IMG/VR virus record: IMGVR_UViG_3300027816_000055
Source of the DNA: a virus
Strand: one strand, 5' to 3'
DNA: 64,000 nucleotides
Under the pieces are notes generated by a model, which made no database searches, was not told the DNA's origin, and saw only the letters and a list, made by a program, of their open reading frames with translations. Shown here piece after piece: positions 1 to 64,000 of this stretch. Numbering within the stretch: position 1 is the stretch's first letter; the number at the start of each line of letters is the position of its first letter. Position numbers and translations under genes: made by a program.

Positions 1-1
1 A

Positions 2-487
2 TTTGAAGATCACATTAATAATAAAATTAAGTTTGATATTCAAGAAGTAATTCAAGCTAGAAATTTTATTAGTGAAAATCTATGCGGTATCAAAAAGAAA
101 TCTCCAGAAGCAGAAGAAGAAGTAATTAAAATCTACAAGCAACAAAGCGAAGATATTCGTATGTTGTCTTACAAAATCATGGTCGATAGCTTGAATGAAA
201 AATATCAAGGACTTGATCAAAATCAAAAACGATTACTTAGAGAATTTATTAACAATATTACTAATACAAATTCATTGAATGTATTGATTAATGAAGAAGT
301 AGAAACTGTAAAGAAAGAATTGACTGAATTGAGTTCACAAGTTGATTCAGATGTTATCAGAATTAAAATTACAGAAACTGTAAAACAATTGGATAAAGTA
401 AAACCATCAAAGAGTGTCAAAGACAATCAAGTTATGGTTTTGTTGCTTTCATATGAACTCATCAAAGAAATAAAATCACAAATTTAA
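2..487 (+). CDS. Hypothetical head-module protein, 5'-truncated by the window edge
   Basis: Frame is open from base 2 (FEDHINNKIKF...) through the called ORF 161..487; helical, lies upstream of the protease gene. Confidence 0.7.
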   Translation, partial: FEDHINNKIKFDIQEVIQARNFISENLCGIKKKSPEAEEEVIKIYKQQSEDIRMLSYKIMVDSLNEKYQGLDQNQKRLLREFINNITNTNSLNVLINEEVETVKKELTELSSQVDSDVIRIKITETVKQLDKVKPSKSVKDNQVMVLLLSYELIKEIKSQI

Positions 488-493
488 TAATAT

Positions 494-991
494 ATGAATA
501 AAGACAACGTAATGAAAAAAGGCAAAATTATTGTTGGAGGCACTTTGCGTGAAAAATTAAAAGCAAAGTTAAAAGAAATCATTCGTAAAAAAATGACAGA
601 AATTTCAACAAGCGGTGCTGCTGGTGGTAGTGCTGCGGATGGTAGTGCCGGTCCAGTAAAAACGCCATATGCATTTGGTAAAGTAAAAGATCCTACAACT
701 GGTTTGGATGGATACAAGCAAGTTGGAAAACCCGAAACAGGTACAATTACTGAAAAAGAAGGTAAGAAAAAAGAACCCGAAACTAAAGAATCTCCTAAGA
801 AGAGTGAACCAAAGCCATATGAGCCAATTGTAAAGCCAAAAACTCCTGAAGAAAAAGCTGCCGATGAACTTTCTGCTTCAAACGAAAGACGTAAAAAAGA
901 AGTAGAATTGGTTGCGAAAATTGTATCAGGATGGGCCGATACTCGCAAAAAAGCTTCAAAAGCTTCAAAAGCTTCAAAAAAATCTGATTAA
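494..991 (+). CDS. Hypothetical Lys/Glu-rich protein, probable internal head protein
   Basis: 165-aa ORF; LKEIIRKKMTE followed by a Gly/Ser-rich segment and TPYAFG. Confidence 0.6.
   Translation: MNKDNVMKKGKIIVGGTLREKLKAKLKEIIRKKMTEISTSGAAGGSAADGSAGPVKTPYAFGKVKDPTTGLDGYKQVGKPETGTITEKEGKKKEPETKESPKKSEPKPYEPIVKPKTPEEKAADELSASNERRKKEVELVAKIVSGWADTRKKASKASKASKKSD
953..979 (+). repeat. Three perfect tandem copies of GCTTCAAAA (encodes ASK x3)
   Basis: Read directly from the sequence. Confidence 0.9.
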
Positions 992-1002
992 TAAAGATTA
1001 TT

Positions 1003-1482
1003 ATGTCGATTAGTTTAAAAAGACTAATAGAATTGGATAGTGAGCCGCAAGTCAAACAAAATGCGGCTTATACTCCTATTGTTGCTCAACAACCAACTCC
1101 ACAAGGTCAGGAGTTTAATGTTGGATTAGATTTTACTAATTTTGAACGAACGATAGCAGCATTTACTGAAAATGCAAAAAATGCATTTCAACAAAAACTT
1201 ATGAGTTTGGTTGGAAATAAAAAAGTATTTTTGCGTGGTAGTAAAGGCTATGGTCAGCCAATTAAAGATTATACTGTCAATGTAAAAAGCGTTAGCATTG
1301 ATTTTTATTATGAACGTTATGTTGTTGTTTTCAAAGATGAAAATGACAAAGAATACTTTTTAGAGCCGGGATACAAGATTAAAATCTTGGGTCAGGCACA
1401 AATTGTTCCAAAAACACCAAAGAAAAAAAAGAAGGAACAACCTCCGGTTGTGCCAGTTCAACCAAATATTAATCCTAGATAA
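1003..1482 (+). CDS. Hypothetical protein with MSISLKRLIE leader
   Basis: 159-aa ORF tightly packed in the head operon. Confidence 0.65.
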   Translation: MSISLKRLIELDSEPQVKQNAAYTPIVAQQPTPQGQEFNVGLDFTNFERTIAAFTENAKNAFQQKLMSLVGNKKVFLRGSKGYGQPIKDYTVNVKSVSIDFYYERYVVVFKDENDKEYFLEPGYKIKILGQAQIVPKTPKKKKKEQPPVVPVQPNINPR

Positions 1483-1483
1483 T

Positions 1484-2101
1484 ATGAATAAAGAATTACT
1501 TGTTGACTGCATTTCGTTTGCAGTAAGCCGAGATGTCATAAATGAAATGACAAATAGTGGCGGACCTTTTGTAGTAAAAGGTGTATTGCAACGTGCTAAT
1601 GCAAAAAATCAAAATGGTAGAATTTATCCAAAAGCAATTTTGGAACGTGAAGCAGTAAAATATACTGAAAACTTCATCAAACAACGTCGTGCATTAGGTG
1701 AATTAGATCATCCTGAAACTAGTGTTGTTAATTTGCAAAATGTTAGTCATAACGTATTGGAAGTTCACTGGGAAGGTGATGATTTGGTCGGTAGTGTTGA
1801 AATTTTAACAACGCCAAGCGGCAACATTTTGCGTGAGTTATTTAAAAGCTCAATCAATGTTGGCATTAGTAGTCGTGGCGTAGGTAGTGTAAAACGAAAA
1901 ATGGCAGAAAGTGCAGATGAAGTTCAAGAAGATTTTGAATTAATTGCATTTGATTTCGTTAGCAACCCAAGCACACAAGGAGCATTTTTACATCCGTCTG
2001 GACAAATTCAAGAAGGTGTAAATACAATTAAAAATCCAGTCACAAACAAATGGGATAATGTAAATAATATTATTCGAGAAATCTTAGGAGAAATTAAATA
2101 A
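1484..2101 (+). CDS. gp21: Prohead core protease (T4 gp21-like)
   Basis: NQNGRIYP, ALGELDHP, VSH and GISSRGVGS motifs, FDFVSNPST; start moved to ATG 1484, directly after the upstream stop. Confidence 0.93.
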   Translation: MNKELLVDCISFAVSRDVINEMTNSGGPFVVKGVLQRANAKNQNGRIYPKAILEREAVKYTENFIKQRRALGELDHPETSVVNLQNVSHNVLEVHWEGDDLVGSVEILTTPSGNILRELFKSSINVGISSRGVGSVKRKMAESADEVQEDFELIAFDFVSNPSTQGAFLHPSGQIQEGVNTIKNPVTNKWDNVNNIIREILGEIK

Positions 2102-2104
2102 TAT

Positions 2105-2785
2105 ATGAATAATAAAACACAAAATGAAGGATTTTTTGACCGTCTTAAAGCAAATTGGACTGGGGCAAAAACTGCCGCAACAAATATAGGAACAGGCGTA
2201 GCATCGGTTGCGGCTGGAGTACCATTGAAATTAACCAATGTTCAAGATGCCAGAATTAAACAATTATTTAGTCAGGTTCAAGCAAGAATCAAACCATATG
2301 CAAACAAATTGGGAAATACAAATGTTGCGACCAAACTGAATGCTGAAATTGAAGTAAAAAAGAATCTTCTAGGATTCATCAATGATTTCATGAAAATGAC
2401 GGGTGAAAAAAAACCAAATAATGTGATTGCCACATTGCAACAACCACAATATGCTGAAATTGCAAATTATATCAAAAAATTAGGGCTTTCTGTTCCTGTT
2501 TCAAAGAAACCTGTGACACCATCCGCATCCACAACTACCCCTACCCCAGCACCTGCTTCATCTACACCGCCAACTGGAGGTACACCCGCCGATGGTACAT
2601 TCGATGTTTCTAAAAATTATAAATTTGATGCTAGTAAAAATCTATGGGTTAATATTTCAACCGGAGTTGCGTTGAACAAATCAGCTTCAGACGCAAAGAC
2701 AGTTGCATACTGGAATGCAGTTAAAAAAGGAACCATCATTCCAGAAAATAAAACTAAAATTGTATATAAAGAGTTTTTTGTATAA
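2105..2785 (+). CDS. Hypothetical protein with a Pro/Thr-rich linker
   Basis: 226-aa ORF in the head operon. Confidence 0.6.
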   Translation: MNNKTQNEGFFDRLKANWTGAKTAATNIGTGVASVAAGVPLKLTNVQDARIKQLFSQVQARIKPYANKLGNTNVATKLNAEIEVKKNLLGFINDFMKMTGEKKPNNVIATLQQPQYAEIANYIKKLGLSVPVSKKPVTPSASTTTPTPAPASSTPPTGGTPADGTFDVSKNYKFDASKNLWVNISTGVALNKSASDAKTVAYWNAVKKGTIIPENKTKIVYKEFFV

Positions 2786-2804
2786 TTGCTAATATTTATT
2801 ACAT

Positions 2805-3290
2805 ATGATCACGTTAAAAAAAATTATTGAAGGAGTTGAACAAGAATCTTCTGTAGATACTAATGAATTGAGTGGTATGATGGGACAGTCACCTACTACA
2901 TGGGATACGCCAAAAGCATATGCTCCTGCCGGTGCGCCAGTTCGAACAAATGAAGCATTACCTTCAAAGAAATTAACCGCTGAAGAAAAGCGTAAATTGC
3001 TTGGTATGATTGGTCAATTTAACGAATATCGCCGTGCTATGAAGATGGCGGATGAATTGAAACACGTTGCTGAAAACATTGTTTACATTGCAGAAATGAC
3101 CGAAAAATACGGTTTGAATGAAACAAGTGAGTGGTTTGAAGGAGTAACATTGGAACGTGATATGAAAGAAATTAAACGTTATGCAAGTGAATTGCATAAG
3201 ATTGCTAATAAAGTTCATCCACAGGTTCAACAAGCCGAAGCAATATACGAAGAAATTGGACTAAAGTTAGAAAGATACTTTAATCTATAA
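2805..3290 (+). CDS. Hypothetical head-module protein with MITLKKIIE leader
   Basis: 161-aa ORF; TATTTATT at 2793-2800; helical C-terminus. Confidence 0.65.
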   Translation: MITLKKIIEGVEQESSVDTNELSGMMGQSPTTWDTPKAYAPAGAPVRTNEALPSKKLTAEEKRKLLGMIGQFNEYRRAMKMADELKHVAENIVYIAEMTEKYGLNETSEWFEGVTLERDMKEIKRYASELHKIANKVHPQVQQAEAIYEEIGLKLERYFNL

Positions 3291-3293
3291 ATC

Positions 3294-3322
3294 AAAAACC
3301 CCACTTAATAGTGGGGTTTTTT
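3294..3322. terminator. Bidirectional intrinsic terminator
   Basis: AAAAACCCCAC-ttaata-GTGGGGTTTTT hairpin between convergent genes. Confidence 0.85.
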
Positions 3323-3323
3323 A

Positions 3324-3707
3324 TTATACTTCTAATTTTCCAAACTCATCTATTCTATCCATCATGTTATCGAATGATTTAAAATAATGTTTTCTATCAT
3401 TAACTTTTAATTCATATCCAAGCTTTTTATGCTTGGCAATGCTGTATCTATTCATATCCATATCACCGGGAATAGTTAATCCCATATGACTATCACCTTC
3501 GATTTGAAAGCCCATACCTTCAAGCATATCCAAATGTTTCATTTCCCACGAATTTGGATTATCGAAGTCATCTAACTTGTAATAATTTTCATTTTGTAGT
3601 TCGGATGTATGATAATCTTTTCTAATATTCATTGGTTGTTTGTAGCTATTATGATTGCTGCCAACACTATGACGTTTTGAACTAATTGTAAATTGTTTTG
3701 ATTGCAT
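3324..3707 (-). CDS. Hypothetical protein
   Basis: 127-aa ORF directly downstream of 3711..4199 on the minus strand. Confidence 0.6.
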   Translation of the reverse strand: MQSKQFTISSKRHSVGSNHNSYKQPMNIRKDYHTSELQNENYYKLDDFDNPNSWEMKHLDMLEGMGFQIEGDSHMGLTIPGDMDMNRYSIAKHKKLGYELKVNDRKHYFKSFDNMMDRIDEFGKLEV

Positions 3708-3710
3708 ATG

Positions 3711-4199
3711 TTATTTATTCATTAATAGTGCGTCTGTAAAAAAATTATAAATGTTGCTCAAGAAATTTGGAATATTTGCATTTTTATCAAATGAACTTCC
3801 TGAGCGACTAAACACTGCGCCGGGTTTATCTATATCTTCTCGTTTAGTAAATGCAACATACCACATGGCATATTTATATTCATTAGAATTTCGTGGATTT
3901 GCAATTTTTCTAATGGCAAAATGAAAATTTGTTGGCGATTGATTAACTTCAAATTGAATAGTATTATTTGTAAAATCAACTGAACTTATATTACTATATA
4001 CATGTTTAATTGCTTCTTTTATTTTTTCAAGCTCTTGAGGACCAATTGTATAAGGGCGATTATATCCTTTTTGTAATACAGCAGTCAAATTGGTATCATC
4101 AGCTTCTTTTGTTTCAACATAAGAAGATTCAATCAACATATTTTCCAACAATACTTTTTTGATATATTGTTTCAATGATTGTTTTTGTTTTTCGTTCAT
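3711..4199 (-). CDS. Hypothetical protein with LKQYIKKVLLE leader
   Basis: 162-aa ORF; minus-strand TATTTATT at 4203-4210. Confidence 0.65.
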   Translation of the reverse strand: MNEKQKQSLKQYIKKVLLENMLIESSYVETKEADDTNLTAVLQKGYNRPYTIGPQELEKIKEAIKHVYSNISSVDFTNNTIQFEVNQSPTNFHFAIRKIANPRNSNEYKYAMWYVAFTKREDIDKPGAVFSRSGSSFDKNANIPNFLSNIYNFFTDALLMNK

Positions 4200-4348
4200 A
4201 TAAATAAATATCTAAAAATATTTTAACTTTTGTATTTTTTAATTATATTTATTTTACAGTAATACGACATTTCCTTTGTCGCAATAAATATTCTAACTTT
4301 ATTGGAGTTTCTATAATAACTTCAGAAACAAACAAAGGATAATCATAT

Positions 4349-5530
4349 ATGTCAAAATTATTACAAGAAGCACTCGCTGACGCAAAAGCCGTTAAGCGTA
4401 TTGCTATTGAAAATGCTAAAGTAGCATTAGAAGAAACATTCCAACGCGAAGTCACCGGAATGTTCCAAGAAAAAATCAAAGAAGAATTGGCCAACGAAGA
4501 AACCTACGGTGTAGGTGATCAAAGTGGCGGCCTTCAAGGATCCAGTGATATTGGCGGAACTGTTGGTGGCAGCAAAAAGCCATCTGCAAAAGCCCACAAA
4601 ACATCAACCAAAGTTTCTAAGTTGGAAACTGGTGTAAAATTGGATGAAGAAGCCGAAGATTCGATGCATGCTGAAGTTGGTTCACATGACAATCAAATGG
4701 AAGCTTCAGAAGAAGCTGTTCATGATGAAACAATTACCAATGAAGAATTGGAAGAAATCTTGAGTAGCTTAGAAGAAGAATTGGATGAAGAAGGTGAACC
4801 GTCACCAGCACAACCTCCTGTTGATCCAATGGCACAAACACCTGCTCCTGCTCCTGCGCCAATGGCACCTGCTCCAGTTGATCCAAATGCTCCAGTAGCT
4901 GCTCAACCTCCAGTTGATCCAAATGCTCCTGTTGCTCCAGTTGCTCCTGCTCCAATGGCACAAGCACAACCTCCAGTTGCTGAAGAAGAAGAAAGCATGG
5001 AAGAAATCAGTCTCGACGAACTTTTGAGTGAAATCGGTGCTGAAGAAAGCTTGGAAGAAGCTAAGGAAGAAGACGACGACGAAAAAGAAGAAAAAGAAGA
5101 AGGTAAAGAAGAAGATGAAGATTTGAAAGAACAAAATACTTCACTTCGTACCCAATTGAGCGAACACATTAAAGTCATTGAATATTTGCGTGAACAAATC
5201 AATGAAATTAATTTATTGAATGCAAAATTATTGTATACCAACAAGTTGTTTAAGCAATTTGGATTGAGTAACACACAAAAATTGAGCATTGTTGAAAAAT
5301 TCGACTTGGCAAGCACAGTACGTGAAGTCAAGTATGCATACACAATTTTAGCCGAATCATTAAGTTCCGGTGCATCAACAGTCAAGAAGACTAATACTGT
5401 TGCAAAATCTATCACCGAAGGTTTGGCAAGCAAAGCAGTTGCATCCACAAAACCATCAAAAGATGTAATTGTTGAAAACACTAACGAGATGGCTTTGAAA
5501 TTCCAAAGACTCGCCGGAATCAAGAAGTAA
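4349..5530 (+). CDS. gp22: Prohead core scaffolding protein (T4 gp22-like)
   Basis: Acidic coiled-coil protein immediately upstream of the capsid gene; MSKLLQEALADAKAVK start, LLNAKLLYTNKLF, ends FQRLAGIKK; AGGA 9 nt upstream. Confidence 0.85.
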   Translation: MSKLLQEALADAKAVKRIAIENAKVALEETFQREVTGMFQEKIKEELANEETYGVGDQSGGLQGSSDIGGTVGGSKKPSAKAHKTSTKVSKLETGVKLDEEAEDSMHAEVGSHDNQMEASEEAVHDETITNEELEEILSSLEEELDEEGEPSPAQPPVDPMAQTPAPAPAPMAPAPVDPNAPVAAQPPVDPNAPVAPVAPAPMAQAQPPVAEEEESMEEISLDELLSEIGAEESLEEAKEEDDDEKEEKEEGKEEDEDLKEQNTSLRTQLSEHIKVIEYLREQINEINLLNAKLLYTNKLFKQFGLSNTQKLSIVEKFDLASTVREVKYAYTILAESLSSGASTVKKTNTVAKSITEGLASKAVASTKPSKDVIVENTNEMALKFQRLAGIKK

Positions 5531-5581
5531 TTTTAATGGTGAGCAAAAACCAAACAAAAAAATAGATAAGGAAAATATAAT

Positions 5582-7345
5582 ATGAGTGATATTAAGTCAT
5601 TATTGACAAACAACATGAACCCACAAGCACGTTTGATGCAGGAAACTCGTCAATTACAAAGTAAGTGGGATAAAACTGGTCTTCTTGAAGGATTGGGCGG
5701 CGTAGAAAAAGCCAATATGTCCATCTTGCTTGAAAACCAAGCAAAGCAATTGCTTGATGAAGCAACTGCCACAGGTACATCAGCAAACAGTGAACAATGG
5801 GCAGGCGTAGCTCTTCCATTGGTTCGCCGTGTATTTGCTGAAATTAGCGCAAAAGAATTCGTTTCAGTACAACCAATGAATCTTCCAAGTGGTTTGATCT
5901 TTTATTTGGATTTCAAATATGGTTCAACTAATGGCGGATTTACTGCTGACTCAGCTAACAATTACAGTTCATTGTTCGGTGGAACAGGCAAGAAGCTTGG
6001 ATCAACTGACAGTGCAACCGGTGGTTTGTATGGTGTAGGTCGTTATGGTTATTCTATTAATGATATTACAGCAAGTATTTCTGCTGCAACTGGTAGCAGC
6101 TTGCCAGCAAGTGGAGTATATTTCACCACTGCGTCATATAGTGATGTCGATTTTGATGCATCCTATAGTTCTAGCGTTAACGGTACAAGCAACAACATCT
6201 ACAAGTTGACAATTAATTTGGGAGATAATAGTAGTACTTCAGGTGCAAACCCATTTGCATCAACAATTAATAATGCCGACTTAAATGCAGTACGTAGCTT
6301 CGTATTCACTGGAACCAGTACAACTACTGCTCCATTGAACGCATTCCAAGCTGTATATAACACTGGTAGTTTGGCAAGTCCACAATACTCAGTAACATTG
6401 TTCTTCAGTGCATCTTCAGCATTGTTGGCAGCCGGTAAAGTAACTGGCTCTGTATTGTTTAGCAAGCAACCAACTGATACAACCCGTGGTGACTTCGAAG
6501 ATAAGGCTCCATTCAGTGGTACTGGTGCAAATACTGGTATTAACGCTGGTACCGATATTGGTATTCCAGAAATTAACTTGGAATTGAAGAGCGAACCTAT
6601 CGTTGCCAAGACACGTAAATTGAAGGCCGTTTGGACCCCTGAATTGGCTCACGATTTGAATGCTTACCACAGCATCGACGCAGAAGCAGAATTGACTGCT
6701 TTGTTGAGTGAATACGTCTCAATGGAAATTGATTTGGAAATCCTTGATATGTTAATTACTGCTGCTCCGGGTGTAACAACTCAAGCATGGAGTGCTAAGA
6801 TCGGTAATGAATTGTCAGTTAACTTGGATAGTTTCGGTAATATGAATAATATTACTTTGAACACCGACGCAACTAACAAAACTGCATATGTTAAGAGCAC
6901 ATGGTTCCAAACATTGGGTAACAAGATTCAACGTGTATCTAACAAGATTCACCAATTGACTCTTCGTGGTGGTGCTAACTTCTTGGTCGTCAGTCCAGAT
7001 GTTGCAACTATCTTGGAAAGTATTCCGGGCTATGTAGTAAACACCGATGGTGATAGTGCTAAGTTCGCAATGGGCGTAAGCCGTGTTGGTTCTTTCGCAT
7101 CACGTTTCCAAGTTTACAAGAATCCATATATGGTTGAAAACGTAATCTTGGTTGGTTTCCGTGGAAATAACTTCCTCGAAACTGGTGCAGTTTATGCTCC
7201 ATATATCCCACTCGTACAAACTCCAATGGTATACGATCCAATTAACTTCACACCACGTCGTGGAGTATTGACTCGTTATGCTAAGAAAGTAATTCGTCCA
7301 GAATTCTACGGTAAAGTATTCATTGGTGATCTTGACCAAGTATAA
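5582..7345 (+). CDS. gp23: Major capsid protein (T4 gp23 superfamily) with a Ser/Thr-rich insertion
   Basis: KWDKTGLLEG, LPLVRRVF, VSVQPMNLPSGLIFYLDFKY, AKTRKLKAVWTPELAHDLNAYH, YAPYIPL, TRYA motifs. Confidence 0.96.
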   Translation: MSDIKSLLTNNMNPQARLMQETRQLQSKWDKTGLLEGLGGVEKANMSILLENQAKQLLDEATATGTSANSEQWAGVALPLVRRVFAEISAKEFVSVQPMNLPSGLIFYLDFKYGSTNGGFTADSANNYSSLFGGTGKKLGSTDSATGGLYGVGRYGYSINDITASISAATGSSLPASGVYFTTASYSDVDFDASYSSSVNGTSNNIYKLTINLGDNSSTSGANPFASTINNADLNAVRSFVFTGTSTTTAPLNAFQAVYNTGSLASPQYSVTLFFSASSALLAAGKVTGSVLFSKQPTDTTRGDFEDKAPFSGTGANTGINAGTDIGIPEINLELKSEPIVAKTRKLKAVWTPELAHDLNAYHSIDAEAELTALLSEYVSMEIDLEILDMLITAAPGVTTQAWSAKIGNELSVNLDSFGNMNNITLNTDATNKTAYVKSTWFQTLGNKIQRVSNKIHQLTLRGGANFLVVSPDVATILESIPGYVVNTDGDSAKFAMGVSRVGSFASRFQVYKNPYMVENVILVGFRGNNFLETGAVYAPYIPLVQTPMVYDPINFTPRRGVLTRYAKKVIRPEFYGKVFIGDLDQV

Positions 7346-7372
7346 TCCGTAACGAGATATTAAGTTAAAGCG

Positions 7373-7401
7373 AACCCACGGTATTTCTACCGTGGGTTTT
7401 T
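7373..7401 (+). terminator. Intrinsic terminator after the capsid gene
   Basis: AACCCACGGTA-tttc-TACCGTGGGTT followed by a T-tract. Confidence 0.9.
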
Positions 7402-7428
7402 ATTTTTTATTTTTCTATTTATATGATT

Positions 7429-8223
7429 ATGTATTCAGAAAAAATATCACTAAAGTCTTTGTTATTGGAATATTTTACGGAACCCGTTTCTGTTTTAAAA
7501 AAATACATTACTAAAACAGAGGCAGAAAGAAAAATAGAACTTGGATTAAAAAATGATTGCATAGAATTTTTAGCAAGACGATATCCAAGTATATATGAAA
7601 AATATAGAAAAAACAATTACGGTGAATCGTCTGAAATGTTAATGAAAGAGCATTTAGATGTATTTAATGAATGGTGTAATTTTTTGTATGAAAAATTAAA
7701 CAGTTATGATTATCATGAATACTTTGACACGGGCTATCCGACATGGAATTATGTAGATTATAGATCCATTGTAAAAAATCAATGGTTGATTCATTTTAGT
7801 GATACAGCACAAAATATTTATTATGATCAAAGATTTAATAGTGGAGTAGATGATTATACAAGACTAGGATTAACTAAGCATTTATCCGATGGTATGAAAG
7901 ATATGGAAGGATATAATTTTGCTTATTTATTAAGTGATTATTTGAGATACGGAAAGGAACGTAATCGATTCAAATATGGAAAAGAAGCTGTTTTGTTCAA
8001 AGCAAGTGGAATACAAGTGTGGCATTTTGGTGATGCCGAACCACAAGTAATTTTTTGGGGACCGAGTGCATTTGATATTGTCTATATTAGAGAAGACAGT
8101 GACACAGGCGAATATTATGTATATAGTAAAAACAAGACAAGTCCATTCAGAGGAGAATTTGATGATTGTGTTGACTGGGTAATAAATAATTTTAATCAAT
8201 ATAAACGCATATTATTACCTTGA
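7429..8223 (+). CDS. Hypothetical protein, possible ADP-ribosyltransferase fold
   Basis: KISLKSLLLE leader; WLIHFSD...GYNFAY...KYG...EPQVIFW spacing resembles ART core strands; second ATG preferred because TATTTATA occupies 7416-7423. Confidence 0.5.
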   Translation: MYSEKISLKSLLLEYFTEPVSVLKKYITKTEAERKIELGLKNDCIEFLARRYPSIYEKYRKNNYGESSEMLMKEHLDVFNEWCNFLYEKLNSYDYHEYFDTGYPTWNYVDYRSIVKNQWLIHFSDTAQNIYYDQRFNSGVDDYTRLGLTKHLSDGMKDMEGYNFAYLLSDYLRYGKERNRFKYGKEAVLFKASGIQVWHFGDAEPQVIFWGPSAFDIVYIREDSDTGEYYVYSKNKTSPFRGEFDDCVDWVINNFNQYKRILLP

Positions 8224-8243
8224 TGTATTCTATTTATTATCAT

Positions 8244-8855
8244 ATGAAATTAACCGACATTGTTGAAAATATTGTTCATCCAGCAGAACCAATGAATCTA
8301 ATTAAAGAGGTTGCTGTTAGCCAAAATTTAAAATATCATTTGGATAGACACTTAACGCTTGAAGAATGTGTATTTCGCAATTATAGCGAAGCTTATTTTA
8401 ACTTAATAAATGAAATTCGTGCATTATACAACGATGATGCAATTGAATTAAATGAATATGACGCAGATATTGTCGAAAGCGATTTGGGAGAAACTGCTGA
8501 ATATGAAGGACGCACTGTATATTTAGATGCTCCTATTGAAGAAGATGTTGATGAACAATTGATGTTGGAAGCAAAACATCGTGGCAGAACAGTTAAATTA
8601 AATAGACCATTTCGAACTCCCGGTGGACCAAAAAAATTTGCTGTTTATGTAAAAAGCAAAAAGGGAAAAATCAAAAAAGTAACATTTGGTGATCCTAAAA
8701 TGCGTGTTCGTGCCAGTAGCAAGGCTCGCCGCAAGAGCTTTTCTGCCCGACATAAATGTAGTCAAAAGAAAGATCGTACAACAGCAGGTTATTGGAGTTG
8801 CAGAGCACATCGTATTCGCAGTTTGGGTACAAAAAGCAAGGGCAAATATTGGTAA
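8244..8855 (+). CDS. Conserved phage protein with a very basic C-terminal domain
   Basis: MKLTDIVE start after TATTTATT (8231-8238); C-terminal KLNRPFR...VTFGDPKMR...RKSFSARHKC...AGYWSC. Confidence 0.75.
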   Translation: MKLTDIVENIVHPAEPMNLIKEVAVSQNLKYHLDRHLTLEECVFRNYSEAYFNLINEIRALYNDDAIELNEYDADIVESDLGETAEYEGRTVYLDAPIEEDVDEQLMLEAKHRGRTVKLNRPFRTPGGPKKFAVYVKSKKGKIKKVTFGDPKMRVRASSKARRKSFSARHKCSQKKDRTTAGYWSCRAHRIRSLGTKSKGKYW

Positions 8856-8858
8856 TAT

Positions 8859-9215
8859 ATGATTAAGCTTAAAGATTTGATTGACGAAGGTTGGGGAGGC
8901 ATGCTTCAAGCACAGTTCTATTGGCTTGATAAAAATGGAAATGCGAAAAAAGTTTCAAGTCACGGAAGTTATGCTAATCTTTTATCAAAAATAGATTGGG
9001 ACGATGATCAATCATATCAATATATGTTTGATCGTGGATGGGCAAGAATTTCAATAGAAGATAATTATATATTTATAAATACATCATTGACAAATCCAGT
9101 TCACGTCGATTTGACCAAATCTCAAAAAGAATGGCTTAAAACAATCCGAGATGAAATATATCCAGCGCAACATTTACAAATTGTAAACATATACCGAAGA
9201 CCAATAGAAATATGA
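8859..9215 (+). CDS. Hypothetical protein with MIKLKDLIDE leader
   Basis: 118-aa ORF; YWLDKNG...H...MFDRGWARI. Confidence 0.7.
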   Translation: MIKLKDLIDEGWGGMLQAQFYWLDKNGNAKKVSSHGSYANLLSKIDWDDDQSYQYMFDRGWARISIEDNYIFINTSLTNPVHVDLTKSQKEWLKTIRDEIYPAQHLQIVNIYRRPIEI

Positions 9216-9553
9216 TTAAGCTTAAAGATTTGATTTTAGAACATTCAAATGATATTGTTTATCACTTGACTAAAAAATCTAATTTATCCAGTATTAAGAA
9301 ATACGGACTAAAACCAAATTTACCGGTTGATATGCCCACTGAAGATGAAGGTGTGTATGTATTTAAAACAAAAGAAAATGCAGAAGATGCATTGATGAAT
9401 TGGTATGGAGACAGATTTGATGAAGATGAAGAATTTGTATTGTTGACCATCAAGACAGATGGATTGCAATTGTTTTCAACAATGGTAGATTGGGAATATA
9501 TTTCATACACAAATATACCAGCATCCAATATTATTAAAATAGAAAATATATGA
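9212..9553 (+). CDS. ADP-ribosyltransferase-fold protein (KptA/Tpt1-like) with MIKLKDLILE leader
   Basis: VYHLT...LSSIKKYGLKP...GVYVF...LLTI...EY...IP...I pattern. Confidence 0.65.
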   Translation: MIKLKDLILEHSNDIVYHLTKKSNLSSIKKYGLKPNLPVDMPTEDEGVYVFKTKENAEDALMNWYGDRFDEDEEFVLLTIKTDGLQLFSTMVDWEYISYTNIPASNIIKIENI

Positions 9554-10155
9554 TTTTATTAAAAACATTACTATTAGAAAATAATTGGCCGAATGTAATT
9601 TTGAATGATAAACATCTTTGGTATCATGGCAGAAGCATTGATAGTGACGTTTTTTCGTATGATTATGTCGGCGGCGAAAATGCATATGATCAAGAGGGGC
9701 CGGGATTTTATTTTACAAATAATTTCGAGGATGCAAAAAAATATACAAATTCAAATGGTATTATATTAAAATGTAAAATAAATTATCAAAAAATACTTAT
9801 AAAAAGCCCATCATCAAATACAAAAGTTAATAAAAAAATAATTGTTGATTTAATTAATAGTAGTCCAGACAAAGATTATACACTAGAAAATTTTGATGAA
9901 AATCCAAAAATGGCAATGATTAAAGCAATAAATGCATATTTGAAATATGATTATGCGCATGACGCGTATCAAATACTTGCCCGTGATTTTTACAAATACA
10001 ATCCAAAAGAATATTTACAAATATTGTCAAAATATTATGATGCTCAATTAACTGATAAAAACATAATGGATGGTAAAAAAGTATATCATTTGATTGTTTA
10101 CAATCCAACATTAATTACAGTTATTGATAAAATAAAATATGAATCTTCCATTTAA
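9550..10155 (+). CDS. ADP-ribosyltransferase-fold protein (ART-PolyVal-like) with MILLKTLLLE leader
   Basis: WYHGRS...GPGFYFT...AKKY...ILKCKI and terminal LIVYNPTLI pattern. Confidence 0.65.
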   Translation: MILLKTLLLENNWPNVILNDKHLWYHGRSIDSDVFSYDYVGGENAYDQEGPGFYFTNNFEDAKKYTNSNGIILKCKINYQKILIKSPSSNTKVNKKIIVDLINSSPDKDYTLENFDENPKMAMIKAINAYLKYDYAHDAYQILARDFYKYNPKEYLQILSKYYDAQLTDKNIMDGKKVYHLIVYNPTLITVIDKIKYESSI

Positions 10156-10405
10156 AGAAATCTCATTGGGCAACAATCAATATATAAGAGAGTTTGCCGC
10201 TGATACAAATCGTGATGTTGTAGAAGAATGGCATCGGGATCGTGAAGATCGTATTGTTGAAGTAATTGAAAATACAGATTGGTTGTTTCAAATGGATAAC
10301 GAATTACCAATTTTATTAAAAGAAAAATTATATATTCCCAAAGAAAACTATCATAGAGTAATTATGGGAAAAGGCAAATTAATTGTTAAGATAACCAAGC
10401 TTTAA
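10139..10405 (+). CDS. Small cupin-like protein
   Basis: EWHRD...DW.FQMDN..P...YIPKENYHRV, His spacing of a cupin barrel. Confidence 0.6.
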   Translation: MNLPFKEISLGNNQYIREFAADTNRDVVEEWHRDREDRIVEVIENTDWLFQMDNELPILLKEKLYIPKENYHRVIMGKGKLIVKITKL

Positions 10406-10420
10406 AACTATTTATAATAT

Positions 10421-11629
10421 ATGGCAAATGCAAATATCGATCAAGATCGTGTAAGATGGCCGGGTAGCGGTAGTGCTGTGAACACTGGTAGTGTTCCGTA
10501 TGGATTTTATCTCAATGAAAGCGCAACTACCGGCAGTGTTGGTTATTTTGAATATGATTGTCAAGCTGCTGCCGGTTGGGCAGCAAAACGTTTGGGTTAT
10601 CCAATTGTAGATATTGAAATGATTGATGTAAATTTCTATGCATGTTTTGAAGAAGCTGTAAGTGAATATGGTGCTCAAGTAAATCAATTCAACATTCGTA
10701 ATAATATGTTGAATTTACAAGGTATGCCCGTGGCAAATAATCCAAATGTTACAGGTCTAAATGTAAAAGGAAGTGCATTGCCATTTATTGTTGAATTATC
10801 AAAACAATATGGTAGTGAAGTTGGCGTCGGAGGATATGTGGAAGCAAAAAAATATGGCGTTGCAGTTACAAGTAGTGTTCAAACATATGATTTACAAGCA
10901 TTAATTGGAACCGCAGTTGAAAGCGGCAGCCGTGTTGAAATTCGCAGAGTATTTCATGGCCCACCACCAGCATTTGCACGTATTTACGATCCATTCAGCA
11001 TGACTGGTATGAGTTATAGTAACGTATTGAATGAAATGGGATTCGCTGGCTATAGTCCTGCTACACAATTTTTAATGACGCCGATCTTTGAAGATTTGCT
11101 TCGCGGTCAAGCAATTGAATTCAATGATATGGTACGAAAAAGCGGATACAGCTTTGAAATTATTAATAACAAATTAAAATTATTTCCTATTCCAACATAT
11201 GATCATACTGTTTATGTAGAATACGTTGTAGAAAAAGATAAATATAGTACGGCATCGCTGTTTAGTAGTGGAAGTAATTATGATATTGTAAGTGATTATA
11301 GTAATGCACCTTATCAAAACGTTGTATATAAGAGCATCAACGCCGTTGGTAAACAATGGATACGAAAATATTTCTTGGCATTATGTAAAGAAACTCTTGG
11401 TCGAATTTTGCAAAAATATACAACAGTTCCGATTCCGGGTGGCGAAGTTACTCTGGACGGTGCTGAATTGCGTAGTGAAGCGACATCTGAAAAAGAAGTG
11501 TTAATGACACAATTAAGAGAAAATCTTGAAGCCAGTGGACGTGCTGCACAAATGGATGCCAAAGCAAATGAAGCTGATAAAATTCAAGAAACTCTTCGTA
11601 AAACCCCACTGTTAATTTATATTGGATAA
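10421..11629 (+). CDS. gp13: Neck protein (T4 gp13-like)
   Basis: LGYPIVDIE, CFEEAVSEY, WIRKYFLALCKETLG, GGEVTLDG; position after the capsid gene. Confidence 0.8.
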   Translation: MANANIDQDRVRWPGSGSAVNTGSVPYGFYLNESATTGSVGYFEYDCQAAAGWAAKRLGYPIVDIEMIDVNFYACFEEAVSEYGAQVNQFNIRNNMLNLQGMPVANNPNVTGLNVKGSALPFIVELSKQYGSEVGVGGYVEAKKYGVAVTSSVQTYDLQALIGTAVESGSRVEIRRVFHGPPPAFARIYDPFSMTGMSYSNVLNEMGFAGYSPATQFLMTPIFEDLLRGQAIEFNDMVRKSGYSFEIINNKLKLFPIPTYDHTVYVEYVVEKDKYSTASLFSSGSNYDIVSDYSNAPYQNVVYKSINAVGKQWIRKYFLALCKETLGRILQKYTTVPIPGGEVTLDGAELRSEATSEKEVLMTQLRENLEASGRAAQMDAKANEADKIQETLRKTPLLIYIG

Positions 11630-11632
11630 TTT

Positions 11633-11935
11633 ATGGAACAAGAAAAAGAACCATCTAAGTTTTTGTCATACAGTACATCAATGGAATGTCCGCAATGCAA
11701 ATCTAATAAATCAAAAGTCATAGATAAACGCAATGCACAAGATCACATTGTACGTCGAAGACACTGTGAAAATGGACATCGTTATACGACGATGGAATTG
11801 GACGCAAACAAACCCGGTGCAGCAAAAAAAGGAACAATTGATCCAACAAGTGATGATTTTGCAGAAAAAATGAAAAATGCACTTGTTCAGTCAATCAATT
11901 ATCAAAAACTTGCAAACGCACTATATATTAGATAA
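11633..11935 (+). CDS. NrdR-type zinc-ribbon protein lacking the ATP-cone
   Basis: MECPQCKSNKSKVIDKR...RRRHCENGHRYTTME matches the NrdR N-terminal CPxC...KVIDSR...RRRxC...FTTxE pattern. Confidence 0.7.
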   Translation: MEQEKEPSKFLSYSTSMECPQCKSNKSKVIDKRNAQDHIVRRRHCENGHRYTTMELDANKPGAAKKGTIDPTSDDFAEKMKNALVQSINYQKLANALYIR

Positions 11936-11940
11936 TTAAT

Positions 11941-12411
11941 ATGAGTTTATTTGGACGCTATTTTAGTGAACGCGATTTAAGATTGATTAATTCTGTTAAT
12001 GCAGAATTGACCCGCGATATTATTCAAACTTTAGTTGTTTGTTTTAAAATCGCTGGTAATGTTACCAAAACAAACATGTATGGTGAAAGCAGTCCTAGCG
12101 AAGGCAAATCTTTTTATGATGGTATTGAGCTGACCGCATTAATTGAACGAAGTGATCCAACAACAGACGATGAAGGATTTGGTCCAGATCGGGATCAAAG
12201 CGTTGTGTTCAAATTGAGAGAAAATACTTGTGCCGATGCAAATTATTTTCCTGAAGTTGGCGATTTAATTTTATTTAATAATCGGTATCATGAAATTAAT
12301 AATGTTGTTCAAGAACAATTTTTGGGTGGCCAGAGTGATAAGAGTCATAGTTTTATTTGCAATACTCATTATAGTCGTTTAAGTAAACTTAACATCATTG
12401 AAAGACAATAA
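11941..12411 (+). CDS. gp14: Neck/head-closure protein (T4 gp14-like)
   Basis: TNMYGES, PEVGDLILFNNRYHEI; synteny between gp13-like and gp15-like genes. Confidence 0.65.
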   Translation: MSLFGRYFSERDLRLINSVNAELTRDIIQTLVVCFKIAGNVTKTNMYGESSPSEGKSFYDGIELTALIERSDPTTDDEGFGPDRDQSVVFKLRENTCADANYFPEVGDLILFNNRYHEINNVVQEQFLGGQSDKSHSFICNTHYSRLSKLNIIERQ

Positions 12412-12413
12412 TT

Positions 12414-13598
12414 ATGTCATGGCGTGGTAATACATCAAATCCAGTACCTTCGAATGTTGATGAAACAAAGAAAAATCCTTATTTTACAAATCAAGAAAAT
12501 AAGGCAATGGATGTTCGTCGAGATAAAGATACACGAAAGAATTTCACAGTTACTTTAATTGATATTGACAATTCATTGATGGAATATTTACAAAATGTAA
12601 TTAATCCAACAGTTGTCGATGCCGGTGCAAATATCAAAGTACCTATTCTTTATGGAAATCCCGAAAGATGGAAGGCTATTCAAAACGACGGATATTATCG
12701 TGATATAAATGGTAAAATCCAATTACCCGCAATAATGTTCAAGCGTAGCTCGTTTAGTAAAAATGAAAATTTACAAACGTTTAATAGATATTTAACATAT
12801 CCAGTTATGACTAAATTTAGTGAAAAAAATCAATATACTAAATTTAGTTTGTTAAATGATACCGTTGCTCCTGTTAATCAAATACATGCCGTGACATTGC
12901 CAGATCATGTAAAAGTTGAATATGAATTTATGGTTTGGACAGAATATGTGGAGCAAATGAACGCTATTTTAGAAAAAATTAACTTTGCAAGCGAAGATTA
13001 TTGGGGCGATCCACAACGATTTAAATTTAGAGTAACAATCAACGATTATAGTCATACCACAGAAGTCTCTAACGATAAAGATCGTATGGTTCGTACCTCT
13101 TTTACGCTAAGTTTGTTTGCATATTTATTGCCGGAAAGTTTTGAAGATCGCAAATCAACGGTTCAAAAACTACTGACTCCTAAAAAGATTAGTATTACGG
13201 CAGAAATTGTAAATGGAGTTGAAATGACATCGACAAATAAAAATGTTAAAGCGAATTCATATAGCAACCCAAGCAATCCTTACTATAATGTTAATAATGT
13301 TATATCATCAATTAAAGATTCGTGGACTGTTCCTAAACCTGCTATTGTAACAGAAAAATCAACAGTTGAAGGAGGCGATGTAACGACTCAAATTAGACAA
13401 AGTTATGCAGCACTCATTCAACAGACAATTAATATGGTTATCAGTGGAAGTACAACAGGAAGTGTAAATATTTGGCATAACCCACCTTCTTCACCAACCG
13501 AATATGGTGAAGAAGGTTGGATGGCATATGATGGCGATTATCATTATATATATGTTGGTGGTCGGTGGAGACGCCAAGCAATTGCAGACTTCGAATGA
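12414..13598 (+). CDS. gp15: Tail terminator/sheath stabiliser (T4 gp15-like) with a C-terminal extension
   Basis: KVPILYGNPERW, IQLPAIMFKR, PDHVKVEYEFMVWTEYVEQMNAILE. Confidence 0.7.
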   Translation: MSWRGNTSNPVPSNVDETKKNPYFTNQENKAMDVRRDKDTRKNFTVTLIDIDNSLMEYLQNVINPTVVDAGANIKVPILYGNPERWKAIQNDGYYRDINGKIQLPAIMFKRSSFSKNENLQTFNRYLTYPVMTKFSEKNQYTKFSLLNDTVAPVNQIHAVTLPDHVKVEYEFMVWTEYVEQMNAILEKINFASEDYWGDPQRFKFRVTINDYSHTTEVSNDKDRMVRTSFTLSLFAYLLPESFEDRKSTVQKLLTPKKISITAEIVNGVEMTSTNKNVKANSYSNPSNPYYNVNNVISSIKDSWTVPKPAIVTEKSTVEGGDVTTQIRQSYAALIQQTINMVISGSTTGSVNIWHNPPSSPTEYGEEGWMAYDGDYHYIYVGGRWRRQAIADFE

Positions 13599-13682
13599 TT
13601 AACTAAATATTAAAAAAAACCAGTTTAAATAAAAAAAAATATATTTATACTAAGATCATAGTAATATAGGAACCAAAGTAAT

Positions 13683-16103
13683 ATGCCATATCCAAATACA
13701 ACAGCTTCAGTCATTGTAATTTCACAAACAAGTGCAAGTTCTGTCGGCGGCCAATTTCCATTTATTGAAAGACAGATTAGCGGTAGCAATCTATTTTTGG
13801 TAACAGATGCAAACGGCTTTTTAACCGGAAGTACAAGCATTCCCGGTGGAAGTTTTACCTCTTTAACAGTAACTGGCGCACTAACAGCAAGTATAATTAG
13901 TGCAAGTACAGCACTTACGAGTGCAGCCGCAACATTTACTGGTCCTGTAACAATGAGTTCAATGCTTAGTGCAAGCGGGGGCATTACAGCAAGTGGTATT
14001 CAAAATACAGGAACACTTACTGTTGTTGGTACGAGTACATTAGGTACAACAAATGTAACTGGATTGTTAAGTGCAAGTGGAAATATTACCGCAAGTAATA
14101 TTTTTGACGCCGGTACACTGGTCGTATTGGGTAATACCATTCTTACAACGGTAACAGCAAGTAACATTAGTGCGAGTGGAAACATTAGTGCAAGTTTGTT
14201 TGTTGGCGCTCACACAGGAAGTACATTTGGTACTGCAAGTTGGGCAACCAATGCTACAACAGCTACAACTGCAAATGCGTTAAATACAGCTAATAATTAT
14301 ACCATTTCAGGATTGACTGTTAATGGTAACGTTAGTGCAAGTGGTACATTTACCGCAAGTAATTTTCACGTAGTTAATAATGTTGGATTTGCATCAAGTG
14401 TAACCGTTGGTGGTTCGCTATCAGTTAGTGGAAGTACCGTATTTGGAAATGACGTAACTGATACTACAACTATTAACGGTAATTTAATTAACAGTGGCAG
14501 CTTTTTCACAAGCGGTTCAATTACTGCAAGTAACATTAGTGCGAGCGGAAATATTAGTGCAAGTAACGGTTGGTTTAATAATTTGACAGTTGCAGGAACG
14601 TTAAATGCCACAGTAAGTGGTAGTATTACCAATGCAAGTAGTGCTAGTATTGCTGCAAATAATAGTACTGCAACACTACAATATATTACATTTGTTGACG
14701 GAACTGGAAATCGTCCATTGTATGTTGATCAAGATAGCTTAACATGGCAGCCAAGTACCAACACGCTGAGTAGTAGTGGTAATTTTGTTGGAGTAAATTA
14801 TACAGGTTCAAGAATTACTATATCAGGTGGTACTGGTAACAGCACTGCTGTTGGTACACAAGGTATTCTTTCATCAAATGGTATTGGTGTCAGTGGCAAT
14901 AGTTATTTCAATGGAGATGTTGGTATTGGTACGTCGTTAACTGTTGGTGGCATAATCTCTGGAAGCAATGCATTATGGTTAGCCGGTAATGCAACATTAG
15001 CTGGAAATAGTGCTACTGTTACTCATACTGGTACTGGTAATTTATCAATCCTTTCTAGTAATGGAAGTGTAGTGATTGAAGGTTCTACTTTTACTGGAAA
15101 TGATGTAACTATACCGGGTGATCTTGCTGTAAATGGTGGCGATATCACAACAACAGCGGCCACATTTAATTTGATAACAGGCAGTGCTACAACAGTTAAT
15201 TTCGCTCACAATGCATCGGCTCTTACGATTGGTGCAACGGGTAGTAGCACTATATTTAATGGCGATATTGCTGTCAACGGTGGAGATATTTCAACCACAG
15301 CATCTACATTTAATTTCTTAACAGGTAATTCTGCAACAACAACAGTAAATATGTTGTGGAACGATGCTACGCCCACACTTAGAATTAGATCTACAAAAGA
15401 TGCCACTGCGCCGGGTACTGCCGCTGTTGTTGTTGATGGTGGTGTTTCTATTGCAAAAAATCTTATTGTTAGTGGTAGTACTACAATGTATGGTGATTTA
15501 ACATTGATTGGTACTGGATCGATTGTTAATATTAGTAGCAGTACTGTTATTATTGGTGATAATCGTATTGCATTAAATGCATGGAGTGTTGGAAGTCCAC
15601 AACGTTATGGTGGTATTGACGTTTTTGATAGTGGTAGCACTGCGTCGGTTACAAGTTCTTTGTTGTGGGATAGTTTAAATAACTATTGGTTGTTACAAAC
15701 AAACAATACAGGTTCTCCTGTAACTGCAAGCAGTGCAGTTATTCTACAAGGTCCAACAAGTAGTTTTGGTAGTGAATTTTTATTGACAGTAAACAACTTC
15801 TTGAAAGTTCAAACAACAACGGGTAACATGATTACTTCAAGTTTGAGTGAAGTTGGTAACACCTTACAATATGCGGGTACAATTAGTGCGAGTGTTGTAA
15901 CTGGAAGTCAAGTTTTTGGATTAACTGGATCATTTATTAATCTGGCATTACTAACTGGTAGTTCGCCGGGAGTAGGCACTCAAGTTCCTGCAAGTCCAAA
16001 TGCTGCGGGATTGCCGGGACAAATTGAAGTTGACAACAACTTTATTTACGTTTATACGAATAATATTTGGAAACGTGTTCCTGTTAGTGTTTGGTCATTA
16101 TAA
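13683..16103 (+). CDS. Fibre protein 1 (possible collar/whisker fibre)
   Basis: 806 aa, G/S/T-rich beta repeats (NISASGNISAS); follows the neck genes. Confidence 0.75.
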   Translation: MPYPNTTASVIVISQTSASSVGGQFPFIERQISGSNLFLVTDANGFLTGSTSIPGGSFTSLTVTGALTASIISASTALTSAAATFTGPVTMSSMLSASGGITASGIQNTGTLTVVGTSTLGTTNVTGLLSASGNITASNIFDAGTLVVLGNTILTTVTASNISASGNISASLFVGAHTGSTFGTASWATNATTATTANALNTANNYTISGLTVNGNVSASGTFTASNFHVVNNVGFASSVTVGGSLSVSGSTVFGNDVTDTTTINGNLINSGSFFTSGSITASNISASGNISASNGWFNNLTVAGTLNATVSGSITNASSASIAANNSTATLQYITFVDGTGNRPLYVDQDSLTWQPSTNTLSSSGNFVGVNYTGSRITISGGTGNSTAVGTQGILSSNGIGVSGNSYFNGDVGIGTSLTVGGIISGSNALWLAGNATLAGNSATVTHTGTGNLSILSSNGSVVIEGSTFTGNDVTIPGDLAVNGGDITTTAATFNLITGSATTVNFAHNASALTIGATGSSTIFNGDIAVNGGDISTTASTFNFLTGNSATTTVNMLWNDATPTLRIRSTKDATAPGTAAVVVDGGVSIAKNLIVSGSTTMYGDLTLIGTGSIVNISSSTVIIGDNRIALNAWSVGSPQRYGGIDVFDSGSTASVTSSLLWDSLNNYWLLQTNNTGSPVTASSAVILQGPTSSFGSEFLLTVNNFLKVQTTTGNMITSSLSEVGNTLQYAGTISASVVTGSQVFGLTGSFINLALLTGSSPGVGTQVPASPNAAGLPGQIEVDNNFIYVYTNNIWKRVPVSVWSL

Positions 16104-16119
16104 TGTTTTGTGAATTAAC

Positions 16120-16153
16120 AAACCCCGATATGTTTCATACATATCGGGTTTTT
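16120..16153 (+). terminator. Intrinsic terminator
   Basis: CCCGATATGT-ttcat-ACATATCGGG followed by TTTTT. Confidence 0.85.
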
Positions 16154-16206
16154 ATATTTATACAAATGTTATTTTTTATATATTTATAATCATATCTATT
16201 TAAAGT

Positions 16207-19200
16207 ATGCCTATTGGATCGACAGTTGTCTATAATGCAGGTGATCTTATTTTATCAACAGTAAGCTCATCGGGTAATACATTTCAAGAAAATAAAATTG
16301 CTGCGGCAACAAGTAGTATTATTTTATTTAATTCCAATGGTCTTATCAGTTCTCAATCATTAAATTCAACAACTGTTGGGACTGCTAGTTTTTTAAACGC
16401 CACAAATGCAGTTGTAACCAATTTAACAGCAAGTAACATTGATAATACTTATTTATTTAATGATTATACAATTGAAAAATATGGATTTACTGATGTTGCT
16501 AAAGGTCGAACACCAACTATAACAGCAGGTTCTTTATTCTCAGGAGGACCAACATATAGAAATATTACTTCCTATTGGACGATTCCGACATCCTCAATTA
16601 CATCTCCGTTTCCAACGATGAGTATTGATTTTGGATCATCTATATTACAATGTCAATACGTTACATTTGGTACATGGTATAAAGTTGATACGTCACAAAT
16701 TCCTTATTCCTATCGAATTGAATATTCTACAGACAATGTTAATTGGACTTTGGCTGCGAGTTCTTCTACAAATACGGATACTGCACCGGTACATAGTTTA
16801 GGGGCCGCGCCAACAATACGTTATATTCGTTTAATTGTTTTATCTGGACAAACCAGTGCAAGCGTACCAAATGGATATAATTCTCAAGTTAGTGCGTTTA
16901 GAGTATATTCTTTTGCTGGCTCTTATACTAGCGATAATATATGGGCACAGCGCGGAGATGGCGCCGTAGCATATACAGCTTTTAATGGTAATATAGGTAT
17001 TGGAACAATTTCTCCAACCGCTACGCTTACTGTTAGTGGCAGCATTAGCGCAAGTAATTCATATACATTAACGACGGTCGGAATTGGTTCAAATTTGATA
17101 GTTGGAACTACCGGAACATTTGGTCAAGGATTAACGGTTGGCGGTAATATTAGTGCAAGCGGTAATATTAGTTCTAGTGTATTCGTAGGACCACATACCG
17201 GAAGCACGTTTGGTACTGCAAGTTGGGCGCAAAGTGCAAGTTTTGCAACAACTGCAAGTTTTGTAAATATAAGTGCATTAAATGCATTTGTTCAAGGCGG
17301 AAATAGTTTTGGTGCAACTGCTACACTTGGAACCAATGATGCAAATAGTTTGGTACTGGAAACAAACGGTACACCACAATTAACAATTAATAGTGGTGGT
17401 AAATTTGGAATGGGTACATCTCCAGTAGCGACAGTGAAATTAGCTTTAAGCGATAGTCACTTAGGTGCGCTAGGATCATCATCACTTTATCTTTCAACTA
17501 CACAAAATGCGTCTGCAATTGGAAATAATTCTAATACACAGGGTATAAGCAATGAATATTTTATAATAGGAAATACAAGTGGGTCAAATCAAATACAGGG
17601 AATTTTTAATAATACATACATAACGGCAACTGGAACTCAAACCGCAAGTGTACGTAGTTTAAGAAATAATATTAGTATTAACAGTCCTGTGACTATGAGT
17701 TCTAATAGTTCGATTGTCAATGGATTATTTTTGAATCAATTCAATATGCCAGATGGAGCATCATCTGTGAGTATTCCTGATTATAGAATTATCAATACTA
17801 ATTTGTCCGCTATTGGATCATTTGTACCATCTGGTAGTATATCAAATTTTTATGATATTTTGGCGGGGGGCATGGATTCGACTATTGGTAGTGCTTTATC
17901 AGTATCAAATGCCTACGGTGTTTTTATTTCTAGTCGTCGTCAAAGTGGAGGAAGTGTTACAAATAGTTGGGGCGTATATCAAGTAGGAACAAACGATAAT
18001 AATTATTTCGCAGGCAATGTTGGTATTGGAATTACAAATCCAACAAATGATTTGGCGATTGCTGGAACTGTCAGCGCGAGTGCAATCACAGCAAGTACCA
18101 TTAGTGCAAGTAATTTAAATGTATTAACAACTGTTGGTATTGGATCAAACTTAATAGTAGGAACAAATGCTACATTTGGGCAAGACATAACAGTTGGTAC
18201 TAACATTAGTGCGAGCGGAAATATTAGTGCTAGTACATCATGGGTTGGTCGCTCATCAGTGTTTGGATTATCTAATCCGGCGGCAAGTTTAGAGGTTATT
18301 GGTCCGGCTAATATTAGTGGAACATTTGCAGTTTTGGCATCTAGCGGTGATAATACAGCATCTGTATTTACTGTTTACGGTGATAATAATCCACGAACAC
18401 CGAGATTTACAATCAGTAGAGCTGGTAATGTCGGAATTGGTACAACTAATCCTGAAAACAGATTGGATGTTGTTGGAAATATTAGTGCAAGTGCCATTAC
18501 AGCAAGCACTATAAATTCACAAGGCAATATATTTGGTATTCGTTCAACAACACATCCATTATACTTGTATGATAATGCAACAAATATAATCATTGCAAGA
18601 ATAACTAACAATACACCGGGAGTTGGATCATCCACTGATTTTATTTTACGAAGTGGATCAACGGACGTAGTTCGGTTAAGTACTTTACAATCAAGTTATT
18701 TAAATGGTGGAAATGTTGGTATTGGAACTGCGGCTCCACTTGCAAATTTGCATGTATATACTGGATCAACTGGCCCAACAAGTACACATCAAGTTGAATT
18801 TTCAAGTGCAGGTTCTAAAAGAATATTATTTTTAACAAATGCGGGTGGCGCTTCTTATAATCCAATTGTTGCAAGTGGTGACAGTGGAATTATATTTGCA
18901 AGTGGATCGATAAGTAGTAGTCAATGTTTTTTCATTGCACCTTGGAATTCGACAGCAACTGGTATTACTATAAGTGGTAGTGGTCAAGTTGGGATTGGTA
19001 CAAGTGATCCTCGGGGAACATTGCATGTAGTTGGAAATATTACTGCAAGTAGTATTACTGCAAGCTTGCAAGGCACAAGTAGCTGGGCCACAAATAGTTT
19101 GACTGCAAGTTTTGTAAATATAAGTGCATTAAATGCATTTGTTCAAGGTGGAAATAGTTTTGGTACAACAGCGACATTGGGGACAAATGATAATAATAAT

Positions 19201-20307
19201 TTAATTTTTAGAACAAGTGGATCGTCAAGAGCAACTATTACCAATGATGGCAAATTTATCATCGGTGGAACCGGAAATGGTGATGGTGATTTGACCATTG
19301 CTGATGCAAAAACATTATCAATTGGAAACAAAACTGGATATCACAACATATATCTTCAAAAACCGCTTGTTATTGATACAAACTATCAGCGATTACATTT
19401 TGGTACTCGTTGGTATTGGGATTTTGCAAACAATATATGGACTTCTTCAATTTCACCAAATACTGATAATCCTGATTGGACAGCAATTGATACATTATCC
19501 AATTATTTTAGTTTTAAAGTTGGTAGTATTACTGGAAGTACAACATCACTTAATACATCAAGTTATAATGCAGCCGAACGTGTTCGTATAACAACCTCTG
19601 GAATACAATTATTTAATAGCGGATCAGACACAGAATTGAGAATTGTCACCAATGATGATATATCAGATCCTAAAATTACATTTTATAGTGGATCGGATGC
19701 AATGTGGGTTGCAGGGGTTGATGATAGTGATGGCAATAAATTTAAAATTAATCAAGGACTGTTGTTGGCTAGTAGTAATGTTATTACCGTTACAACAGGT
19801 AGTAACGTTGGTATTGGAACAACAGTTCCTGTAAACAGATTAGACGTTAGTGGAAATATTAGTTGTAGTACTATCACTGCAAGTTTACTTGGTACAAGTA
19901 GTTGGTCAACTAATGCAAATACTGCTAGTTATTTGACTCCAGCAAATAGTTATCAAATTACTAATCTAACTGCAAGTGGAGAAATAATTTATCGAAATGC
20001 TGTATTATTAGATTTTGGTTCTTCTACCATGCCTACAACTATTAGTGTTGTATTACAAAACGCCACTGGTAGTTATAACGCTGCATTTTTTGATTATGCA
20101 ATTTTTAGTGCAAGCAATTCTCGCGCAGGTACAATTGTAAGTACATGGAATAGCGGATCAATTGTTTATAACGAAACATGCACAACAGATATTGGTGCCA
20201 CAAGCGCAATATCGATGGCAGTTGTATTAAGTGCCGGTAATGTTCAATTAATGGCATCTGGTAGTGTAACAAATTGGAATATTAAAGCATCTGGAAGATA
20301 TATATAA
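16207..20307 (+). CDS. Fibre protein 2 with a discoidin (F5/8 type C)-like carbohydrate-binding domain
   Basis: 1366 aa; SIDFG...YRIEYSTDNVNWT...RYIRLIV; repeated GNVGIGTTxP...LDV.GN modules. Confidence 0.8.
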   Translation: MPIGSTVVYNAGDLILSTVSSSGNTFQENKIAAATSSIILFNSNGLISSQSLNSTTVGTASFLNATNAVVTNLTASNIDNTYLFNDYTIEKYGFTDVAKGRTPTITAGSLFSGGPTYRNITSYWTIPTSSITSPFPTMSIDFGSSILQCQYVTFGTWYKVDTSQIPYSYRIEYSTDNVNWTLAASSSTNTDTAPVHSLGAAPTIRYIRLIVLSGQTSASVPNGYNSQVSAFRVYSFAGSYTSDNIWAQRGDGAVAYTAFNGNIGIGTISPTATLTVSGSISASNSYTLTTVGIGSNLIVGTTGTFGQGLTVGGNISASGNISSSVFVGPHTGSTFGTASWAQSASFATTASFVNISALNAFVQGGNSFGATATLGTNDANSLVLETNGTPQLTINSGGKFGMGTSPVATVKLALSDSHLGALGSSSLYLSTTQNASAIGNNSNTQGISNEYFIIGNTSGSNQIQGIFNNTYITATGTQTASVRSLRNNISINSPVTMSSNSSIVNGLFLNQFNMPDGASSVSIPDYRIINTNLSAIGSFVPSGSISNFYDILAGGMDSTIGSALSVSNAYGVFISSRRQSGGSVTNSWGVYQVGTNDNNYFAGNVGIGITNPTNDLAIAGTVSASAITASTISASNLNVLTTVGIGSNLIVGTNATFGQDITVGTNISASGNISASTSWVGRSSVFGLSNPAASLEVIGPANISGTFAVLASSGDNTASVFTVYGDNNPRTPRFTISRAGNVGIGTTNPENRLDVVGNISASAITASTINSQGNIFGIRSTTHPLYLYDNATNIIIARITNNTPGVGSSTDFILRSGSTDVVRLSTLQSSYLNGGNVGIGTAAPLANLHVYTGSTGPTSTHQVEFSSAGSKRILFLTNAGGASYNPIVASGDSGIIFASGSISSSQCFFIAPWNSTATGITISGSGQVGIGTSDPRGTLHVVGNITASSITASLQGTSSWATNSLTASFVNISALNAFVQGGNSFGTTATLGTNDNNNLIFRTSGSSRATITNDGKFIIGGTGNGDGDLTIADAKTLSIGNKTGYHNIYLQKPLVIDTNYQRLHFGTRWYWDFANNIWTSSISPNTDNPDWTAIDTLSNYFSFKVGSITGSTTSLNTSSYNAAERVRITTSGIQLFNSGSDTELRIVTNDDISDPKITFYSGSDAMWVAGVDDSDGNKFKINQGLLLASSNVITVTTGSNVGIGTTVPVNRLDVSGNISCSTITASLLGTSSWSTNANTASYLTPANSYQITNLTASGEIIYRNAVLLDFGSSTMPTTISVVLQNATGSYNAAFFDYAIFSASNSRAGTIVSTWNSGSIVYNETCTTDIGATSAISMAVVLSAGNVQLMASGSVTNWNIKASGRYI

Positions 20308-20365
20308 CAATAGTAACAACAATAATAACATATTGTTTTTCTGGAGAGTGAAGGAAAAATAAATT

Positions 20366-23300
20366 ATGAGTAATGAATTCGTAGTAAAAAATGGGCTTAT
20401 AAGCCAAGGTAATATCACCGGCACAGGTAGTCTGGTGGTTTCTCAAAATATAACTGCAAGCAATATCACAGCTAGTGGTATTTCAACCGCAAATGGATAT
20501 GTAGTAATTGGTGAAGATATTGCCTTTCCTCAATCAAGAGATAGTTATTATGCTGGTTATTCGGGAAATCCTGCTGCGGGTCCATCAAGTGTAATTGAAA
20601 TGATGCAAGCATTGTCAAATGCAATAGGTGTAAATGATCCATTAAGATTTAGAACGATTTCATCTCCCGAATATTACAGTGCAAGTGCTTGGCATACTGA
20701 TACAACTCCACCACCATATGGAAGATTATTTGATGGAAACGCAAACAGTACCGTTGATCTTATTACACAAGCTGAAAGTCAAAGTTTTGAAAAAACAATA
20801 AAAAGATTTGTAATTAGTTTTCCACAATATTCCCGTCCAAATTTTGTAATGCTTCAAAGTGATTTTCAAAATAATTTTTATGGATATGGTGTGCAGATTG
20901 AGAAGCAAAGTGCGAGTGTATGGTTGCCAGCAGTAAGTGGTAGCCAAAATATGGCAAATGGAAGTGCTAGAGTAATGGCATTTCAACTTGGTGATTTATT
21001 TAACGCGGATGCATTGCGGTTTACTTTTACGGCAAGTGCAGCACTGGTCATAAATGGTGGTATTAGTGGATCTCTTCGATTAAATTCAATACGAAGTTTT
21101 GGAAATCAAAATTATAGTTCAACGATTCCAGTTTATACAAATAGTGGATCTCAATTAATTTCTAATAATAACGTTGGTATCGGTAGTGTAGCACCTAGAA
21201 ATCGTTTGGATGTGGCTGGTAACATTAGCGCAAGTGCAATTACAGCGTCAGCTATAAGCGCAAGTAATTTAAATGTATTAACGTCGGTTGGTATTGGATC
21301 AAATTTGATCGTTGGAACCAATGCAACAATTGGTACTAGTTTAACTGTTGGTACTAATATCAGTGCAAGTGGAAATATTAGTGCTAGTGTATTTGTTGGC
21401 CCTCATACTGGCAGTACCTTTGGTACTGCAAGCTGGGCACAAAGTGCAAGTAATGCAGTTAGTTCACAAACTGCGTCATTTCTTCCAGTTGGAACATACA
21501 ACATAACAAGTAGCTTGGCAACAAATAGTATTAGTTCATCCTATTTTAGTGGGAGCGTATTGAGTGCAAGTAACGCATTTGTTAGTGGTACGCTATCAGT
21601 AAATGGACAAATTGTTGCAACAGCATTTAGTTCTAGTACAATTTATATTACCGCAAGCTCATTGATCGTTGGAGATAATATTATTACTTTAAATGCCGCA
21701 ACACCAGCACTCCGTTATGCTGGTATCGAAGCATACGACAGTGGAAGCTCAACATTAACTAGTTTATTATGGGATAGTCAAAATAACTATTTTTTTGTTA
21801 GCAGTAGTCAGGCAAATGCAAGTCGTCAGATCATACTTGGTCCAACTGGCGAAACTGCGTTGTCTGAAAATTACATTCCATTAATTAGTGGAAGTAACAA
21901 TATTAGCTCAAGTGTAATTTATCAAAATTCCGGTAACATTGCTATAGGTACAACTGTGCCAACTGGATCGTTAACTGTTGAGAATTCTACGTCTACAATT
22001 CCTATTTTATCATTGGGTGGAGGTGAAGCTTTACTTGATGTTGCGGATTTATATGTTTTAAATTCATTCAATACCTCTAGCGGTGTTGGATTTGGTGCTA
22101 AAGTTATTGGTATAAATATATCTTCATCATTAGATGCAAGCAATATACCAATACAAAGAACAGTTTGGAGTGGCGTAAATTCAGCAACTGCAATTGTACT
22201 ATCCGCAGACGATCCGGGTGGTGGGCCGCAAGATAATGCATTTCAAATCTGGACATCCAATGGTGGATCAGCAGGTACAGCATTAACTCAAAAATTCTCA
22301 CTAACCGCAGAAGGTAATGCTGGTATTGGAACAACATCTCCTGTCAATAGACTAGATGTTGCCGGAAATATTAGTGCCAGTGCTATTACTGCAAGTAATT
22401 TTTTGGGTACATCAAGCTGGGCAACTAATACCGTCAGTGCAAGTTATTTGATTCCGACTAACAATTATCAAATTGCTACTCTGACAGCAAGTAATATTAG
22501 TGCTAGTGGAACTGGATTGTTTAATAGCGTTGGCATTGGAACAACAAATCCTCGGGGAGGTGGGCTGCACGTAAATACAGTTAATGGATCTGCTGCAAAT
22601 GAATACTCCGCGTTGGTTATTTCGGCAAATGTAAGTTCTTCAAGAGGAATAAACATTGCATATGATGCAACAAATGACGTTGGTATTATAACTGCGCTTC
22701 ATGCTGGAACAGGATGGAAAAACATAACGTTGCAACCAGTTAGCGGTCAGGTTGGTATCGGTGTTGTCGCTCCGGTAAACAAACTAGATGTTGGTGGTAA
22801 TATTAGTTGCAGTATTATTACTGCATCGTTATTTAGTGGAAGTCATAGCGGCAGTACCTTTGGTACTGCAAGCTGGGCACAAAGTTCAAGTAATGCAGTT
22901 AGTTCAAGTATTGCTACAACCGCTGTCAGTGCAAATGCGCTAAACACAGCTAATAGTTACACGATTGTAAATTTAACTGCAAGTAATATTAGTGCAAGCG
23001 GTAATGTGACTGCGAGTAATTTGTATGCACTTACAACAGTTGGCATTGGATCAAATTTAATAGTAGGTACTAACATAACAGTGGGTGGCAGCACCGAACT
23101 CGGAAATGCACTTACTGATACAGTGACTATCTCAGGCAGTGTAATTCAAACAGGAAGTTTTACGACAGCAGGTTCAATCACCGTTGGTGCCAATATTAGT
23201 GCAAGTGGAAACATAAGCGCAAGTGTATTCAGCGGTCCACATACTGGTAGTACTTTTGGTACTGCAAGTTGGGCAACAAATAGTTTAACAGCAAGTAGTA

Positions 23301-26300
23301 TTGCTTCTACAAGCAATGCATTTGTTCAAGGTGGAAATAGTTTTGGTACAACTGCCGCACTCGGAACCAATGATGCAAATAATTTAGCATTTGAAACAAA
23401 TGGAACCACTAGAATGACAATTGGAAGTGGTGGTCAAATTGGTATTGATAGAGGTGTAAGTGGACTTTATAAAGTAGGAATTGCTGATACTCAACTTTCA
23501 TCAAATAGCTCTTCATCTCTTTATATTATTACCACACATCCACAAACAAGTGGTTCGGCCACAAGCAATAACACTTCAACTATTCAAACAATATATTCGG
23601 TAACAGAATATACCGGTAGTAATGATCTACAAAATCAATGTATTTTCAATCAATTACAAATGAATGGCACTGGTAGTGCAAGTGGTAGTTATCGAGCACT
23701 GCGTAATGGTTTATTGCTTGGAAACTCTGTCGCGTTGGCTACAAATAGTAGTTTTGTTAATACAAATTGTACAAACCAAGTCAGTCCAAATATTGCATCA
23801 TTCAGTGTTCCGACTTGGGTTGCGGGAACAAATACATCTATCGATTTGATCATTGGCAATTCAACAGGTAGTATTACAAATGTGTACCATCATTTAATTA
23901 ATTCTCCATTTTCAATTGGTCTAGGTGGTATAACTGTTACAAATGCAGTTGGTGTATACATTTCAAAACAAAGAACCACAGGTATTGTCACAAACGGTTA
24001 TGGTATTTATCAAGTTGATACTGGTGATTTAAATATATTCGCTGGTAGAACCCGTATTGGCAGCACAACAGCACCAGTTAATGCGTTGGATGTTTCAGGT
24101 AATATTAGTGCCAGCGTTATTACTGCTTCTTTGTTTACCGGAAGTGTAAGTGGAAGTTTGTTTGGTACTGCAAGTTGGGCACAAAGTGCAAGTAATGCAG
24201 TTAGTTCACAAACTGCATCATTTCTGACAATTACTAATAATTATCAAGTTAACAATTTCACTGCAAGTAATATAAATGTTACAAGTACTGGTAGTTTTGG
24301 TTATGTTGGTATAGGCACAACCAATCCCGGTACTGTATTGGATGTTGTTAATCCTCTAACTTCTTTAACAAATCAACCAGCAATTAGCGGAAGATTTTCA
24401 TCCAATGTGGATGGTCGTAATTTAATACGTGTTGTTAATACTAACCCTAATGCAGTTGCGGCAGCAACAAATGCCGGTATTTCATTTGTTGCGTATTCAA
24501 ACACCAGTGTACAACCATTTACTTCATCACATGAAGCGCAAATATTATTAGGTGCTACAAGTGCCGGTGGCGATTTAAAAATTATTGCACCAATAGGAAT
24601 GTCTTTTAATGTTAGTGCGTCTAACGTTGTAATGACAGGTAGTAGTTATGCTAACTATGGCAACACTGCTATGACAATTGCGGCTACTGGTAATGTTGGT
24701 ATAAGTTCAACTGCACCAGTAAACAAACTTGATGTCGGTGGAAACATTAGTGCTAGTGTAATTACTGCTTCTTTATTTAGTGGAAGTGTCAGTGGAAGTG
24801 TATTCGGCACATCAAGTTGGGCAACCAATGCTACAACGGCAAATTCGTTGACTACTGGTAATAGTTATCAAATTACTAATCTAACTGCAAGTGGAAATAT
24901 TAGTGCAAGTGGGTTTATCGGACAGTTAACAGGAAGTGTTCTTGGCACATCAAGTTGGGCGTCAACTGCAAATGCGCTAAATTCAGTCAATACATATACT
25001 GTTTCTGGATTAAATATTAACACCGGTAATTTAACGATGGGTAGTGCCACGGAAATTTTATTATCCGATGGCGATCAAACCACACCCGGATTAGCATTTA
25101 ATGCAGACGCCAATACTGGTATTTATAGAGTAGCTAATGATACAATTGGATTTACAACAAACGGTACATTAAAATTGGATATTAATTCTAATGATATTAG
25201 TTCTAGTATACCTATCTCTGCAAGTGTATTCGTAGGACCACATACTGGAAGTACATTTGGTACATCAAGCTGGGCAACTAATACTGTTACAGCAAGTTAT
25301 TTGATACCAACCAACAATTATCAAATTGCTACGTTGACGGCAAGTAATATTAGTGCTAGTAGTATAACCGGTAGTTTTAATGGAACTATCAGTAACGCAA
25401 GCACTGCTAGTTATTTGACAATCGCAAACAGTTATCAAATTAATAATTTGACTGCAAGTGCAATAAGCGCAAGTAATTTTATGTCTGCTAGTAATGTTTG
25501 GTTTGGTAACAGCATGGTATTTGTTGAAGTGATGCCAACTGGATCAATAACATCCCCAGACATATATTTTAGTAGTAGTGCTATTACCGCATCCGATGTA
25601 ATGTTTAGAATTGAGGCAGGCGCAAGAACAGGTAGTATGGTTGCACTGCATATTATTTCTACCGGCTCATTGGGGTCGATTGCAATCAGTGCTAGTAGAG
25701 GAGATATTGTTGGAACAAACTTTACTGGTAGTATTTTTAGTGGAAGTTTTTCTGGAAATGCAACTACTGCAACTACTGCAACTACTGCGAATGCGTTAAA
25801 CACCGCTAATAGCTATAGAATTACGAATCTTACTGCAAGCAATATAAGTGCAAGTGGAACTATTAGTGGAAGTGATGGTTCGTATAACAGATTATTTTCT
25901 ACTTCTATTACTGCAAGTGCAATGAGTGCTAGTAGTTTCATGTCTGCTAGTAATGTTTGGTTTGGTAACAGCATGACATATGTTGAAGTGATGCCAACGG
26001 GTTCATTAACAGCACCAGACGTATATTTTAGCAGTAGTGCTATTACTTCATCAGATGTAATGTTTAGAATCGAAGCCGGTGCAAGAACCGGCAGTATGGT
26101 TGCATTACATATTATTTCTACTGGTTCATTGGAATCAATTGCTATTAGTGCTAGTAGTGGCAATATTGTTGGAACAAACTTTACTGGTAGTATTTTTAGT
26201 GGAACTAGTTTTTCTGGAAGTTTGTTTGGTACAAGCAGTTGGGCAGCAACTGCAAGCGCATTAAACACATTCAATAGTTATCAAGTTACCAATTTTACGG

Positions 26301-27070
26301 CAAGCAATATCACGGCAAGTACTATGCGCTTTTCAGTATTAAGTGGTTCAAACGGTGGTATAGTAATTAATTCTAGTGATCCATCCGCAGCTATTAATCC
26401 AAGAATTTTTTATAATTATGGTAATGGCGGTGGCGGAGATTTTACTTCTGTTTCTGCAAGTACTGAACATCAATCATTTGGATTTAATAGTGCGGGTACT
26501 TTTGGTGGCACTGTAAATCAACAAAGCGGTAGAACAATATACTTTTTTGATCGTATAAGCAGTACATTTTATGGTGGTATATCTGGTAATGATAGAGGAT
26601 TTTACTGGGGAACGAGTAATACTGCGTTTTCACTAAAAGTATTGCCACCCGGAGCATCTACTGTTCCTGTTACTATTAAAGGCGCAGCGGGACAAACTAC
26701 AAGAATTTTATCAGTCACCGATTCGGCTGATTCAATATTAATGACTGTAAGTTCTAGTGGTCGGGTTGGTATTGGAACGAGTGATCCGGCAGCAACATTT
26801 GATTCTAACGGCGATGGTATATTAAGAGGCAATGTTGGTATTGGAGGTGTGGCCGGCACAGATGGCACTGCCACTGTTCGTTTAAACATTATCGGTACTG
26901 GTAATACACAAACAGCATTACGATTTGATAACGTAAATGGTATCGGTACGACAACATCTGCTGGTAGAGCACTTGCTGGATTTATTCGTTGCTATGTAAA
27001 TAGCAACGTAAGTGATGGAGGCGCAAACGCATTCGCAGCTAACGTATATTATATTCCAGTCTATTCATAA
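20366..27070 (+). CDS. Giant fibre protein 3
   Basis: 2234 aa; MSNEFVVKNGLI start; many GIGTTxP and FGTASWA repeats; internal duplication. Confidence 0.8.
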   Translation: MSNEFVVKNGLISQGNITGTGSLVVSQNITASNITASGISTANGYVVIGEDIAFPQSRDSYYAGYSGNPAAGPSSVIEMMQALSNAIGVNDPLRFRTISSPEYYSASAWHTDTTPPPYGRLFDGNANSTVDLITQAESQSFEKTIKRFVISFPQYSRPNFVMLQSDFQNNFYGYGVQIEKQSASVWLPAVSGSQNMANGSARVMAFQLGDLFNADALRFTFTASAALVINGGISGSLRLNSIRSFGNQNYSSTIPVYTNSGSQLISNNNVGIGSVAPRNRLDVAGNISASAITASAISASNLNVLTSVGIGSNLIVGTNATIGTSLTVGTNISASGNISASVFVGPHTGSTFGTASWAQSASNAVSSQTASFLPVGTYNITSSLATNSISSSYFSGSVLSASNAFVSGTLSVNGQIVATAFSSSTIYITASSLIVGDNIITLNAATPALRYAGIEAYDSGSSTLTSLLWDSQNNYFFVSSSQANASRQIILGPTGETALSENYIPLISGSNNISSSVIYQNSGNIAIGTTVPTGSLTVENSTSTIPILSLGGGEALLDVADLYVLNSFNTSSGVGFGAKVIGINISSSLDASNIPIQRTVWSGVNSATAIVLSADDPGGGPQDNAFQIWTSNGGSAGTALTQKFSLTAEGNAGIGTTSPVNRLDVAGNISASAITASNFLGTSSWATNTVSASYLIPTNNYQIATLTASNISASGTGLFNSVGIGTTNPRGGGLHVNTVNGSAANEYSALVISANVSSSRGINIAYDATNDVGIITALHAGTGWKNITLQPVSGQVGIGVVAPVNKLDVGGNISCSIITASLFSGSHSGSTFGTASWAQSSSNAVSSSIATTAVSANALNTANSYTIVNLTASNISASGNVTASNLYALTTVGIGSNLIVGTNITVGGSTELGNALTDTVTISGSVIQTGSFTTAGSITVGANISASGNISASVFSGPHTGSTFGTASWATNSLTASSIASTSNAFVQGGNSFGTTAALGTNDANNLAFETNGTTRMTIGSGGQIGIDRGVSGLYKVGIADTQLSSNSSSSLYIITTHPQTSGSATSNNTSTIQTIYSVTEYTGSNDLQNQCIFNQLQMNGTGSASGSYRALRNGLLLGNSVALATNSSFVNTNCTNQVSPNIASFSVPTWVAGTNTSIDLIIGNSTGSITNVYHHLINSPFSIGLGGITVTNAVGVYISKQRTTGIVTNGYGIYQVDTGDLNIFAGRTRIGSTTAPVNALDVSGNISASVITASLFTGSVSGSLFGTASWAQSASNAVSSQTASFLTITNNYQVNNFTASNINVTSTGSFGYVGIGTTNPGTVLDVVNPLTSLTNQPAISGRFSSNVDGRNLIRVVNTNPNAVAAATNAGISFVAYSNTSVQPFTSSHEAQILLGATSAGGDLKIIAPIGMSFNVSASNVVMTGSSYANYGNTAMTIAATGNVGISSTAPVNKLDVGGNISASVITASLFSGSVSGSVFGTSSWATNATTANSLTTGNSYQITNLTASGNISASGFIGQLTGSVLGTSSWASTANALNSVNTYTVSGLNINTGNLTMGSATEILLSDGDQTTPGLAFNADANTGIYRVANDTIGFTTNGTLKLDINSNDISSSIPISASVFVGPHTGSTFGTSSWATNTVTASYLIPTNNYQIATLTASNISASSITGSFNGTISNASTASYLTIANSYQINNLTASAISASNFMSASNVWFGNSMVFVEVMPTGSITSPDIYFSSSAITASDVMFRIEAGARTGSMVALHIISTGSLGSIAISASRGDIVGTNFTGSIFSGSFSGNATTATTATTANALNTANSYRITNLTASNISASGTISGSDGSYNRLFSTSITASAMSASSFMSASNVWFGNSMTYVEVMPTGSLTAPDVYFSSSAITSSDVMFRIEAGARTGSMVALHIISTGSLESIAISASSGNIVGTNFTGSIFSGTSFSGSLFGTSSWAATASALNTFNSYQVTNFTASNITASTMRFSVLSGSNGGIVINSSDPSAAINPRIFYNYGNGGGGDFTSVSASTEHQSFGFNSAGTFGGTVNQQSGRTIYFFDRISSTFYGGISGNDRGFYWGTSNTAFSLKVLPPGASTVPVTIKGAAGQTTRILSVTDSADSILMTVSSSGRVGIGTSDPAATFDSNGDGILRGNVGIGGVAGTDGTATVRLNIIGTGNTQTALRFDNVNGIGTTTSAGRALAGFIRCYVNSNVSDGGANAFAANVYYIPVYS
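25481..26204 (+). repeat. Internal duplication of about 265 nt in fibre 3 (25481-25746 and 25940-26204)
   Basis: Both copies encode MSASNVWFGNSM...FRIEAGARTGSMVALHIISTGSL...VGTNFTGSIFSG; offset 459 nt. Confidence 0.9.
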
Positions 27071-27075
27071 ACTAT

Positions 27076-27336
27076 ATGACTACAAAAATTATTATTTCTC
27101 GATTTGAATTAATCGACAATCCACCAACCGGAAAAGTAGTTGGTTTTACTATAAAAAATTTAGATAATGAATTTTCAGATTATACTGAAACCATAATGTC
27201 TATAGCTGAATGCGTAGATAAAACCGATAACGAAATATGTCAACTTGCATATTTAAAAATAAAATTACAAATTGAAAATATTATTAATAAATTGAATACA
27301 CGATCTACTATTTTAGGTAGTGAATTTGTGCCTTAA
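27076..27336 (+). CDS. Small fibre-associated hypothetical protein (possible chaperone)
   Basis: 86 aa, 5 nt after the fibre 3 stop. Confidence 0.55.
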   Translation: MTTKIIISRFELIDNPPTGKVVGFTIKNLDNEFSDYTETIMSIAECVDKTDNEICQLAYLKIKLQIENIINKLNTRSTILGSEFVP

Positions 27337-27343
27337 AATATAA

Positions 27344-28366
27344 ATGAAACACGTTACAATTTCCAGTGTATATAATTTTGAATCTGGCTATAATGTATTA
27401 TTAAAAGGGTTATTAGATAATTTACCAAAAAATAATTATTCAATAAGACCTCGTTCTTATAGCAAAGTTACTTCTGATTTTCAACGATATTTTGAAAATG
27501 TTGTTTATCGAAAAGAAGATTGTAATTTATTATTGTTGCCGCCGTGCAATCAAATAGATAGCGTTCATCCATTATTTAATATAGTACCGGCAAAAAACAC
27601 TATTTTTTTTACAATGTGGGAGAGTAGTAGATTTACTGATATTTTTATAGATAAATCAAATACTATGCAGGCAATGATTGTTCCGAATAAATGGAACAAG
27701 CAATCATTAGAATTACAGGGATGTAACGTACCGATTCATATAGTTCCGTTGTTTATAGATGATAAAGTATTTAATTATCAAGAGCCGATTGTTCAAAATA
27801 AATTTATTTTTGGAACAGCAAATGACGATCCGCGCAAACGAGTAAATGAAACAATTAAATGTTTTATTAAAGCATTTCCAAAAGAAAAGGATGTTGTTTT
27901 GAAAGTTAAACTTTCAAAAAATTCTATTATAAATAAGTTTACAGACGATAGAATAAAAATTATAACAGACAGTTACAGTCAACGTCAATTGGTTGATTTT
28001 TATGCGTCTTTAAATGTGTTTGTTAGTGGAGTTAGTTCAGAAGGATGGGGTTTACATCAACATGAGAGTATGGCATGTGGTAGACCTGTAATTGCTGCTT
28101 GTTATGCCGGGCTGGCAGAATTTATGACAGAAGAAAATAGTTTTTGTTTAAAATATAACGAAGTGCCAAGTACAGATTATTGGGAAACCCCCGGCGGCAA
28201 ATGGTCAAAATATGATGAAGATCACATGATCGAAACTATGCGATATTGTTATAATAATTCATCGTCTGTTTTCCAAAAAGGAATTATTGCTAGTGAAAAT
28301 GTTTCGCGTTTCAATGTGGCAAATTTTATAAGTGATATTTCTTCAGTAATTAATATTTATACTTAA
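27344..28366 (+). CDS. Glycosyltransferase, GT-B fold (GT4-like)
   Basis: FFTMWES, RKRV, SEGWGLHQHESMACGRPVI. Confidence 0.85.
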   Translation: MKHVTISSVYNFESGYNVLLKGLLDNLPKNNYSIRPRSYSKVTSDFQRYFENVVYRKEDCNLLLLPPCNQIDSVHPLFNIVPAKNTIFFTMWESSRFTDIFIDKSNTMQAMIVPNKWNKQSLELQGCNVPIHIVPLFIDDKVFNYQEPIVQNKFIFGTANDDPRKRVNETIKCFIKAFPKEKDVVLKVKLSKNSIINKFTDDRIKIITDSYSQRQLVDFYASLNVFVSGVSSEGWGLHQHESMACGRPVIAACYAGLAEFMTEENSFCLKYNEVPSTDYWETPGGKWSKYDEDHMIETMRYCYNNSSSVFQKGIIASENVSRFNVANFISDISSVINIYT

Positions 28367-28410
28367 TAATATATTATTGAGCGTTATTTAACAAGTAGAT
28401 TGAATTTGAA

Positions 28411-29067
28411 TCAATTAATTAATACTCTTGTTTTTTCGTGCCCTACAACAACAGTCGGATCGACATATAAACTATATCCATTTCTAATTATCGATCTGCA
28501 AAATGCAACATCTTCCATTGTAAAATCTTTTAAATTATTTCCGATGTTAACAAATTCAGGCCGAAACCAAGGATATTCAATAGATTCGGTTACTCCTTTT
28601 TTTATCAACATGAACCCCATTCCAGTATAATGAACTTGAATCAAGTCTTTTTTATTTTCTATATCATGTGGTTGTAGAAATTTAAAATATCCATGTTGTA
28701 AAAAATATGACTCATCCCAATTTTTGACCGTGGCATAGTTTAATCCATCTTCCATTAAATAAAGACCACTAACTACATCCTGTTTTCTATTCAACAAAGT
28801 TTTGAATTGCTCTACTGTAAATATTATATCACTATCGATCCACATTATATAATCATAATCTAATTGCCCGTTATATGGTTTTTGTAAAGTTCCATTTAGA
28901 ATATTTCCACCTAAACACATGTTTCTGACATAATAAATGTTACAACTATAATATTGTTGTAAACTAACACTAATTCCATTATTTATACACCACGCTAATA
29001 ATTCCGACCAGCATCTTAAAAAGCGTCCACTAAAACTTTTTCCCGGCAAACAAAAAACAATTTTCAT
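28411..29067 (-). CDS. Glycosyltransferase-like protein, GT-A fold
   Basis: MKIVFCLPG start, YIMWIDSDI (DxD), TGMGFMLIK, EDVAFC, VGHEK. Confidence 0.75.
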   Translation of the reverse strand: MKIVFCLPGKSFSGRFLRCWSELLAWCINNGISVSLQQYYSCNIYYVRNMCLGGNILNGTLQKPYNGQLDYDYIMWIDSDIIFTVEQFKTLLNRKQDVVSGLYLMEDGLNYATVKNWDESYFLQHGYFKFLQPHDIENKKDLIQVHYTGMGFMLIKKGVTESIEYPWFRPEFVNIGNNLKDFTMEDVAFCRSIIRNGYSLYVDPTVVVGHEKTRVLIN

Positions 29068-29156
29068 AAATAAAATAAAACAAATTCTGTATATACATAT
29101 ATGTATGTATATCAAACGAATTATTTTATTCGTTACAACAATAACTAGTTAAACAT

Positions 29157-29432
29157 ATGGCAGAACCAATCAAGTTACAAGAATCAGAGATGTTATCATT
29201 ACAAACTATTCAATCACGATACCAAGAAAAGGTATTCCAATTTGGCCAATTTTATTTGGAACGAATTGCATTGGATGAAAAAATCAAAAATCTAGCCGAC
29301 GCTGAAAATAAAGCGAAGGAAGAATTTTCTGTAATTCAGCAAGATGAACAAAAGTGGATGAATGATATTGCATCTAAATACGGAGACGGAAATCTTTCTT
29401 TGAAAGATGGTACATTCACTCCAAAATCATAA
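29157..29432 (+). CDS. Small coiled-coil hypothetical protein
   Basis: 91 aa, heptad pattern, ends KYGDGNLSLKDGTF. Confidence 0.7.
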   Translation: MAEPIKLQESEMLSLQTIQSRYQEKVFQFGQFYLERIALDEKIKNLADAENKAKEEFSVIQQDEQKWMNDIASKYGDGNLSLKDGTFTPKS

Positions 29433-29463
29433 ACAATCTGTAGTAATAAATTTGTTATATTTC

Positions 29464-29493
29464 AAAACCACATAATATATTATGTGGTTTTTT
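29464..29493. terminator. Hairpin terminator
   Basis: AAAACCACATAAT-at-ATTATGTGGTTTT followed by Ts. Confidence 0.75.
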
Positions 29494-29528
29494 GTTTTTA
29501 CAATTTACAATATAATATTTATTAATAT

Positions 29529-29720
29529 ATGAATATTTATGAAACTTATGATGATAATAATCTAAATCATGTAGAAAATGGTCCCGATTATGGTCAAACT
29601 TATATGGGTTCAAAAATGACTATATTAGCATGGAATATTGAAAATTCATTTGAATTTGAATATTATGATAATTTCAGTTCCAATCAAATTGTTATAGAAC
29701 CACTTATTTCAATTGATTAA
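29529..29720 (+). CDS. Small acidic hypothetical protein
   Basis: 63 aa; TATTTATT at 29516-29523. Confidence 0.5.
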   Translation: MNIYETYDDNNLNHVENGPDYGQTYMGSKMTILAWNIENSFEFEYYDNFSSNQIVIEPLISID

Positions 29721-29806
29721 AATTAATATGTACGTTATAGTGATGTACATATACTTATTATAGTGGGTGTGTCAAGTTTATTCACGCACAATTCGTTTTT
29801 TTATTT

Positions 29807-30391
29807 ATGATCTATCTACAGGATATTTTAAAAGAAGTTACAGATGCTAATTTATTGGAACAAGACTTGAGTCGTATTATATATGTTGATTTGGACGGTG
29901 TTCTGGTTGATTTTGATGGGGGCTTCAAATCCATATCAGGTGGAGTTGATAAATTTGATTATATTAAACAAAACGGTGTGGATAAGTTATGGAAATTAAT
30001 AAACTCACATGGACAAGAATGGTGGGAAACTTTAAATTGGATGCCCGATGGAACAAAATTATGGTCGGCAATTTCAAATAAAAATGTCAAGATACTTACT
30101 AGTGGAAGCACTCGCAACACAGGAACAATGGCTATCAATGGGAAAAAGAAATGGGTTGCGGCTCACTTGGGTCAGATTGAAACAATCGTAGTAAATAACA
30201 GTCATGAGAAACAAAACTATGCACGTCCCGGTGACATTTTAATAGACGATTTATACAGCAATATCAGTGAATGGATTGCAAAAAAAGGAATTGGTATTTT
30301 GCATCGTAATGCAGAAGAATCAATCAATAAATTAAATGACGTTATAAATACTCAAACTGAAACTTATGGTTATAGTTGGTCAAACGTATGA
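29807..30391 (+). CDS. HAD-superfamily 5'(3')-deoxyribonucleotidase-like phosphatase with MIYLQDILKE leader
   Basis: YVDLDGVLVDF (motif I), ILTS (II), K (III), ILIDD (IV). Confidence 0.85.
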   Translation: MIYLQDILKEVTDANLLEQDLSRIIYVDLDGVLVDFDGGFKSISGGVDKFDYIKQNGVDKLWKLINSHGQEWWETLNWMPDGTKLWSAISNKNVKILTSGSTRNTGTMAINGKKKWVAAHLGQIETIVVNNSHEKQNYARPGDILIDDLYSNISEWIAKKGIGILHRNAEESINKLNDVINTQTETYGYSWSNV

Positions 30392-31092
30392 AAATAAGAA
30401 TTTATAACAACACTCTGAATCCTGATCTTTGGCAAGACATCAATACATTAAAGCCCGAAGTCAGAGAATCTTTATTAAAAATAGCACAAGATTTTTATAC
30501 TGACACCGAATTGACTGCACCAATTAAAGATATTTACATGCTAGGTAGCAGTGCCAATTATAATTGGAGTCCAACAAGCGACATTGATTTGCATGTGGTT
30601 GTTGATTTTAAAAAAATCAACAGTGATGTTGATTTAACTAAGCAATTAGTAGACGCTCTAAAAGCAAATTGGAACAAAAGTCACAACGTAACTATCAAGA
30701 ACCGTAGAGTTGAGGTGTATATTCAAGATGTTAATGAGAGAAATCGTTCTACAGGCGTGTATAGTGTATTGAACAACAAATGGGTGTTGATGCCACAGAA
30801 AATTAGAGTGGTATTAGATAACAAATTGATTCAACAGAAATATACAAACATGGTATTGCAAATTAAATCGGCAATAAAAGAGCAAAATTTAGATAAACTC
30901 AAGAATGTACTCAAATTATTATACAATATGAGAGAAGCTGGATTGAGTAAAACTGGAGAGTACAGTGCGGAAAATATCGTATTTAAAACATTGAGAAGCA
31001 GAGGATTTGTAGATCAATTAAAAAATACAATAAATAAACTATATGATTCTCAAGTTTCAGTCAAACAAGAAGATATAAAAAATAATAAATAA
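30388..31092 (+). CDS. Pol-beta superfamily nucleotidyltransferase
   Basis: LGSSANYNWSPTSDIDLH (GS...DxD) and VEVYIQD; ATGA overlap with the HAD gene. Confidence 0.8.
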   Translation: MKIRIYNNTLNPDLWQDINTLKPEVRESLLKIAQDFYTDTELTAPIKDIYMLGSSANYNWSPTSDIDLHVVVDFKKINSDVDLTKQLVDALKANWNKSHNVTIKNRRVEVYIQDVNERNRSTGVYSVLNNKWVLMPQKIRVVLDNKLIQQKYTNMVLQIKSAIKEQNLDKLKNVLKLLYNMREAGLSKTGEYSAENIVFKTLRSRGFVDQLKNTINKLYDSQVSVKQEDIKNNK

Positions 31093-31159
31093 TTTGTAAA
31101 AAAGCATTTTTTTAAATATTTATACATATAGAACAATAGAATAATAAGGACAACATACT

Positions 31160-31651
31160 ATGGCAGATCTACTTAATTCAAACGAAATCTTTTTCACAAG
31201 TTTTGAACCAAAAGTCAAAAATCGCTTTATCCTTTATATGGATGGCATCCCGAGCTTTTTGATTTACAAATTTAAACGTCCAACAGTAAAGAGCGAAAAG
31301 AAAGTATTGGACCACATCAACATTCAACGTTATTACAAGGGTAAAACCACTTGGGAAGAACTTACTATGGAATTGTATGATCCAATTGTACCAAGCGGTG
31401 CCCAAGCCGTAATGGAATGGGTACGTTTATCACACGAATCTGTAACAGGCCGCGATGGTTATGCAGATTTTTATAAAAAAGATTTAACAGTTAACGTATT
31501 GGGACCAGTTGGTGATAAGGTCGAAGAATGGAAGTTAGTTGGTGCATTCATTACCAGTGCTGATTTTGGTGAATTGGACTGGAAAGATACCGGTGAACAT
31601 TTGAGCGTCAATCTTACGCTCTCGGTTGACTATTGTGTTCTTCAATATTAA
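31160..31651 (+). CDS. gp19: Tail tube protein (T4 gp19-like)
   Basis: FEPKVKNRF, YYKGKTTWE, YDPIVPSGAQAVMEW, VEEWKLVGAFITSADFG. Confidence 0.88.
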   Translation: MADLLNSNEIFFTSFEPKVKNRFILYMDGIPSFLIYKFKRPTVKSEKKVLDHINIQRYYKGKTTWEELTMELYDPIVPSGAQAVMEWVRLSHESVTGRDGYADFYKKDLTVNVLGPVGDKVEEWKLVGAFITSADFGELDWKDTGEHLSVNLTLSVDYCVLQY

Positions 31652-31677
31652 TTTACTGCTGTTCTTTGTTCTATTGT

Positions 31678-31709
31678 AAATCCTCTTGACAAAATCAAGA
31701 GGATTTTTT
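31678..31709 (+). terminator. Intrinsic terminator after the tail tube gene
   Basis: AAATCCTCTTGA-caaaa-TCAAGAGGATTT followed by Ts. Confidence 0.85.
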
Positions 31710-31731
31710 GTTTTGTACTATTTATTACTAT

Positions 31732-32064
31732 ATGAAAATAACTCGCAATTATTTAAAATCTATAATTCAAGAATGTTTGAATGAAATTTTGTTGGAACAG
31801 GATGTAACCAAAGATCCAAAAGTTGCTGCTGCCAACGCTATTGTTGCCGCTGCCAAAGTAAAAGTGGCAGATGAAAAAAATAAATATTATAATGATCAAA
31901 TTAAAAAAGCAAGCGAAGAAGAGCGTAATGCAGAACCGGATAAAAAAAATGATGTTCGTAATAAAATTAAAGATTTGAAGGATAAACAAAATGCAGCTAA
32001 ATCTGAAAAACGAACTGCTAATTTAGAAAAATCACAAGCATTTGCCGCAAAAAGTGGAAAATAA
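31732..32064 (+). CDS. Hypothetical Lys/Ala-rich coiled-coil protein with YLKSIIQE leader
   Basis: Start moved to ATG 31732 after TATTTATT (31719-31726). Confidence 0.6.
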   Translation: MKITRNYLKSIIQECLNEILLEQDVTKDPKVAAANAIVAAAKVKVADEKNKYYNDQIKKASEEERNAEPDKKNDVRNKIKDLKDKQNAAKSEKRTANLEKSQAFAAKSGK

Positions 32065-32111
32065 AATATCTAAAAATTTAAAGTATAGCATATGTATTGT
32101 TATAAAATGTT

Positions 32112-32948
32112 ATGAGTGACGAAATTATTCCAATTACAAGACCATCTAGCGCAGGACCAACACCACAAGCACCTGTGGCTAAAACTGAAACCAAATATCC
32201 TACTGAAATTGTAGAATTGCCGAGCAAAGGTTATTTTTATGCACCTGATGATCCACTTAGTAAGGGATCTGTTGAATTGAAAATGATGACGGCAAAAGAA
32301 GAAGATATTCTTACCAATGAATCTTTTATCAAAAAAGGAATTGTATTGGATAGACTATTAGAATCTCTGATTGTAGACAAAAACATCAAAATAGATAATT
32401 TACTTACAGGTGATAAAAATGCATTGTTTATTGCCGCTCGTCGTTTGGCATATGGCGATAGTTATGGTCCAGTAGAAGTAACATGTAATTCTTGCAGAGA
32501 AAAGTGTGATGTTACAATTGATTTGAATGAAATCAAAACCAAGGAATATGATTTTAGCACCAAACAAAAAGGATTAAATTTCTTTGAGTTTGTTCTTCCT
32601 TATGCAAAGCGTGTATTGAAAGTAAAAATTCTCAGCAACAAAGATGATGTTGAAATTGAAAATGAATTAAAAGGTCTTGCTAAAATTGGTAAAAGCAGTA
32701 GTGAAGTAACTACTCGTTTAAAGCATGTTATTGTATCAGTTGATGGTAATAATGACAAATCATACATTCGTCAATTTGTTGACAATGAGTTGTTATCAAG
32801 AGATAGCATAGAACTTCGTAAATTCATTCGATCTATGTCACCTGATATCGATTTGAATTTCAACTTTACTTGTGAACATTGTCAGGCTGAAGAAAGAGTA
32901 GGTGTACCAATGACGGTACAATTTTTTTGGCCTGAATCTGGATTATAA
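32112..32948 (+). CDS. gp26: Baseplate hub/tail assembly chaperone (T4 gp26-like)
   Basis: VELPSKG, MTAKEEDILT, GDKNALFIAAR, CxxC x2, ends FFWP. Confidence 0.75.
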   Translation: MSDEIIPITRPSSAGPTPQAPVAKTETKYPTEIVELPSKGYFYAPDDPLSKGSVELKMMTAKEEDILTNESFIKKGIVLDRLLESLIVDKNIKIDNLLTGDKNALFIAARRLAYGDSYGPVEVTCNSCREKCDVTIDLNEIKTKEYDFSTKQKGLNFFEFVLPYAKRVLKVKILSNKDDVEIENELKGLAKIGKSSSEVTTRLKHVIVSVDGNNDKSYIRQFVDNELLSRDSIELRKFIRSMSPDIDLNFNFTCEHCQAEERVGVPMTVQFFWPESGL

Positions 32949-33150
32949 GCTTCATATTCACAAACAATTGTTTGAGTTGGCATATTATGGTCATCTTTGT
33001 GATTTGACCACAGGATATCATTTACCTGTATATCTTCGCAATTATTATTATAAATTGCTTGTTGATGCCAAAACAAAAGAAGCAGAGTCTTACGAAAACA
33101 AGGGAGAGACACCAAAACAGATCTCCAAACCAAATATTAATAGTCGTTAA
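32914..33150 (+). CDS. gp51-like extension frame, probably fused to the upstream gene by frameshift
   Basis: Frame open from 32914 (RYNFFGLNLDYKLHIHKQLFELAYYG...LPVYLRNYYY); no ATG start; overlaps the T7 run at 32922-32928. Confidence 0.6.
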   Translation, partial: RYNFFGLNLDYKLHIHKQLFELAYYGHLCDLTTGYHLPVYLRNYYYKLLVDAKTKEAESYENKGETPKQISKPNINSR

Positions 33151-33202
33151 TTTTGTAAAAATAAAGTTAATGCCATATTTATATCTATACAATCACTAAT
33201 TT

Positions 33203-35677
33203 ATGGCAGATACAATAGATATCAATCAAATCGATCAATTAAATGATAAAATAAAAAATTTATCAAATGATAGTGCTAAAATACGTAGAATTTTTAGCGA
33301 AATCGGTAAAGAAACAGATTTGTTTGGAAAAGGATTTGAAAAAATTGTCAACACTGCACGTAATACTAATTCTTTAGCCGAAAAATATTTAATATCTCAA
33401 AAATTACAAGAGTCTGTACAATCTAAAATTAATGAAATTAAACAAAAAAGTTCTTATTTAGATGCTGTTGGATTGCAAGCTAAAAGAGATGAAGTTTTAT
33501 TACAAAATAAAATTGCGAAAGCGCAGATTATTGCATTGCAACAATCAAAGTTGACAGGATTGGCAAAGGATAACGCAATAAATTCATTAAAAACTCAATT
33601 AATTTTACAATCTGCTGAATTTGGTTATTATAATAAAAATCAAAAAACACAAGGAAAAACTGTTGATTTATTAAATCAACAGTTAGAAAACTTAGAAAAC
33701 ATAAGCCCATCGTTAGTTAAAAATAATAAATTAGCAGAAGTATTTTCAAATTTATTTGGTGAAAAATTATCGACTGAGTTAATAGGATCAATTGCAAAAA
33801 TGGGTGATTTTGGTAAAAAATTATCCGAATTAAAATTTCCAGACGGGTCTGATATACTAAAAAAAGGTGTAACCAATTTTTTAGAATATGATAAAGCTGC
33901 ATTTGGATTGCGTAAAAGTTTAGGTTTGTTACGTGGAGATTTTGATGTTTTACAAAATAATGTAAAAACAGTTGGTATTGAATTGCAAGATTTGGGTGTA
34001 TCATTTGAACAAGTTGCCGCATCTACAACTGCGATTGCAAATGAATTCAATATGTTCGTGGCATCAAGTAAAGCATTAGTAGCTGATGTAAGTGTAATTT
34101 CCACACAATTAGGAATTGCAGAAGCAGATTCTGTAAAATTTCTAAAAACAATGTCTAGTATTGGTAAGACCACAGTTGCTTCACAAAAAGGAATGATGGG
34201 ATTTGCTCAATCTATGGCAAATGCAGCAGGCGTTCCACTGCCAGCAGTAATGAAAGATGTTGCCGAAGCCAGTGATGACGTTCGTATTTTTACAGGTAGA
34301 AGCGCAGATAATTTAGTAAAAGGAGCAATTCAAGCACGTCAAATGGGAACCACTTTGCAGAACATGGCAAATAGTGCAAAGAAAATGTTGGACTTTCAAA
34401 CAAGTATTGCAGACGAAATGGAAGCAAGTGTATTATTGGGTAAAGATGTAAATTTCCAACAAGCACGTAATCTTGCTTATCGTAAAGACATTGTAGGCGC
34501 AAATGAAGAAATATTGAGAATTTCAAAGCAAGTTGATTTTGACGCAATGGACCCATATCAAGCTGAAGCATTTGCAAAAGCGAGTGGTAAGAGTGTTCAA
34601 GAATTGCAAGAAATGCTACAAGCTGATAAAGAAATTGAATATATTCGCAGAAATGGAACTGTGGAACAAAAAGCACAGTTAGAAAAAATGGAGCAAATGA
34701 AACGTATGCGAGCCGATGAAGCCAAGGATGTTGGCAAAATGGCTGAACAACGTTTGCGTGAACAAGCAAATCAAGAACGTATCAATCAATTGCAAAATCA
34801 ATTCAATAAATTGATGAGTGAATTAGCTGGTCCGGTTATGGATGTTGTTGAACCGTTATTAGAATTAACTACTGCAATATTACCTCCATTATTAAATGGC
34901 ATGAAAATGTTGGTTTTAACATCTGGGTTAATACTGACACCTTGGTTATTAATTATTAAACCAATAAATGCAATCGTGAAGACATTACAATATGGCAAGT
35001 CTTTTATGGGTGCGTTAGCTGCCGGTGGAAAATCATTGGGTAGAAGTTTTAATTTTTTTGGAAGATTTTCTGGTTTTCTTGGAACTTTTGCAAAATTCTT
35101 AGGTCCGATAGGAGTAATTGTAACCGCATTTCAGGCAATTTCTGGTTTTATTAAAGGATTCACGAAAACCGAAGGTGGATTTTTTAAAAAAATGTGGGGT
35201 GGACTACTTGGTGGATTGCAAGCAGTTGTAAAACCAATATTAGATTTATTATTATGGCCATTTCAATCAGCAAAAGAATGGTTATATGGAAAATTAGGTT
35301 GGTTAGGAAATTCACCATCGGGATTGGGACTTAGTATTTTAGATGGAATCAAATCTGTTGGCGGCATGTTATTGGATGCATTAACATTACCATTTAGAAC
35401 AGCATTTAATTTTGTGACCGGTTTATTTGGTGGTCCAAAATTACCTAAGATGTCTGATGTTGTATTTGGCAACAAAGAAAAATCAGGTGCCGACACTGCA
35501 AAAGGAACTGATCTTGGAACAATGATTGCTGAAGGAAACAAACAAGTTGTAGCAAAACTAGATGAGTTAATTACATTAATGTCAAATGGTGGTATTGCTG
35601 TAAACATTGATGGAACCAAGGCAAGTATGTTATTGGCTAAAGCACAAAAAGAACGTGGTGCATTTGGAGCAATCTAA
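33203..35677 (+). CDS. Tape measure protein
   Basis: 824 aa, long helical Ala/Gln/Lys-rich protein with a Gly/Phe-rich hydrophobic C-terminal third; follows tube and chaperone. Confidence 0.8.
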   Translation: MADTIDINQIDQLNDKIKNLSNDSAKIRRIFSEIGKETDLFGKGFEKIVNTARNTNSLAEKYLISQKLQESVQSKINEIKQKSSYLDAVGLQAKRDEVLLQNKIAKAQIIALQQSKLTGLAKDNAINSLKTQLILQSAEFGYYNKNQKTQGKTVDLLNQQLENLENISPSLVKNNKLAEVFSNLFGEKLSTELIGSIAKMGDFGKKLSELKFPDGSDILKKGVTNFLEYDKAAFGLRKSLGLLRGDFDVLQNNVKTVGIELQDLGVSFEQVAASTTAIANEFNMFVASSKALVADVSVISTQLGIAEADSVKFLKTMSSIGKTTVASQKGMMGFAQSMANAAGVPLPAVMKDVAEASDDVRIFTGRSADNLVKGAIQARQMGTTLQNMANSAKKMLDFQTSIADEMEASVLLGKDVNFQQARNLAYRKDIVGANEEILRISKQVDFDAMDPYQAEAFAKASGKSVQELQEMLQADKEIEYIRRNGTVEQKAQLEKMEQMKRMRADEAKDVGKMAEQRLREQANQERINQLQNQFNKLMSELAGPVMDVVEPLLELTTAILPPLLNGMKMLVLTSGLILTPWLLIIKPINAIVKTLQYGKSFMGALAAGGKSLGRSFNFFGRFSGFLGTFAKFLGPIGVIVTAFQAISGFIKGFTKTEGGFFKKMWGGLLGGLQAVVKPILDLLLWPFQSAKEWLYGKLGWLGNSPSGLGLSILDGIKSVGGMLLDALTLPFRTAFNFVTGLFGGPKLPKMSDVVFGNKEKSGADTAKGTDLGTMIAEGNKQVVAKLDELITLMSNGGIAVNIDGTKASMLLAKAQKERGAFGAI

Positions 35678-35689
35678 TATTTATTATAT

Positions 35690-38002
35690 ATGGCAAATAA
35701 TAACAACATAGATGGAGTGATAACCACAACCAATACACAAATAATTGGTAACGGTTATACATTGCCAAGTGATTTTAATAACAGTCGTCAACCGGGTGAA
35801 TTGGCCAATCTTTTTAATGCCAATAGCAATGTTATTTACAACAAGTTCAGTGCGAAGACTGGACAAGTAGGACTATTGCGTTTTGGGCCACGACAGCCAT
35901 TTATTAGTTTTAATCCAAATACAGGAACAAAAGGTATTAATGCATTAAAAGGTGCTGTCCCAAGAATTGGAGCACCATTACAAGATGTAGAACGTATTAC
36001 AAAATGGCAATTGACTGGAACAGGTGTAATTTTCATTGCGAAACAATTTTTGTTGCAAGGTCAGAATGCGTTTAATGAAACAAAAATTTATAATCCAGCA
36101 ATGCCTATTTTGTCAGTTGCAAGTAGAGCATCATTTGGATTGATACCAACACCAACACGTCATCTTGATTTGAGTGGTGGCTTTGCATCTGCTTTAGGAT
36201 TTGGCAGTTCACCTAGACCAATTAGTACAACTGTTGCTGCATCTAACGGTAATGCACTATCGACTCAATCAAAATTGGCACCAAATGCTTACAAAGGTAT
36301 GTTGCGTGGTGTAACAGCAACGTCTGGATTTACATCACTGAGCCAAAAATGGGCGGAAGGTAGCAACAACGCTGGTGGTGGATTATTAAAAGCTGTGGGT
36401 GGATATTTAAAGAGCGCATTCAATAGCATTAAAGGAACATTTATTCCAGTTGGACAACCCGGAAGTTTTCAATATCGTGCGGATGAACAAACATATGGTC
36501 GCATGATGGCAGATCAATCTAAGTTTTACAATTTCAAAAGTGATGGTACTATACCAATTGGTGTTTATCAGCGTTTTTGGAGTGGTAAAGAAATTACAAA
36601 CAAAAAAACTCCACTATCATATGTTCGTTATGCATATTTTATTAAACCAGACGAAGGTATTGATATAAGTTCTGGCAACACTGGTACTATACAAAACAAA
36701 AGTTTTGGTATCACAGATTTCAATCCACAAGATGAAAAGGGTTCATCATATACAACCTATGTTGGACATGATAAATGGGTGTTAAAGGGCAGTCAAAAAG
36801 ATTCATTGGAGCATTCCGATCAAGTTGTTAACTATGCTTATTACACAGATCGTCTTACAAAAAATGTAAAAGACGGAGGCAAATATTTTTCTAATCGTTC
36901 TAAGCTGAATGACCCAAATGATGCTAGAGTAAAAGACATCAAAGAAAATTTAGACCGTGTATTAAAAGGATTGCAAACTAAAGATGTCAATTCAAGCAAC
37001 ATGTCTTATAATTTGAATCCTGATAATGGTTATACACACAGTCCTATTCCTCAATTTAGTGAAGCAATGGGAGGAACCAATGGATATGATTATATTGACA
37101 GAGTAACCAATAAAGATCAAGGATTTGATAAACAATTCAAGTATTTAACAGCAACTAGATTTGCAAATATTAGAACTATAGATCCTATACCAGACGGCAC
37201 TTCGAAAAACGAACATTATGGATTTGCAGGTGCCAGCAGATCTGATAAAATCAATACAATTGGTGTATTAAAAGGATCTCAATTTGCAACCAATGGTGAA
37301 GGATCTAAAACAGGTAAATTATATGATCCATCCACAGATGATTTGATTGCTTTTTATTTTCATGATATTGTCAATGATCGTTATCTTCCATTTCGATCTG
37401 TGTTTAAAGGTATAAGCGAAAGTGCAACGGCAGAATGGAATGATGTAAGTTATTTGGGACGTGCTGATAAATTGTATACGTACAAAGGATTCACACGATC
37501 ATTATCATTTAGTTTTACAGTTAATATTTCGAGCATAAAAGAATTTGCGCCAACTTGGCAAAAAATTAATTATTTCATGGGATTGGTTAAACCAGCAAAT
37601 TATACGGCAAAAAATGAAACTGATCTATTGACATTTTCGAGATTTATCATACCTCCGATGATAAAGTTTACTATTGGTGATTTATATGTAGATCAGCCCG
37701 GTTTAATTACTAGTATTGGTTTTAGTATTCCAGATGATTCTGCGTGGGAAACATTAAATGAAACTTATGCAGCTAAAAATGATTGGACATATTTAAATAA
37801 TGTTATTCAATGGACCGATAAAATAAAAAATAAATATGCTCAATTACCACGAACTGTAGATTTTAGTGTGTCTATGAATTTACTTGAAAAAGAAAAGCCA
37901 ATTGTTGGTGGATCTCATTTTGGATCTGCATATCATACAGATCCATATTATACAAAAATATCAAAGGAAGGTACATTTTCATCAAACTTACTAGTTAAAT
38001 AA
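35690..38002 (+). CDS. Baseplate/tail tube initiator protein (gp48/gp54-like C-terminal domain)
   Basis: LPFRSVFKGISE...AEWNDVSYLGRADKLYTYKGFTRSLSFSF, IKFTIGDLY. Confidence 0.65.
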   Translation: MANNNNIDGVITTTNTQIIGNGYTLPSDFNNSRQPGELANLFNANSNVIYNKFSAKTGQVGLLRFGPRQPFISFNPNTGTKGINALKGAVPRIGAPLQDVERITKWQLTGTGVIFIAKQFLLQGQNAFNETKIYNPAMPILSVASRASFGLIPTPTRHLDLSGGFASALGFGSSPRPISTTVAASNGNALSTQSKLAPNAYKGMLRGVTATSGFTSLSQKWAEGSNNAGGGLLKAVGGYLKSAFNSIKGTFIPVGQPGSFQYRADEQTYGRMMADQSKFYNFKSDGTIPIGVYQRFWSGKEITNKKTPLSYVRYAYFIKPDEGIDISSGNTGTIQNKSFGITDFNPQDEKGSSYTTYVGHDKWVLKGSQKDSLEHSDQVVNYAYYTDRLTKNVKDGGKYFSNRSKLNDPNDARVKDIKENLDRVLKGLQTKDVNSSNMSYNLNPDNGYTHSPIPQFSEAMGGTNGYDYIDRVTNKDQGFDKQFKYLTATRFANIRTIDPIPDGTSKNEHYGFAGASRSDKINTIGVLKGSQFATNGEGSKTGKLYDPSTDDLIAFYFHDIVNDRYLPFRSVFKGISESATAEWNDVSYLGRADKLYTYKGFTRSLSFSFTVNISSIKEFAPTWQKINYFMGLVKPANYTAKNETDLLTFSRFIIPPMIKFTIGDLYVDQPGLITSIGFSIPDDSAWETLNETYAAKNDWTYLNNVIQWTDKIKNKYAQLPRTVDFSVSMNLLEKEKPIVGGSHFGSAYHTDPYYTKISKEGTFSSNLLVK

Positions 38003-38004
38003 TT

Positions 38005-38301
38005 ATGAATCGATATTCTGTGGCAAAAATTGATACTCGTTTTGATGGTAAACGTGTATATAAAAGTGTATTATATCCATCGATTTCAGTTGATAGTTCT
38101 GATTTTTATATTGTAACCAATGAAACTATGTATCTTGACACACTTGCATACAAATACTATAATGACACAAGTTTATGGTGGATTATAGCATTAGCAAATA
38201 ATATTGGTAAAGGTCGTTTGAGTGTACCTGCTGGATTACAATTAAGAATACCGGGCAATGTAATAAAAATCATCAACGATTATAATCTCATTAATTCATA
38301 A
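38005..38301 (+). CDS. Baseplate wedge protein (gp53/LysM-like)
   Basis: LDTLAYKYYNDTSLWWIIALAN...GLQLRIP. Confidence 0.75.
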   Translation: MNRYSVAKIDTRFDGKRVYKSVLYPSISVDSSDFYIVTNETMYLDTLAYKYYNDTSLWWIIALANNIGKGRLSVPAGLQLRIPGNVIKIINDYNLINS

Positions 38302-38304
38302 GTT

Positions 38305-40929
38305 ATGGCACAAAATATTGAAAGTCTAGACAATAGACCGTGGGTTCCACATCATATTCCAAATCCAATTAGACGCGAATTGTATCGTCGAACGTTGGAT
38401 CAGGGACTGAATTATGTTGACACAGGCACTAAAACAAACAATTGGTCCGATTACAAAAATTATCGAGGACCATTAAGTGCATGGGTTCGCGTAACGAGCA
38501 ATGGTACTGGTGTTAGTAAAGCATTATCAAATACGCAAAAATATAATGGATTTGTAATGTACGGTGGACAGGGATTTCAGGATACATTTGGGAATATAAA
38601 TTTTAAAGATACTACAAATCCATATTATCAACCAAATATATTAGGATATGATACAAATGGAAAAGAACATATCTTGGACTTAGATATTAAAAATCCCAAT
38701 ATTGTTACTTTAAAGGGAAGTCCGACTCGTAATGTTCCAATTTTACTACCCCCACCGGGTATTGTTTCTGTTGAAGCAAACATGCAAAAAGAACGTATTA
38801 GAAAGGTAACGATTAATTGGAAATGCTATAGCTTTGCTCAATTGGAATATATGACTCCATATTTTTTGACGCCGGGCATTAGTTTAATTGTAGAATTTGG
38901 ATGGAATCTTTTTAACCAAAACTGTTTACTAAATTTAAAAGACATTGATGTATTAAAAACGTTATGGGTAGATGGAACTCCGCTATATCAAAAAACATTG
39001 GATTCAAATGGTATGTATGACGCAACATTTGGAGCTATTGCAAATTTTGAATTTAATACCCAAGACGGCACAACATATGAATGCAAAACTGAAATTTACT
39101 CAAAACATCGAAATCATACAGGAGCTTTATTAAACGAATCTCCTAAAAATACAAAAATTTTATCAACTAATCAAATAGAAACTATACTTACAAAACCTTC
39201 ATTATATGAATTTTGTAATCAACGTCTTAAAAATGTAGCAAAATGTTTGGAAGGAGATGGCAAAAATTTTTTTGAACCATTAACAAAAGAAGAAAAAGAA
39301 AAATCAACAATATCAGATCCAATACCATATAATAATGAAGAATTAAAGAAAAAATTTTTTAATGGAAACCCAGAAAATCGTATTTTTATTGCACGCAACA
39401 AATTAAAAAACGATCCATTATTAATCGGTAATAAAAATGAAACATACGGTCCTCCAGATAAAGATATTGATTGGGATAGCAGTTCTCCTGATGATACTTG
39501 GGTAACAATGGGATTTGTAGTTGAGCTTTTGAATTTATTTATAAGTCAGAATATAAATCTAAAAGCATCTAATGATCCAAATTTTGAACTTTTTACGTTT
39601 GATATTGAAGACGTTGCTGTTGGCGCGCACCCAAATTTAATTAGCAGTGATGGATACACTGTGTTAATTCCAAATCCAATTGCGCCAAAATTTAATTTGG
39701 GATATAAGTTGTGGGTCTCTGATTATGAAAAAGTGATAGAAAACAAACTACAATCACAAACGTCACATAAAACTGCGATATTTGAAAAGTACAGCACAAA
39801 TATGTTGTCGTACAACAAAAAATTATTTAATATTTTCAGAACCGGATATGTACCAATCCCTCAAGTCAATCCAAAAGCCGGCGCATATAGAAATAATCTT
39901 GATAATATCATTAATCGGTTTCGCTATAATTTTTTTGCCAATAAAATAAAGCCATATGATGCTGCATTTCCTCAGATGGTTGATTACACAGTAAAAGGAA
40001 ATGAAAAAAAAGCGGGATATTGGGGGTATTTAAAAGATTTATTTATTCATGTAAATGTTATTATTAATGCTTCAAAAAACGCAAGAACTGCGGAAGATTT
40101 TCTAAATTCATTGTTGCAAACTGTATCCGCTGCATCAGCAGGATTATGGGAATTGGCTGTAATTGAAGATGAAAATAAATTAAAAATTATTGATAAAAAA
40201 TTTATTTCTAAAAAAATATATCAAAATCTGTATCAATTTGATATCAGTTCTGATAGTTGTATCAAATCATTATCATTCACTGTGACACCAAGTAATGCAC
40301 AAATGACTCAAGTTATTGCTGGATCAACAAATAATCAAGAACAAACAACTGGACAATCAACTGCCACTGCATTGCCCGACTTTAAATTCGGAGATAGACT
40401 TGGAACAAATCAGCTTAAATCAGAGGAACCAAAAAAAACATTTGTAAATGAATCCTCTGATTTGATAAGACAACTTCAAAAATATGGCAGAGTTGAAGGA
40501 GCATTTGCAATGAGCTTAAGATATCCGAACGAACAAGATTATTATGAAGTTGTTAATCTTGCATTACCAAGTAAAAATTTGTTGTTGTCTTTAATCGATT
40601 GTGAAGATTATGAAGATAATCTTAATATGTATGGTGGACAACAACCAAATTTTATATGCGAATTAGTGTTACAAGGAATTGCTGGACTTCGGACGTTTCA
40701 ATGTTTTAGTATTAAAAATTTACCCAAACCATATAGTCCAGATGATGTAATATTTTCAATTATTGATTTGACACATTCTATCCAAAACGGAGAATGGACA
40801 ACAACAATAAAAGCCGGTATACGTCCTCGCGCTAAATTGAAATCTGTTGTAGGGGTTAATTATGAATATACAAACGGCAAAGAGGCGTTTGAATCAACAA
40901 ATGATGTGCCAATAATGAATCTAAAATAA
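38305..40929 (+). CDS. Large baseplate hub protein (gp27-like)
   Basis: 874 aa; PPPGIVSV, YFLTPGISLIVEFGW, GLRTFQCFSI...PKPY...FSIIDLTH.I..GEWTT.I. Confidence 0.6.
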   Translation: MAQNIESLDNRPWVPHHIPNPIRRELYRRTLDQGLNYVDTGTKTNNWSDYKNYRGPLSAWVRVTSNGTGVSKALSNTQKYNGFVMYGGQGFQDTFGNINFKDTTNPYYQPNILGYDTNGKEHILDLDIKNPNIVTLKGSPTRNVPILLPPPGIVSVEANMQKERIRKVTINWKCYSFAQLEYMTPYFLTPGISLIVEFGWNLFNQNCLLNLKDIDVLKTLWVDGTPLYQKTLDSNGMYDATFGAIANFEFNTQDGTTYECKTEIYSKHRNHTGALLNESPKNTKILSTNQIETILTKPSLYEFCNQRLKNVAKCLEGDGKNFFEPLTKEEKEKSTISDPIPYNNEELKKKFFNGNPENRIFIARNKLKNDPLLIGNKNETYGPPDKDIDWDSSSPDDTWVTMGFVVELLNLFISQNINLKASNDPNFELFTFDIEDVAVGAHPNLISSDGYTVLIPNPIAPKFNLGYKLWVSDYEKVIENKLQSQTSHKTAIFEKYSTNMLSYNKKLFNIFRTGYVPIPQVNPKAGAYRNNLDNIINRFRYNFFANKIKPYDAAFPQMVDYTVKGNEKKAGYWGYLKDLFIHVNVIINASKNARTAEDFLNSLLQTVSAASAGLWELAVIEDENKLKIIDKKFISKKIYQNLYQFDISSDSCIKSLSFTVTPSNAQMTQVIAGSTNNQEQTTGQSTATALPDFKFGDRLGTNQLKSEEPKKTFVNESSDLIRQLQKYGRVEGAFAMSLRYPNEQDYYEVVNLALPSKNLLLSLIDCEDYEDNLNMYGGQQPNFICELVLQGIAGLRTFQCFSIKNLPKPYSPDDVIFSIIDLTHSIQNGEWTTTIKAGIRPRAKLKSVVGVNYEYTNGKEAFESTNDVPIMNLK

Positions 40930-40930
40930 T

Positions 40931-41320
40931 ATGATTAATATTAATACATATAATTTAATTGGTAATTCAATAGGTGTACAAAATTATGTATATCCAAAAT
41001 TTTATACATTTGTTGTAAATAATTTTGATTATGAAAACGGATTTACATATCGTTATTTTGTTAATAAAATAAATGATAATTTGATAATTGAAGTGTCTGA
41101 AAAAAATTACGATGACATTCAAAAAAATTTGTTTAATAAAGTTGTAGTGATATGGCATTTAATTGGACCTGAGAGAAATGTGTATGTCAATGGAAAGCTT
41201 TATGAACAAGGCATTTACGAAAAAAATTTCAAAGAAATAAGTATCGCAGCACAAACCATGCCAAGTCTAAAAAATTTTATTACAAACTACACGCAATATA
41301 GCAAGCCTAGAAAAGATTGA
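40931..41320 (+). CDS. Hypothetical baseplate-region protein
   Basis: 129 aa; DYENGFTYRYFVNKIND. Confidence 0.6.
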   Translation: MININTYNLIGNSIGVQNYVYPKFYTFVVNNFDYENGFTYRYFVNKINDNLIIEVSEKNYDDIQKNLFNKVVVIWHLIGPERNVYVNGKLYEQGIYEKNFKEISIAAQTMPSLKNFITNYTQYSKPRKD

Positions 41321-41345
41321 CATGTGGCAGTACCTACTGTATTGT
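41317..41345 (+). promoter_or_regulatory. Sigma70-like promoter upstream of the PolA gene
   Basis: TTGACA-17 nt-TATTGT. Confidence 0.65.
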
Positions 41346-41351
41346 CGATGA

Positions 41352-42707
41352 ATGATCATAGATAGTGAAAAAGAATATCTAAAATTTCTTGATAATTACA
41401 ATCAACATGATTTAATTGTCAATACATTGGGATGTGATGAACGATATCATCCTGTTGTAGACGAATTGTGCGCCGTGTTTATTAAAAGTATTACCGATGG
41501 TAGAGATTTTACATTGAGTGTAAATCATCCAGATGGTGTATGGAATATTGATAAAGTTCGACTGGCAATCGACTTGAATAAATTAAATACAAATATATGG
41601 ACATTCGATAAGAAGAAAACTTTACATTTTTTGCCCGTCTTGAAATTGAAAGATATTCAAGTTTACGATTACATGGAAACAGGCGAAATTGTTGATGTAA
41701 CTCAGTATCAATCAAATGTTTATGCATTTTATAAGCATATGTATGGCAAATATAGTGATTTGAATTGCGTTATTCCACTATCAGTACATATTGCTAGTTT
41801 CGAAAATTTATCTGATAGCGTACTTGCACGTATTCGTGGAGTAAACACCGATCAAATTTTCAATCGTATTAATACTGAAATTGTTGAAAGTTTTCAGTCT
41901 ATTGAATCAAATGGCTTGAAAATTGATGAAGTGTTGTTTCAACAACACTTTGGGCACAAAGAATGTAAAATCAAAAACGGGTTTGCTCACACTGAGTATA
42001 ATTTGTTTACATCTACGGGTCGGCCAAGTAACCGATTTGGTAACATCAATTATGCTGCTCTCAAAAAAGACGATGGTTGTCGATCTGCATTTGTTAGTCG
42101 TTATGGAAATGACGGATATTTGTTTATGATTGACTATAGTGCATATCATCCACGTTTGATTGCACAATTGGTACGTTACAATCTTCCTGAAGATGTTTAC
42201 AATTATTTGGGTCAGTCGTACTTCAACAAAGACATATTATCTGATGAAGAATTGAAGGCGGCAAAAACAACTACCTTTCAATTATTGTATGGCAATATTC
42301 CAGAAAAATATGTTCACATTCCATTCTTTGTAAAAATCAAAGACTATATTGAACACAGATGGAATCATTTTACAACACACGGATATGTCGAAACGCCAAT
42401 ATATAAGCGTCGTATCACTCCAAACAACATCAGTGAACCAAGTCCAAATAAGCTGTTTAACTATATTTTACAGGCAACCGAAACGGAGTACAACACTGCT
42501 GTATTACGTGATTTGGTAGTGCATCTAAAAAATAGACTAACCAAGCCTATTTTGTATACATATGATTCTGTACTTTTTGATGTCAGCAATCAAGATGGTA
42601 TTGAAATTTTGAGAGAAATTAAAAATATTATGTCGCCTAATAATAATTTTCCTGTAAAATGTTATAAAGGAAACAATTATAATGAAATGCATATAATAAG
42701 TGTATAA
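41352..42707 (+). CDS. polA: Short, divergent family A DNA polymerase
   Basis: STGRPS, motif A DYSAYHPRL, motif B AKTTTFQLLYG, FNYILQATE, motif C variant YTYDS. Confidence 0.8.
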   Translation: MIIDSEKEYLKFLDNYNQHDLIVNTLGCDERYHPVVDELCAVFIKSITDGRDFTLSVNHPDGVWNIDKVRLAIDLNKLNTNIWTFDKKKTLHFLPVLKLKDIQVYDYMETGEIVDVTQYQSNVYAFYKHMYGKYSDLNCVIPLSVHIASFENLSDSVLARIRGVNTDQIFNRINTEIVESFQSIESNGLKIDEVLFQQHFGHKECKIKNGFAHTEYNLFTSTGRPSNRFGNINYAALKKDDGCRSAFVSRYGNDGYLFMIDYSAYHPRLIAQLVRYNLPEDVYNYLGQSYFNKDILSDEELKAAKTTTFQLLYGNIPEKYVHIPFFVKIKDYIEHRWNHFTTHGYVETPIYKRRITPNNISEPSPNKLFNYILQATETEYNTAVLRDLVVHLKNRLTKPILYTYDSVLFDVSNQDGIEILREIKNIMSPNNNFPVKCYKGNNYNEMHIISV

Positions 42708-42737
42708 TAATGGATTTTTCAAATATATTTATTATGG

Positions 42738-43412
42738 ATGAAAGAAATCTATAATAAAGTTTTGGAAGCGGTCGCAATTGATCCCCGTTTAGACACAGGT
42801 ATTTTTGATGTATTAAACAATGATCATTTGTCTGTTTTTCGTGAATATCTAGTAAAAGAAGGTATTTCTGAAGATACCGCTATTGCTGCCAGCAACAAAC
42901 TGGCAGAAGCGGGTAGATTTCCAGAGCGACAAGCTTATAACAAAGATGGTTTGTTGGTAACATTTCCTTCACCAGAACACAAACAACGCGCAATTGCTAG
43001 AGGAACTCATTTTGAGAGAAATCCAAAATCAGCACAAGTAAATATTTTTGGTGCTGAAACACAACCTCAACAACCGGCACAACCAGCACCAGCACAACAA
43101 ACAGTTGCTCCTACAACTATTGCAAAACCTGCTGCACCCACACAAGCACCCGTTAAACAGTCAGTTGCTACAACGCAATCTGCGGATGTTACTCCTGTAA
43201 ATGCCGATAATCGCACACCAGAAGAAAGAGCGGCAGACGCAAATGCGGTGGAAAAAATGTTAAAGACTGAAGGAAAGTCATATACTTTGTCCGAAGCAAT
43301 TGCATTTGGATTCTACTCAAAGAACAATATATGGTATACATCGGATGGTGAAAAAGTTGGTCGCTTGTGGTATGTGGCAGATCGCAAACAACAAATTATA
43401 TTGCCATGTTAA
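42738..43412 (+). CDS. Hypothetical protein with a Pro/Ala/Gln-rich linker
   Basis: 224 aa; TATTTATT at 42726-42733. Confidence 0.6.
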   Translation: MKEIYNKVLEAVAIDPRLDTGIFDVLNNDHLSVFREYLVKEGISEDTAIAASNKLAEAGRFPERQAYNKDGLLVTFPSPEHKQRAIARGTHFERNPKSAQVNIFGAETQPQQPAQPAPAQQTVAPTTIAKPAAPTQAPVKQSVATTQSADVTPVNADNRTPEERAADANAVEKMLKTEGKSYTLSEAIAFGFYSKNNIWYTSDGEKVGRLWYVADRKQQIILPC

Positions 43413-43807
43413 CGAGAGAAAAACAACTTTTATGCACATTTACGAATAATGGAGATTATTCGTTATTACTCTCTAAAATTTCAAATTTTTATACAATTTT
43501 AGAACATAAACTTTTTATTTTTGCAAATGTAACAAATTTGAAAGAATATTATCTTACATACAATGTTGACTGTAGAAATACAACGGTCGGCAAATTTCCA
43601 AACACCATTAGTATACATCGCAAGAAAATGTATAATACATTGTATACTTTAAATGGAATGAATAGACTCATTACAGACGAAAACAACGGAGTATTTGATA
43701 AAACATATCAACTCAATTGGGAATTATACAGAAACTCATTGATTTTGACTACGGATATCGGCGTCAAAGTGGTTGGTCTCAAGTTGGTAGACATTGTTAC
43801 GATGTGA
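43406..43807 (+). CDS. Hypothetical protein
   Basis: LLCTFT...HRKKMYNTLYTLNGMN; ATG overlaps the upstream stop. Confidence 0.6.
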   Translation: MLTREKQLLCTFTNNGDYSLLLSKISNFYTILEHKLFIFANVTNLKEYYLTYNVDCRNTTVGKFPNTISIHRKKMYNTLYTLNGMNRLITDENNGVFDKTYQLNWELYRNSLILTTDIGVKVVGLKLVDIVTM

Positions 43808-43957
43808 CTTTTTATAGTTTTCATTAGTTTTTATACAAAAAAATTTCTTGTGGTTTTTGAAAATCACTCTATACTTATACGTGTATTAAATGATGCACTG
43901 TCTCTAGTGAGACGATTATTATCTAATACACACTTAACAATTAATAAATTAAAAATT

Positions 43958-44785
43958 ATGGCATTACCATCAAATAAAATTAAGAGTATTCTTAACTCTA
44001 TTCAAAACGTTAACAACAAAACTTCTTCTGTTTGGAAGCCTGAACCCGGAATCCACAACATTCGTATTGTTCCTTACAAGTTCAACCCTGATCAATTCAG
44101 CTTTATTGAGTTGAAGTTCCATTATGGCTTGAAGGTCAAGGATGCAACCGGTAAGATTGTAGAACGTACTTTCTTGTCTCCAGACTCCTTTAATCGTCCC
44201 GATCCTATTGTCGAATTTGCAAATAGATTGCAAAAGACTGGTGATAAGGAAGATTGGAAGCGTGGTCGCAATTTGCTTCCAAAGCAACGTACCTATGCAC
44301 CTATTTTGGTTCGTGGTAAAGAAAATGAAGGAATCAAGTTTTGGGGATTCGGCAAGACTGTGTATGAAACAATCTTGAAGGCATGTGACGAAGAAGTATT
44401 CGGTGATATTAGTGATCCAACAACTGGACATGATATTATTGTTGAATACAAGGAGGCTGGACCTAGTGCTGGTGGAAAGAATTTTCCAACAACAACAATT
44501 ACTGTGAAGGGTAAGGCAACTCCTGCAATCGACGAGCCGCGTAAGCACATCTTGGACTTCCAGAAGAATATTTTGGAATTGTTTCCAGAACCTACTTACG
44601 ACCAGTTGTATAACATCATGACTGAAATGTTGTCTGCTGGTACTACGGAAGAATCTACGGATGATACCGTAGTAGAACCAACTGATGATGCTATTGCAGC
44701 AAATACTTCTCCAACTGCTGCATCGGCACAAAGTAACACTCCAAGTGTAAACGATCAATTCGATAAGTTATTTGGAAAGAAATAA
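43958..44785 (+). CDS. gp32: Single-stranded DNA-binding protein (gp32-like)
   Basis: WKPEPG...RIVPY, DPIVEF, GIKFWGFGKTVY, DISDPTTGHD, acidic tail ending FDKLF; weak sigma70-like promoter at 43848-43875. Confidence 0.8.
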   Translation: MALPSNKIKSILNSIQNVNNKTSSVWKPEPGIHNIRIVPYKFNPDQFSFIELKFHYGLKVKDATGKIVERTFLSPDSFNRPDPIVEFANRLQKTGDKEDWKRGRNLLPKQRTYAPILVRGKENEGIKFWGFGKTVYETILKACDEEVFGDISDPTTGHDIIVEYKEAGPSAGGKNFPTTTITVKGKATPAIDEPRKHILDFQKNILELFPEPTYDQLYNIMTEMLSAGTTEESTDDTVVEPTDDAIAANTSPTAASAQSNTPSVNDQFDKLFGKK

Positions 44786-44803
44786 ATTAAATTGATAAAC
44801 ATA

Positions 44804-44836
44804 GGATGATGACATATAATGTCATCATCCTTTTTT
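44804..44836 (+). terminator. Intrinsic terminator
   Basis: GGATGATGACAT-ata-ATGTCATCATCC followed by TTTTTT. Confidence 0.9.
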
Positions 44837-44879
44837 AGTATGTACGTAATGAAGGAAAAAATAAACATTTATAAACTAT

Positions 44880-46094
44880 ATGGCAAAAACAAGTAAAAAC
44901 ACAAACGAATCTGAAGATTCAAAGAAGAAAAGCACAAAATCTGTTAGTAAGAACGATTCTCTATTAGCAAATTTAGCAGCGGAATTAAATAAAAATAACA
45001 AAGAAGGTGGCAAAATTGCATACTTTCTTGATGAGCAAGATGATCCATCTACAATCAGTGATTGGATTAGCACCGGTTCAAGTTTATTGGATCTTGCAAT
45101 TAGTAATCGACCAAATGGTGGATTGCCAGTTGGACGAATGGTCGAATTTAACGGCTTAGAAGGAACCGGAAAAAGTTTGGTGAGCGCACACATTGTAGCG
45201 AATACACAAAAGAAAGGCGGCAAAGCAATCTTTATTGACACAGAAAATGCTGCCGCACCTGACTTTTGGAAGAGCTTGGGTGTAGATTTGTCAAATCTAT
45301 TGTATATTCAACGTGAAACAGTAGAAGATATTTTTACCACAATGGAGCAAGCAATCGCATATATTCGTAAAGATCAACCCGATGCATTGTTAACAATTAT
45401 TGTTGATAGTGTAGCGGCAGCATCTACAAAAGCTGAGATGGAAAGTGATCATGGTAAAGACGGATATGCCACGGGTAAAGCAATTATTATTAGTAAAGCA
45501 CTTCGTAAAATTACTAGTATGATTGGTCGTCAAAAAGTATTGATTGTATTCACAAATCAATTGCGTCAAAATTTAAATGCAAGTCCTTTTGGTGATCAAT
45601 ATACAGTTAGCGGTGGCAAAGGATTGCCTTACCATTGCAGTGTTCGTGTACGACTAAACAACGCAGGTCAATTAAAGTTACCAGACAAGACTGTTATTGG
45701 CAATGAATGTAAAGCTGTGGTTGTAAAGAATCGTATGGGACCACCACAACGTCATGTATTTTTCAATATTTATTTTGATAGCGGTATTGCTGATTATGCA
45801 AGCTGGTTAGAAGTATTGAAAGAAAAAGCTTATGTTAAACCAGCCGGTAGTGCTGGATTAAAATATGTCGCATTGAACGGCGACGAAGTTGTATTTAAAT
45901 CTGAAAGTTTCATCAAGCTTTTGGATGAACGCCCAGAGTTTAAAACCGAAATGTATAATCGTATTTGTGATGCAGTAATCATGCAATATAAAAATGCAAA
46001 TAGCACTATTATTGATTCATCCGCAAATGCTGATGAAGATGCGGAAATGATTGCTGACGAATCCGATATTGATCATTCAGAAGAAAACAATTAA
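44880..46094 (+). CDS. uvsX: RecA/UvsX recombinase
   Basis: WISTGSSLLD, Walker A GLEGTGKS, IIVDSVAA, FTNQLR, SGGK. Confidence 0.93.
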   Translation: MAKTSKNTNESEDSKKKSTKSVSKNDSLLANLAAELNKNNKEGGKIAYFLDEQDDPSTISDWISTGSSLLDLAISNRPNGGLPVGRMVEFNGLEGTGKSLVSAHIVANTQKKGGKAIFIDTENAAAPDFWKSLGVDLSNLLYIQRETVEDIFTTMEQAIAYIRKDQPDALLTIIVDSVAAASTKAEMESDHGKDGYATGKAIIISKALRKITSMIGRQKVLIVFTNQLRQNLNASPFGDQYTVSGGKGLPYHCSVRVRLNNAGQLKLPDKTVIGNECKAVVVKNRMGPPQRHVFFNIYFDSGIADYASWLEVLKEKAYVKPAGSAGLKYVALNGDEVVFKSESFIKLLDERPEFKTEMYNRICDAVIMQYKNANSTIIDSSANADEDAEMIADESDIDHSEENN

Positions 46095-46098
46095 TTAT

Positions 46099-47157
46099 AT
46101 GGACCCAATCACATCAGAAGATCGTAAAAAATTATTTTCTATGTTTCAAAACATGGAATTAAACACCAAGCCTGTTGAACGTATGTTGAACAGTGAAGTT
46201 CTTTTGGTGGATGGGTTGAATTGTTTCTTTCGTTCATTTATGGCTGTGCCAAGTCTAAATGACAATGGATTACACGTTGGAGGCATAGCTGGCTTTTTAC
46301 AAAGTATTGGTTATGCCTCCAAACTTTTAAATCCAACTCGTATTGTCATTGTTTTTGATGGCAGCGGTGGCAGTATGAAGCGCAGAAAAATATTTCCAGA
46401 ATATAAGGAGCGCAGAAAAACTAATTTAAAGTATAATAGAAGTTATGAGGAATTGACGACCGATGAACAAGAAGATAGAAATATTCAATCACAATTATTG
46501 CGACTGATTGGATATCTTGATGCATTGCCTGTGACTGTGATGAGTGTTGATCATGTAGAAGCAGATGACACCATTGCATACGCGGCAAATGAATATTTTA
46601 AAGATAGCAATAAAGTATATATCATGAGCACAGACAAGGATTATTTACAATTGGTCAATGAAAAGATCAATGTATGGAGTCCAACCAAAAAGAAACTTTA
46701 TGGATGTGCAGAAATTTTATTGGAGTATGGAATTAGTTGTGAAAACTTTCTAAATTACAGAATACTTAGTGGTGATGAAAGTGACAATATTGATGGAATA
46801 CAAGGCAGTGGATTAAAAACTGTATTAAAGTGTTTTCCACAATTTGCAGAGCATACACAAATGTCATTGGAGCAAATATATACACATTGCGAACAGAACA
46901 AAAAGAAATATAAACTATATTCTTCTATTTTAGAAAACAAGAGCATTGTTGAAAGAAACTATGCACTGATGCAATTGAAAGATACACAATTGCAATCATT
47001 TACACAATTACGTGTTAATGAGATACTTAATAAACCTATTGGAATATTAAATAGAATGCGTTTTAGCAAATTGATTGCAGAAGATAGAATGTGGAACAAT
47101 ATAAAAAATCATCATACTTGGTTATCGGATACATTCGGTCGATTGATCGTCTCCTAA
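46099..47157 (+). CDS. rnh: 5'-3' exonuclease/RNase H (FEN, T4 rnh-like)
   Basis: LLVDGLN, VFDG, EADD, STDKDYLQL, GDESDNIDG. Confidence 0.9.
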   Translation: MDPITSEDRKKLFSMFQNMELNTKPVERMLNSEVLLVDGLNCFFRSFMAVPSLNDNGLHVGGIAGFLQSIGYASKLLNPTRIVIVFDGSGGSMKRRKIFPEYKERRKTNLKYNRSYEELTTDEQEDRNIQSQLLRLIGYLDALPVTVMSVDHVEADDTIAYAANEYFKDSNKVYIMSTDKDYLQLVNEKINVWSPTKKKLYGCAEILLEYGISCENFLNYRILSGDESDNIDGIQGSGLKTVLKCFPQFAEHTQMSLEQIYTHCEQNKKKYKLYSSILENKSIVERNYALMQLKDTQLQSFTQLRVNEILNKPIGILNRMRFSKLIAEDRMWNNIKNHHTWLSDTFGRLIVS

Positions 47158-47175
47158 CTTTCAGAATATAATAAG

Positions 47176-47204
47176 TTGCGGAACTGAAAAACATCGTCTA
47201 TAGT
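47176..47204 (+). promoter_or_regulatory. Sigma70-like promoter upstream of the helicase gene
   Basis: TTGCGG-17 nt-TATAGT. Confidence 0.55.
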
Positions 47205-47249
47205 GGACACTCGCTTAGAAAAGTTGGTAGAAACTATAACACATATTAT

Positions 47250-48638
47250 ATGCAAGTAATCGATAACCTAAAAAAGTTCGGACCTGAATTTCAACTTAAG
47301 TGCATCAGCGGCTTAATTAGTGATAAACCATTCATGGAGCGTATCAACGACATTGTTGATCCTCTTAGTTTTGAAAGTGATGCCAATCAGTGGATTGTTA
47401 AGACTGCCCTCAAATATTTTTTGAAGTTCAAGGAACTGCCTACATTGACTGCGTTTCAAGTTGAACTTGATGCGGTTGAACAGGAAGAATTAAAGAATCA
47501 AGTTGTAACACAGTTGCGGTTGGTTTTCAACAAAATCACTGATAGTGATTTGATGTATGTCAAAGAGCAATTTTTAGAGTTCTGTCGAAATCAGACTTTG
47601 AAGAATGCAATCATGGAAAGTGTTGATCATTTGCAGCGCGGTCATTACGAAAAGATTAAAAGCGTTGTTGATCATGCCATGAAAGCTGGTATGGAGCGCA
47701 ATATCGGTCATGATTATATGACAGATGTTGACAAGCGAATGAGTGTGATGTCTCGAAATACTATTTCTACCAAATGGCAAGTTGTGGATCAAATCATGGA
47801 TGGTGGTCTAGCTGCTGGTGAAATGGGTATTGTAACCGCATGCGCTGGATCTGGTAAGAGTTGGGTCTTGGCTAAACTTGGTGCCGAGGCTATGAGACAG
47901 GGTAAAAATGTTTTGCATTTTACTCTTGAATTGAATGAAAATTATGTTGGTTTGCGTTATGACGCGTGTTTCACCGGTATTGATTTTCAAAACATTCGCA
48001 ACAATATCGGTATTGTAAAGGATCGTATTGCCAATGTTCCCGGCAAATTGATCATTAAGTATTTTCCAATTAAAACTGTTAGTGCTCACAATTTGAAAGC
48101 ACATGCAGAGAGATTGGCAATGTTGGGTACAAAGATTGATATGATGGTAGTCGATTATGCAGATATTCTACGTCCATTTCAATCTGATCGTAATGCAAAC
48201 AGCTATAGCGAAGCAGGTGGTATTTATGAAGAACTACGTGCTGTTGCGGGAGAATTGCAAATTCCTATTTGGACTGCTTCACAAAGCAATCGTGCCGGTA
48301 TGGAAGAAGACGTATTAACCGCAATGAATATTAGCGATAGCTATCGTAAAATCATGACGGCAGATTTCGTATTATCTGTAAGTCGCAAGACTCAGGATAA
48401 GCAAGCCAATACTGCTCGTTTTCATATCATTAAAAATCGTTTCGGTCCAGATGGATTGACTTTTCCTGCTCGTATGAACGCTGGTTGTGGAGATATTCAA
48501 TTGTTTGACGAAGGTAGCCGCGAAGGTGCTGCATTGATTAATGAAATGAATCAAAGCGAAAATATTGTGAAGAAAATGATGAAAAGTAAGTGGGACGAAC
48601 ACATGGGTCGCAATCGTGAAGACGACGGAGACAACTAA
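47250..48638 (+). CDS. gp41: Replicative DnaB-like helicase (T4 gp41-like)
   Basis: Walker A ACAGSGKS, FTLEL, VVDYAD, WTASQSNR, KNRFG. Confidence 0.9.
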   Translation: MQVIDNLKKFGPEFQLKCISGLISDKPFMERINDIVDPLSFESDANQWIVKTALKYFLKFKELPTLTAFQVELDAVEQEELKNQVVTQLRLVFNKITDSDLMYVKEQFLEFCRNQTLKNAIMESVDHLQRGHYEKIKSVVDHAMKAGMERNIGHDYMTDVDKRMSVMSRNTISTKWQVVDQIMDGGLAAGEMGIVTACAGSGKSWVLAKLGAEAMRQGKNVLHFTLELNENYVGLRYDACFTGIDFQNIRNNIGIVKDRIANVPGKLIIKYFPIKTVSAHNLKAHAERLAMLGTKIDMMVVDYADILRPFQSDRNANSYSEAGGIYEELRAVAGELQIPIWTASQSNRAGMEEDVLTAMNISDSYRKIMTADFVLSVSRKTQDKQANTARFHIIKNRFGPDGLTFPARMNAGCGDIQLFDEGSREGAALINEMNQSENIVKKMMKSKWDEHMGRNREDDGDN

Positions 48639-48663
48639 TCCATAGCAAATACAAAATGTAAAA

Positions 48664-48701
48664 TGCAAAAAATAATTTCTGAAATGAAATTATTTTTTGC
48701 A
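48664..48701. repeat. Perfect 16-bp inverted repeat upstream of nrdJ
   Basis: TGCAAAAAATAATTTC-tgaaat-GAAATTATTTTTTGCA. Confidence 0.85.
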
Positions 48702-48768
48702 ATAATACAATCATGTTCGATAATTATTTTTCACATTAAAACAAGTTACAAAAACAGTTAATTTATAT

Positions 48769-50757
48769 ATGAGTGATACAAAACTAATCATTACAGATGA
48801 TTTTGCCAATCAAGCAAAATACAAAAAACAACCAAATTGGGGATTTAACGGACTCGGCTATATCGTTTATAAAAGAACGTATGCGCGAGTGAAGGAAAAT
48901 GGAGAAACAGAAGAATGGAATGAAACCGTTCAGCGTTGTATTAACGGTGCTCAGAAAATTGGAGCACAATATACTCAAGCAGAAGCAGAGCGTTTATTTG
49001 ATTATGTTTATAATCTTAAGTGCAATTTTGCTGGCCGAATGCTTTGGCAGCTTGGAACAAGCACAGTAGATAGATTTGGAGCAAACAGCTTATTGAATTG
49101 TTGGTTTGCAAGCATGAATGAACCAAAAGCATTTTTGTTTCTTTTTGAGAATCTTATGCTTGGCGGTGGCGTAGGTTATAGTATTCGCCGTGAAGATGTT
49201 CATGAACTTCCAAAGATCAAGAAAGATGTAGTTATTACACATCAAGCAACCAAGGATGCAGATTTTATTGTTCCTGACAGTCGTGAAGGCTGGGTAAAAT
49301 TATTGGAACATGTATTGAATGCATTTTATGTAACCGGTAAGTCGTTTACATATAGTACTATTTTGATACGTGGTGCTGGTGAAAAAATCAACGGATTTGG
49401 TGGCAAAGCAAGCGGACCACAAATTCTTGTTGATGGTATGGCAAAAATAGTCAGTATTTTCCATAGTCGAGAAGGCAAGAAATTGCGTAGTATTGACGTA
49501 TTGGATGTATGCAATATTATTGGTAGTATTGTTGTAGCTGGCAATGTTCGTCGTAGTGCAGAAATTGCACTTGGTGATCCAGATGATATTCTTTATCTAC
49601 GTGCCAAAAATTGGAGTGCAGGTAATGTGCCAAATTGGCGAGCAATGAGTAACAATACATTGTATGTAGATGATTATAGTCATTTGCTTGCTGAATTCTG
49701 GACCAATGGTTATGAAATTAACAAAGACACTGGATTTGCCAACGGCGAACCATACGGTTTCTTTAATCTTCCTTTGTCACAAAAGTATGGACGTACCAAA
49801 GATGGATTGATGAAGGACAGTAATTTGTATCCTACCGACAGTGACAATGTAGTTGGAACCAATCCATGTGGTGAAATTAGTTTGAGTAATTATGAATGTT
49901 GTAATTTGTGCGAGTTATATTTGAACAATATTACAAGCAAGGAAGAGTTAATTGATTGTGCAAAATTGCTCTATAAAACTCAGAAAGCAATTGCGGCATT
50001 ACCATTCTTGCACGAAGAAACTAATAAGATCGTGCATAAAAATATGCGATTGGGTCTTGGTGTAACTGGCGTATGTCAATCATTAAATAAAATTGATTGG
50101 TTGGATGATTGCTATGTCGCTCTTCGTAAATTTGACAAACAATGGAGCAAAGAGCGTGGATGGTCAGAAAGTGTAAAGTTGACCACTGTCAAGCCAAGTG
50201 GAACACTCAGTTTGCTTGGGGGCGCAACTCCCGGTGTTCATCCTGCATATAGTAAATATTATCTACGCACTGTGCGAATGAGTAGTAGCGATAAGTTGGT
50301 ACAAATTTGTCGTGATCTTGGTTATCATACAGAATTCTTGTTGAATTTTGATGGAACGGAAAATCGGGATACTATTGTCGTTTATTTTCCATGCGAAACT
50401 CCAGAATCTGCAATTCTTGCAGACAATATGGATGTTATTAAACAACTTGAAATGGTTAAAAAGTTGCAATCTGTATGGAGTGATAATGCTGTCAGTGTAA
50501 CAGCATATTATAGCCCGGAAGAATTGGATGCTCTCAAAGACTGGTTGAAAGATAATTATAAGAATCATTTGAAGAGTGTGAGCTTCTTGTTGCGTCAAAA
50601 GCATGGATTCAAACAAGCTCCTTATCAAGAAATTGACAAGGAAACCTATGAAAAGTATAAATCAAAGGTGAAGCCTTTGAGTACCATTACCAACATTATT
50701 AGTGGTGATGTATTGCAAGGTATCGAATGTGAAGGTGGCGCATGTCCAATTCGTTAA
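48769..50757 (+). CDS. nrdJ: Class II (adenosylcobalamin-dependent) ribonucleotide reductase, monomeric RTPR type
   Basis: VYKRTYAR, GRMLW, LNC, GNVRRSA, TNPCGEI, TTVKPSGT, C-terminal CEGGACP; no beta subunit nearby. Confidence 0.9.
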   Translation: MSDTKLIITDDFANQAKYKKQPNWGFNGLGYIVYKRTYARVKENGETEEWNETVQRCINGAQKIGAQYTQAEAERLFDYVYNLKCNFAGRMLWQLGTSTVDRFGANSLLNCWFASMNEPKAFLFLFENLMLGGGVGYSIRREDVHELPKIKKDVVITHQATKDADFIVPDSREGWVKLLEHVLNAFYVTGKSFTYSTILIRGAGEKINGFGGKASGPQILVDGMAKIVSIFHSREGKKLRSIDVLDVCNIIGSIVVAGNVRRSAEIALGDPDDILYLRAKNWSAGNVPNWRAMSNNTLYVDDYSHLLAEFWTNGYEINKDTGFANGEPYGFFNLPLSQKYGRTKDGLMKDSNLYPTDSDNVVGTNPCGEISLSNYECCNLCELYLNNITSKEELIDCAKLLYKTQKAIAALPFLHEETNKIVHKNMRLGLGVTGVCQSLNKIDWLDDCYVALRKFDKQWSKERGWSESVKLTTVKPSGTLSLLGGATPGVHPAYSKYYLRTVRMSSSDKLVQICRDLGYHTEFLLNFDGTENRDTIVVYFPCETPESAILADNMDVIKQLEMVKKLQSVWSDNAVSVTAYYSPEELDALKDWLKDNYKNHLKSVSFLLRQKHGFKQAPYQEIDKETYEKYKSKVKPLSTITNIISGDVLQGIECEGGACPIR

Positions 50758-50774
50758 AATACTAAAAACAAGAC

Positions 50775-50804
50775 AAAATCCCGACATAATTGTCGGGATT
50801 TTTT
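50775..50804 (+). terminator. Intrinsic terminator
   Basis: AAAATCCCGACA-taat-TGTCGGGATTTT. Confidence 0.9.
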
Positions 50805-50871
50805 GTTTACATAGGCAAAAATAATACGCTGTATCTTATATTTGCCTATATTTATATTAAGATTATCATAT

Positions 50872-51528
50872 ATGAACAAAGACCAATTAGATAAGCTTAT
50901 TCTTGAATGTGTTAAAGAACATCAATTAAAACATGCTTTAAAGCAATTAGTTGTTGAAGCAATTCAAGAAATTAAAGCTGAAAAGAAACTTAGCTGCCAA
51001 GAAATGATGGACGAATTGGATGGCGAAGTTAAAAAAGAAAATAAAGAATTGACTGTCACCAAAGACGATGCTGGTTATTATAACGTATGTGGATGTCCTC
51101 CTCATATGATTAAATTAAAGCACATGTATGAAGATCGTTTTCAAATGACATATATAAAAGATGGTACGGATCGTAGCAAAAAGGTATCTGTTCAATTTGA
51201 AGATCTTAAGAAGTTTGTCAAAGAAGTACTTGGAAAAAAGACTAATAATTATGTAGAGACAGCATATAATAAAGCTGCTGAAAATGATAAAGACAAAGAA
51301 ACCAAGAGCGGTGACGAAGCTGTTAAGCATGTAGGTGAAAAAGCAAAGGATATGGTAGAAAAGAAAGATGATTTACCAGATCAACCTTTGAAATCTGTTG
51401 AATCAATTAAAAAACAAAGTGATCACAGTGTTAAAGGTACAAAACAAAATTATAAGTATCCAAAGCAAAAAAATAATAAATTGGTAGTAAAGTTACCATC
51501 CAAGAAAAGCAAGTCTAAAAAATCATAA
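50872..51528 (+). CDS. Lys-rich hypothetical protein with LDKLILE leader
   Basis: Start moved to ATG 50872; TATTTATA at 50849-50856. Confidence 0.6.
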   Translation: MNKDQLDKLILECVKEHQLKHALKQLVVEAIQEIKAEKKLSCQEMMDELDGEVKKENKELTVTKDDAGYYNVCGCPPHMIKLKHMYEDRFQMTYIKDGTDRSKKVSVQFEDLKKFVKEVLGKKTNNYVETAYNKAAENDKDKETKSGDEAVKHVGEKAKDMVEKKDDLPDQPLKSVESIKKQSDHSVKGTKQNYKYPKQKNNKLVVKLPSKKSKSKKS

Positions 51529-51551
51529 AAGTAACAATAACAAGATCTTAT

Positions 51552-51584
51552 AAAAGCGCATTAAAAAAAAGATGCGCTTTTTTA
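51552..51584 (+). terminator. Intrinsic terminator
   Basis: AAAAGCGCAT...ATGCGCTTTT followed by Ts. Confidence 0.8.
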
Positions 51585-51613
51585 TTGACACTCCCTCCCA
51601 CTTGTTCTATAGT
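51585..51613 (+). promoter_or_regulatory. Strong sigma70-like promoter
   Basis: TTGACA-17 nt-TATAGT. Confidence 0.75.
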
Positions 51614-51683
51614 TGTACTCGTAATCGCACCATCAGGCATTGGAATACCAAAGTGGTGCAATTCATTAACCAAATAATTAAAT

Positions 51684-52100
51684 ATGAGTAATACAATTAA
51701 AAAGACAAACCGCAAAAACAAAACCAATTTGGTAGTTAATTGGGTAAATAATTTCTTCACCATTGAAGATTTACATGCCGCAAATCCTAATTTCGTAGAA
51801 ATCACGCTACGTTCACGTTTGAATTCTGCAAAGAAGGAAAATCAAATTGCTGAGATTGGATGTATTCATAGTGGTAAGGGTCGTCCAAAGTTGGTTTTTG
51901 CAAATACTCCTGTTTCTAAAGAAGTGTTGGAAGCGGCTCGTCAAGCCGGTGTTATTTTCAACGAGAACTACGACAGCATCGCCGTTGTCAGTGTTGATTC
52001 TGTTAAGATTGCTATTGATGAAGAAGCACAACTTGCTTCTGAAGAAGCTTCTGCGGAAGAAACATCTGTCGATGTGTTGTCAAATAATATTAATGCCTAA
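51684..52100 (+). CDS. Putative winged-helix DNA-binding protein with an acidic tail
   Basis: FTIEDL...ITLRSRL...IG...GKGRPKLVF wing motif. Confidence 0.5.
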   Translation: MSNTIKKTNRKNKTNLVVNWVNNFFTIEDLHAANPNFVEITLRSRLNSAKKENQIAEIGCIHSGKGRPKLVFANTPVSKEVLEAARQAGVIFNENYDSIAVVSVDSVKIAIDEEAQLASEEASAEETSVDVLSNNINA

Positions 52101-52284
52101 TAAAAAATCACCAGTGAAAATACCGTATCATGGTGATAAAGTCACCATATACGGTATTTTTCATTTACCAACATCCAAACTAATAAAAGTTGATCTAAGT
52201 GAGGAAGAAATATTTTTTGAATACGATATGAGTATGTATAATCCAGAAGAATATTGTATTGTTAAATTACAAGTCTTACTTTGA
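52093..52284 (+). CDS. Small hypothetical protein
   Basis: MPNKKSPVKIP...; ATG overlaps the upstream stop. Confidence 0.5.
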   Translation: MPNKKSPVKIPYHGDKVTIYGIFHLPTSKLIKVDLSEEEIFFEYDMSMYNPEEYCIVKLQVLL

Positions 52285-52554
52285 TGGTAATATCGAATAA
52301 AATGGTGATTGTGGCGCGTATTTGATACCATCCGGTGTCAGCGTATATACTTTTAAATTAGTATTTTTATATTGTTTTTTATCCGATTCTTTCTTAACAG
52401 ATTTCAAAATAGCTTCCATTTTGATTCTGTCCTTTCCCATATACATCGGCTGCTCCTTTTCCAATTCAGTTTCCGATAACATATAAACATTGTTTGGATA
52501 TATAATTAAAATAAATGTCTGGTCAACATTTTTTGGGCTATACATTGTGGTCAT
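52276..52554 (-). CDS. Hypothetical protein
   Basis: Start at MTTMYSPK; minus-strand TATTTATT at 52562-52569. Confidence 0.5.
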   Translation of the reverse strand: MTTMYSPKNVDQTFILIIYPNNVYMLSETELEKEQPMYMGKDRIKMEAILKSVKKESDKKQYKNTNLKVYTLTPDGIKYAPQSPFYSILPSK

Positions 52555-52609
52555 ATATGATAATAAATAGCTCTTTTTTAATATAATTATCATATTTATA
52601 TCTAGCACA

Positions 52610-52987
52610 ATGATCAATTTTATCAAAGACAATAGATTTCCAACATTTTTGGATAGATTAATTAGTGTATCTCGAAATGAGACAGATACATCCTATATCG
52701 ATTTAAGTCCAAATAATTTATTTGATGGAGATATGGGAACGATTTTGGTAAAAAATGGAAGTGACATTCTGTATCAAGAAAATACAGATAGCGAATTTGT
52801 AAATCTTTCTCAATTATTTCCGTATGTTGTTGCTCCTAGAAAATATCTATTGGAACAGGGACTTAATCAAAGAGTTACATGGGTAAAAAATAGCTCTTCC
52901 GTATCCAAAACTTGGAAATTTTTAGGATATACATGCCCGTTTAATACTGTATGCAGTCCATGTCCAGTTGTTTACGTTTACACTTGA
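52610..52987 (+). CDS. Hypothetical protein with a Cys-rich C-terminus
   Basis: 125 aa; TATTTATA at 52593-52600. Confidence 0.5.
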   Translation: MINFIKDNRFPTFLDRLISVSRNETDTSYIDLSPNNLFDGDMGTILVKNGSDILYQENTDSEFVNLSQLFPYVVAPRKYLLEQGLNQRVTWVKNSSSVSKTWKFLGYTCPFNTVCSPCPVVYVYT

Positions 52988-53012
52988 CGTTTCTATAAAA
53001 GCGACCTATGGT
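52984..53012 (+). promoter_or_regulatory. Sigma70-like promoter upstream of uvsE
   Basis: TTGACG-17 nt-TATGGT. Confidence 0.55.
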
Positions 53013-53019
53013 ATGGGTC

Positions 53020-53946
53020 ATGAAACGATACGGACTTTGCTGCATCAGCCTTACCCTACAGGATCAAGGATTCAAATCCTCCACCATGACCAAAACTCGC
53101 TTTTTGCAACTAAACCGCAAACAAGCAGAAAAAATCGTGGCAGAACGTACTCTCAACAATGTTATGGTTGCACGTAAAACCATTGAGTTTTGTGCTTCAA
53201 AAAACTGGAATTATCGCATCAGTAGTGGAATGATGCCACTGGAAACCTTGCCAGATGTAAATCTGTTGATTGAAAATACACATAATTTCAACGGCATTCA
53301 AAACGAATTCAAACTTGCAGCATCTGCAATTAAACAACATAATGTTCGTTGCAGTACACATCCAGATCAATTTGTTGTACCTGCATCTGCCAATCCAGCG
53401 GTTGCTGCAAAAAGTGTAATTGAACTCAATATGCACGGCAAAATGATGGATATGTTTGGTCTTAGCCAAGACTATAATAGTCCAATCAATATTCACATGA
53501 ATTGTTTCAAAGGCGGCGATCTTAAAGACACTGCCAAACGATTCATTGACGTATATAATCAATTGCAACACAATGTCAAATCTCGTCTTGTCCTTGAAAA
53601 CGAAGACAAACCCAACAGTTGGAATGTAGAGCAATTGTATGAACATATTTACAGTGCCGTAAAAATTCCTATTACTTATGATAATTTGCATCATCGTTGC
53701 AACCCCGGAAAACTAACTGCTACTGAAGCTTACAAACTTGCATATAGCACTTGGCCTACTGGAACAATTCCATTGTTTCATTTTAGCGACAGTATTCCAA
53801 ATGGAGATAATCCTAGAGCACATGCAGATTATGCAAATACACTACCGGACGAATATAATAACACAGATGTTCTAGATTTGGAACTGGAATTCAAAGCCAA
53901 AGATTTGGCTATCATGGAGTTTCAGAAGAAATATCCTTGGTATTAA
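53020..53946 (+). CDS. uvsE: UV-damage endonuclease
   Basis: GLCCIS, YRISS, STHPDQF, INIH, RLVLENED, YDNLHH, FHFS, AHADY, ELEFKAKD. Confidence 0.92.
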   Translation: MKRYGLCCISLTLQDQGFKSSTMTKTRFLQLNRKQAEKIVAERTLNNVMVARKTIEFCASKNWNYRISSGMMPLETLPDVNLLIENTHNFNGIQNEFKLAASAIKQHNVRCSTHPDQFVVPASANPAVAAKSVIELNMHGKMMDMFGLSQDYNSPINIHMNCFKGGDLKDTAKRFIDVYNQLQHNVKSRLVLENEDKPNSWNVEQLYEHIYSAVKIPITYDNLHHRCNPGKLTATEAYKLAYSTWPTGTIPLFHFSDSIPNGDNPRAHADYANTLPDEYNNTDVLDLELEFKAKDLAIMEFQKKYPWY

Positions 53947-54006
53947 AATAACTTGCACGAATTCAATTAATGTGGCACAATAAACGTGTAGTTTAAAATA
54001 AAACAT

Positions 54007-54222
54007 ATGAAAACAAATAATCGTAATTACTTAATCACAAATTCACATCGCGGATTCAAAGTCGAGCTTTCTACTGCTCGGCCTAATGCAAAACGAGCAA
54101 AGATATTAACATTAAAGACTGCTAATAAAACTCTTAAATTGAATGGTTATCAGATCAATACTCTTAAGAAAGTTTTTGCAAAAGAAAACGCATTAAATAG
54201 TTCAAAGTCTACTATTTATTGA
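54007..54222 (+). CDS. Small basic hypothetical protein
   Basis: 71 aa; TTGCAC-17-CACAAT at 53953-53981 upstream. Confidence 0.55.
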   Translation: MKTNNRNYLITNSHRGFKVELSTARPNAKRAKILTLKTANKTLKLNGYQINTLKKVFAKENALNSSKSTIY

Positions 54223-54227
54223 TAGTT

Positions 54228-54380
54228 ATGGGAAAAACATATCGACGTAATTCGGAGAGAAAAATAAAAAATTTTCAAAAAGGTAAATCTAAATCAGAAA
54301 AATTTAAAACTGGTCAAGATGAACCCAAATTTTCAAAGCATTTGAAAGTATATACGGACGACGTAGATAACGAATATTAA
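54228..54380 (+). CDS. Small basic hypothetical protein (50 aa, absent from the ORF track)
   Basis: MGKTYRRNSERKIKNFQKGK...DDVDNEY*; TATTTATT at 54213-54220; fills the gap exactly. Confidence 0.55.
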   Translation: MGKTYRRNSERKIKNFQKGKSKSEKFKTGQDEPKFSKHLKVYTDDVDNEY

Positions 54381-54393
54381 ACTGTTATATGCC

Positions 54394-54729
54394 ATGACAA
54401 TAATAATTGTCATGGCATTTTATTTTATGGAAATAATTGTTACATTAATTGTTGGTATATTTTTGTTTATTTATATCAAACGCGATATAAAAAAGATCAA
54501 CGCTCGTATTGACACTGTTGAAAAATTGATTCCTGATGCAGCGGAATATAAAAAGTATAAAGACGATGTAAAAACTTTATACCAGAACCAAACTCTGCTA
54601 TTGTCTTTGGTGAACGCTGTAAGAGTTAGAATCAATAATTTTTATGCCAAAAAGCTCAACGAACCAAGACTCAAATCCGCTGGATTTGATTCAACCAAAG
54701 AATTTGGTGAAACCCAAGACGGTGTTTGA
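54394..54729 (+). CDS. Membrane-anchored coiled-coil hypothetical protein
   Basis: N-terminal hydrophobic helix followed by heptads. Confidence 0.5.
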   Translation: MTIIIVMAFYFMEIIVTLIVGIFLFIYIKRDIKKINARIDTVEKLIPDAAEYKKYKDDVKTLYQNQTLLLSLVNAVRVRINNFYAKKLNEPRLKSAGFDSTKEFGETQDGV

Positions 54730-55162
54730 TCATATCAAACACATCCGTGAATCCAAGGCGCCCGACTATTATCAATCGCTAACTGAAGCTGATCAAAAAA
54801 CATTTAACAAATATGTTATTTTGATGGGTTTAAGTATGGATCAAACGGCAATTGAAGGAGTTAGTTATATATCTAAATATTTAGATATATTGCCTCCAAA
54901 TGCATTTTATAAAGTATGCTGCGATGTTACTCCAAAATCGACAAGATTTTGCAAATGGATAAAATCATCAAAGCCAAAATATAGTAAAAAGCTCATTGAG
55001 ATTATCGCATCTTACTATAAAATCAGTAAAAGTGATGCATATGATTATTGCACTTCATTCTTTCGTGATGAAACACAATTGACTAATTTAATCAATTTGT
55101 GTAGTAGTGTTGGATTTAGCGAAACTCAAATTGAAAAAATGTTAGAAGGAAAAGATGAATAA
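54644..55162 (+). CDS. gp62: Clamp loader small subunit (T4 gp62-like)
   Basis: FDHI, FNKYVI.MGLS, FY...K..RFCKWIK, YYKIS..DAYDY. Confidence 0.6.
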   Translation: MPKSSTNQDSNPLDLIQPKNLVKPKTVFDHIKHIRESKAPDYYQSLTEADQKTFNKYVILMGLSMDQTAIEGVSYISKYLDILPPNAFYKVCCDVTPKSTRFCKWIKSSKPKYSKKLIEIIASYYKISKSDAYDYCTSFFRDETQLTNLINLCSSVGFSETQIEKMLEGKDE

Positions 55163-55856
55163 TAAACAAATCGTTATAGGTGTAGGCGGCGTTGCAAGAG
55201 CAGGTAAAAATCTGTTTTGTGATTTGCTGGTTAAACAACTCAAACAACAATATAATTTACATGCACAGCATTATGCGCTGGCATATGAATTGAAAATGGA
55301 TTGTCGGCAATTCATTTGGGATAAATTCAATATTGATGTCTTTACAGAAAATACTGATGAAAAAAAGATATTTCGTGATATGTTGGTTTGGTATGGAGAT
55401 GCTAAACGAAAGCAAAGCAATGGTCGCTATTGGATTGATAAGTTAAATACCAGAATTGGAAAAGAATTTGCATGGGGCACTCCACCTATTGATGTTGCCA
55501 TTATTAGTGATATTCGATATGACTTTTATGAGAATGACGAAGTGGATTTTATTCGTAAAGAAAAGAACGGACCATTTATTCATATAAGCAAATACACATA
55601 TGGATTTCCAACTGATGGACGCGTAGTAAAAGTAAGCGGACAAACTGTAAACAATACTAAAATATTTACAGATCCAGCAAATAGTCATGAAGCATTAAAT
55701 GATCCTAAGTTACAGAAAAAGGCAGACTATTTATTACAGTGGGAAGATATTGGTGTTGGCAAAAATCTGACTTATGCAGAGTTGTTAGATAATCAATATC
55801 TAAATAACACTGTTATAGAATGTCTCAAGTCAATACAACACAAGATTATCCAATAA
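55155..55856 (+). CDS. Deoxynucleoside monophosphate kinase (T4 gp1-like)
   Basis: P-loop GVARAGKN, ALAYELK, YWI, IISDIRY..NE, HE. Confidence 0.75.
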   Translation: MNNKQIVIGVGGVARAGKNLFCDLLVKQLKQQYNLHAQHYALAYELKMDCRQFIWDKFNIDVFTENTDEKKIFRDMLVWYGDAKRKQSNGRYWIDKLNTRIGKEFAWGTPPIDVAIISDIRYDFYENDEVDFIRKEKNGPFIHISKYTYGFPTDGRVVKVSGQTVNNTKIFTDPANSHEALNDPKLQKKADYLLQWEDIGVGKNLTYAELLDNQYLNNTVIECLKSIQHKIIQ

Positions 55857-56554
55857 AGCTGATTGAATGCAAACAATCGTCTGAATTTAAATTATTTAGA
55901 GATACTATTGATCAGCATCATAGTTACGTAAAATATAAAGATAGTCCAACTCGCCGCTTGTCATTTCTCGTTTATGAGAGTGTAAGCGGCAATTTTATTG
56001 GTTGTATAGGATTGACCAGCGGCACATTGGCATTGAAATGTAGAGAAGAATATATTGGATGGAACAATGATCTTAAAATGAAACATTTGCATCAAATTGC
56101 AAATAATAGTCGGTTTTGTTTAATCAAAAACAATATCACAATAGCTAATGCTGCCAGCATGACTCTCAAATCATTACGAACAATAGGTGTTGACGCATGG
56201 AAAACAAAATATAACGATGATTTGGTGCTTTTGGAGACTTTTATACTACCCACCAGAGAAAACCAATATATAGGGCATTCTAATCGAAATGGAGCGTGTT
56301 ATAAAGCTGACAACTGGATCGAATTGGGTATGACTGAAGGTAATTCAATAAAAAAGATACCTTTGATTATGTGGAAGAAAGAAAACACTGAACGTGGTAG
56401 ATTAGCCAGAGAGAATCCAGAAGAATGTATGCGGCAGTATGCGTTTTATGTCAATAACAGCGAAAAGTATGGGTACAACGTACAAAACACACAAAAGAAG
56501 CTGGTTTTTATAAAACCATTGGTAAAAAATTGGAGAGATATATTATTAACGTGA
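55820..56554 (+). CDS. DUF4338/DruA-like GNAT-fold protein
   Basis: HHSY, FIGCIG, REEYIGW, IANNSRF, LVLLETF, GACYKADNWIELG.T.G. Confidence 0.75.
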   Translation: MSQVNTTQDYPIKLIECKQSSEFKLFRDTIDQHHSYVKYKDSPTRRLSFLVYESVSGNFIGCIGLTSGTLALKCREEYIGWNNDLKMKHLHQIANNSRFCLIKNNITIANAASMTLKSLRTIGVDAWKTKYNDDLVLLETFILPTRENQYIGHSNRNGACYKADNWIELGMTEGNSIKKIPLIMWKKENTERGRLARENPEECMRQYAFYVNNSEKYGYNVQNTQKKLVFIKPLVKNWRDILLT

Positions 56555-56836
56555 CAGTGTAGCTATATAATAATTTTGATTATAATAAAATTCAATTGAA
56601 TCTTGTGTTATTTTAGAAAATATTAAATCTTTTTTAGAAGGCAATATTTGCAATACAATATGCATATATTGCTGATTACAAATTTCATATTTTTGATTTT
56701 TTTGAGTTTTTTTACAACTACAAAATAAACTATATTGTATAACACATGCAACAAAATCAGCAACACTGGCATCAATATTATCCAATTGATTATCAGTCAA
56801 AAATGTTTTAAATTCTCCAATATTATTTATTCTCAT
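56546..56836 (-). CDS. Hypothetical protein
   Basis: 96 aa, last gene of the minus-strand block. Confidence 0.55.
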   Translation of the reverse strand: MRINNIGEFKTFLTDNQLDNIDASVADFVACVIQYSLFCSCKKTQKNQKYEICNQQYMHIVLQILPSKKDLIFSKITQDSIEFYYNQNYYIATLSR

Positions 56837-57167
56837 ATCCAGTTAATTTATTATATGCCTCGTATAAATACAAACTACATATAAATATCACCGGACAGCA
56901 AATAAATGACAATTGTGCAAAAAATCCTATAATAACTGATAACCAAAACGATGTACATATTGGACATGTAATTAATCTAGTAAAAAAATTATTATAATTT
57001 ACTAGTAAAAATGTATGATATGATATCGTACAATCTTTTTCTTTGGCAATTAGATATTCTTTTACTTTTACGTAAGGCAAATGTATTAGTTTCGCGTATT
57101 CTACAAATGCTTCTGTATTGAACCAAATTAATAATATTGAAGTTATTAAAAATATTGCAAATAACAT
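56823..57167 (-). CDS. Small membrane protein with CxxC (DUF1360-like)
   Basis: Hydrophobic ends; LITCPICTSFW. Confidence 0.55.
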   Translation of the reverse strand: MLFAIFLITSILLIWFNTEAFVEYAKLIHLPYVKVKEYLIAKEKDCTISYHTFLLVNYNNFFTRLITCPICTSFWLSVIIGFFAQLSFICCPVIFICSLYLYEAYNKLTGYENK

Positions 57168-57171
57168 ATCT

Positions 57172-57972
57172 TTAAAAAGTTATTCCATTTACAAATTTTT
57201 CCATTGGTTTATGCGAATTGGTTTTAGGATGTCTGGTTGCATGAAATCCCCACTTATAATAAAATATTTCTGCTGCATTTCTTTCGCTTTCATTAAATTT
57301 ATCTCGCTCACTTCCATTTTTAGTTGAAACACTTCCGAAGTGATAGAAATTAAGTTTACGACTTCTTAAGAATTTTTTATTTATAAGTTCTAGTTTAAGA
57401 AAGAAATCCCAATCGCATATAAATGGACTGTTGAAGATTGTATCAAATCCCCCAACTGTCATGTAATCTTTCTTAGTCATAAAAAACGGGAATATTTCCC
57501 CGTCTTGTGTTAACTGATTGGATCTATATGATGGTTCTTTTTCGCTAAATTCTTTATATCTAAAATTATCTGGTCCGCCAAAATCTCCAATTCCAAAATT
57601 AAATATGCTAGGATTTCGTTCAATTTGATTAGGCGTTATGATTGTATCATGATGAAAATCTTCAAGTAAAATTTTGTCCCATTCTACCGGAAACACATTG
57701 TCGTCGTTAACAATTAATATTTTCTCGTTTGTTGCATGAAAAACTCCAACGTTTAATGCTTGTTGCATTCCTTGATTTTCTTCAAATTCATAAAATTGTA
57801 CATTTGTATTGTTGTACTTCTTTTTTAAGGAAGTATATTGTTCCGCAAATCCATCTAATACAACAATATATTGATTTTTGTTTGTTTCTCCTAATAATCC
57901 AGAATCCAAACAAATCTCAAGACATTTTGGATTTTTATATGAAGGAATGATGATTGAAATTTGATTGTTCAT
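57172..57972 (-). CDS. Glycosyltransferase family 2
   Basis: ISIIIPSY, VVLDG, ILIVNDD, GGFD, DWDF. Confidence 0.85.
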   Translation of the reverse strand: MNNQISIIIPSYKNPKCLEICLDSGLLGETNKNQYIVVLDGFAEQYTSLKKKYNNTNVQFYEFEENQGMQQALNVGVFHATNEKILIVNDDNVFPVEWDKILLEDFHHDTIITPNQIERNPSIFNFGIGDFGGPDNFRYKEFSEKEPSYRSNQLTQDGEIFPFFMTKKDYMTVGGFDTIFNSPFICDWDFFLKLELINKKFLRSRKLNFYHFGSVSTKNGSERDKFNESERNAAEIFYYKWGFHATRHPKTNSHKPMEKFVNGITF

Positions 57973-58682
57973 AATTTATTTAATATTTCAAATTCTTTTG
58001 ACCAATTAACAACAGGTGACATATATTCGTTTTCACAATGAGTTGAATAACCGGGTATAGAAGACACCAAATTAGATCCATTTTGCCAAAGATTAATAAA
58101 TTTATCATGATCTCTTGTATATCCCTTTACTAAATCACAGTATTGTGTATGCATATCATAATGTTTTTTAAACGTTGAAAATAACATTGCATATGTGTTT
58201 GTAGTTGATGGCGTAGTTCTCCAATGAGATAATTTAGTTGGATAAATAGAAGACTGTAGAGTGGAATACGCTTCATAAATATATTTATCATTGTGATCAT
58301 ACAATGTAAAATAATCTGCGCTTAAATTTTCAAATCCATCTATTAAAATATCTACCCAGCCTTGTCGATGAAAATAGTCATCTTCTACAAAGTATATAAT
58401 ATCATTTGCATTATACGGTTGTGCGATTGTATATTCAAGTAAATTTAAAAAACTTTTTCCGTCGTTTCCGCCTTTTTTTTCTACAATATTACATCGATTT
58501 TCATTGTTTAAAAAGTGCTTACTTACATCACCATCAAACAAAACCGTTACATCAACTCTATTATCAATGGAGTTTAATAGACAATTAAAAATCTTTTCTT
58601 TGTCAAACCAACTCGGTCTATTTTTTTTATTCGCACTATTTGCCGAAAAATTACAATGTCTAATTAATAACTTAATATTCAT
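57969..58682 (-). CDS. GT-A fold glycosyltransferase-like protein
   Basis: IIYFVEDDYFH, STTNT, PGYSTH. Confidence 0.7.
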   Translation of the reverse strand: MNIKLLIRHCNFSANSANKKNRPSWFDKEKIFNCLLNSIDNRVDVTVLFDGDVSKHFLNNENRCNIVEKKGGNDGKSFLNLLEYTIAQPYNANDIIYFVEDDYFHRQGWVDILIDGFENLSADYFTLYDHNDKYIYEAYSTLQSSIYPTKLSHWRTTPSTTNTYAMLFSTFKKHYDMHTQYCDLVKGYTRDHDKFINLWQNGSNLVSSIPGYSTHCENEYMSPVVNWSKEFEILNKL

Positions 58683-58738
58683 AATTATTTATTTTTTTAA
58701 TAAGAATGCACGTCTTTATCTAGTTTATTTATTAAAAT

Positions 58739-59446
58739 TTATTTTTTTATAATATAACATCCAGTAGGAAATCCAGAATCATCAAACGTATACTTACTAT
58801 TTAAATATAATTTGTCATGTGTTATAGGATGTAAGATATAATAATCAATATTATATTTTGTAAAAAATGTTTTGATTGCGTCTAAGCTTTCAGTTAAATT
58901 CGAATCATCAAAAATAATACATCCACCGGGCTGAACTTTATTATACATTTCATCTAATACTTCTAAAGTCGCAGAAAATGAATCCACATCAATTCTAAGT
59001 AACGCTAATTTTTCAATATTAGCACTGGGTAATGTGTCTTTTACAAATCCTTTTAAAAACGTAATTCTGGAATTATTTTGCAATCCATATTTTTCAAAAT
59101 TAAATTTTACTTCTTCTAAACTAATTCCCATTGGGCCATTTGCACAATGAGTATAAGCAGGAGTATGTCGTTCATTTAAATATTTATATCTTGCCATTTC
59201 AAGCGGTTGAAATCCTTGAAATGAATCGCTTACCCAAATATTTCTATCATTAAACAAATAACTTAAAAATATTGAAACTCCACCTCTCCAAACTCCACAT
59301 TCTAATATATCACCTTCAATTAATGAAATTTGCGGATATAAAGTTAAAATAGTTTTCATTATATTTGGATGTACCATAGTTATATTATTTAGGTAGAGAT
59401 CATTAATTAATTCTTCGTAACTGTTTATTTTTTTTGTAATAGTCAT
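58739..59446 (-). CDS. TylF/MycF/NovP-type sugar O-methyltransferase
   Basis: GDILECGVWRGG, DSFQG, KGFVKDTLP, LRIDVD, GGCIIFDD. Confidence 0.88.
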   Translation of the reverse strand: MTITKKINSYEELINDLYLNNITMVHPNIMKTILTLYPQISLIEGDILECGVWRGGVSIFLSYLFNDRNIWVSDSFQGFQPLEMARYKYLNERHTPAYTHCANGPMGISLEEVKFNFEKYGLQNNSRITFLKGFVKDTLPSANIEKLALLRIDVDSFSATLEVLDEMYNKVQPGGCIIFDDSNLTESLDAIKTFFTKYNIDYYILHPITHDKLYLNSKYTFDDSGFPTGCYIIKK

Positions 59447-59448
59447 AA

Positions 59449-60444
59449 TTATTTAATTTTCCAATAAGAATAAATTCCTTTATCTAACTCAAATCGATCC
59501 CATTCAAATCGTTTTCTAGGTGGTTGTTGTTTTGCCCAATTCCACATAGTAGTTATTCCTTGTTCCAATGTATGATTTTCTTCATAACCAAGAATGTCCA
59601 CTGATTTTTGCCATGTCACATATGCATTCTTTACTTCATGACGTGCTTCTTTAAAAGCAATATCTCCTCCACCAACAACTTTTTGCAAAATTTCGCATGC
59701 ATCTTTGATACGGGTATGATGTTTACCCCCAACGTTCACAATTTGCTTTGATGCACCGGGGAGAACGGCGGCATTCCAAAATGCAGGTAAACTATCATCT
59801 ATGAAGCTAAAAGCTCTAGTTTGTAAGCCGTCGCCAAATATAGTCATAGGTTCATTATTCATATATTGATACATCCAAATACCAAGAACATTACGATATT
59901 TATCCCAAATGTTTTGCTTTGCCCCATATACATTGTGTGGACGTAAAATACACCAGTCAAGTCCATGTTGTTCTCCTGCTATTTTGATATCTAATTCACA
60001 TGCATACTTACTAACTCCATATGGATCGACCGGGCAAGGTATTAATGTTTCGTCAAATGGAGGATTTTGATCACCATAAACTGCTAATGTAGAAGTAAAT
60101 ATTAGTCGTTTTACAGAAAATTTGATGCAATTATTTACTATATCTGAAGTTGCGACCAAGTTGTTTTGATAATTATATTTTCTGATGAATGGACTTAAAC
60201 ATTCAGCCGCATATGCTGCAAAATGAAATACATATTCTGGTTGATATTGTTGAAAAATATCTTCGATATACGAAGTACCTAATTGTCTAGTAAATAACAA
60301 TACTTTTTTATTGACATTCTCAATATATCCACCGCTGAAATCATCTATTCCAATTACTTTATAATCTGGATGATTTTCAACAATATAATCTGCTAAACGA
60401 CTTCCTAATAAACCTCCTACACCTGTAATAATAATGCTTTTCAT
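59449..60444 (-). CDS. NAD-dependent nucleotide-sugar epimerase/dehydratase
   Basis: ITGVGGLLG, FHFAA, TST, YGVSK, LRPHNVYG. Confidence 0.92.
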   Translation of the reverse strand: MKSIIITGVGGLLGSRLADYIVENHPDYKVIGIDDFSGGYIENVNKKVLLFTRQLGTSYIEDIFQQYQPEYVFHFAAYAAECLSPFIRKYNYQNNLVATSDIVNNCIKFSVKRLIFTSTLAVYGDQNPPFDETLIPCPVDPYGVSKYACELDIKIAGEQHGLDWCILRPHNVYGAKQNIWDKYRNVLGIWMYQYMNNEPMTIFGDGLQTRAFSFIDDSLPAFWNAAVLPGASKQIVNVGGKHHTRIKDACEILQKVVGGGDIAFKEARHEVKNAYVTWQKSVDILGYEENHTLEQGITTMWNWAKQQPPRKRFEWDRFELDKGIYSYWKIK

Positions 60445-60514
60445 AAATTTTTTAAAATATCAGAATAATTAATATCTTGAATACATAGACATTTTAACTA
60501 ACGAAACTTTTTTT

Positions 60515-61654
60515 TTATTTTTTTCTCTGAATAATTGTTAATCCGTTGTTATTATCAAATTTTTCTAATAATTCCCATGTGTCGCTATTATTTTGTAAAA
60601 ATTCTTGTATTGCTGGCCAAATTCCACGCCCTGATATGTTTGAAAGAGTTTCTGAGTGTTCTGATGTCAATGGTTCGTCTCTAAATGCATATGTTGTCGT
60701 GTCATGAAAAACAATATATTTATTTACTTTATTTGCATGTAATGCAAGTTCATTTTTAACTTGTTCATACGTATGCCATGTATCAAGAAACAACAAATCA
60801 GTTTGTTCAATGTCTATTTTTAGTACATCAGCTTCTACAAATGTAAAATCAAGATTATAATAAGCGGCAACGTCAAAAACATTTTGAATGTTTCCTCCCC
60901 ATCTTGAAGGATTGTGTAAATCGTAACTGATTAATTTTTTTGGAGCAGACCCTAAAAATGCCCATGTCGATTGTACTGCACGGACACCCATTTCTGTAAT
61001 ATGACTACACTCGGATGCGTATTTTATGAGAGTTGGAATATGTTCGTTGATGTCAGATGGAGTCGAATAAATCGTATTAATTATATTTTCTAAATTATAC
61101 ATAGTTTTGTTTTTTATGTTATCTATAGTTTTAAATAGCAAGCTAAAATTATTAGAGCACAATAATGGTGATATTTCATCCACATATTTTTCTTCCAATT
61201 CCCACCATTTGTATTTTAATAATTTATCAATTATATCTTTTTCAAATCTGTACTTTATTAGTTTGGCAGGATTTCCACCAACAACTGTATATGGTGGAAC
61301 ATCTTTAGTTACTACCGAATTACATGCGATACATGCGCCATCTCCAATTGTAACTCCACTCATAATTGTTACATGAGTTCCTATCCAAACATCGTTGCCT
61401 ATCTTTACATTTCCTTTGGTACTCGGATGTCCTTGTCCGTTATACTTTTTAAATGTATCAGTAGCTACATGTCCAAATGGATATGTAGTAGCCCAATCGA
61501 TTCGATGATTTCCTCCTAAATATACTAAAATATGCCCTGAGATTGAACAATAATCGCCTATATCAAGCCATGTATTTTCTCCCCAATAATAAATTTCAAT
61601 ATTTTGATGTCCGTATGTGTGTTTTCCCACACTTCTAATACGATGTGTATTCAT
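60515..61654 (-). CDS. Fusion of a hexapeptide-repeat (CatB/Vat-like) O-acetyltransferase and a class I SAM methyltransferase
   Basis: IGNDVWIG...VTIGDGA...[16 protein letters not shown], then [24 protein letters not shown]. Confidence 0.82.
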
Positions 61655-62595
61655 AAAATTTTATTTTGTTTTGCATAAGATACCCAACGTGTTAAATACT
61701 CGCCGATATTCTTTTCAATTTCAGCACGTTGTTTATTAGCATCTATTTTTGTTTTAATAAATTTTTTATAAGACGTTTTTAATTTGCCATATCCACCGTA
61801 TTCAATGTCATTTTTTAATACTCCGGTGTCGTAAAACCATATCAATTGATTTTCTAATAAATATTCGCATACATTTACACCGTTGTCTTTTGCATATTGA
61901 CATACATGTAATGAGTATAAATCCCATGGTCCGTATCCATGCCATTCATCCAAAATAGGCACAAACTTTTCAATAAAATTTTTGTTATATAAATCAAACC
62001 ATCCTGCAAATTTAAAATTATTTAATTTTCTGATTGCAGGTTCTGCCGTTAAATTTACAAACTGATGTTCTATTTCGTGTATGTCAATATCTATACATTT
62101 GGATGTTGGTATTGTATTTAAAAACGCCGGATGTACTAATTCATCCCAGCTATTATCCCAGCATTTAAATATCTGTGGAGTAATCAAATAATAATCATCA
62201 GTAATTGTTTTTGCAGCAGCTATCAAATAAAAAATCAAATGTTCATGAAAACTAATATCTGGACAAATATAAACGTATGCGTCTATATGAGATTCAATGG
62301 CTTCTTTTTGTAAATCAAGATGGCCATATACAGCATTCCCATCATAAATTTTAGATCTAATTGTTGTTTTAGTTTTTAACATTTCAATGATTACATTGTA
62401 TTTTTCTATAAAAAAATCTTTTTTTAATATTGAACTGTCCCAGTCTATAATACTAGAAGACAAATTTAATACCATATCTATGTAAATATGGTCTGTATTT
62501 TCTATGTAATAGAGGCTTTTTTTTAATTTATCAGCAAGTAATAGAGCATGATCAATTTCCCAAGGCATGAAATGTGTAATAATTTTAATATTCAT
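61651..62595 (-). CDS. Glycosyltransferase-like hypothetical protein
   Basis: Cluster context; YICPD, FAGWFDL, GYGPWD resemble GT-A elements. Confidence 0.5.
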
Positions 62596-63412
62596 ATAAT
62601 TTTGTATAACAATTATTTATTCCATTAAATAACCCAGTCAATTGCAAATTTAAAGATTTTAGTTTTGTTCCGTCGCCTGTATAAGATAAATCCATGCCTG
62701 TATTCAACACATTAATTTTAATTTTTTTACCTGACAAGTTATTAATATAAGTTGCTAATTCAGATAATTTGTATTTATTTTCATATACCATATTAATGTC
62801 ATTTGTATAAATTGACTGATTTAATATAAATTCGACGATTTTTGATAAATCGTCTGTGTAAATAAAATCCATATATCTATCTTTATGGATAATCATTTCC
62901 GTATTATTAATATATGCATTGATGTTATTTTTTATGAATCTTGATTGAAGTTCATTATAATTAAAACAGCCAAATAATCTTAAATTTGTTCCATTATTTT
63001 GAAGTACGCTTTTTGCTATAATGTTTTTTGAAAGTCCATAAAAGTCAGTCGGCACATTACTAAACAGTTGCTCTTCATTATATTGATTAATATCATTGCG
63101 GCGATCAAATTCAGCACCCGATGCAATATTAATAAAATGTTTTACCCTATATCTAAAATGAATAAGATTTTCATACATCAATAAATTGTTATAAAACACT
63201 GAGGCGGGATCGACTGCTGTTCGATTGCCTCCTTCTATTGCACAATGAATTATACTGTCAATTTTATTTTCATTTAGATATTTTTCAATACTAGAAATTG
63301 AATACAAATCAATTGTTTGTCTAGTTCCTCTAAAAAAACAAAATTTGTTGGATAGCATATTTATTATATTCGATCCAACAAATCCGTTAGCTCCTGTTAT
63401 TAAAACATTCAT
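62585..63412 (-). CDS. NAD-dependent nucleotide-sugar epimerase/reductase
   Basis: LITGANGFVG, IIHCA, SGA, YGLSK, LRLFG. Confidence 0.88.
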   Translation of the reverse strand: MNVLITGANGFVGSNIINMLSNKFCFFRGTRQTIDLYSISSIEKYLNENKIDSIIHCAIEGGNRTAVDPASVFYNNLLMYENLIHFRYRVKHFINIASGAEFDRRNDINQYNEEQLFSNVPTDFYGLSKNIIAKSVLQNNGTNLRLFGCFNYNELQSRFIKNNINAYINNTEMIIHKDRYMDFIYTDDLSKIVEFILNQSIYTNDINMVYENKYKLSELATYINNLSGKKIKINVLNTGMDLSYTGDGTKLKSLNLQLTGLFNGINNCYTKLYEY

Positions 63413-64000
63413 TCAGTCCAATAAAGTGATTTTTTTATCGATGCTAATTCTTCTAGTTTAATAGGATAAATATATTCTTCGGATGGATATACTTTTCCCT
63501 TTACCTCGTTATAGTAATTTTTCAAGGCAATTTGCATTAGTCGCAATACACCATCATTGCGTGTATCGATTCCATATTTCTTGACATTTTGTTGAGTTGC
63601 TAATTCTGTTTGTAAAGTATTTAATGCTTCTGGTATATAGCATTTTGCAAACCATGGTCTAAAATTTGGATAGAATCCGGCCAAATCATGCATAATAATT
63701 AATTGACCATCTACATTTTTACCAGCACCAATTCCCATAACTGGAATTTTTAACTTTTTAGCAATTTGTTGTGCAACTGCATCTGGAACAGCTTCTAATA
63801 ATAACATAGAACATCCAGCTTTTTCAATTTCTATACTATCTTCCATCATTTCTTCAAAGCTTTCCACTGTTTTTCCTTGAACTCGGTATCCTCCAAACGA
63901 CACTGTACTTTGAGGAGTTAATCCTAAATGTCCGATAACAAGAATTCCTGCATCAACAATTGCTTTAATTTTATCAGCAACACGTTTTCCGCCTTCCAAT
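63409..64000 (-). CDS. panB: 3-methyl-2-oxobutanoate (ketopantoate) hydroxymethyltransferase, 5'-truncated
   Basis: EGG, GHLGLTPQ, GGYRVQGK, LLLEAVP, IGIGAG-like GIGAG, DGQLIIMHDL.G, F.K.Y. Confidence 0.9.
   Translation of the reverse strand, partial: LEGGKRVADKIKAIVDAGILVIGHLGLTPQSTVSFGGYRVQGKTVESFEEMMEDSIEIEKAGCSMLLLEAVPDAVAQQIAKKLKIPVMGIGAGKNVDGQLIIMHDLAGFYPNFRPWFAKCYIPEALNTLQTELATQQNVKKYGIDTRNDGVLRLMQIALKNYYNEVKGKVYPSEEYIYPIKLEELASIKKSLYWTE

Follow-up and report, generated by a model that had tools for sequence, protein, structure and literature searches.

Two adjacent, unrelated genes of a T4-type phage begin with identical leader-coding DNA in a variable slot beside the capsid gene

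The sequence analyzed here, called the window throughout, is a 64,000-nt stretch of the IMG/VR virus record IMGVR_UViG_3300027816_000055. It encodes a prohead protease, a Gp23-family major capsid protein and, downstream of a run of small genes, a gp13-like protein (Table 1). Two neighbors in that run, o8859 and o9212, begin with the same DNA. The 26-mer ATATGATTAAGCTTAAAGATTTGATT was found in the window search as two exact copies spaced 353 nt apart, each consisting of 2 nt before the ATG, the ATG itself and the following 7 codons (together MIKLKDLI), and it is the longest direct repeat within positions 5000-13000. No further copy was detected in the window with up to 3 mismatches allowed, none of 100 shuffles contained two matches, and the complete genome of 123,688 bp holds these two copies only. 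The first-pass annotation had described this repeat, its extent over the start codon and MIKLKDLI, and its placement in a locus flanked by gp23 and gp13, all of which we could confirm. The genes of the run are closely joined: the TGA stop of o8859 overlaps the ATG of o9212 (ATGA), and the same ATGA overlap links o9212 to o9550.

Table 1. Genes and sequence elements of the head region and of a distant leader-bearing gene, in window coordinates.
Feature	Coordinates	Strand	Description
Head-module ORF	1003..1482	+	leader-like N-terminus MSISLKRLIE
Prohead protease	1481..2101	+	Peptidase_S77, 4e-26; 30% identity to T4 gp21
Head-module ORF	2805..3290	+	leader-like N-terminus MITLKKIIE
Major capsid protein	5582..7345	+	Gp23 family, Pfam 1.4e-72
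Terminator-like hairpin	7372..7399	+	12-bp stem and T run, 3' of capsid gene
o7423	7423..8223	+	266 aa; 6 extra residues ahead of leader (MIMYSEKISLKSLLLE)
o8220	8244..8855	+	203 aa counted from ATG at 8244; N-terminus MKLTDIVE
Repeat copy 1	8857..8882	+	2-nt spacer, ATG and 7 leader codons of o8859
o8859	8859..9215	+	118 aa; leader MIKLKDLIDE, then GWGG...; without counterpart in close relative L083
Repeat copy 2	9210..9235	+	overlaps last codon and TGA stop of o8859; starts o9212
o9212	9212..9553	+	113 aa; leader MIKLKDLILE, then predicted minimal ART-fold domain (Tpt1/KptA-like)
o9550	9550..10155	+	201 aa; leader MILLKTLLLE; ATGA overlap with o9212
o10139	10139..10405	+	88 aa, conserved, leaderless; final gene of the run in many relatives; 25 loci
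gp13-like head-completion/adaptor gene	10421..11629	+	right border of variable slot
NT5C gene	29807..30391	+	leader MIYLQDILKE, then NT5C-type 5'-deoxynucleotidase domain (Pfam 1.8e-8, above cutoff)

Both o8859 and o9212 are real genes, each with metagenomic homologs (7 proteins for o8859 and 14 for o9212, at 53-93% identity). An identical o8859 protein is carried by 14 metagenomic contigs, and no relatives of o8859 were found among viral contigs. Beyond the leader, the cargo parts of the two proteins are unrelated, as the first-pass annotation had maintained for the downstream domains. BLASTP aligns the proteins at 33% identity over 55 residues, with 9 of the 18 identities falling within residues 1-10. 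A distant relationship of the cargo families was also considered; an hhalign probability of 24% for the two family profiles, over columns 1-37 only, speaks against it. The structural searches likewise gave an ADP-ribosyltransferase (ART) fold on one side and no clear match on the other. The AlphaFold model of o9212 (pLDDT 82.7) matches an ART fold of the Tpt1/KptA/DarT-like kind. Foldseek aligned it to Tpt1 and KptA over 100-108 columns with E 5e-5 to 1e-3 and TMq 0.57-0.65, at best with E 5e-5 and TMq 0.65 for their NAD-binding ADP-ribosyltransferase domain, and after these to DarT and toxin ARTs. Three candidate catalytic residues, H18, Y49 and E95, are invariant in the 14 homologs of o9212, and among the curated sequence families of Pfam only DUF7002 was returned for it (E 0.018, 15.1 bits, cutoff 27). 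For o8859, the model reached a pLDDT of 79 with one of five AF2 models confident; Pfam, PHROG and PADLOC gave no matches in function searches, Foldseek returned structures at E > 0.2 only, VIA-align gave gelsolin-like domains at Z <= 5.2, within noise, and Atlas scores stayed < 0.8. In the AF2 models of both proteins the leader has a pLDDT < 50 (residues 1-8 in one and 1-15 in the other) and is followed by a confident domain.

Several neighboring genes carry N-termini of the same type. The leader DNA of o9550 is identical in its orthologs in the relatives L083 and L003, and the protein has a weak ART-PolyVal match (E 1e-4, below cutoff). The most conserved cargo-like gene is o8220, present in 39 of 82 loci, whose relatives start with MINLTDIVDE or MIKLTDILDE. 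Its C-terminal region is strongly basic and matches PHROG 7595 (function unknown); this basic C-terminus recalls the basic, DNA-associated internal proteins of T4. The o7423 protein (window 7423-7470) consists at its start of MIMYSE and a leader with its Met replaced (KISLKSLLLE), as compared with MIKLKSLLLE at the very start of the L083 ortholog (L083:4592); judging from these reading frames, the start codon of o7423 seems to have moved upstream. On the far side of the gp13-like gene, a 100-aa gene (window 11633-11935) encodes an NrdR-type zinc ribbon only (Pfam 1.1e-12). It is present in L003 but not in L083, and thus represents another indel, adjoining the neck genes. The head proteins themselves are of T4 type. 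The protease shares the blocks GELDHP and SSRG.GS with T4 gp21 in their alignment, and the capsid sequence ..LLDE|ATATG, the predicted maturation site of this phage, aligns with ..FLTE|AEIGG of T4 gp23, which we take to be the gp21 cut and maturation site there.

The leader encoded by the repeat is 10 residues long, with the consensus M-I-K-L-x-D-L-I-x-E ending in [LI]-x-E. Its internal rate would predict 0.012 ORFs with the motif at the N-terminus, and the genome has 5 (p 2e-12); leader-like N-termini are additionally present on the genes starting at 7423, 8244, 1003 and 2805. All 7 members of the o8859 family keep M1, L4 and E10. Neither the o8859 nor the o9212 family shows any change at L4 or E10, and both have hydrophobic residues throughout at positions 7 and 8, with positions 2, 3, 5, 6 and 9 varying. 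The NT5C gene also bears a leader and stands outside, and far from, the slot between the capsid and gp13-like genes; its nucleotidase is an unusual candidate for a head-packaged protein and not obvious head cargo. In T4, the capsid targeting sequence (CTS) comprises the first 10 residues of IPIII, with positions 4 and 7 needed for targeting and 8 and 10 for processing, and gp21 cleaves after L/I-X-E (PMC9026906). Work on T4 would lead one to expect that Asp at position 10 prevents processing and leaves targeting intact. The corresponding T4 N-termini (NC_000866) are MKTYQEFIAE (IPII and IPIII), MAKINELLRE (gp24) and MELITELFDE (Alt), and MIKLKDLI[DL]E is close to those of gp24 and Alt. T4-type CTSs are propeptides some 10 residues long with L/I-X-E at their end, a form shared by MIKLKDLIDE, MIKLKDLILE and MILLKTLLLE, and as in T4 a single leader stands on unrelated mature proteins. 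The head type also agrees, with a Gp23-family capsid and a gp21-type S77 prohead protease in the same genome. Homology of the mature parts to T4 IPI, IPII or IPIII was not found, with no internal-virion-protein family among the PHROG hits; this is irrelevant to whether the system works like that of T4, because the class is defined by the leader.

The leader might instead have nothing to do with the capsid. It could, for example, help translation to start efficiently or couple the genes of an operon that lacks Shine-Dalgarno sites, or it could target the protein elsewhere in the infected cell. Such a role, which we consider unlikely, draws on the ATGA stop/start overlaps that join the cassettes, so that initiation context matters, on the presence of a nucleotide-metabolism enzyme among the leader bearers, and on the fact that the link of the leader to the head is one of analogy. 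On the other hand, the peptide is kept between phages while its codons drift, which argues for a function at the protein level, and conservation falls on the positions to which T4 genetics attributes targeting and cleavage. The motif also matches the predicted capsid maturation site of the phage itself as well as the T4 gp24 and Alt propeptides. As read from its sequence, the leader is charged and amphipathic and lacks the hydrophobic stretch typical of export signals.

The slot between the two head genes was compared across 80 IMG/VR contigs with a capsid protein 64-84% identical to that of this phage. The distance from the capsid gene to the gp13-like gene was found to range from 174 bp to 9.7 kb in the 43 loci holding both, and the slot is occupied in relatives by differing ORFs that start with MIKLxDLIxE and variants of it. 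The variable gene content between gp23 and gp13 that the first-pass annotation had anticipated is thus present. When cargo ORFs were chosen by two criteria only, a hydrophobic position 4 and a Glu as residue 10, about 27 of 40 BLASTP-unrelated cargo clusters from about 90 related contigs carried the full leader. The leader heads many unrelated cargo families, and it fits the T4 CTS/gp21 rule. The o9550 family was found in 5 of 82 capsid-anchored loci, and those of o7423, o8859 and o9212 in none of the 82. Homologs of o9212 in three other contigs have different neighbors in each. A metagenome scan yielded only four loci. In L083, L084, L085 and L086 each of the two families (o8859 and o9212) has different neighbors. 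The longest run, in L089, comprises seven consecutive leader genes. The cultured relatives immuto and Mel-JY01 have other genes in the slot, PhoH among them, and no clear leader of this type was seen in the slot of either.

Several of these loci showed further arrangements. A run of four leader genes in a 295-kb contig (L084:5151-7378) includes an o9212 homolog and a second YHYTS-motif gene; this run lies more than 100 kb from the capsid gene of that contig, so the array is not always capsid-adjacent. A 376-aa leader protein (L089:1569-2699, also L088:4475-5605) has C-terminal 113 residues 42% identical to o8859, preceded by an internal leader remnant (..KQDILNE..). From its sequence, the protein looks like two fused cassettes that would have retained an internal protease site. 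In L057:11895-12843, a second leader type (MKKSELKQLIKE) is present on three consecutive small genes, two of which agree at all 9 comparable leader codons, and related forms (MT..ELK.LIKE) occur in other loci.

Comparison with close relatives located the ends of the variable units. DNA identity between L083 and the window is about 86-93% across the region, and the two are collinear save for one 353-bp unit, the o9212 homolog of L083 following its o8220 homolog directly, without o8859. The single leader of L083 aligns to both repeat copies of the window, and the blastn segments 7397-8882 and 9207-10434 overlap on it; the 353-bp difference is therefore bounded by the two repeats. It represents either a gain here or a loss in L083, at only ~86% DNA identity. 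Against L003, homology stops at 8878, inside leader 1, and picks up again at 9543, 7 nt short of the o9550 start codon, with three other leader genes lying between these two ends in L003. The gene after the o8859 homolog of L086 belongs to a different family again. Both L003 and L086 hold other cassettes in the same slot. Overall, 7 of 8 cargo-region breakpoints fall within ~20 nt of a leader start, the exception lying inside o9550 in the comparison with L004. These comparisons are good evidence for cassette turnover at the leader, and the earlier suggestion that new cargo is swapped in behind it agrees with indel and replacement breakpoints falling on leaders. In L004 (L004:13215-13501) an o8220 homolog is followed by the C-terminal part of o9550 only (residues 108-196, ~60% identity), a piece that is probably a truncated remnant of cassette replacement.

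A GIY-YIG-type gene (..SGIYKITN..NGKFYIGSS) lies directly 3' of the capsid gene in L083:3375-4106, in L003:11869-12600 and in ~10 other loci, and in T4 the GIY-YIG endonuclease gene segD lies directly 3' of gene 23. A gene of this kind could stimulate local recombination. Turnover might accordingly be driven mainly by nearby homing endonucleases, as the position of these genes in many relatives suggests, or by illegitimate recombination filtered by selection, in which case leader identity would be a by-product and the leader not the crossover site. Illegitimate recombination combined with selection for intact genes can also be expected to leave breakpoints at gene starts, 26 nt is short for homologous recombination, and the L004 breakpoint lies away from a leader. 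We nevertheless regard this explanation as quite improbable, given that the slot of this genome has no endonuclease gene, and that homology enters the leader itself at breakpoints clustered so near its start.

The identity of the two leader DNAs was examined separately from that of the peptides. The window leaders match each other at 24/24 and their own orthologs at 21/24 and 20/24, and they share AAG and TTG codons absent from every ortholog; the same pattern is seen in L086 (23/24 vs 19/24). The exact 24-mer leader was found in no other viral contig. Leader synonymous sites vary freely between phages, so conservation is at the peptide level and the identity is local and recent. A conserved DNA-level motif, considered as another candidate, is ruled out by this codon drift. 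When leader genes whose cargo is not homologous were compared in pairs, starts identical over 21 nt or more were found in 3 of 89 within-genome pairs, namely in the window, L086 and L089 (34 nt), versus 2 of 3161 between-genome pairs (Fisher p 2e-4). Mean synonymous identity of leaders is 0.51 within genomes and 0.47 between them, values that rule out general concerted evolution and indicate that homogenization is sporadic and recent, with leader exchange occasional and not constant. Identical leader DNA therefore marks a recent event in this lineage. The earlier claim that full synonymous identity reflects recent recombination holds in this local sense; it does not extend to leaders in general, whose synonymous sites diverge freely from phage to phage. 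T4 presents the same phenomenon in a distant lineage, since the first 32 nt of its adjacent ipII and ipIII genes are identical and are followed by unrelated mature parts (NC_000866).

That the peptide is real and the two genes merely arrived at the same codons under the same peptide constraint is very unlikely. The genome is AT-rich with biased codon usage, several of the leader's codons are the most frequent ones (ATT 0.63, AAA 0.77, GAT 0.79), and 89 within-genome pairs provide many chances; but for this pair the probability of 8 identical codons, given the same peptide and the codon usage of this genome, is P = 0.005. Among the codons in common are the rarer AAG (0.23) and CTT (0.14), used by neither gene's ortholog, identity of this kind occurs at 0.06% between genomes vs 3.4% within them, and the two copies bound the L083 indel. 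It is hardly credible, finally, that o8859 and o9212 are old tandem duplicates with the leader as their best conserved part, as their adjacency, similar length and BLASTP alignment might suggest, considering that half of the aligned identities lie in the leader, that the profile comparison and fold searches separate the two proteins, that each family has different neighbors in the four loci named above, and that saturated divergence elsewhere combined with zero synonymous change in the leader would need a later exchange in any case.

We conclude that the leader is probably this lineage's T4-like CTS propeptide on cargo cassettes that are exchanged at their leaders, with the DNA identity left by a recent event. 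That the cargo is packaged, cleaved and injected is inferred here by analogy with T4, and the exact route of recombination is likewise a proposal. Through its hydrophobic positions 4 and 7, the leader would tether its protein to the scaffolding core as the prohead assembles. Cleavage by the gp21-type prohead protease after the Glu of [LI]-x-E (positions 8-10) would follow, and the mature cargo would stay in the head and be injected with the DNA. From the capsid gene to the gp13-like gene, the cargo cassettes would form an array coupled in translation, with a predicted ART-fold protein in at least one of them. Because every cassette starts with nearly the same short sequence, leaders would be the points at which phages acquire, lose and substitute cassettes. 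The recent event may have been the insertion of a 353-bp unit of cargo plus leader by a crossover within the leader, or gene conversion of neighboring leaders. A bolder version, which we put forward tentatively and with more doubt than conviction, is that leader-coding DNA acts as the crossover site of a recombinase-free, integron-like system. Units of cargo plus leader would loop out and re-insert at a leader of a co-infecting phage, and an uncultured T4-type clade would in this way trade dozens of head-packaged, injected effectors, ART-fold enzymes included, with the address tag intact.

If the leader works as in T4, the injected protein sets of hundreds of uncultured T4-type phages could be predicted from sequence by a 10-residue motif. 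Such sets would include candidate host-takeover or anti-defense enzymes, for example the predicted ART-fold proteins of this locus. The locus would also offer a natural example, parallel to T4 ipII/ipIII, of a peptide tag that doubles as DNA homology for cargo exchange. Neither point is new in principle, because both have been established or proposed for T-even phages. Our necessarily incomplete search of the literature turned up no account of such leaders beyond T-even and giant phages, nor any in environmental T4-type phages.

Among known systems, the closest are the internal proteins (IPs) of T4. IPII, IPIII and IPI likewise carry a 10-residue leader that ends in [LI]-x-E, with hydrophobic positions 4 and 7, on unrelated mature proteins; a gp21-type protease and a Gp23-type capsid are encoded in the same genome; and adjacent genes have identical leader DNA, over 32 nt in ipII/ipIII and 26 nt here. 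T4-type IP loci are also hypervariable between relatives (PMC3012670, PMC2839356). The likeness to the T4 IPI locus that had been suggested earlier therefore stands as regards the IP type, whereas the nearest parallel is the adjacent ipII/ipIII pair and not ipI. The cargo here differs in having no sequence homology to T4 IPs, the leader residues differ, and the arrays, which exceed those of T4 in length with up to 7 consecutive genes, are located between the capsid and gp13-like genes. Their genes overlap by ATGA, in contrast to the separate transcription units of T4. A second parallel is T4 Alt, a head-packaged, injected ADP-ribosyltransferase that undergoes propeptide processing (PMC9026906). 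Alt is an ART behind the N-terminal propeptide MELITELFDE, and o9212 is a predicted ART fold behind MIKLKDLILE; Alt has 682 aa compared with 113 aa for o9212, whose minimal Tpt1/KptA-like fold comes from a structural model. In phiKZ, 201phi2-1 and SPN3US, a protease related to gp21 cleaves many head-packaged proteins after a Glu (PMC9026906). These phages differ in that the motif is S/A-X-E and the propeptides are long and diverse, with no common 10-residue leader described.

The mode of exchange has its counterpart in the T-even phages as well. As relayed in PMC2839356 (Repoila 1994 cited therein), the hypervariable IP loci of T-even phages comprise more than 30 IP variants, whose shuffling is ascribed to flanking promoter/stem-loop elements. 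In RB49 and phi1, such elements (PeSLs) mediate indels and form mini-circles (Arbiol 2010, PMC2839356). As with PeSLs, short repeats flank small non-essential genes in our locus, and close relatives differ by indels and replacements whose ends coincide with the repeat. PeSLs are intergenic and made up of a promoter and a terminator, whereas the repeat described here is a coding leader with no intergenic space, and ORFs individually flanked by an intergenic promoter and stem-loop were not found. Promoter-like hits numbered 26, not above the shuffles (21.5, sd 5.0), and no hairpin or terminator similar to the one 3' of the capsid gene was seen between cassettes. With no intergenic elements between cassettes, the leader-coding DNA is the only sequence common to the junctions. 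The locus is thus one of T4-type capsid-targeted cargo cassettes, a kind already known, and its leader-only junctions, set against PeSLs, are a difference of detail within that kind.
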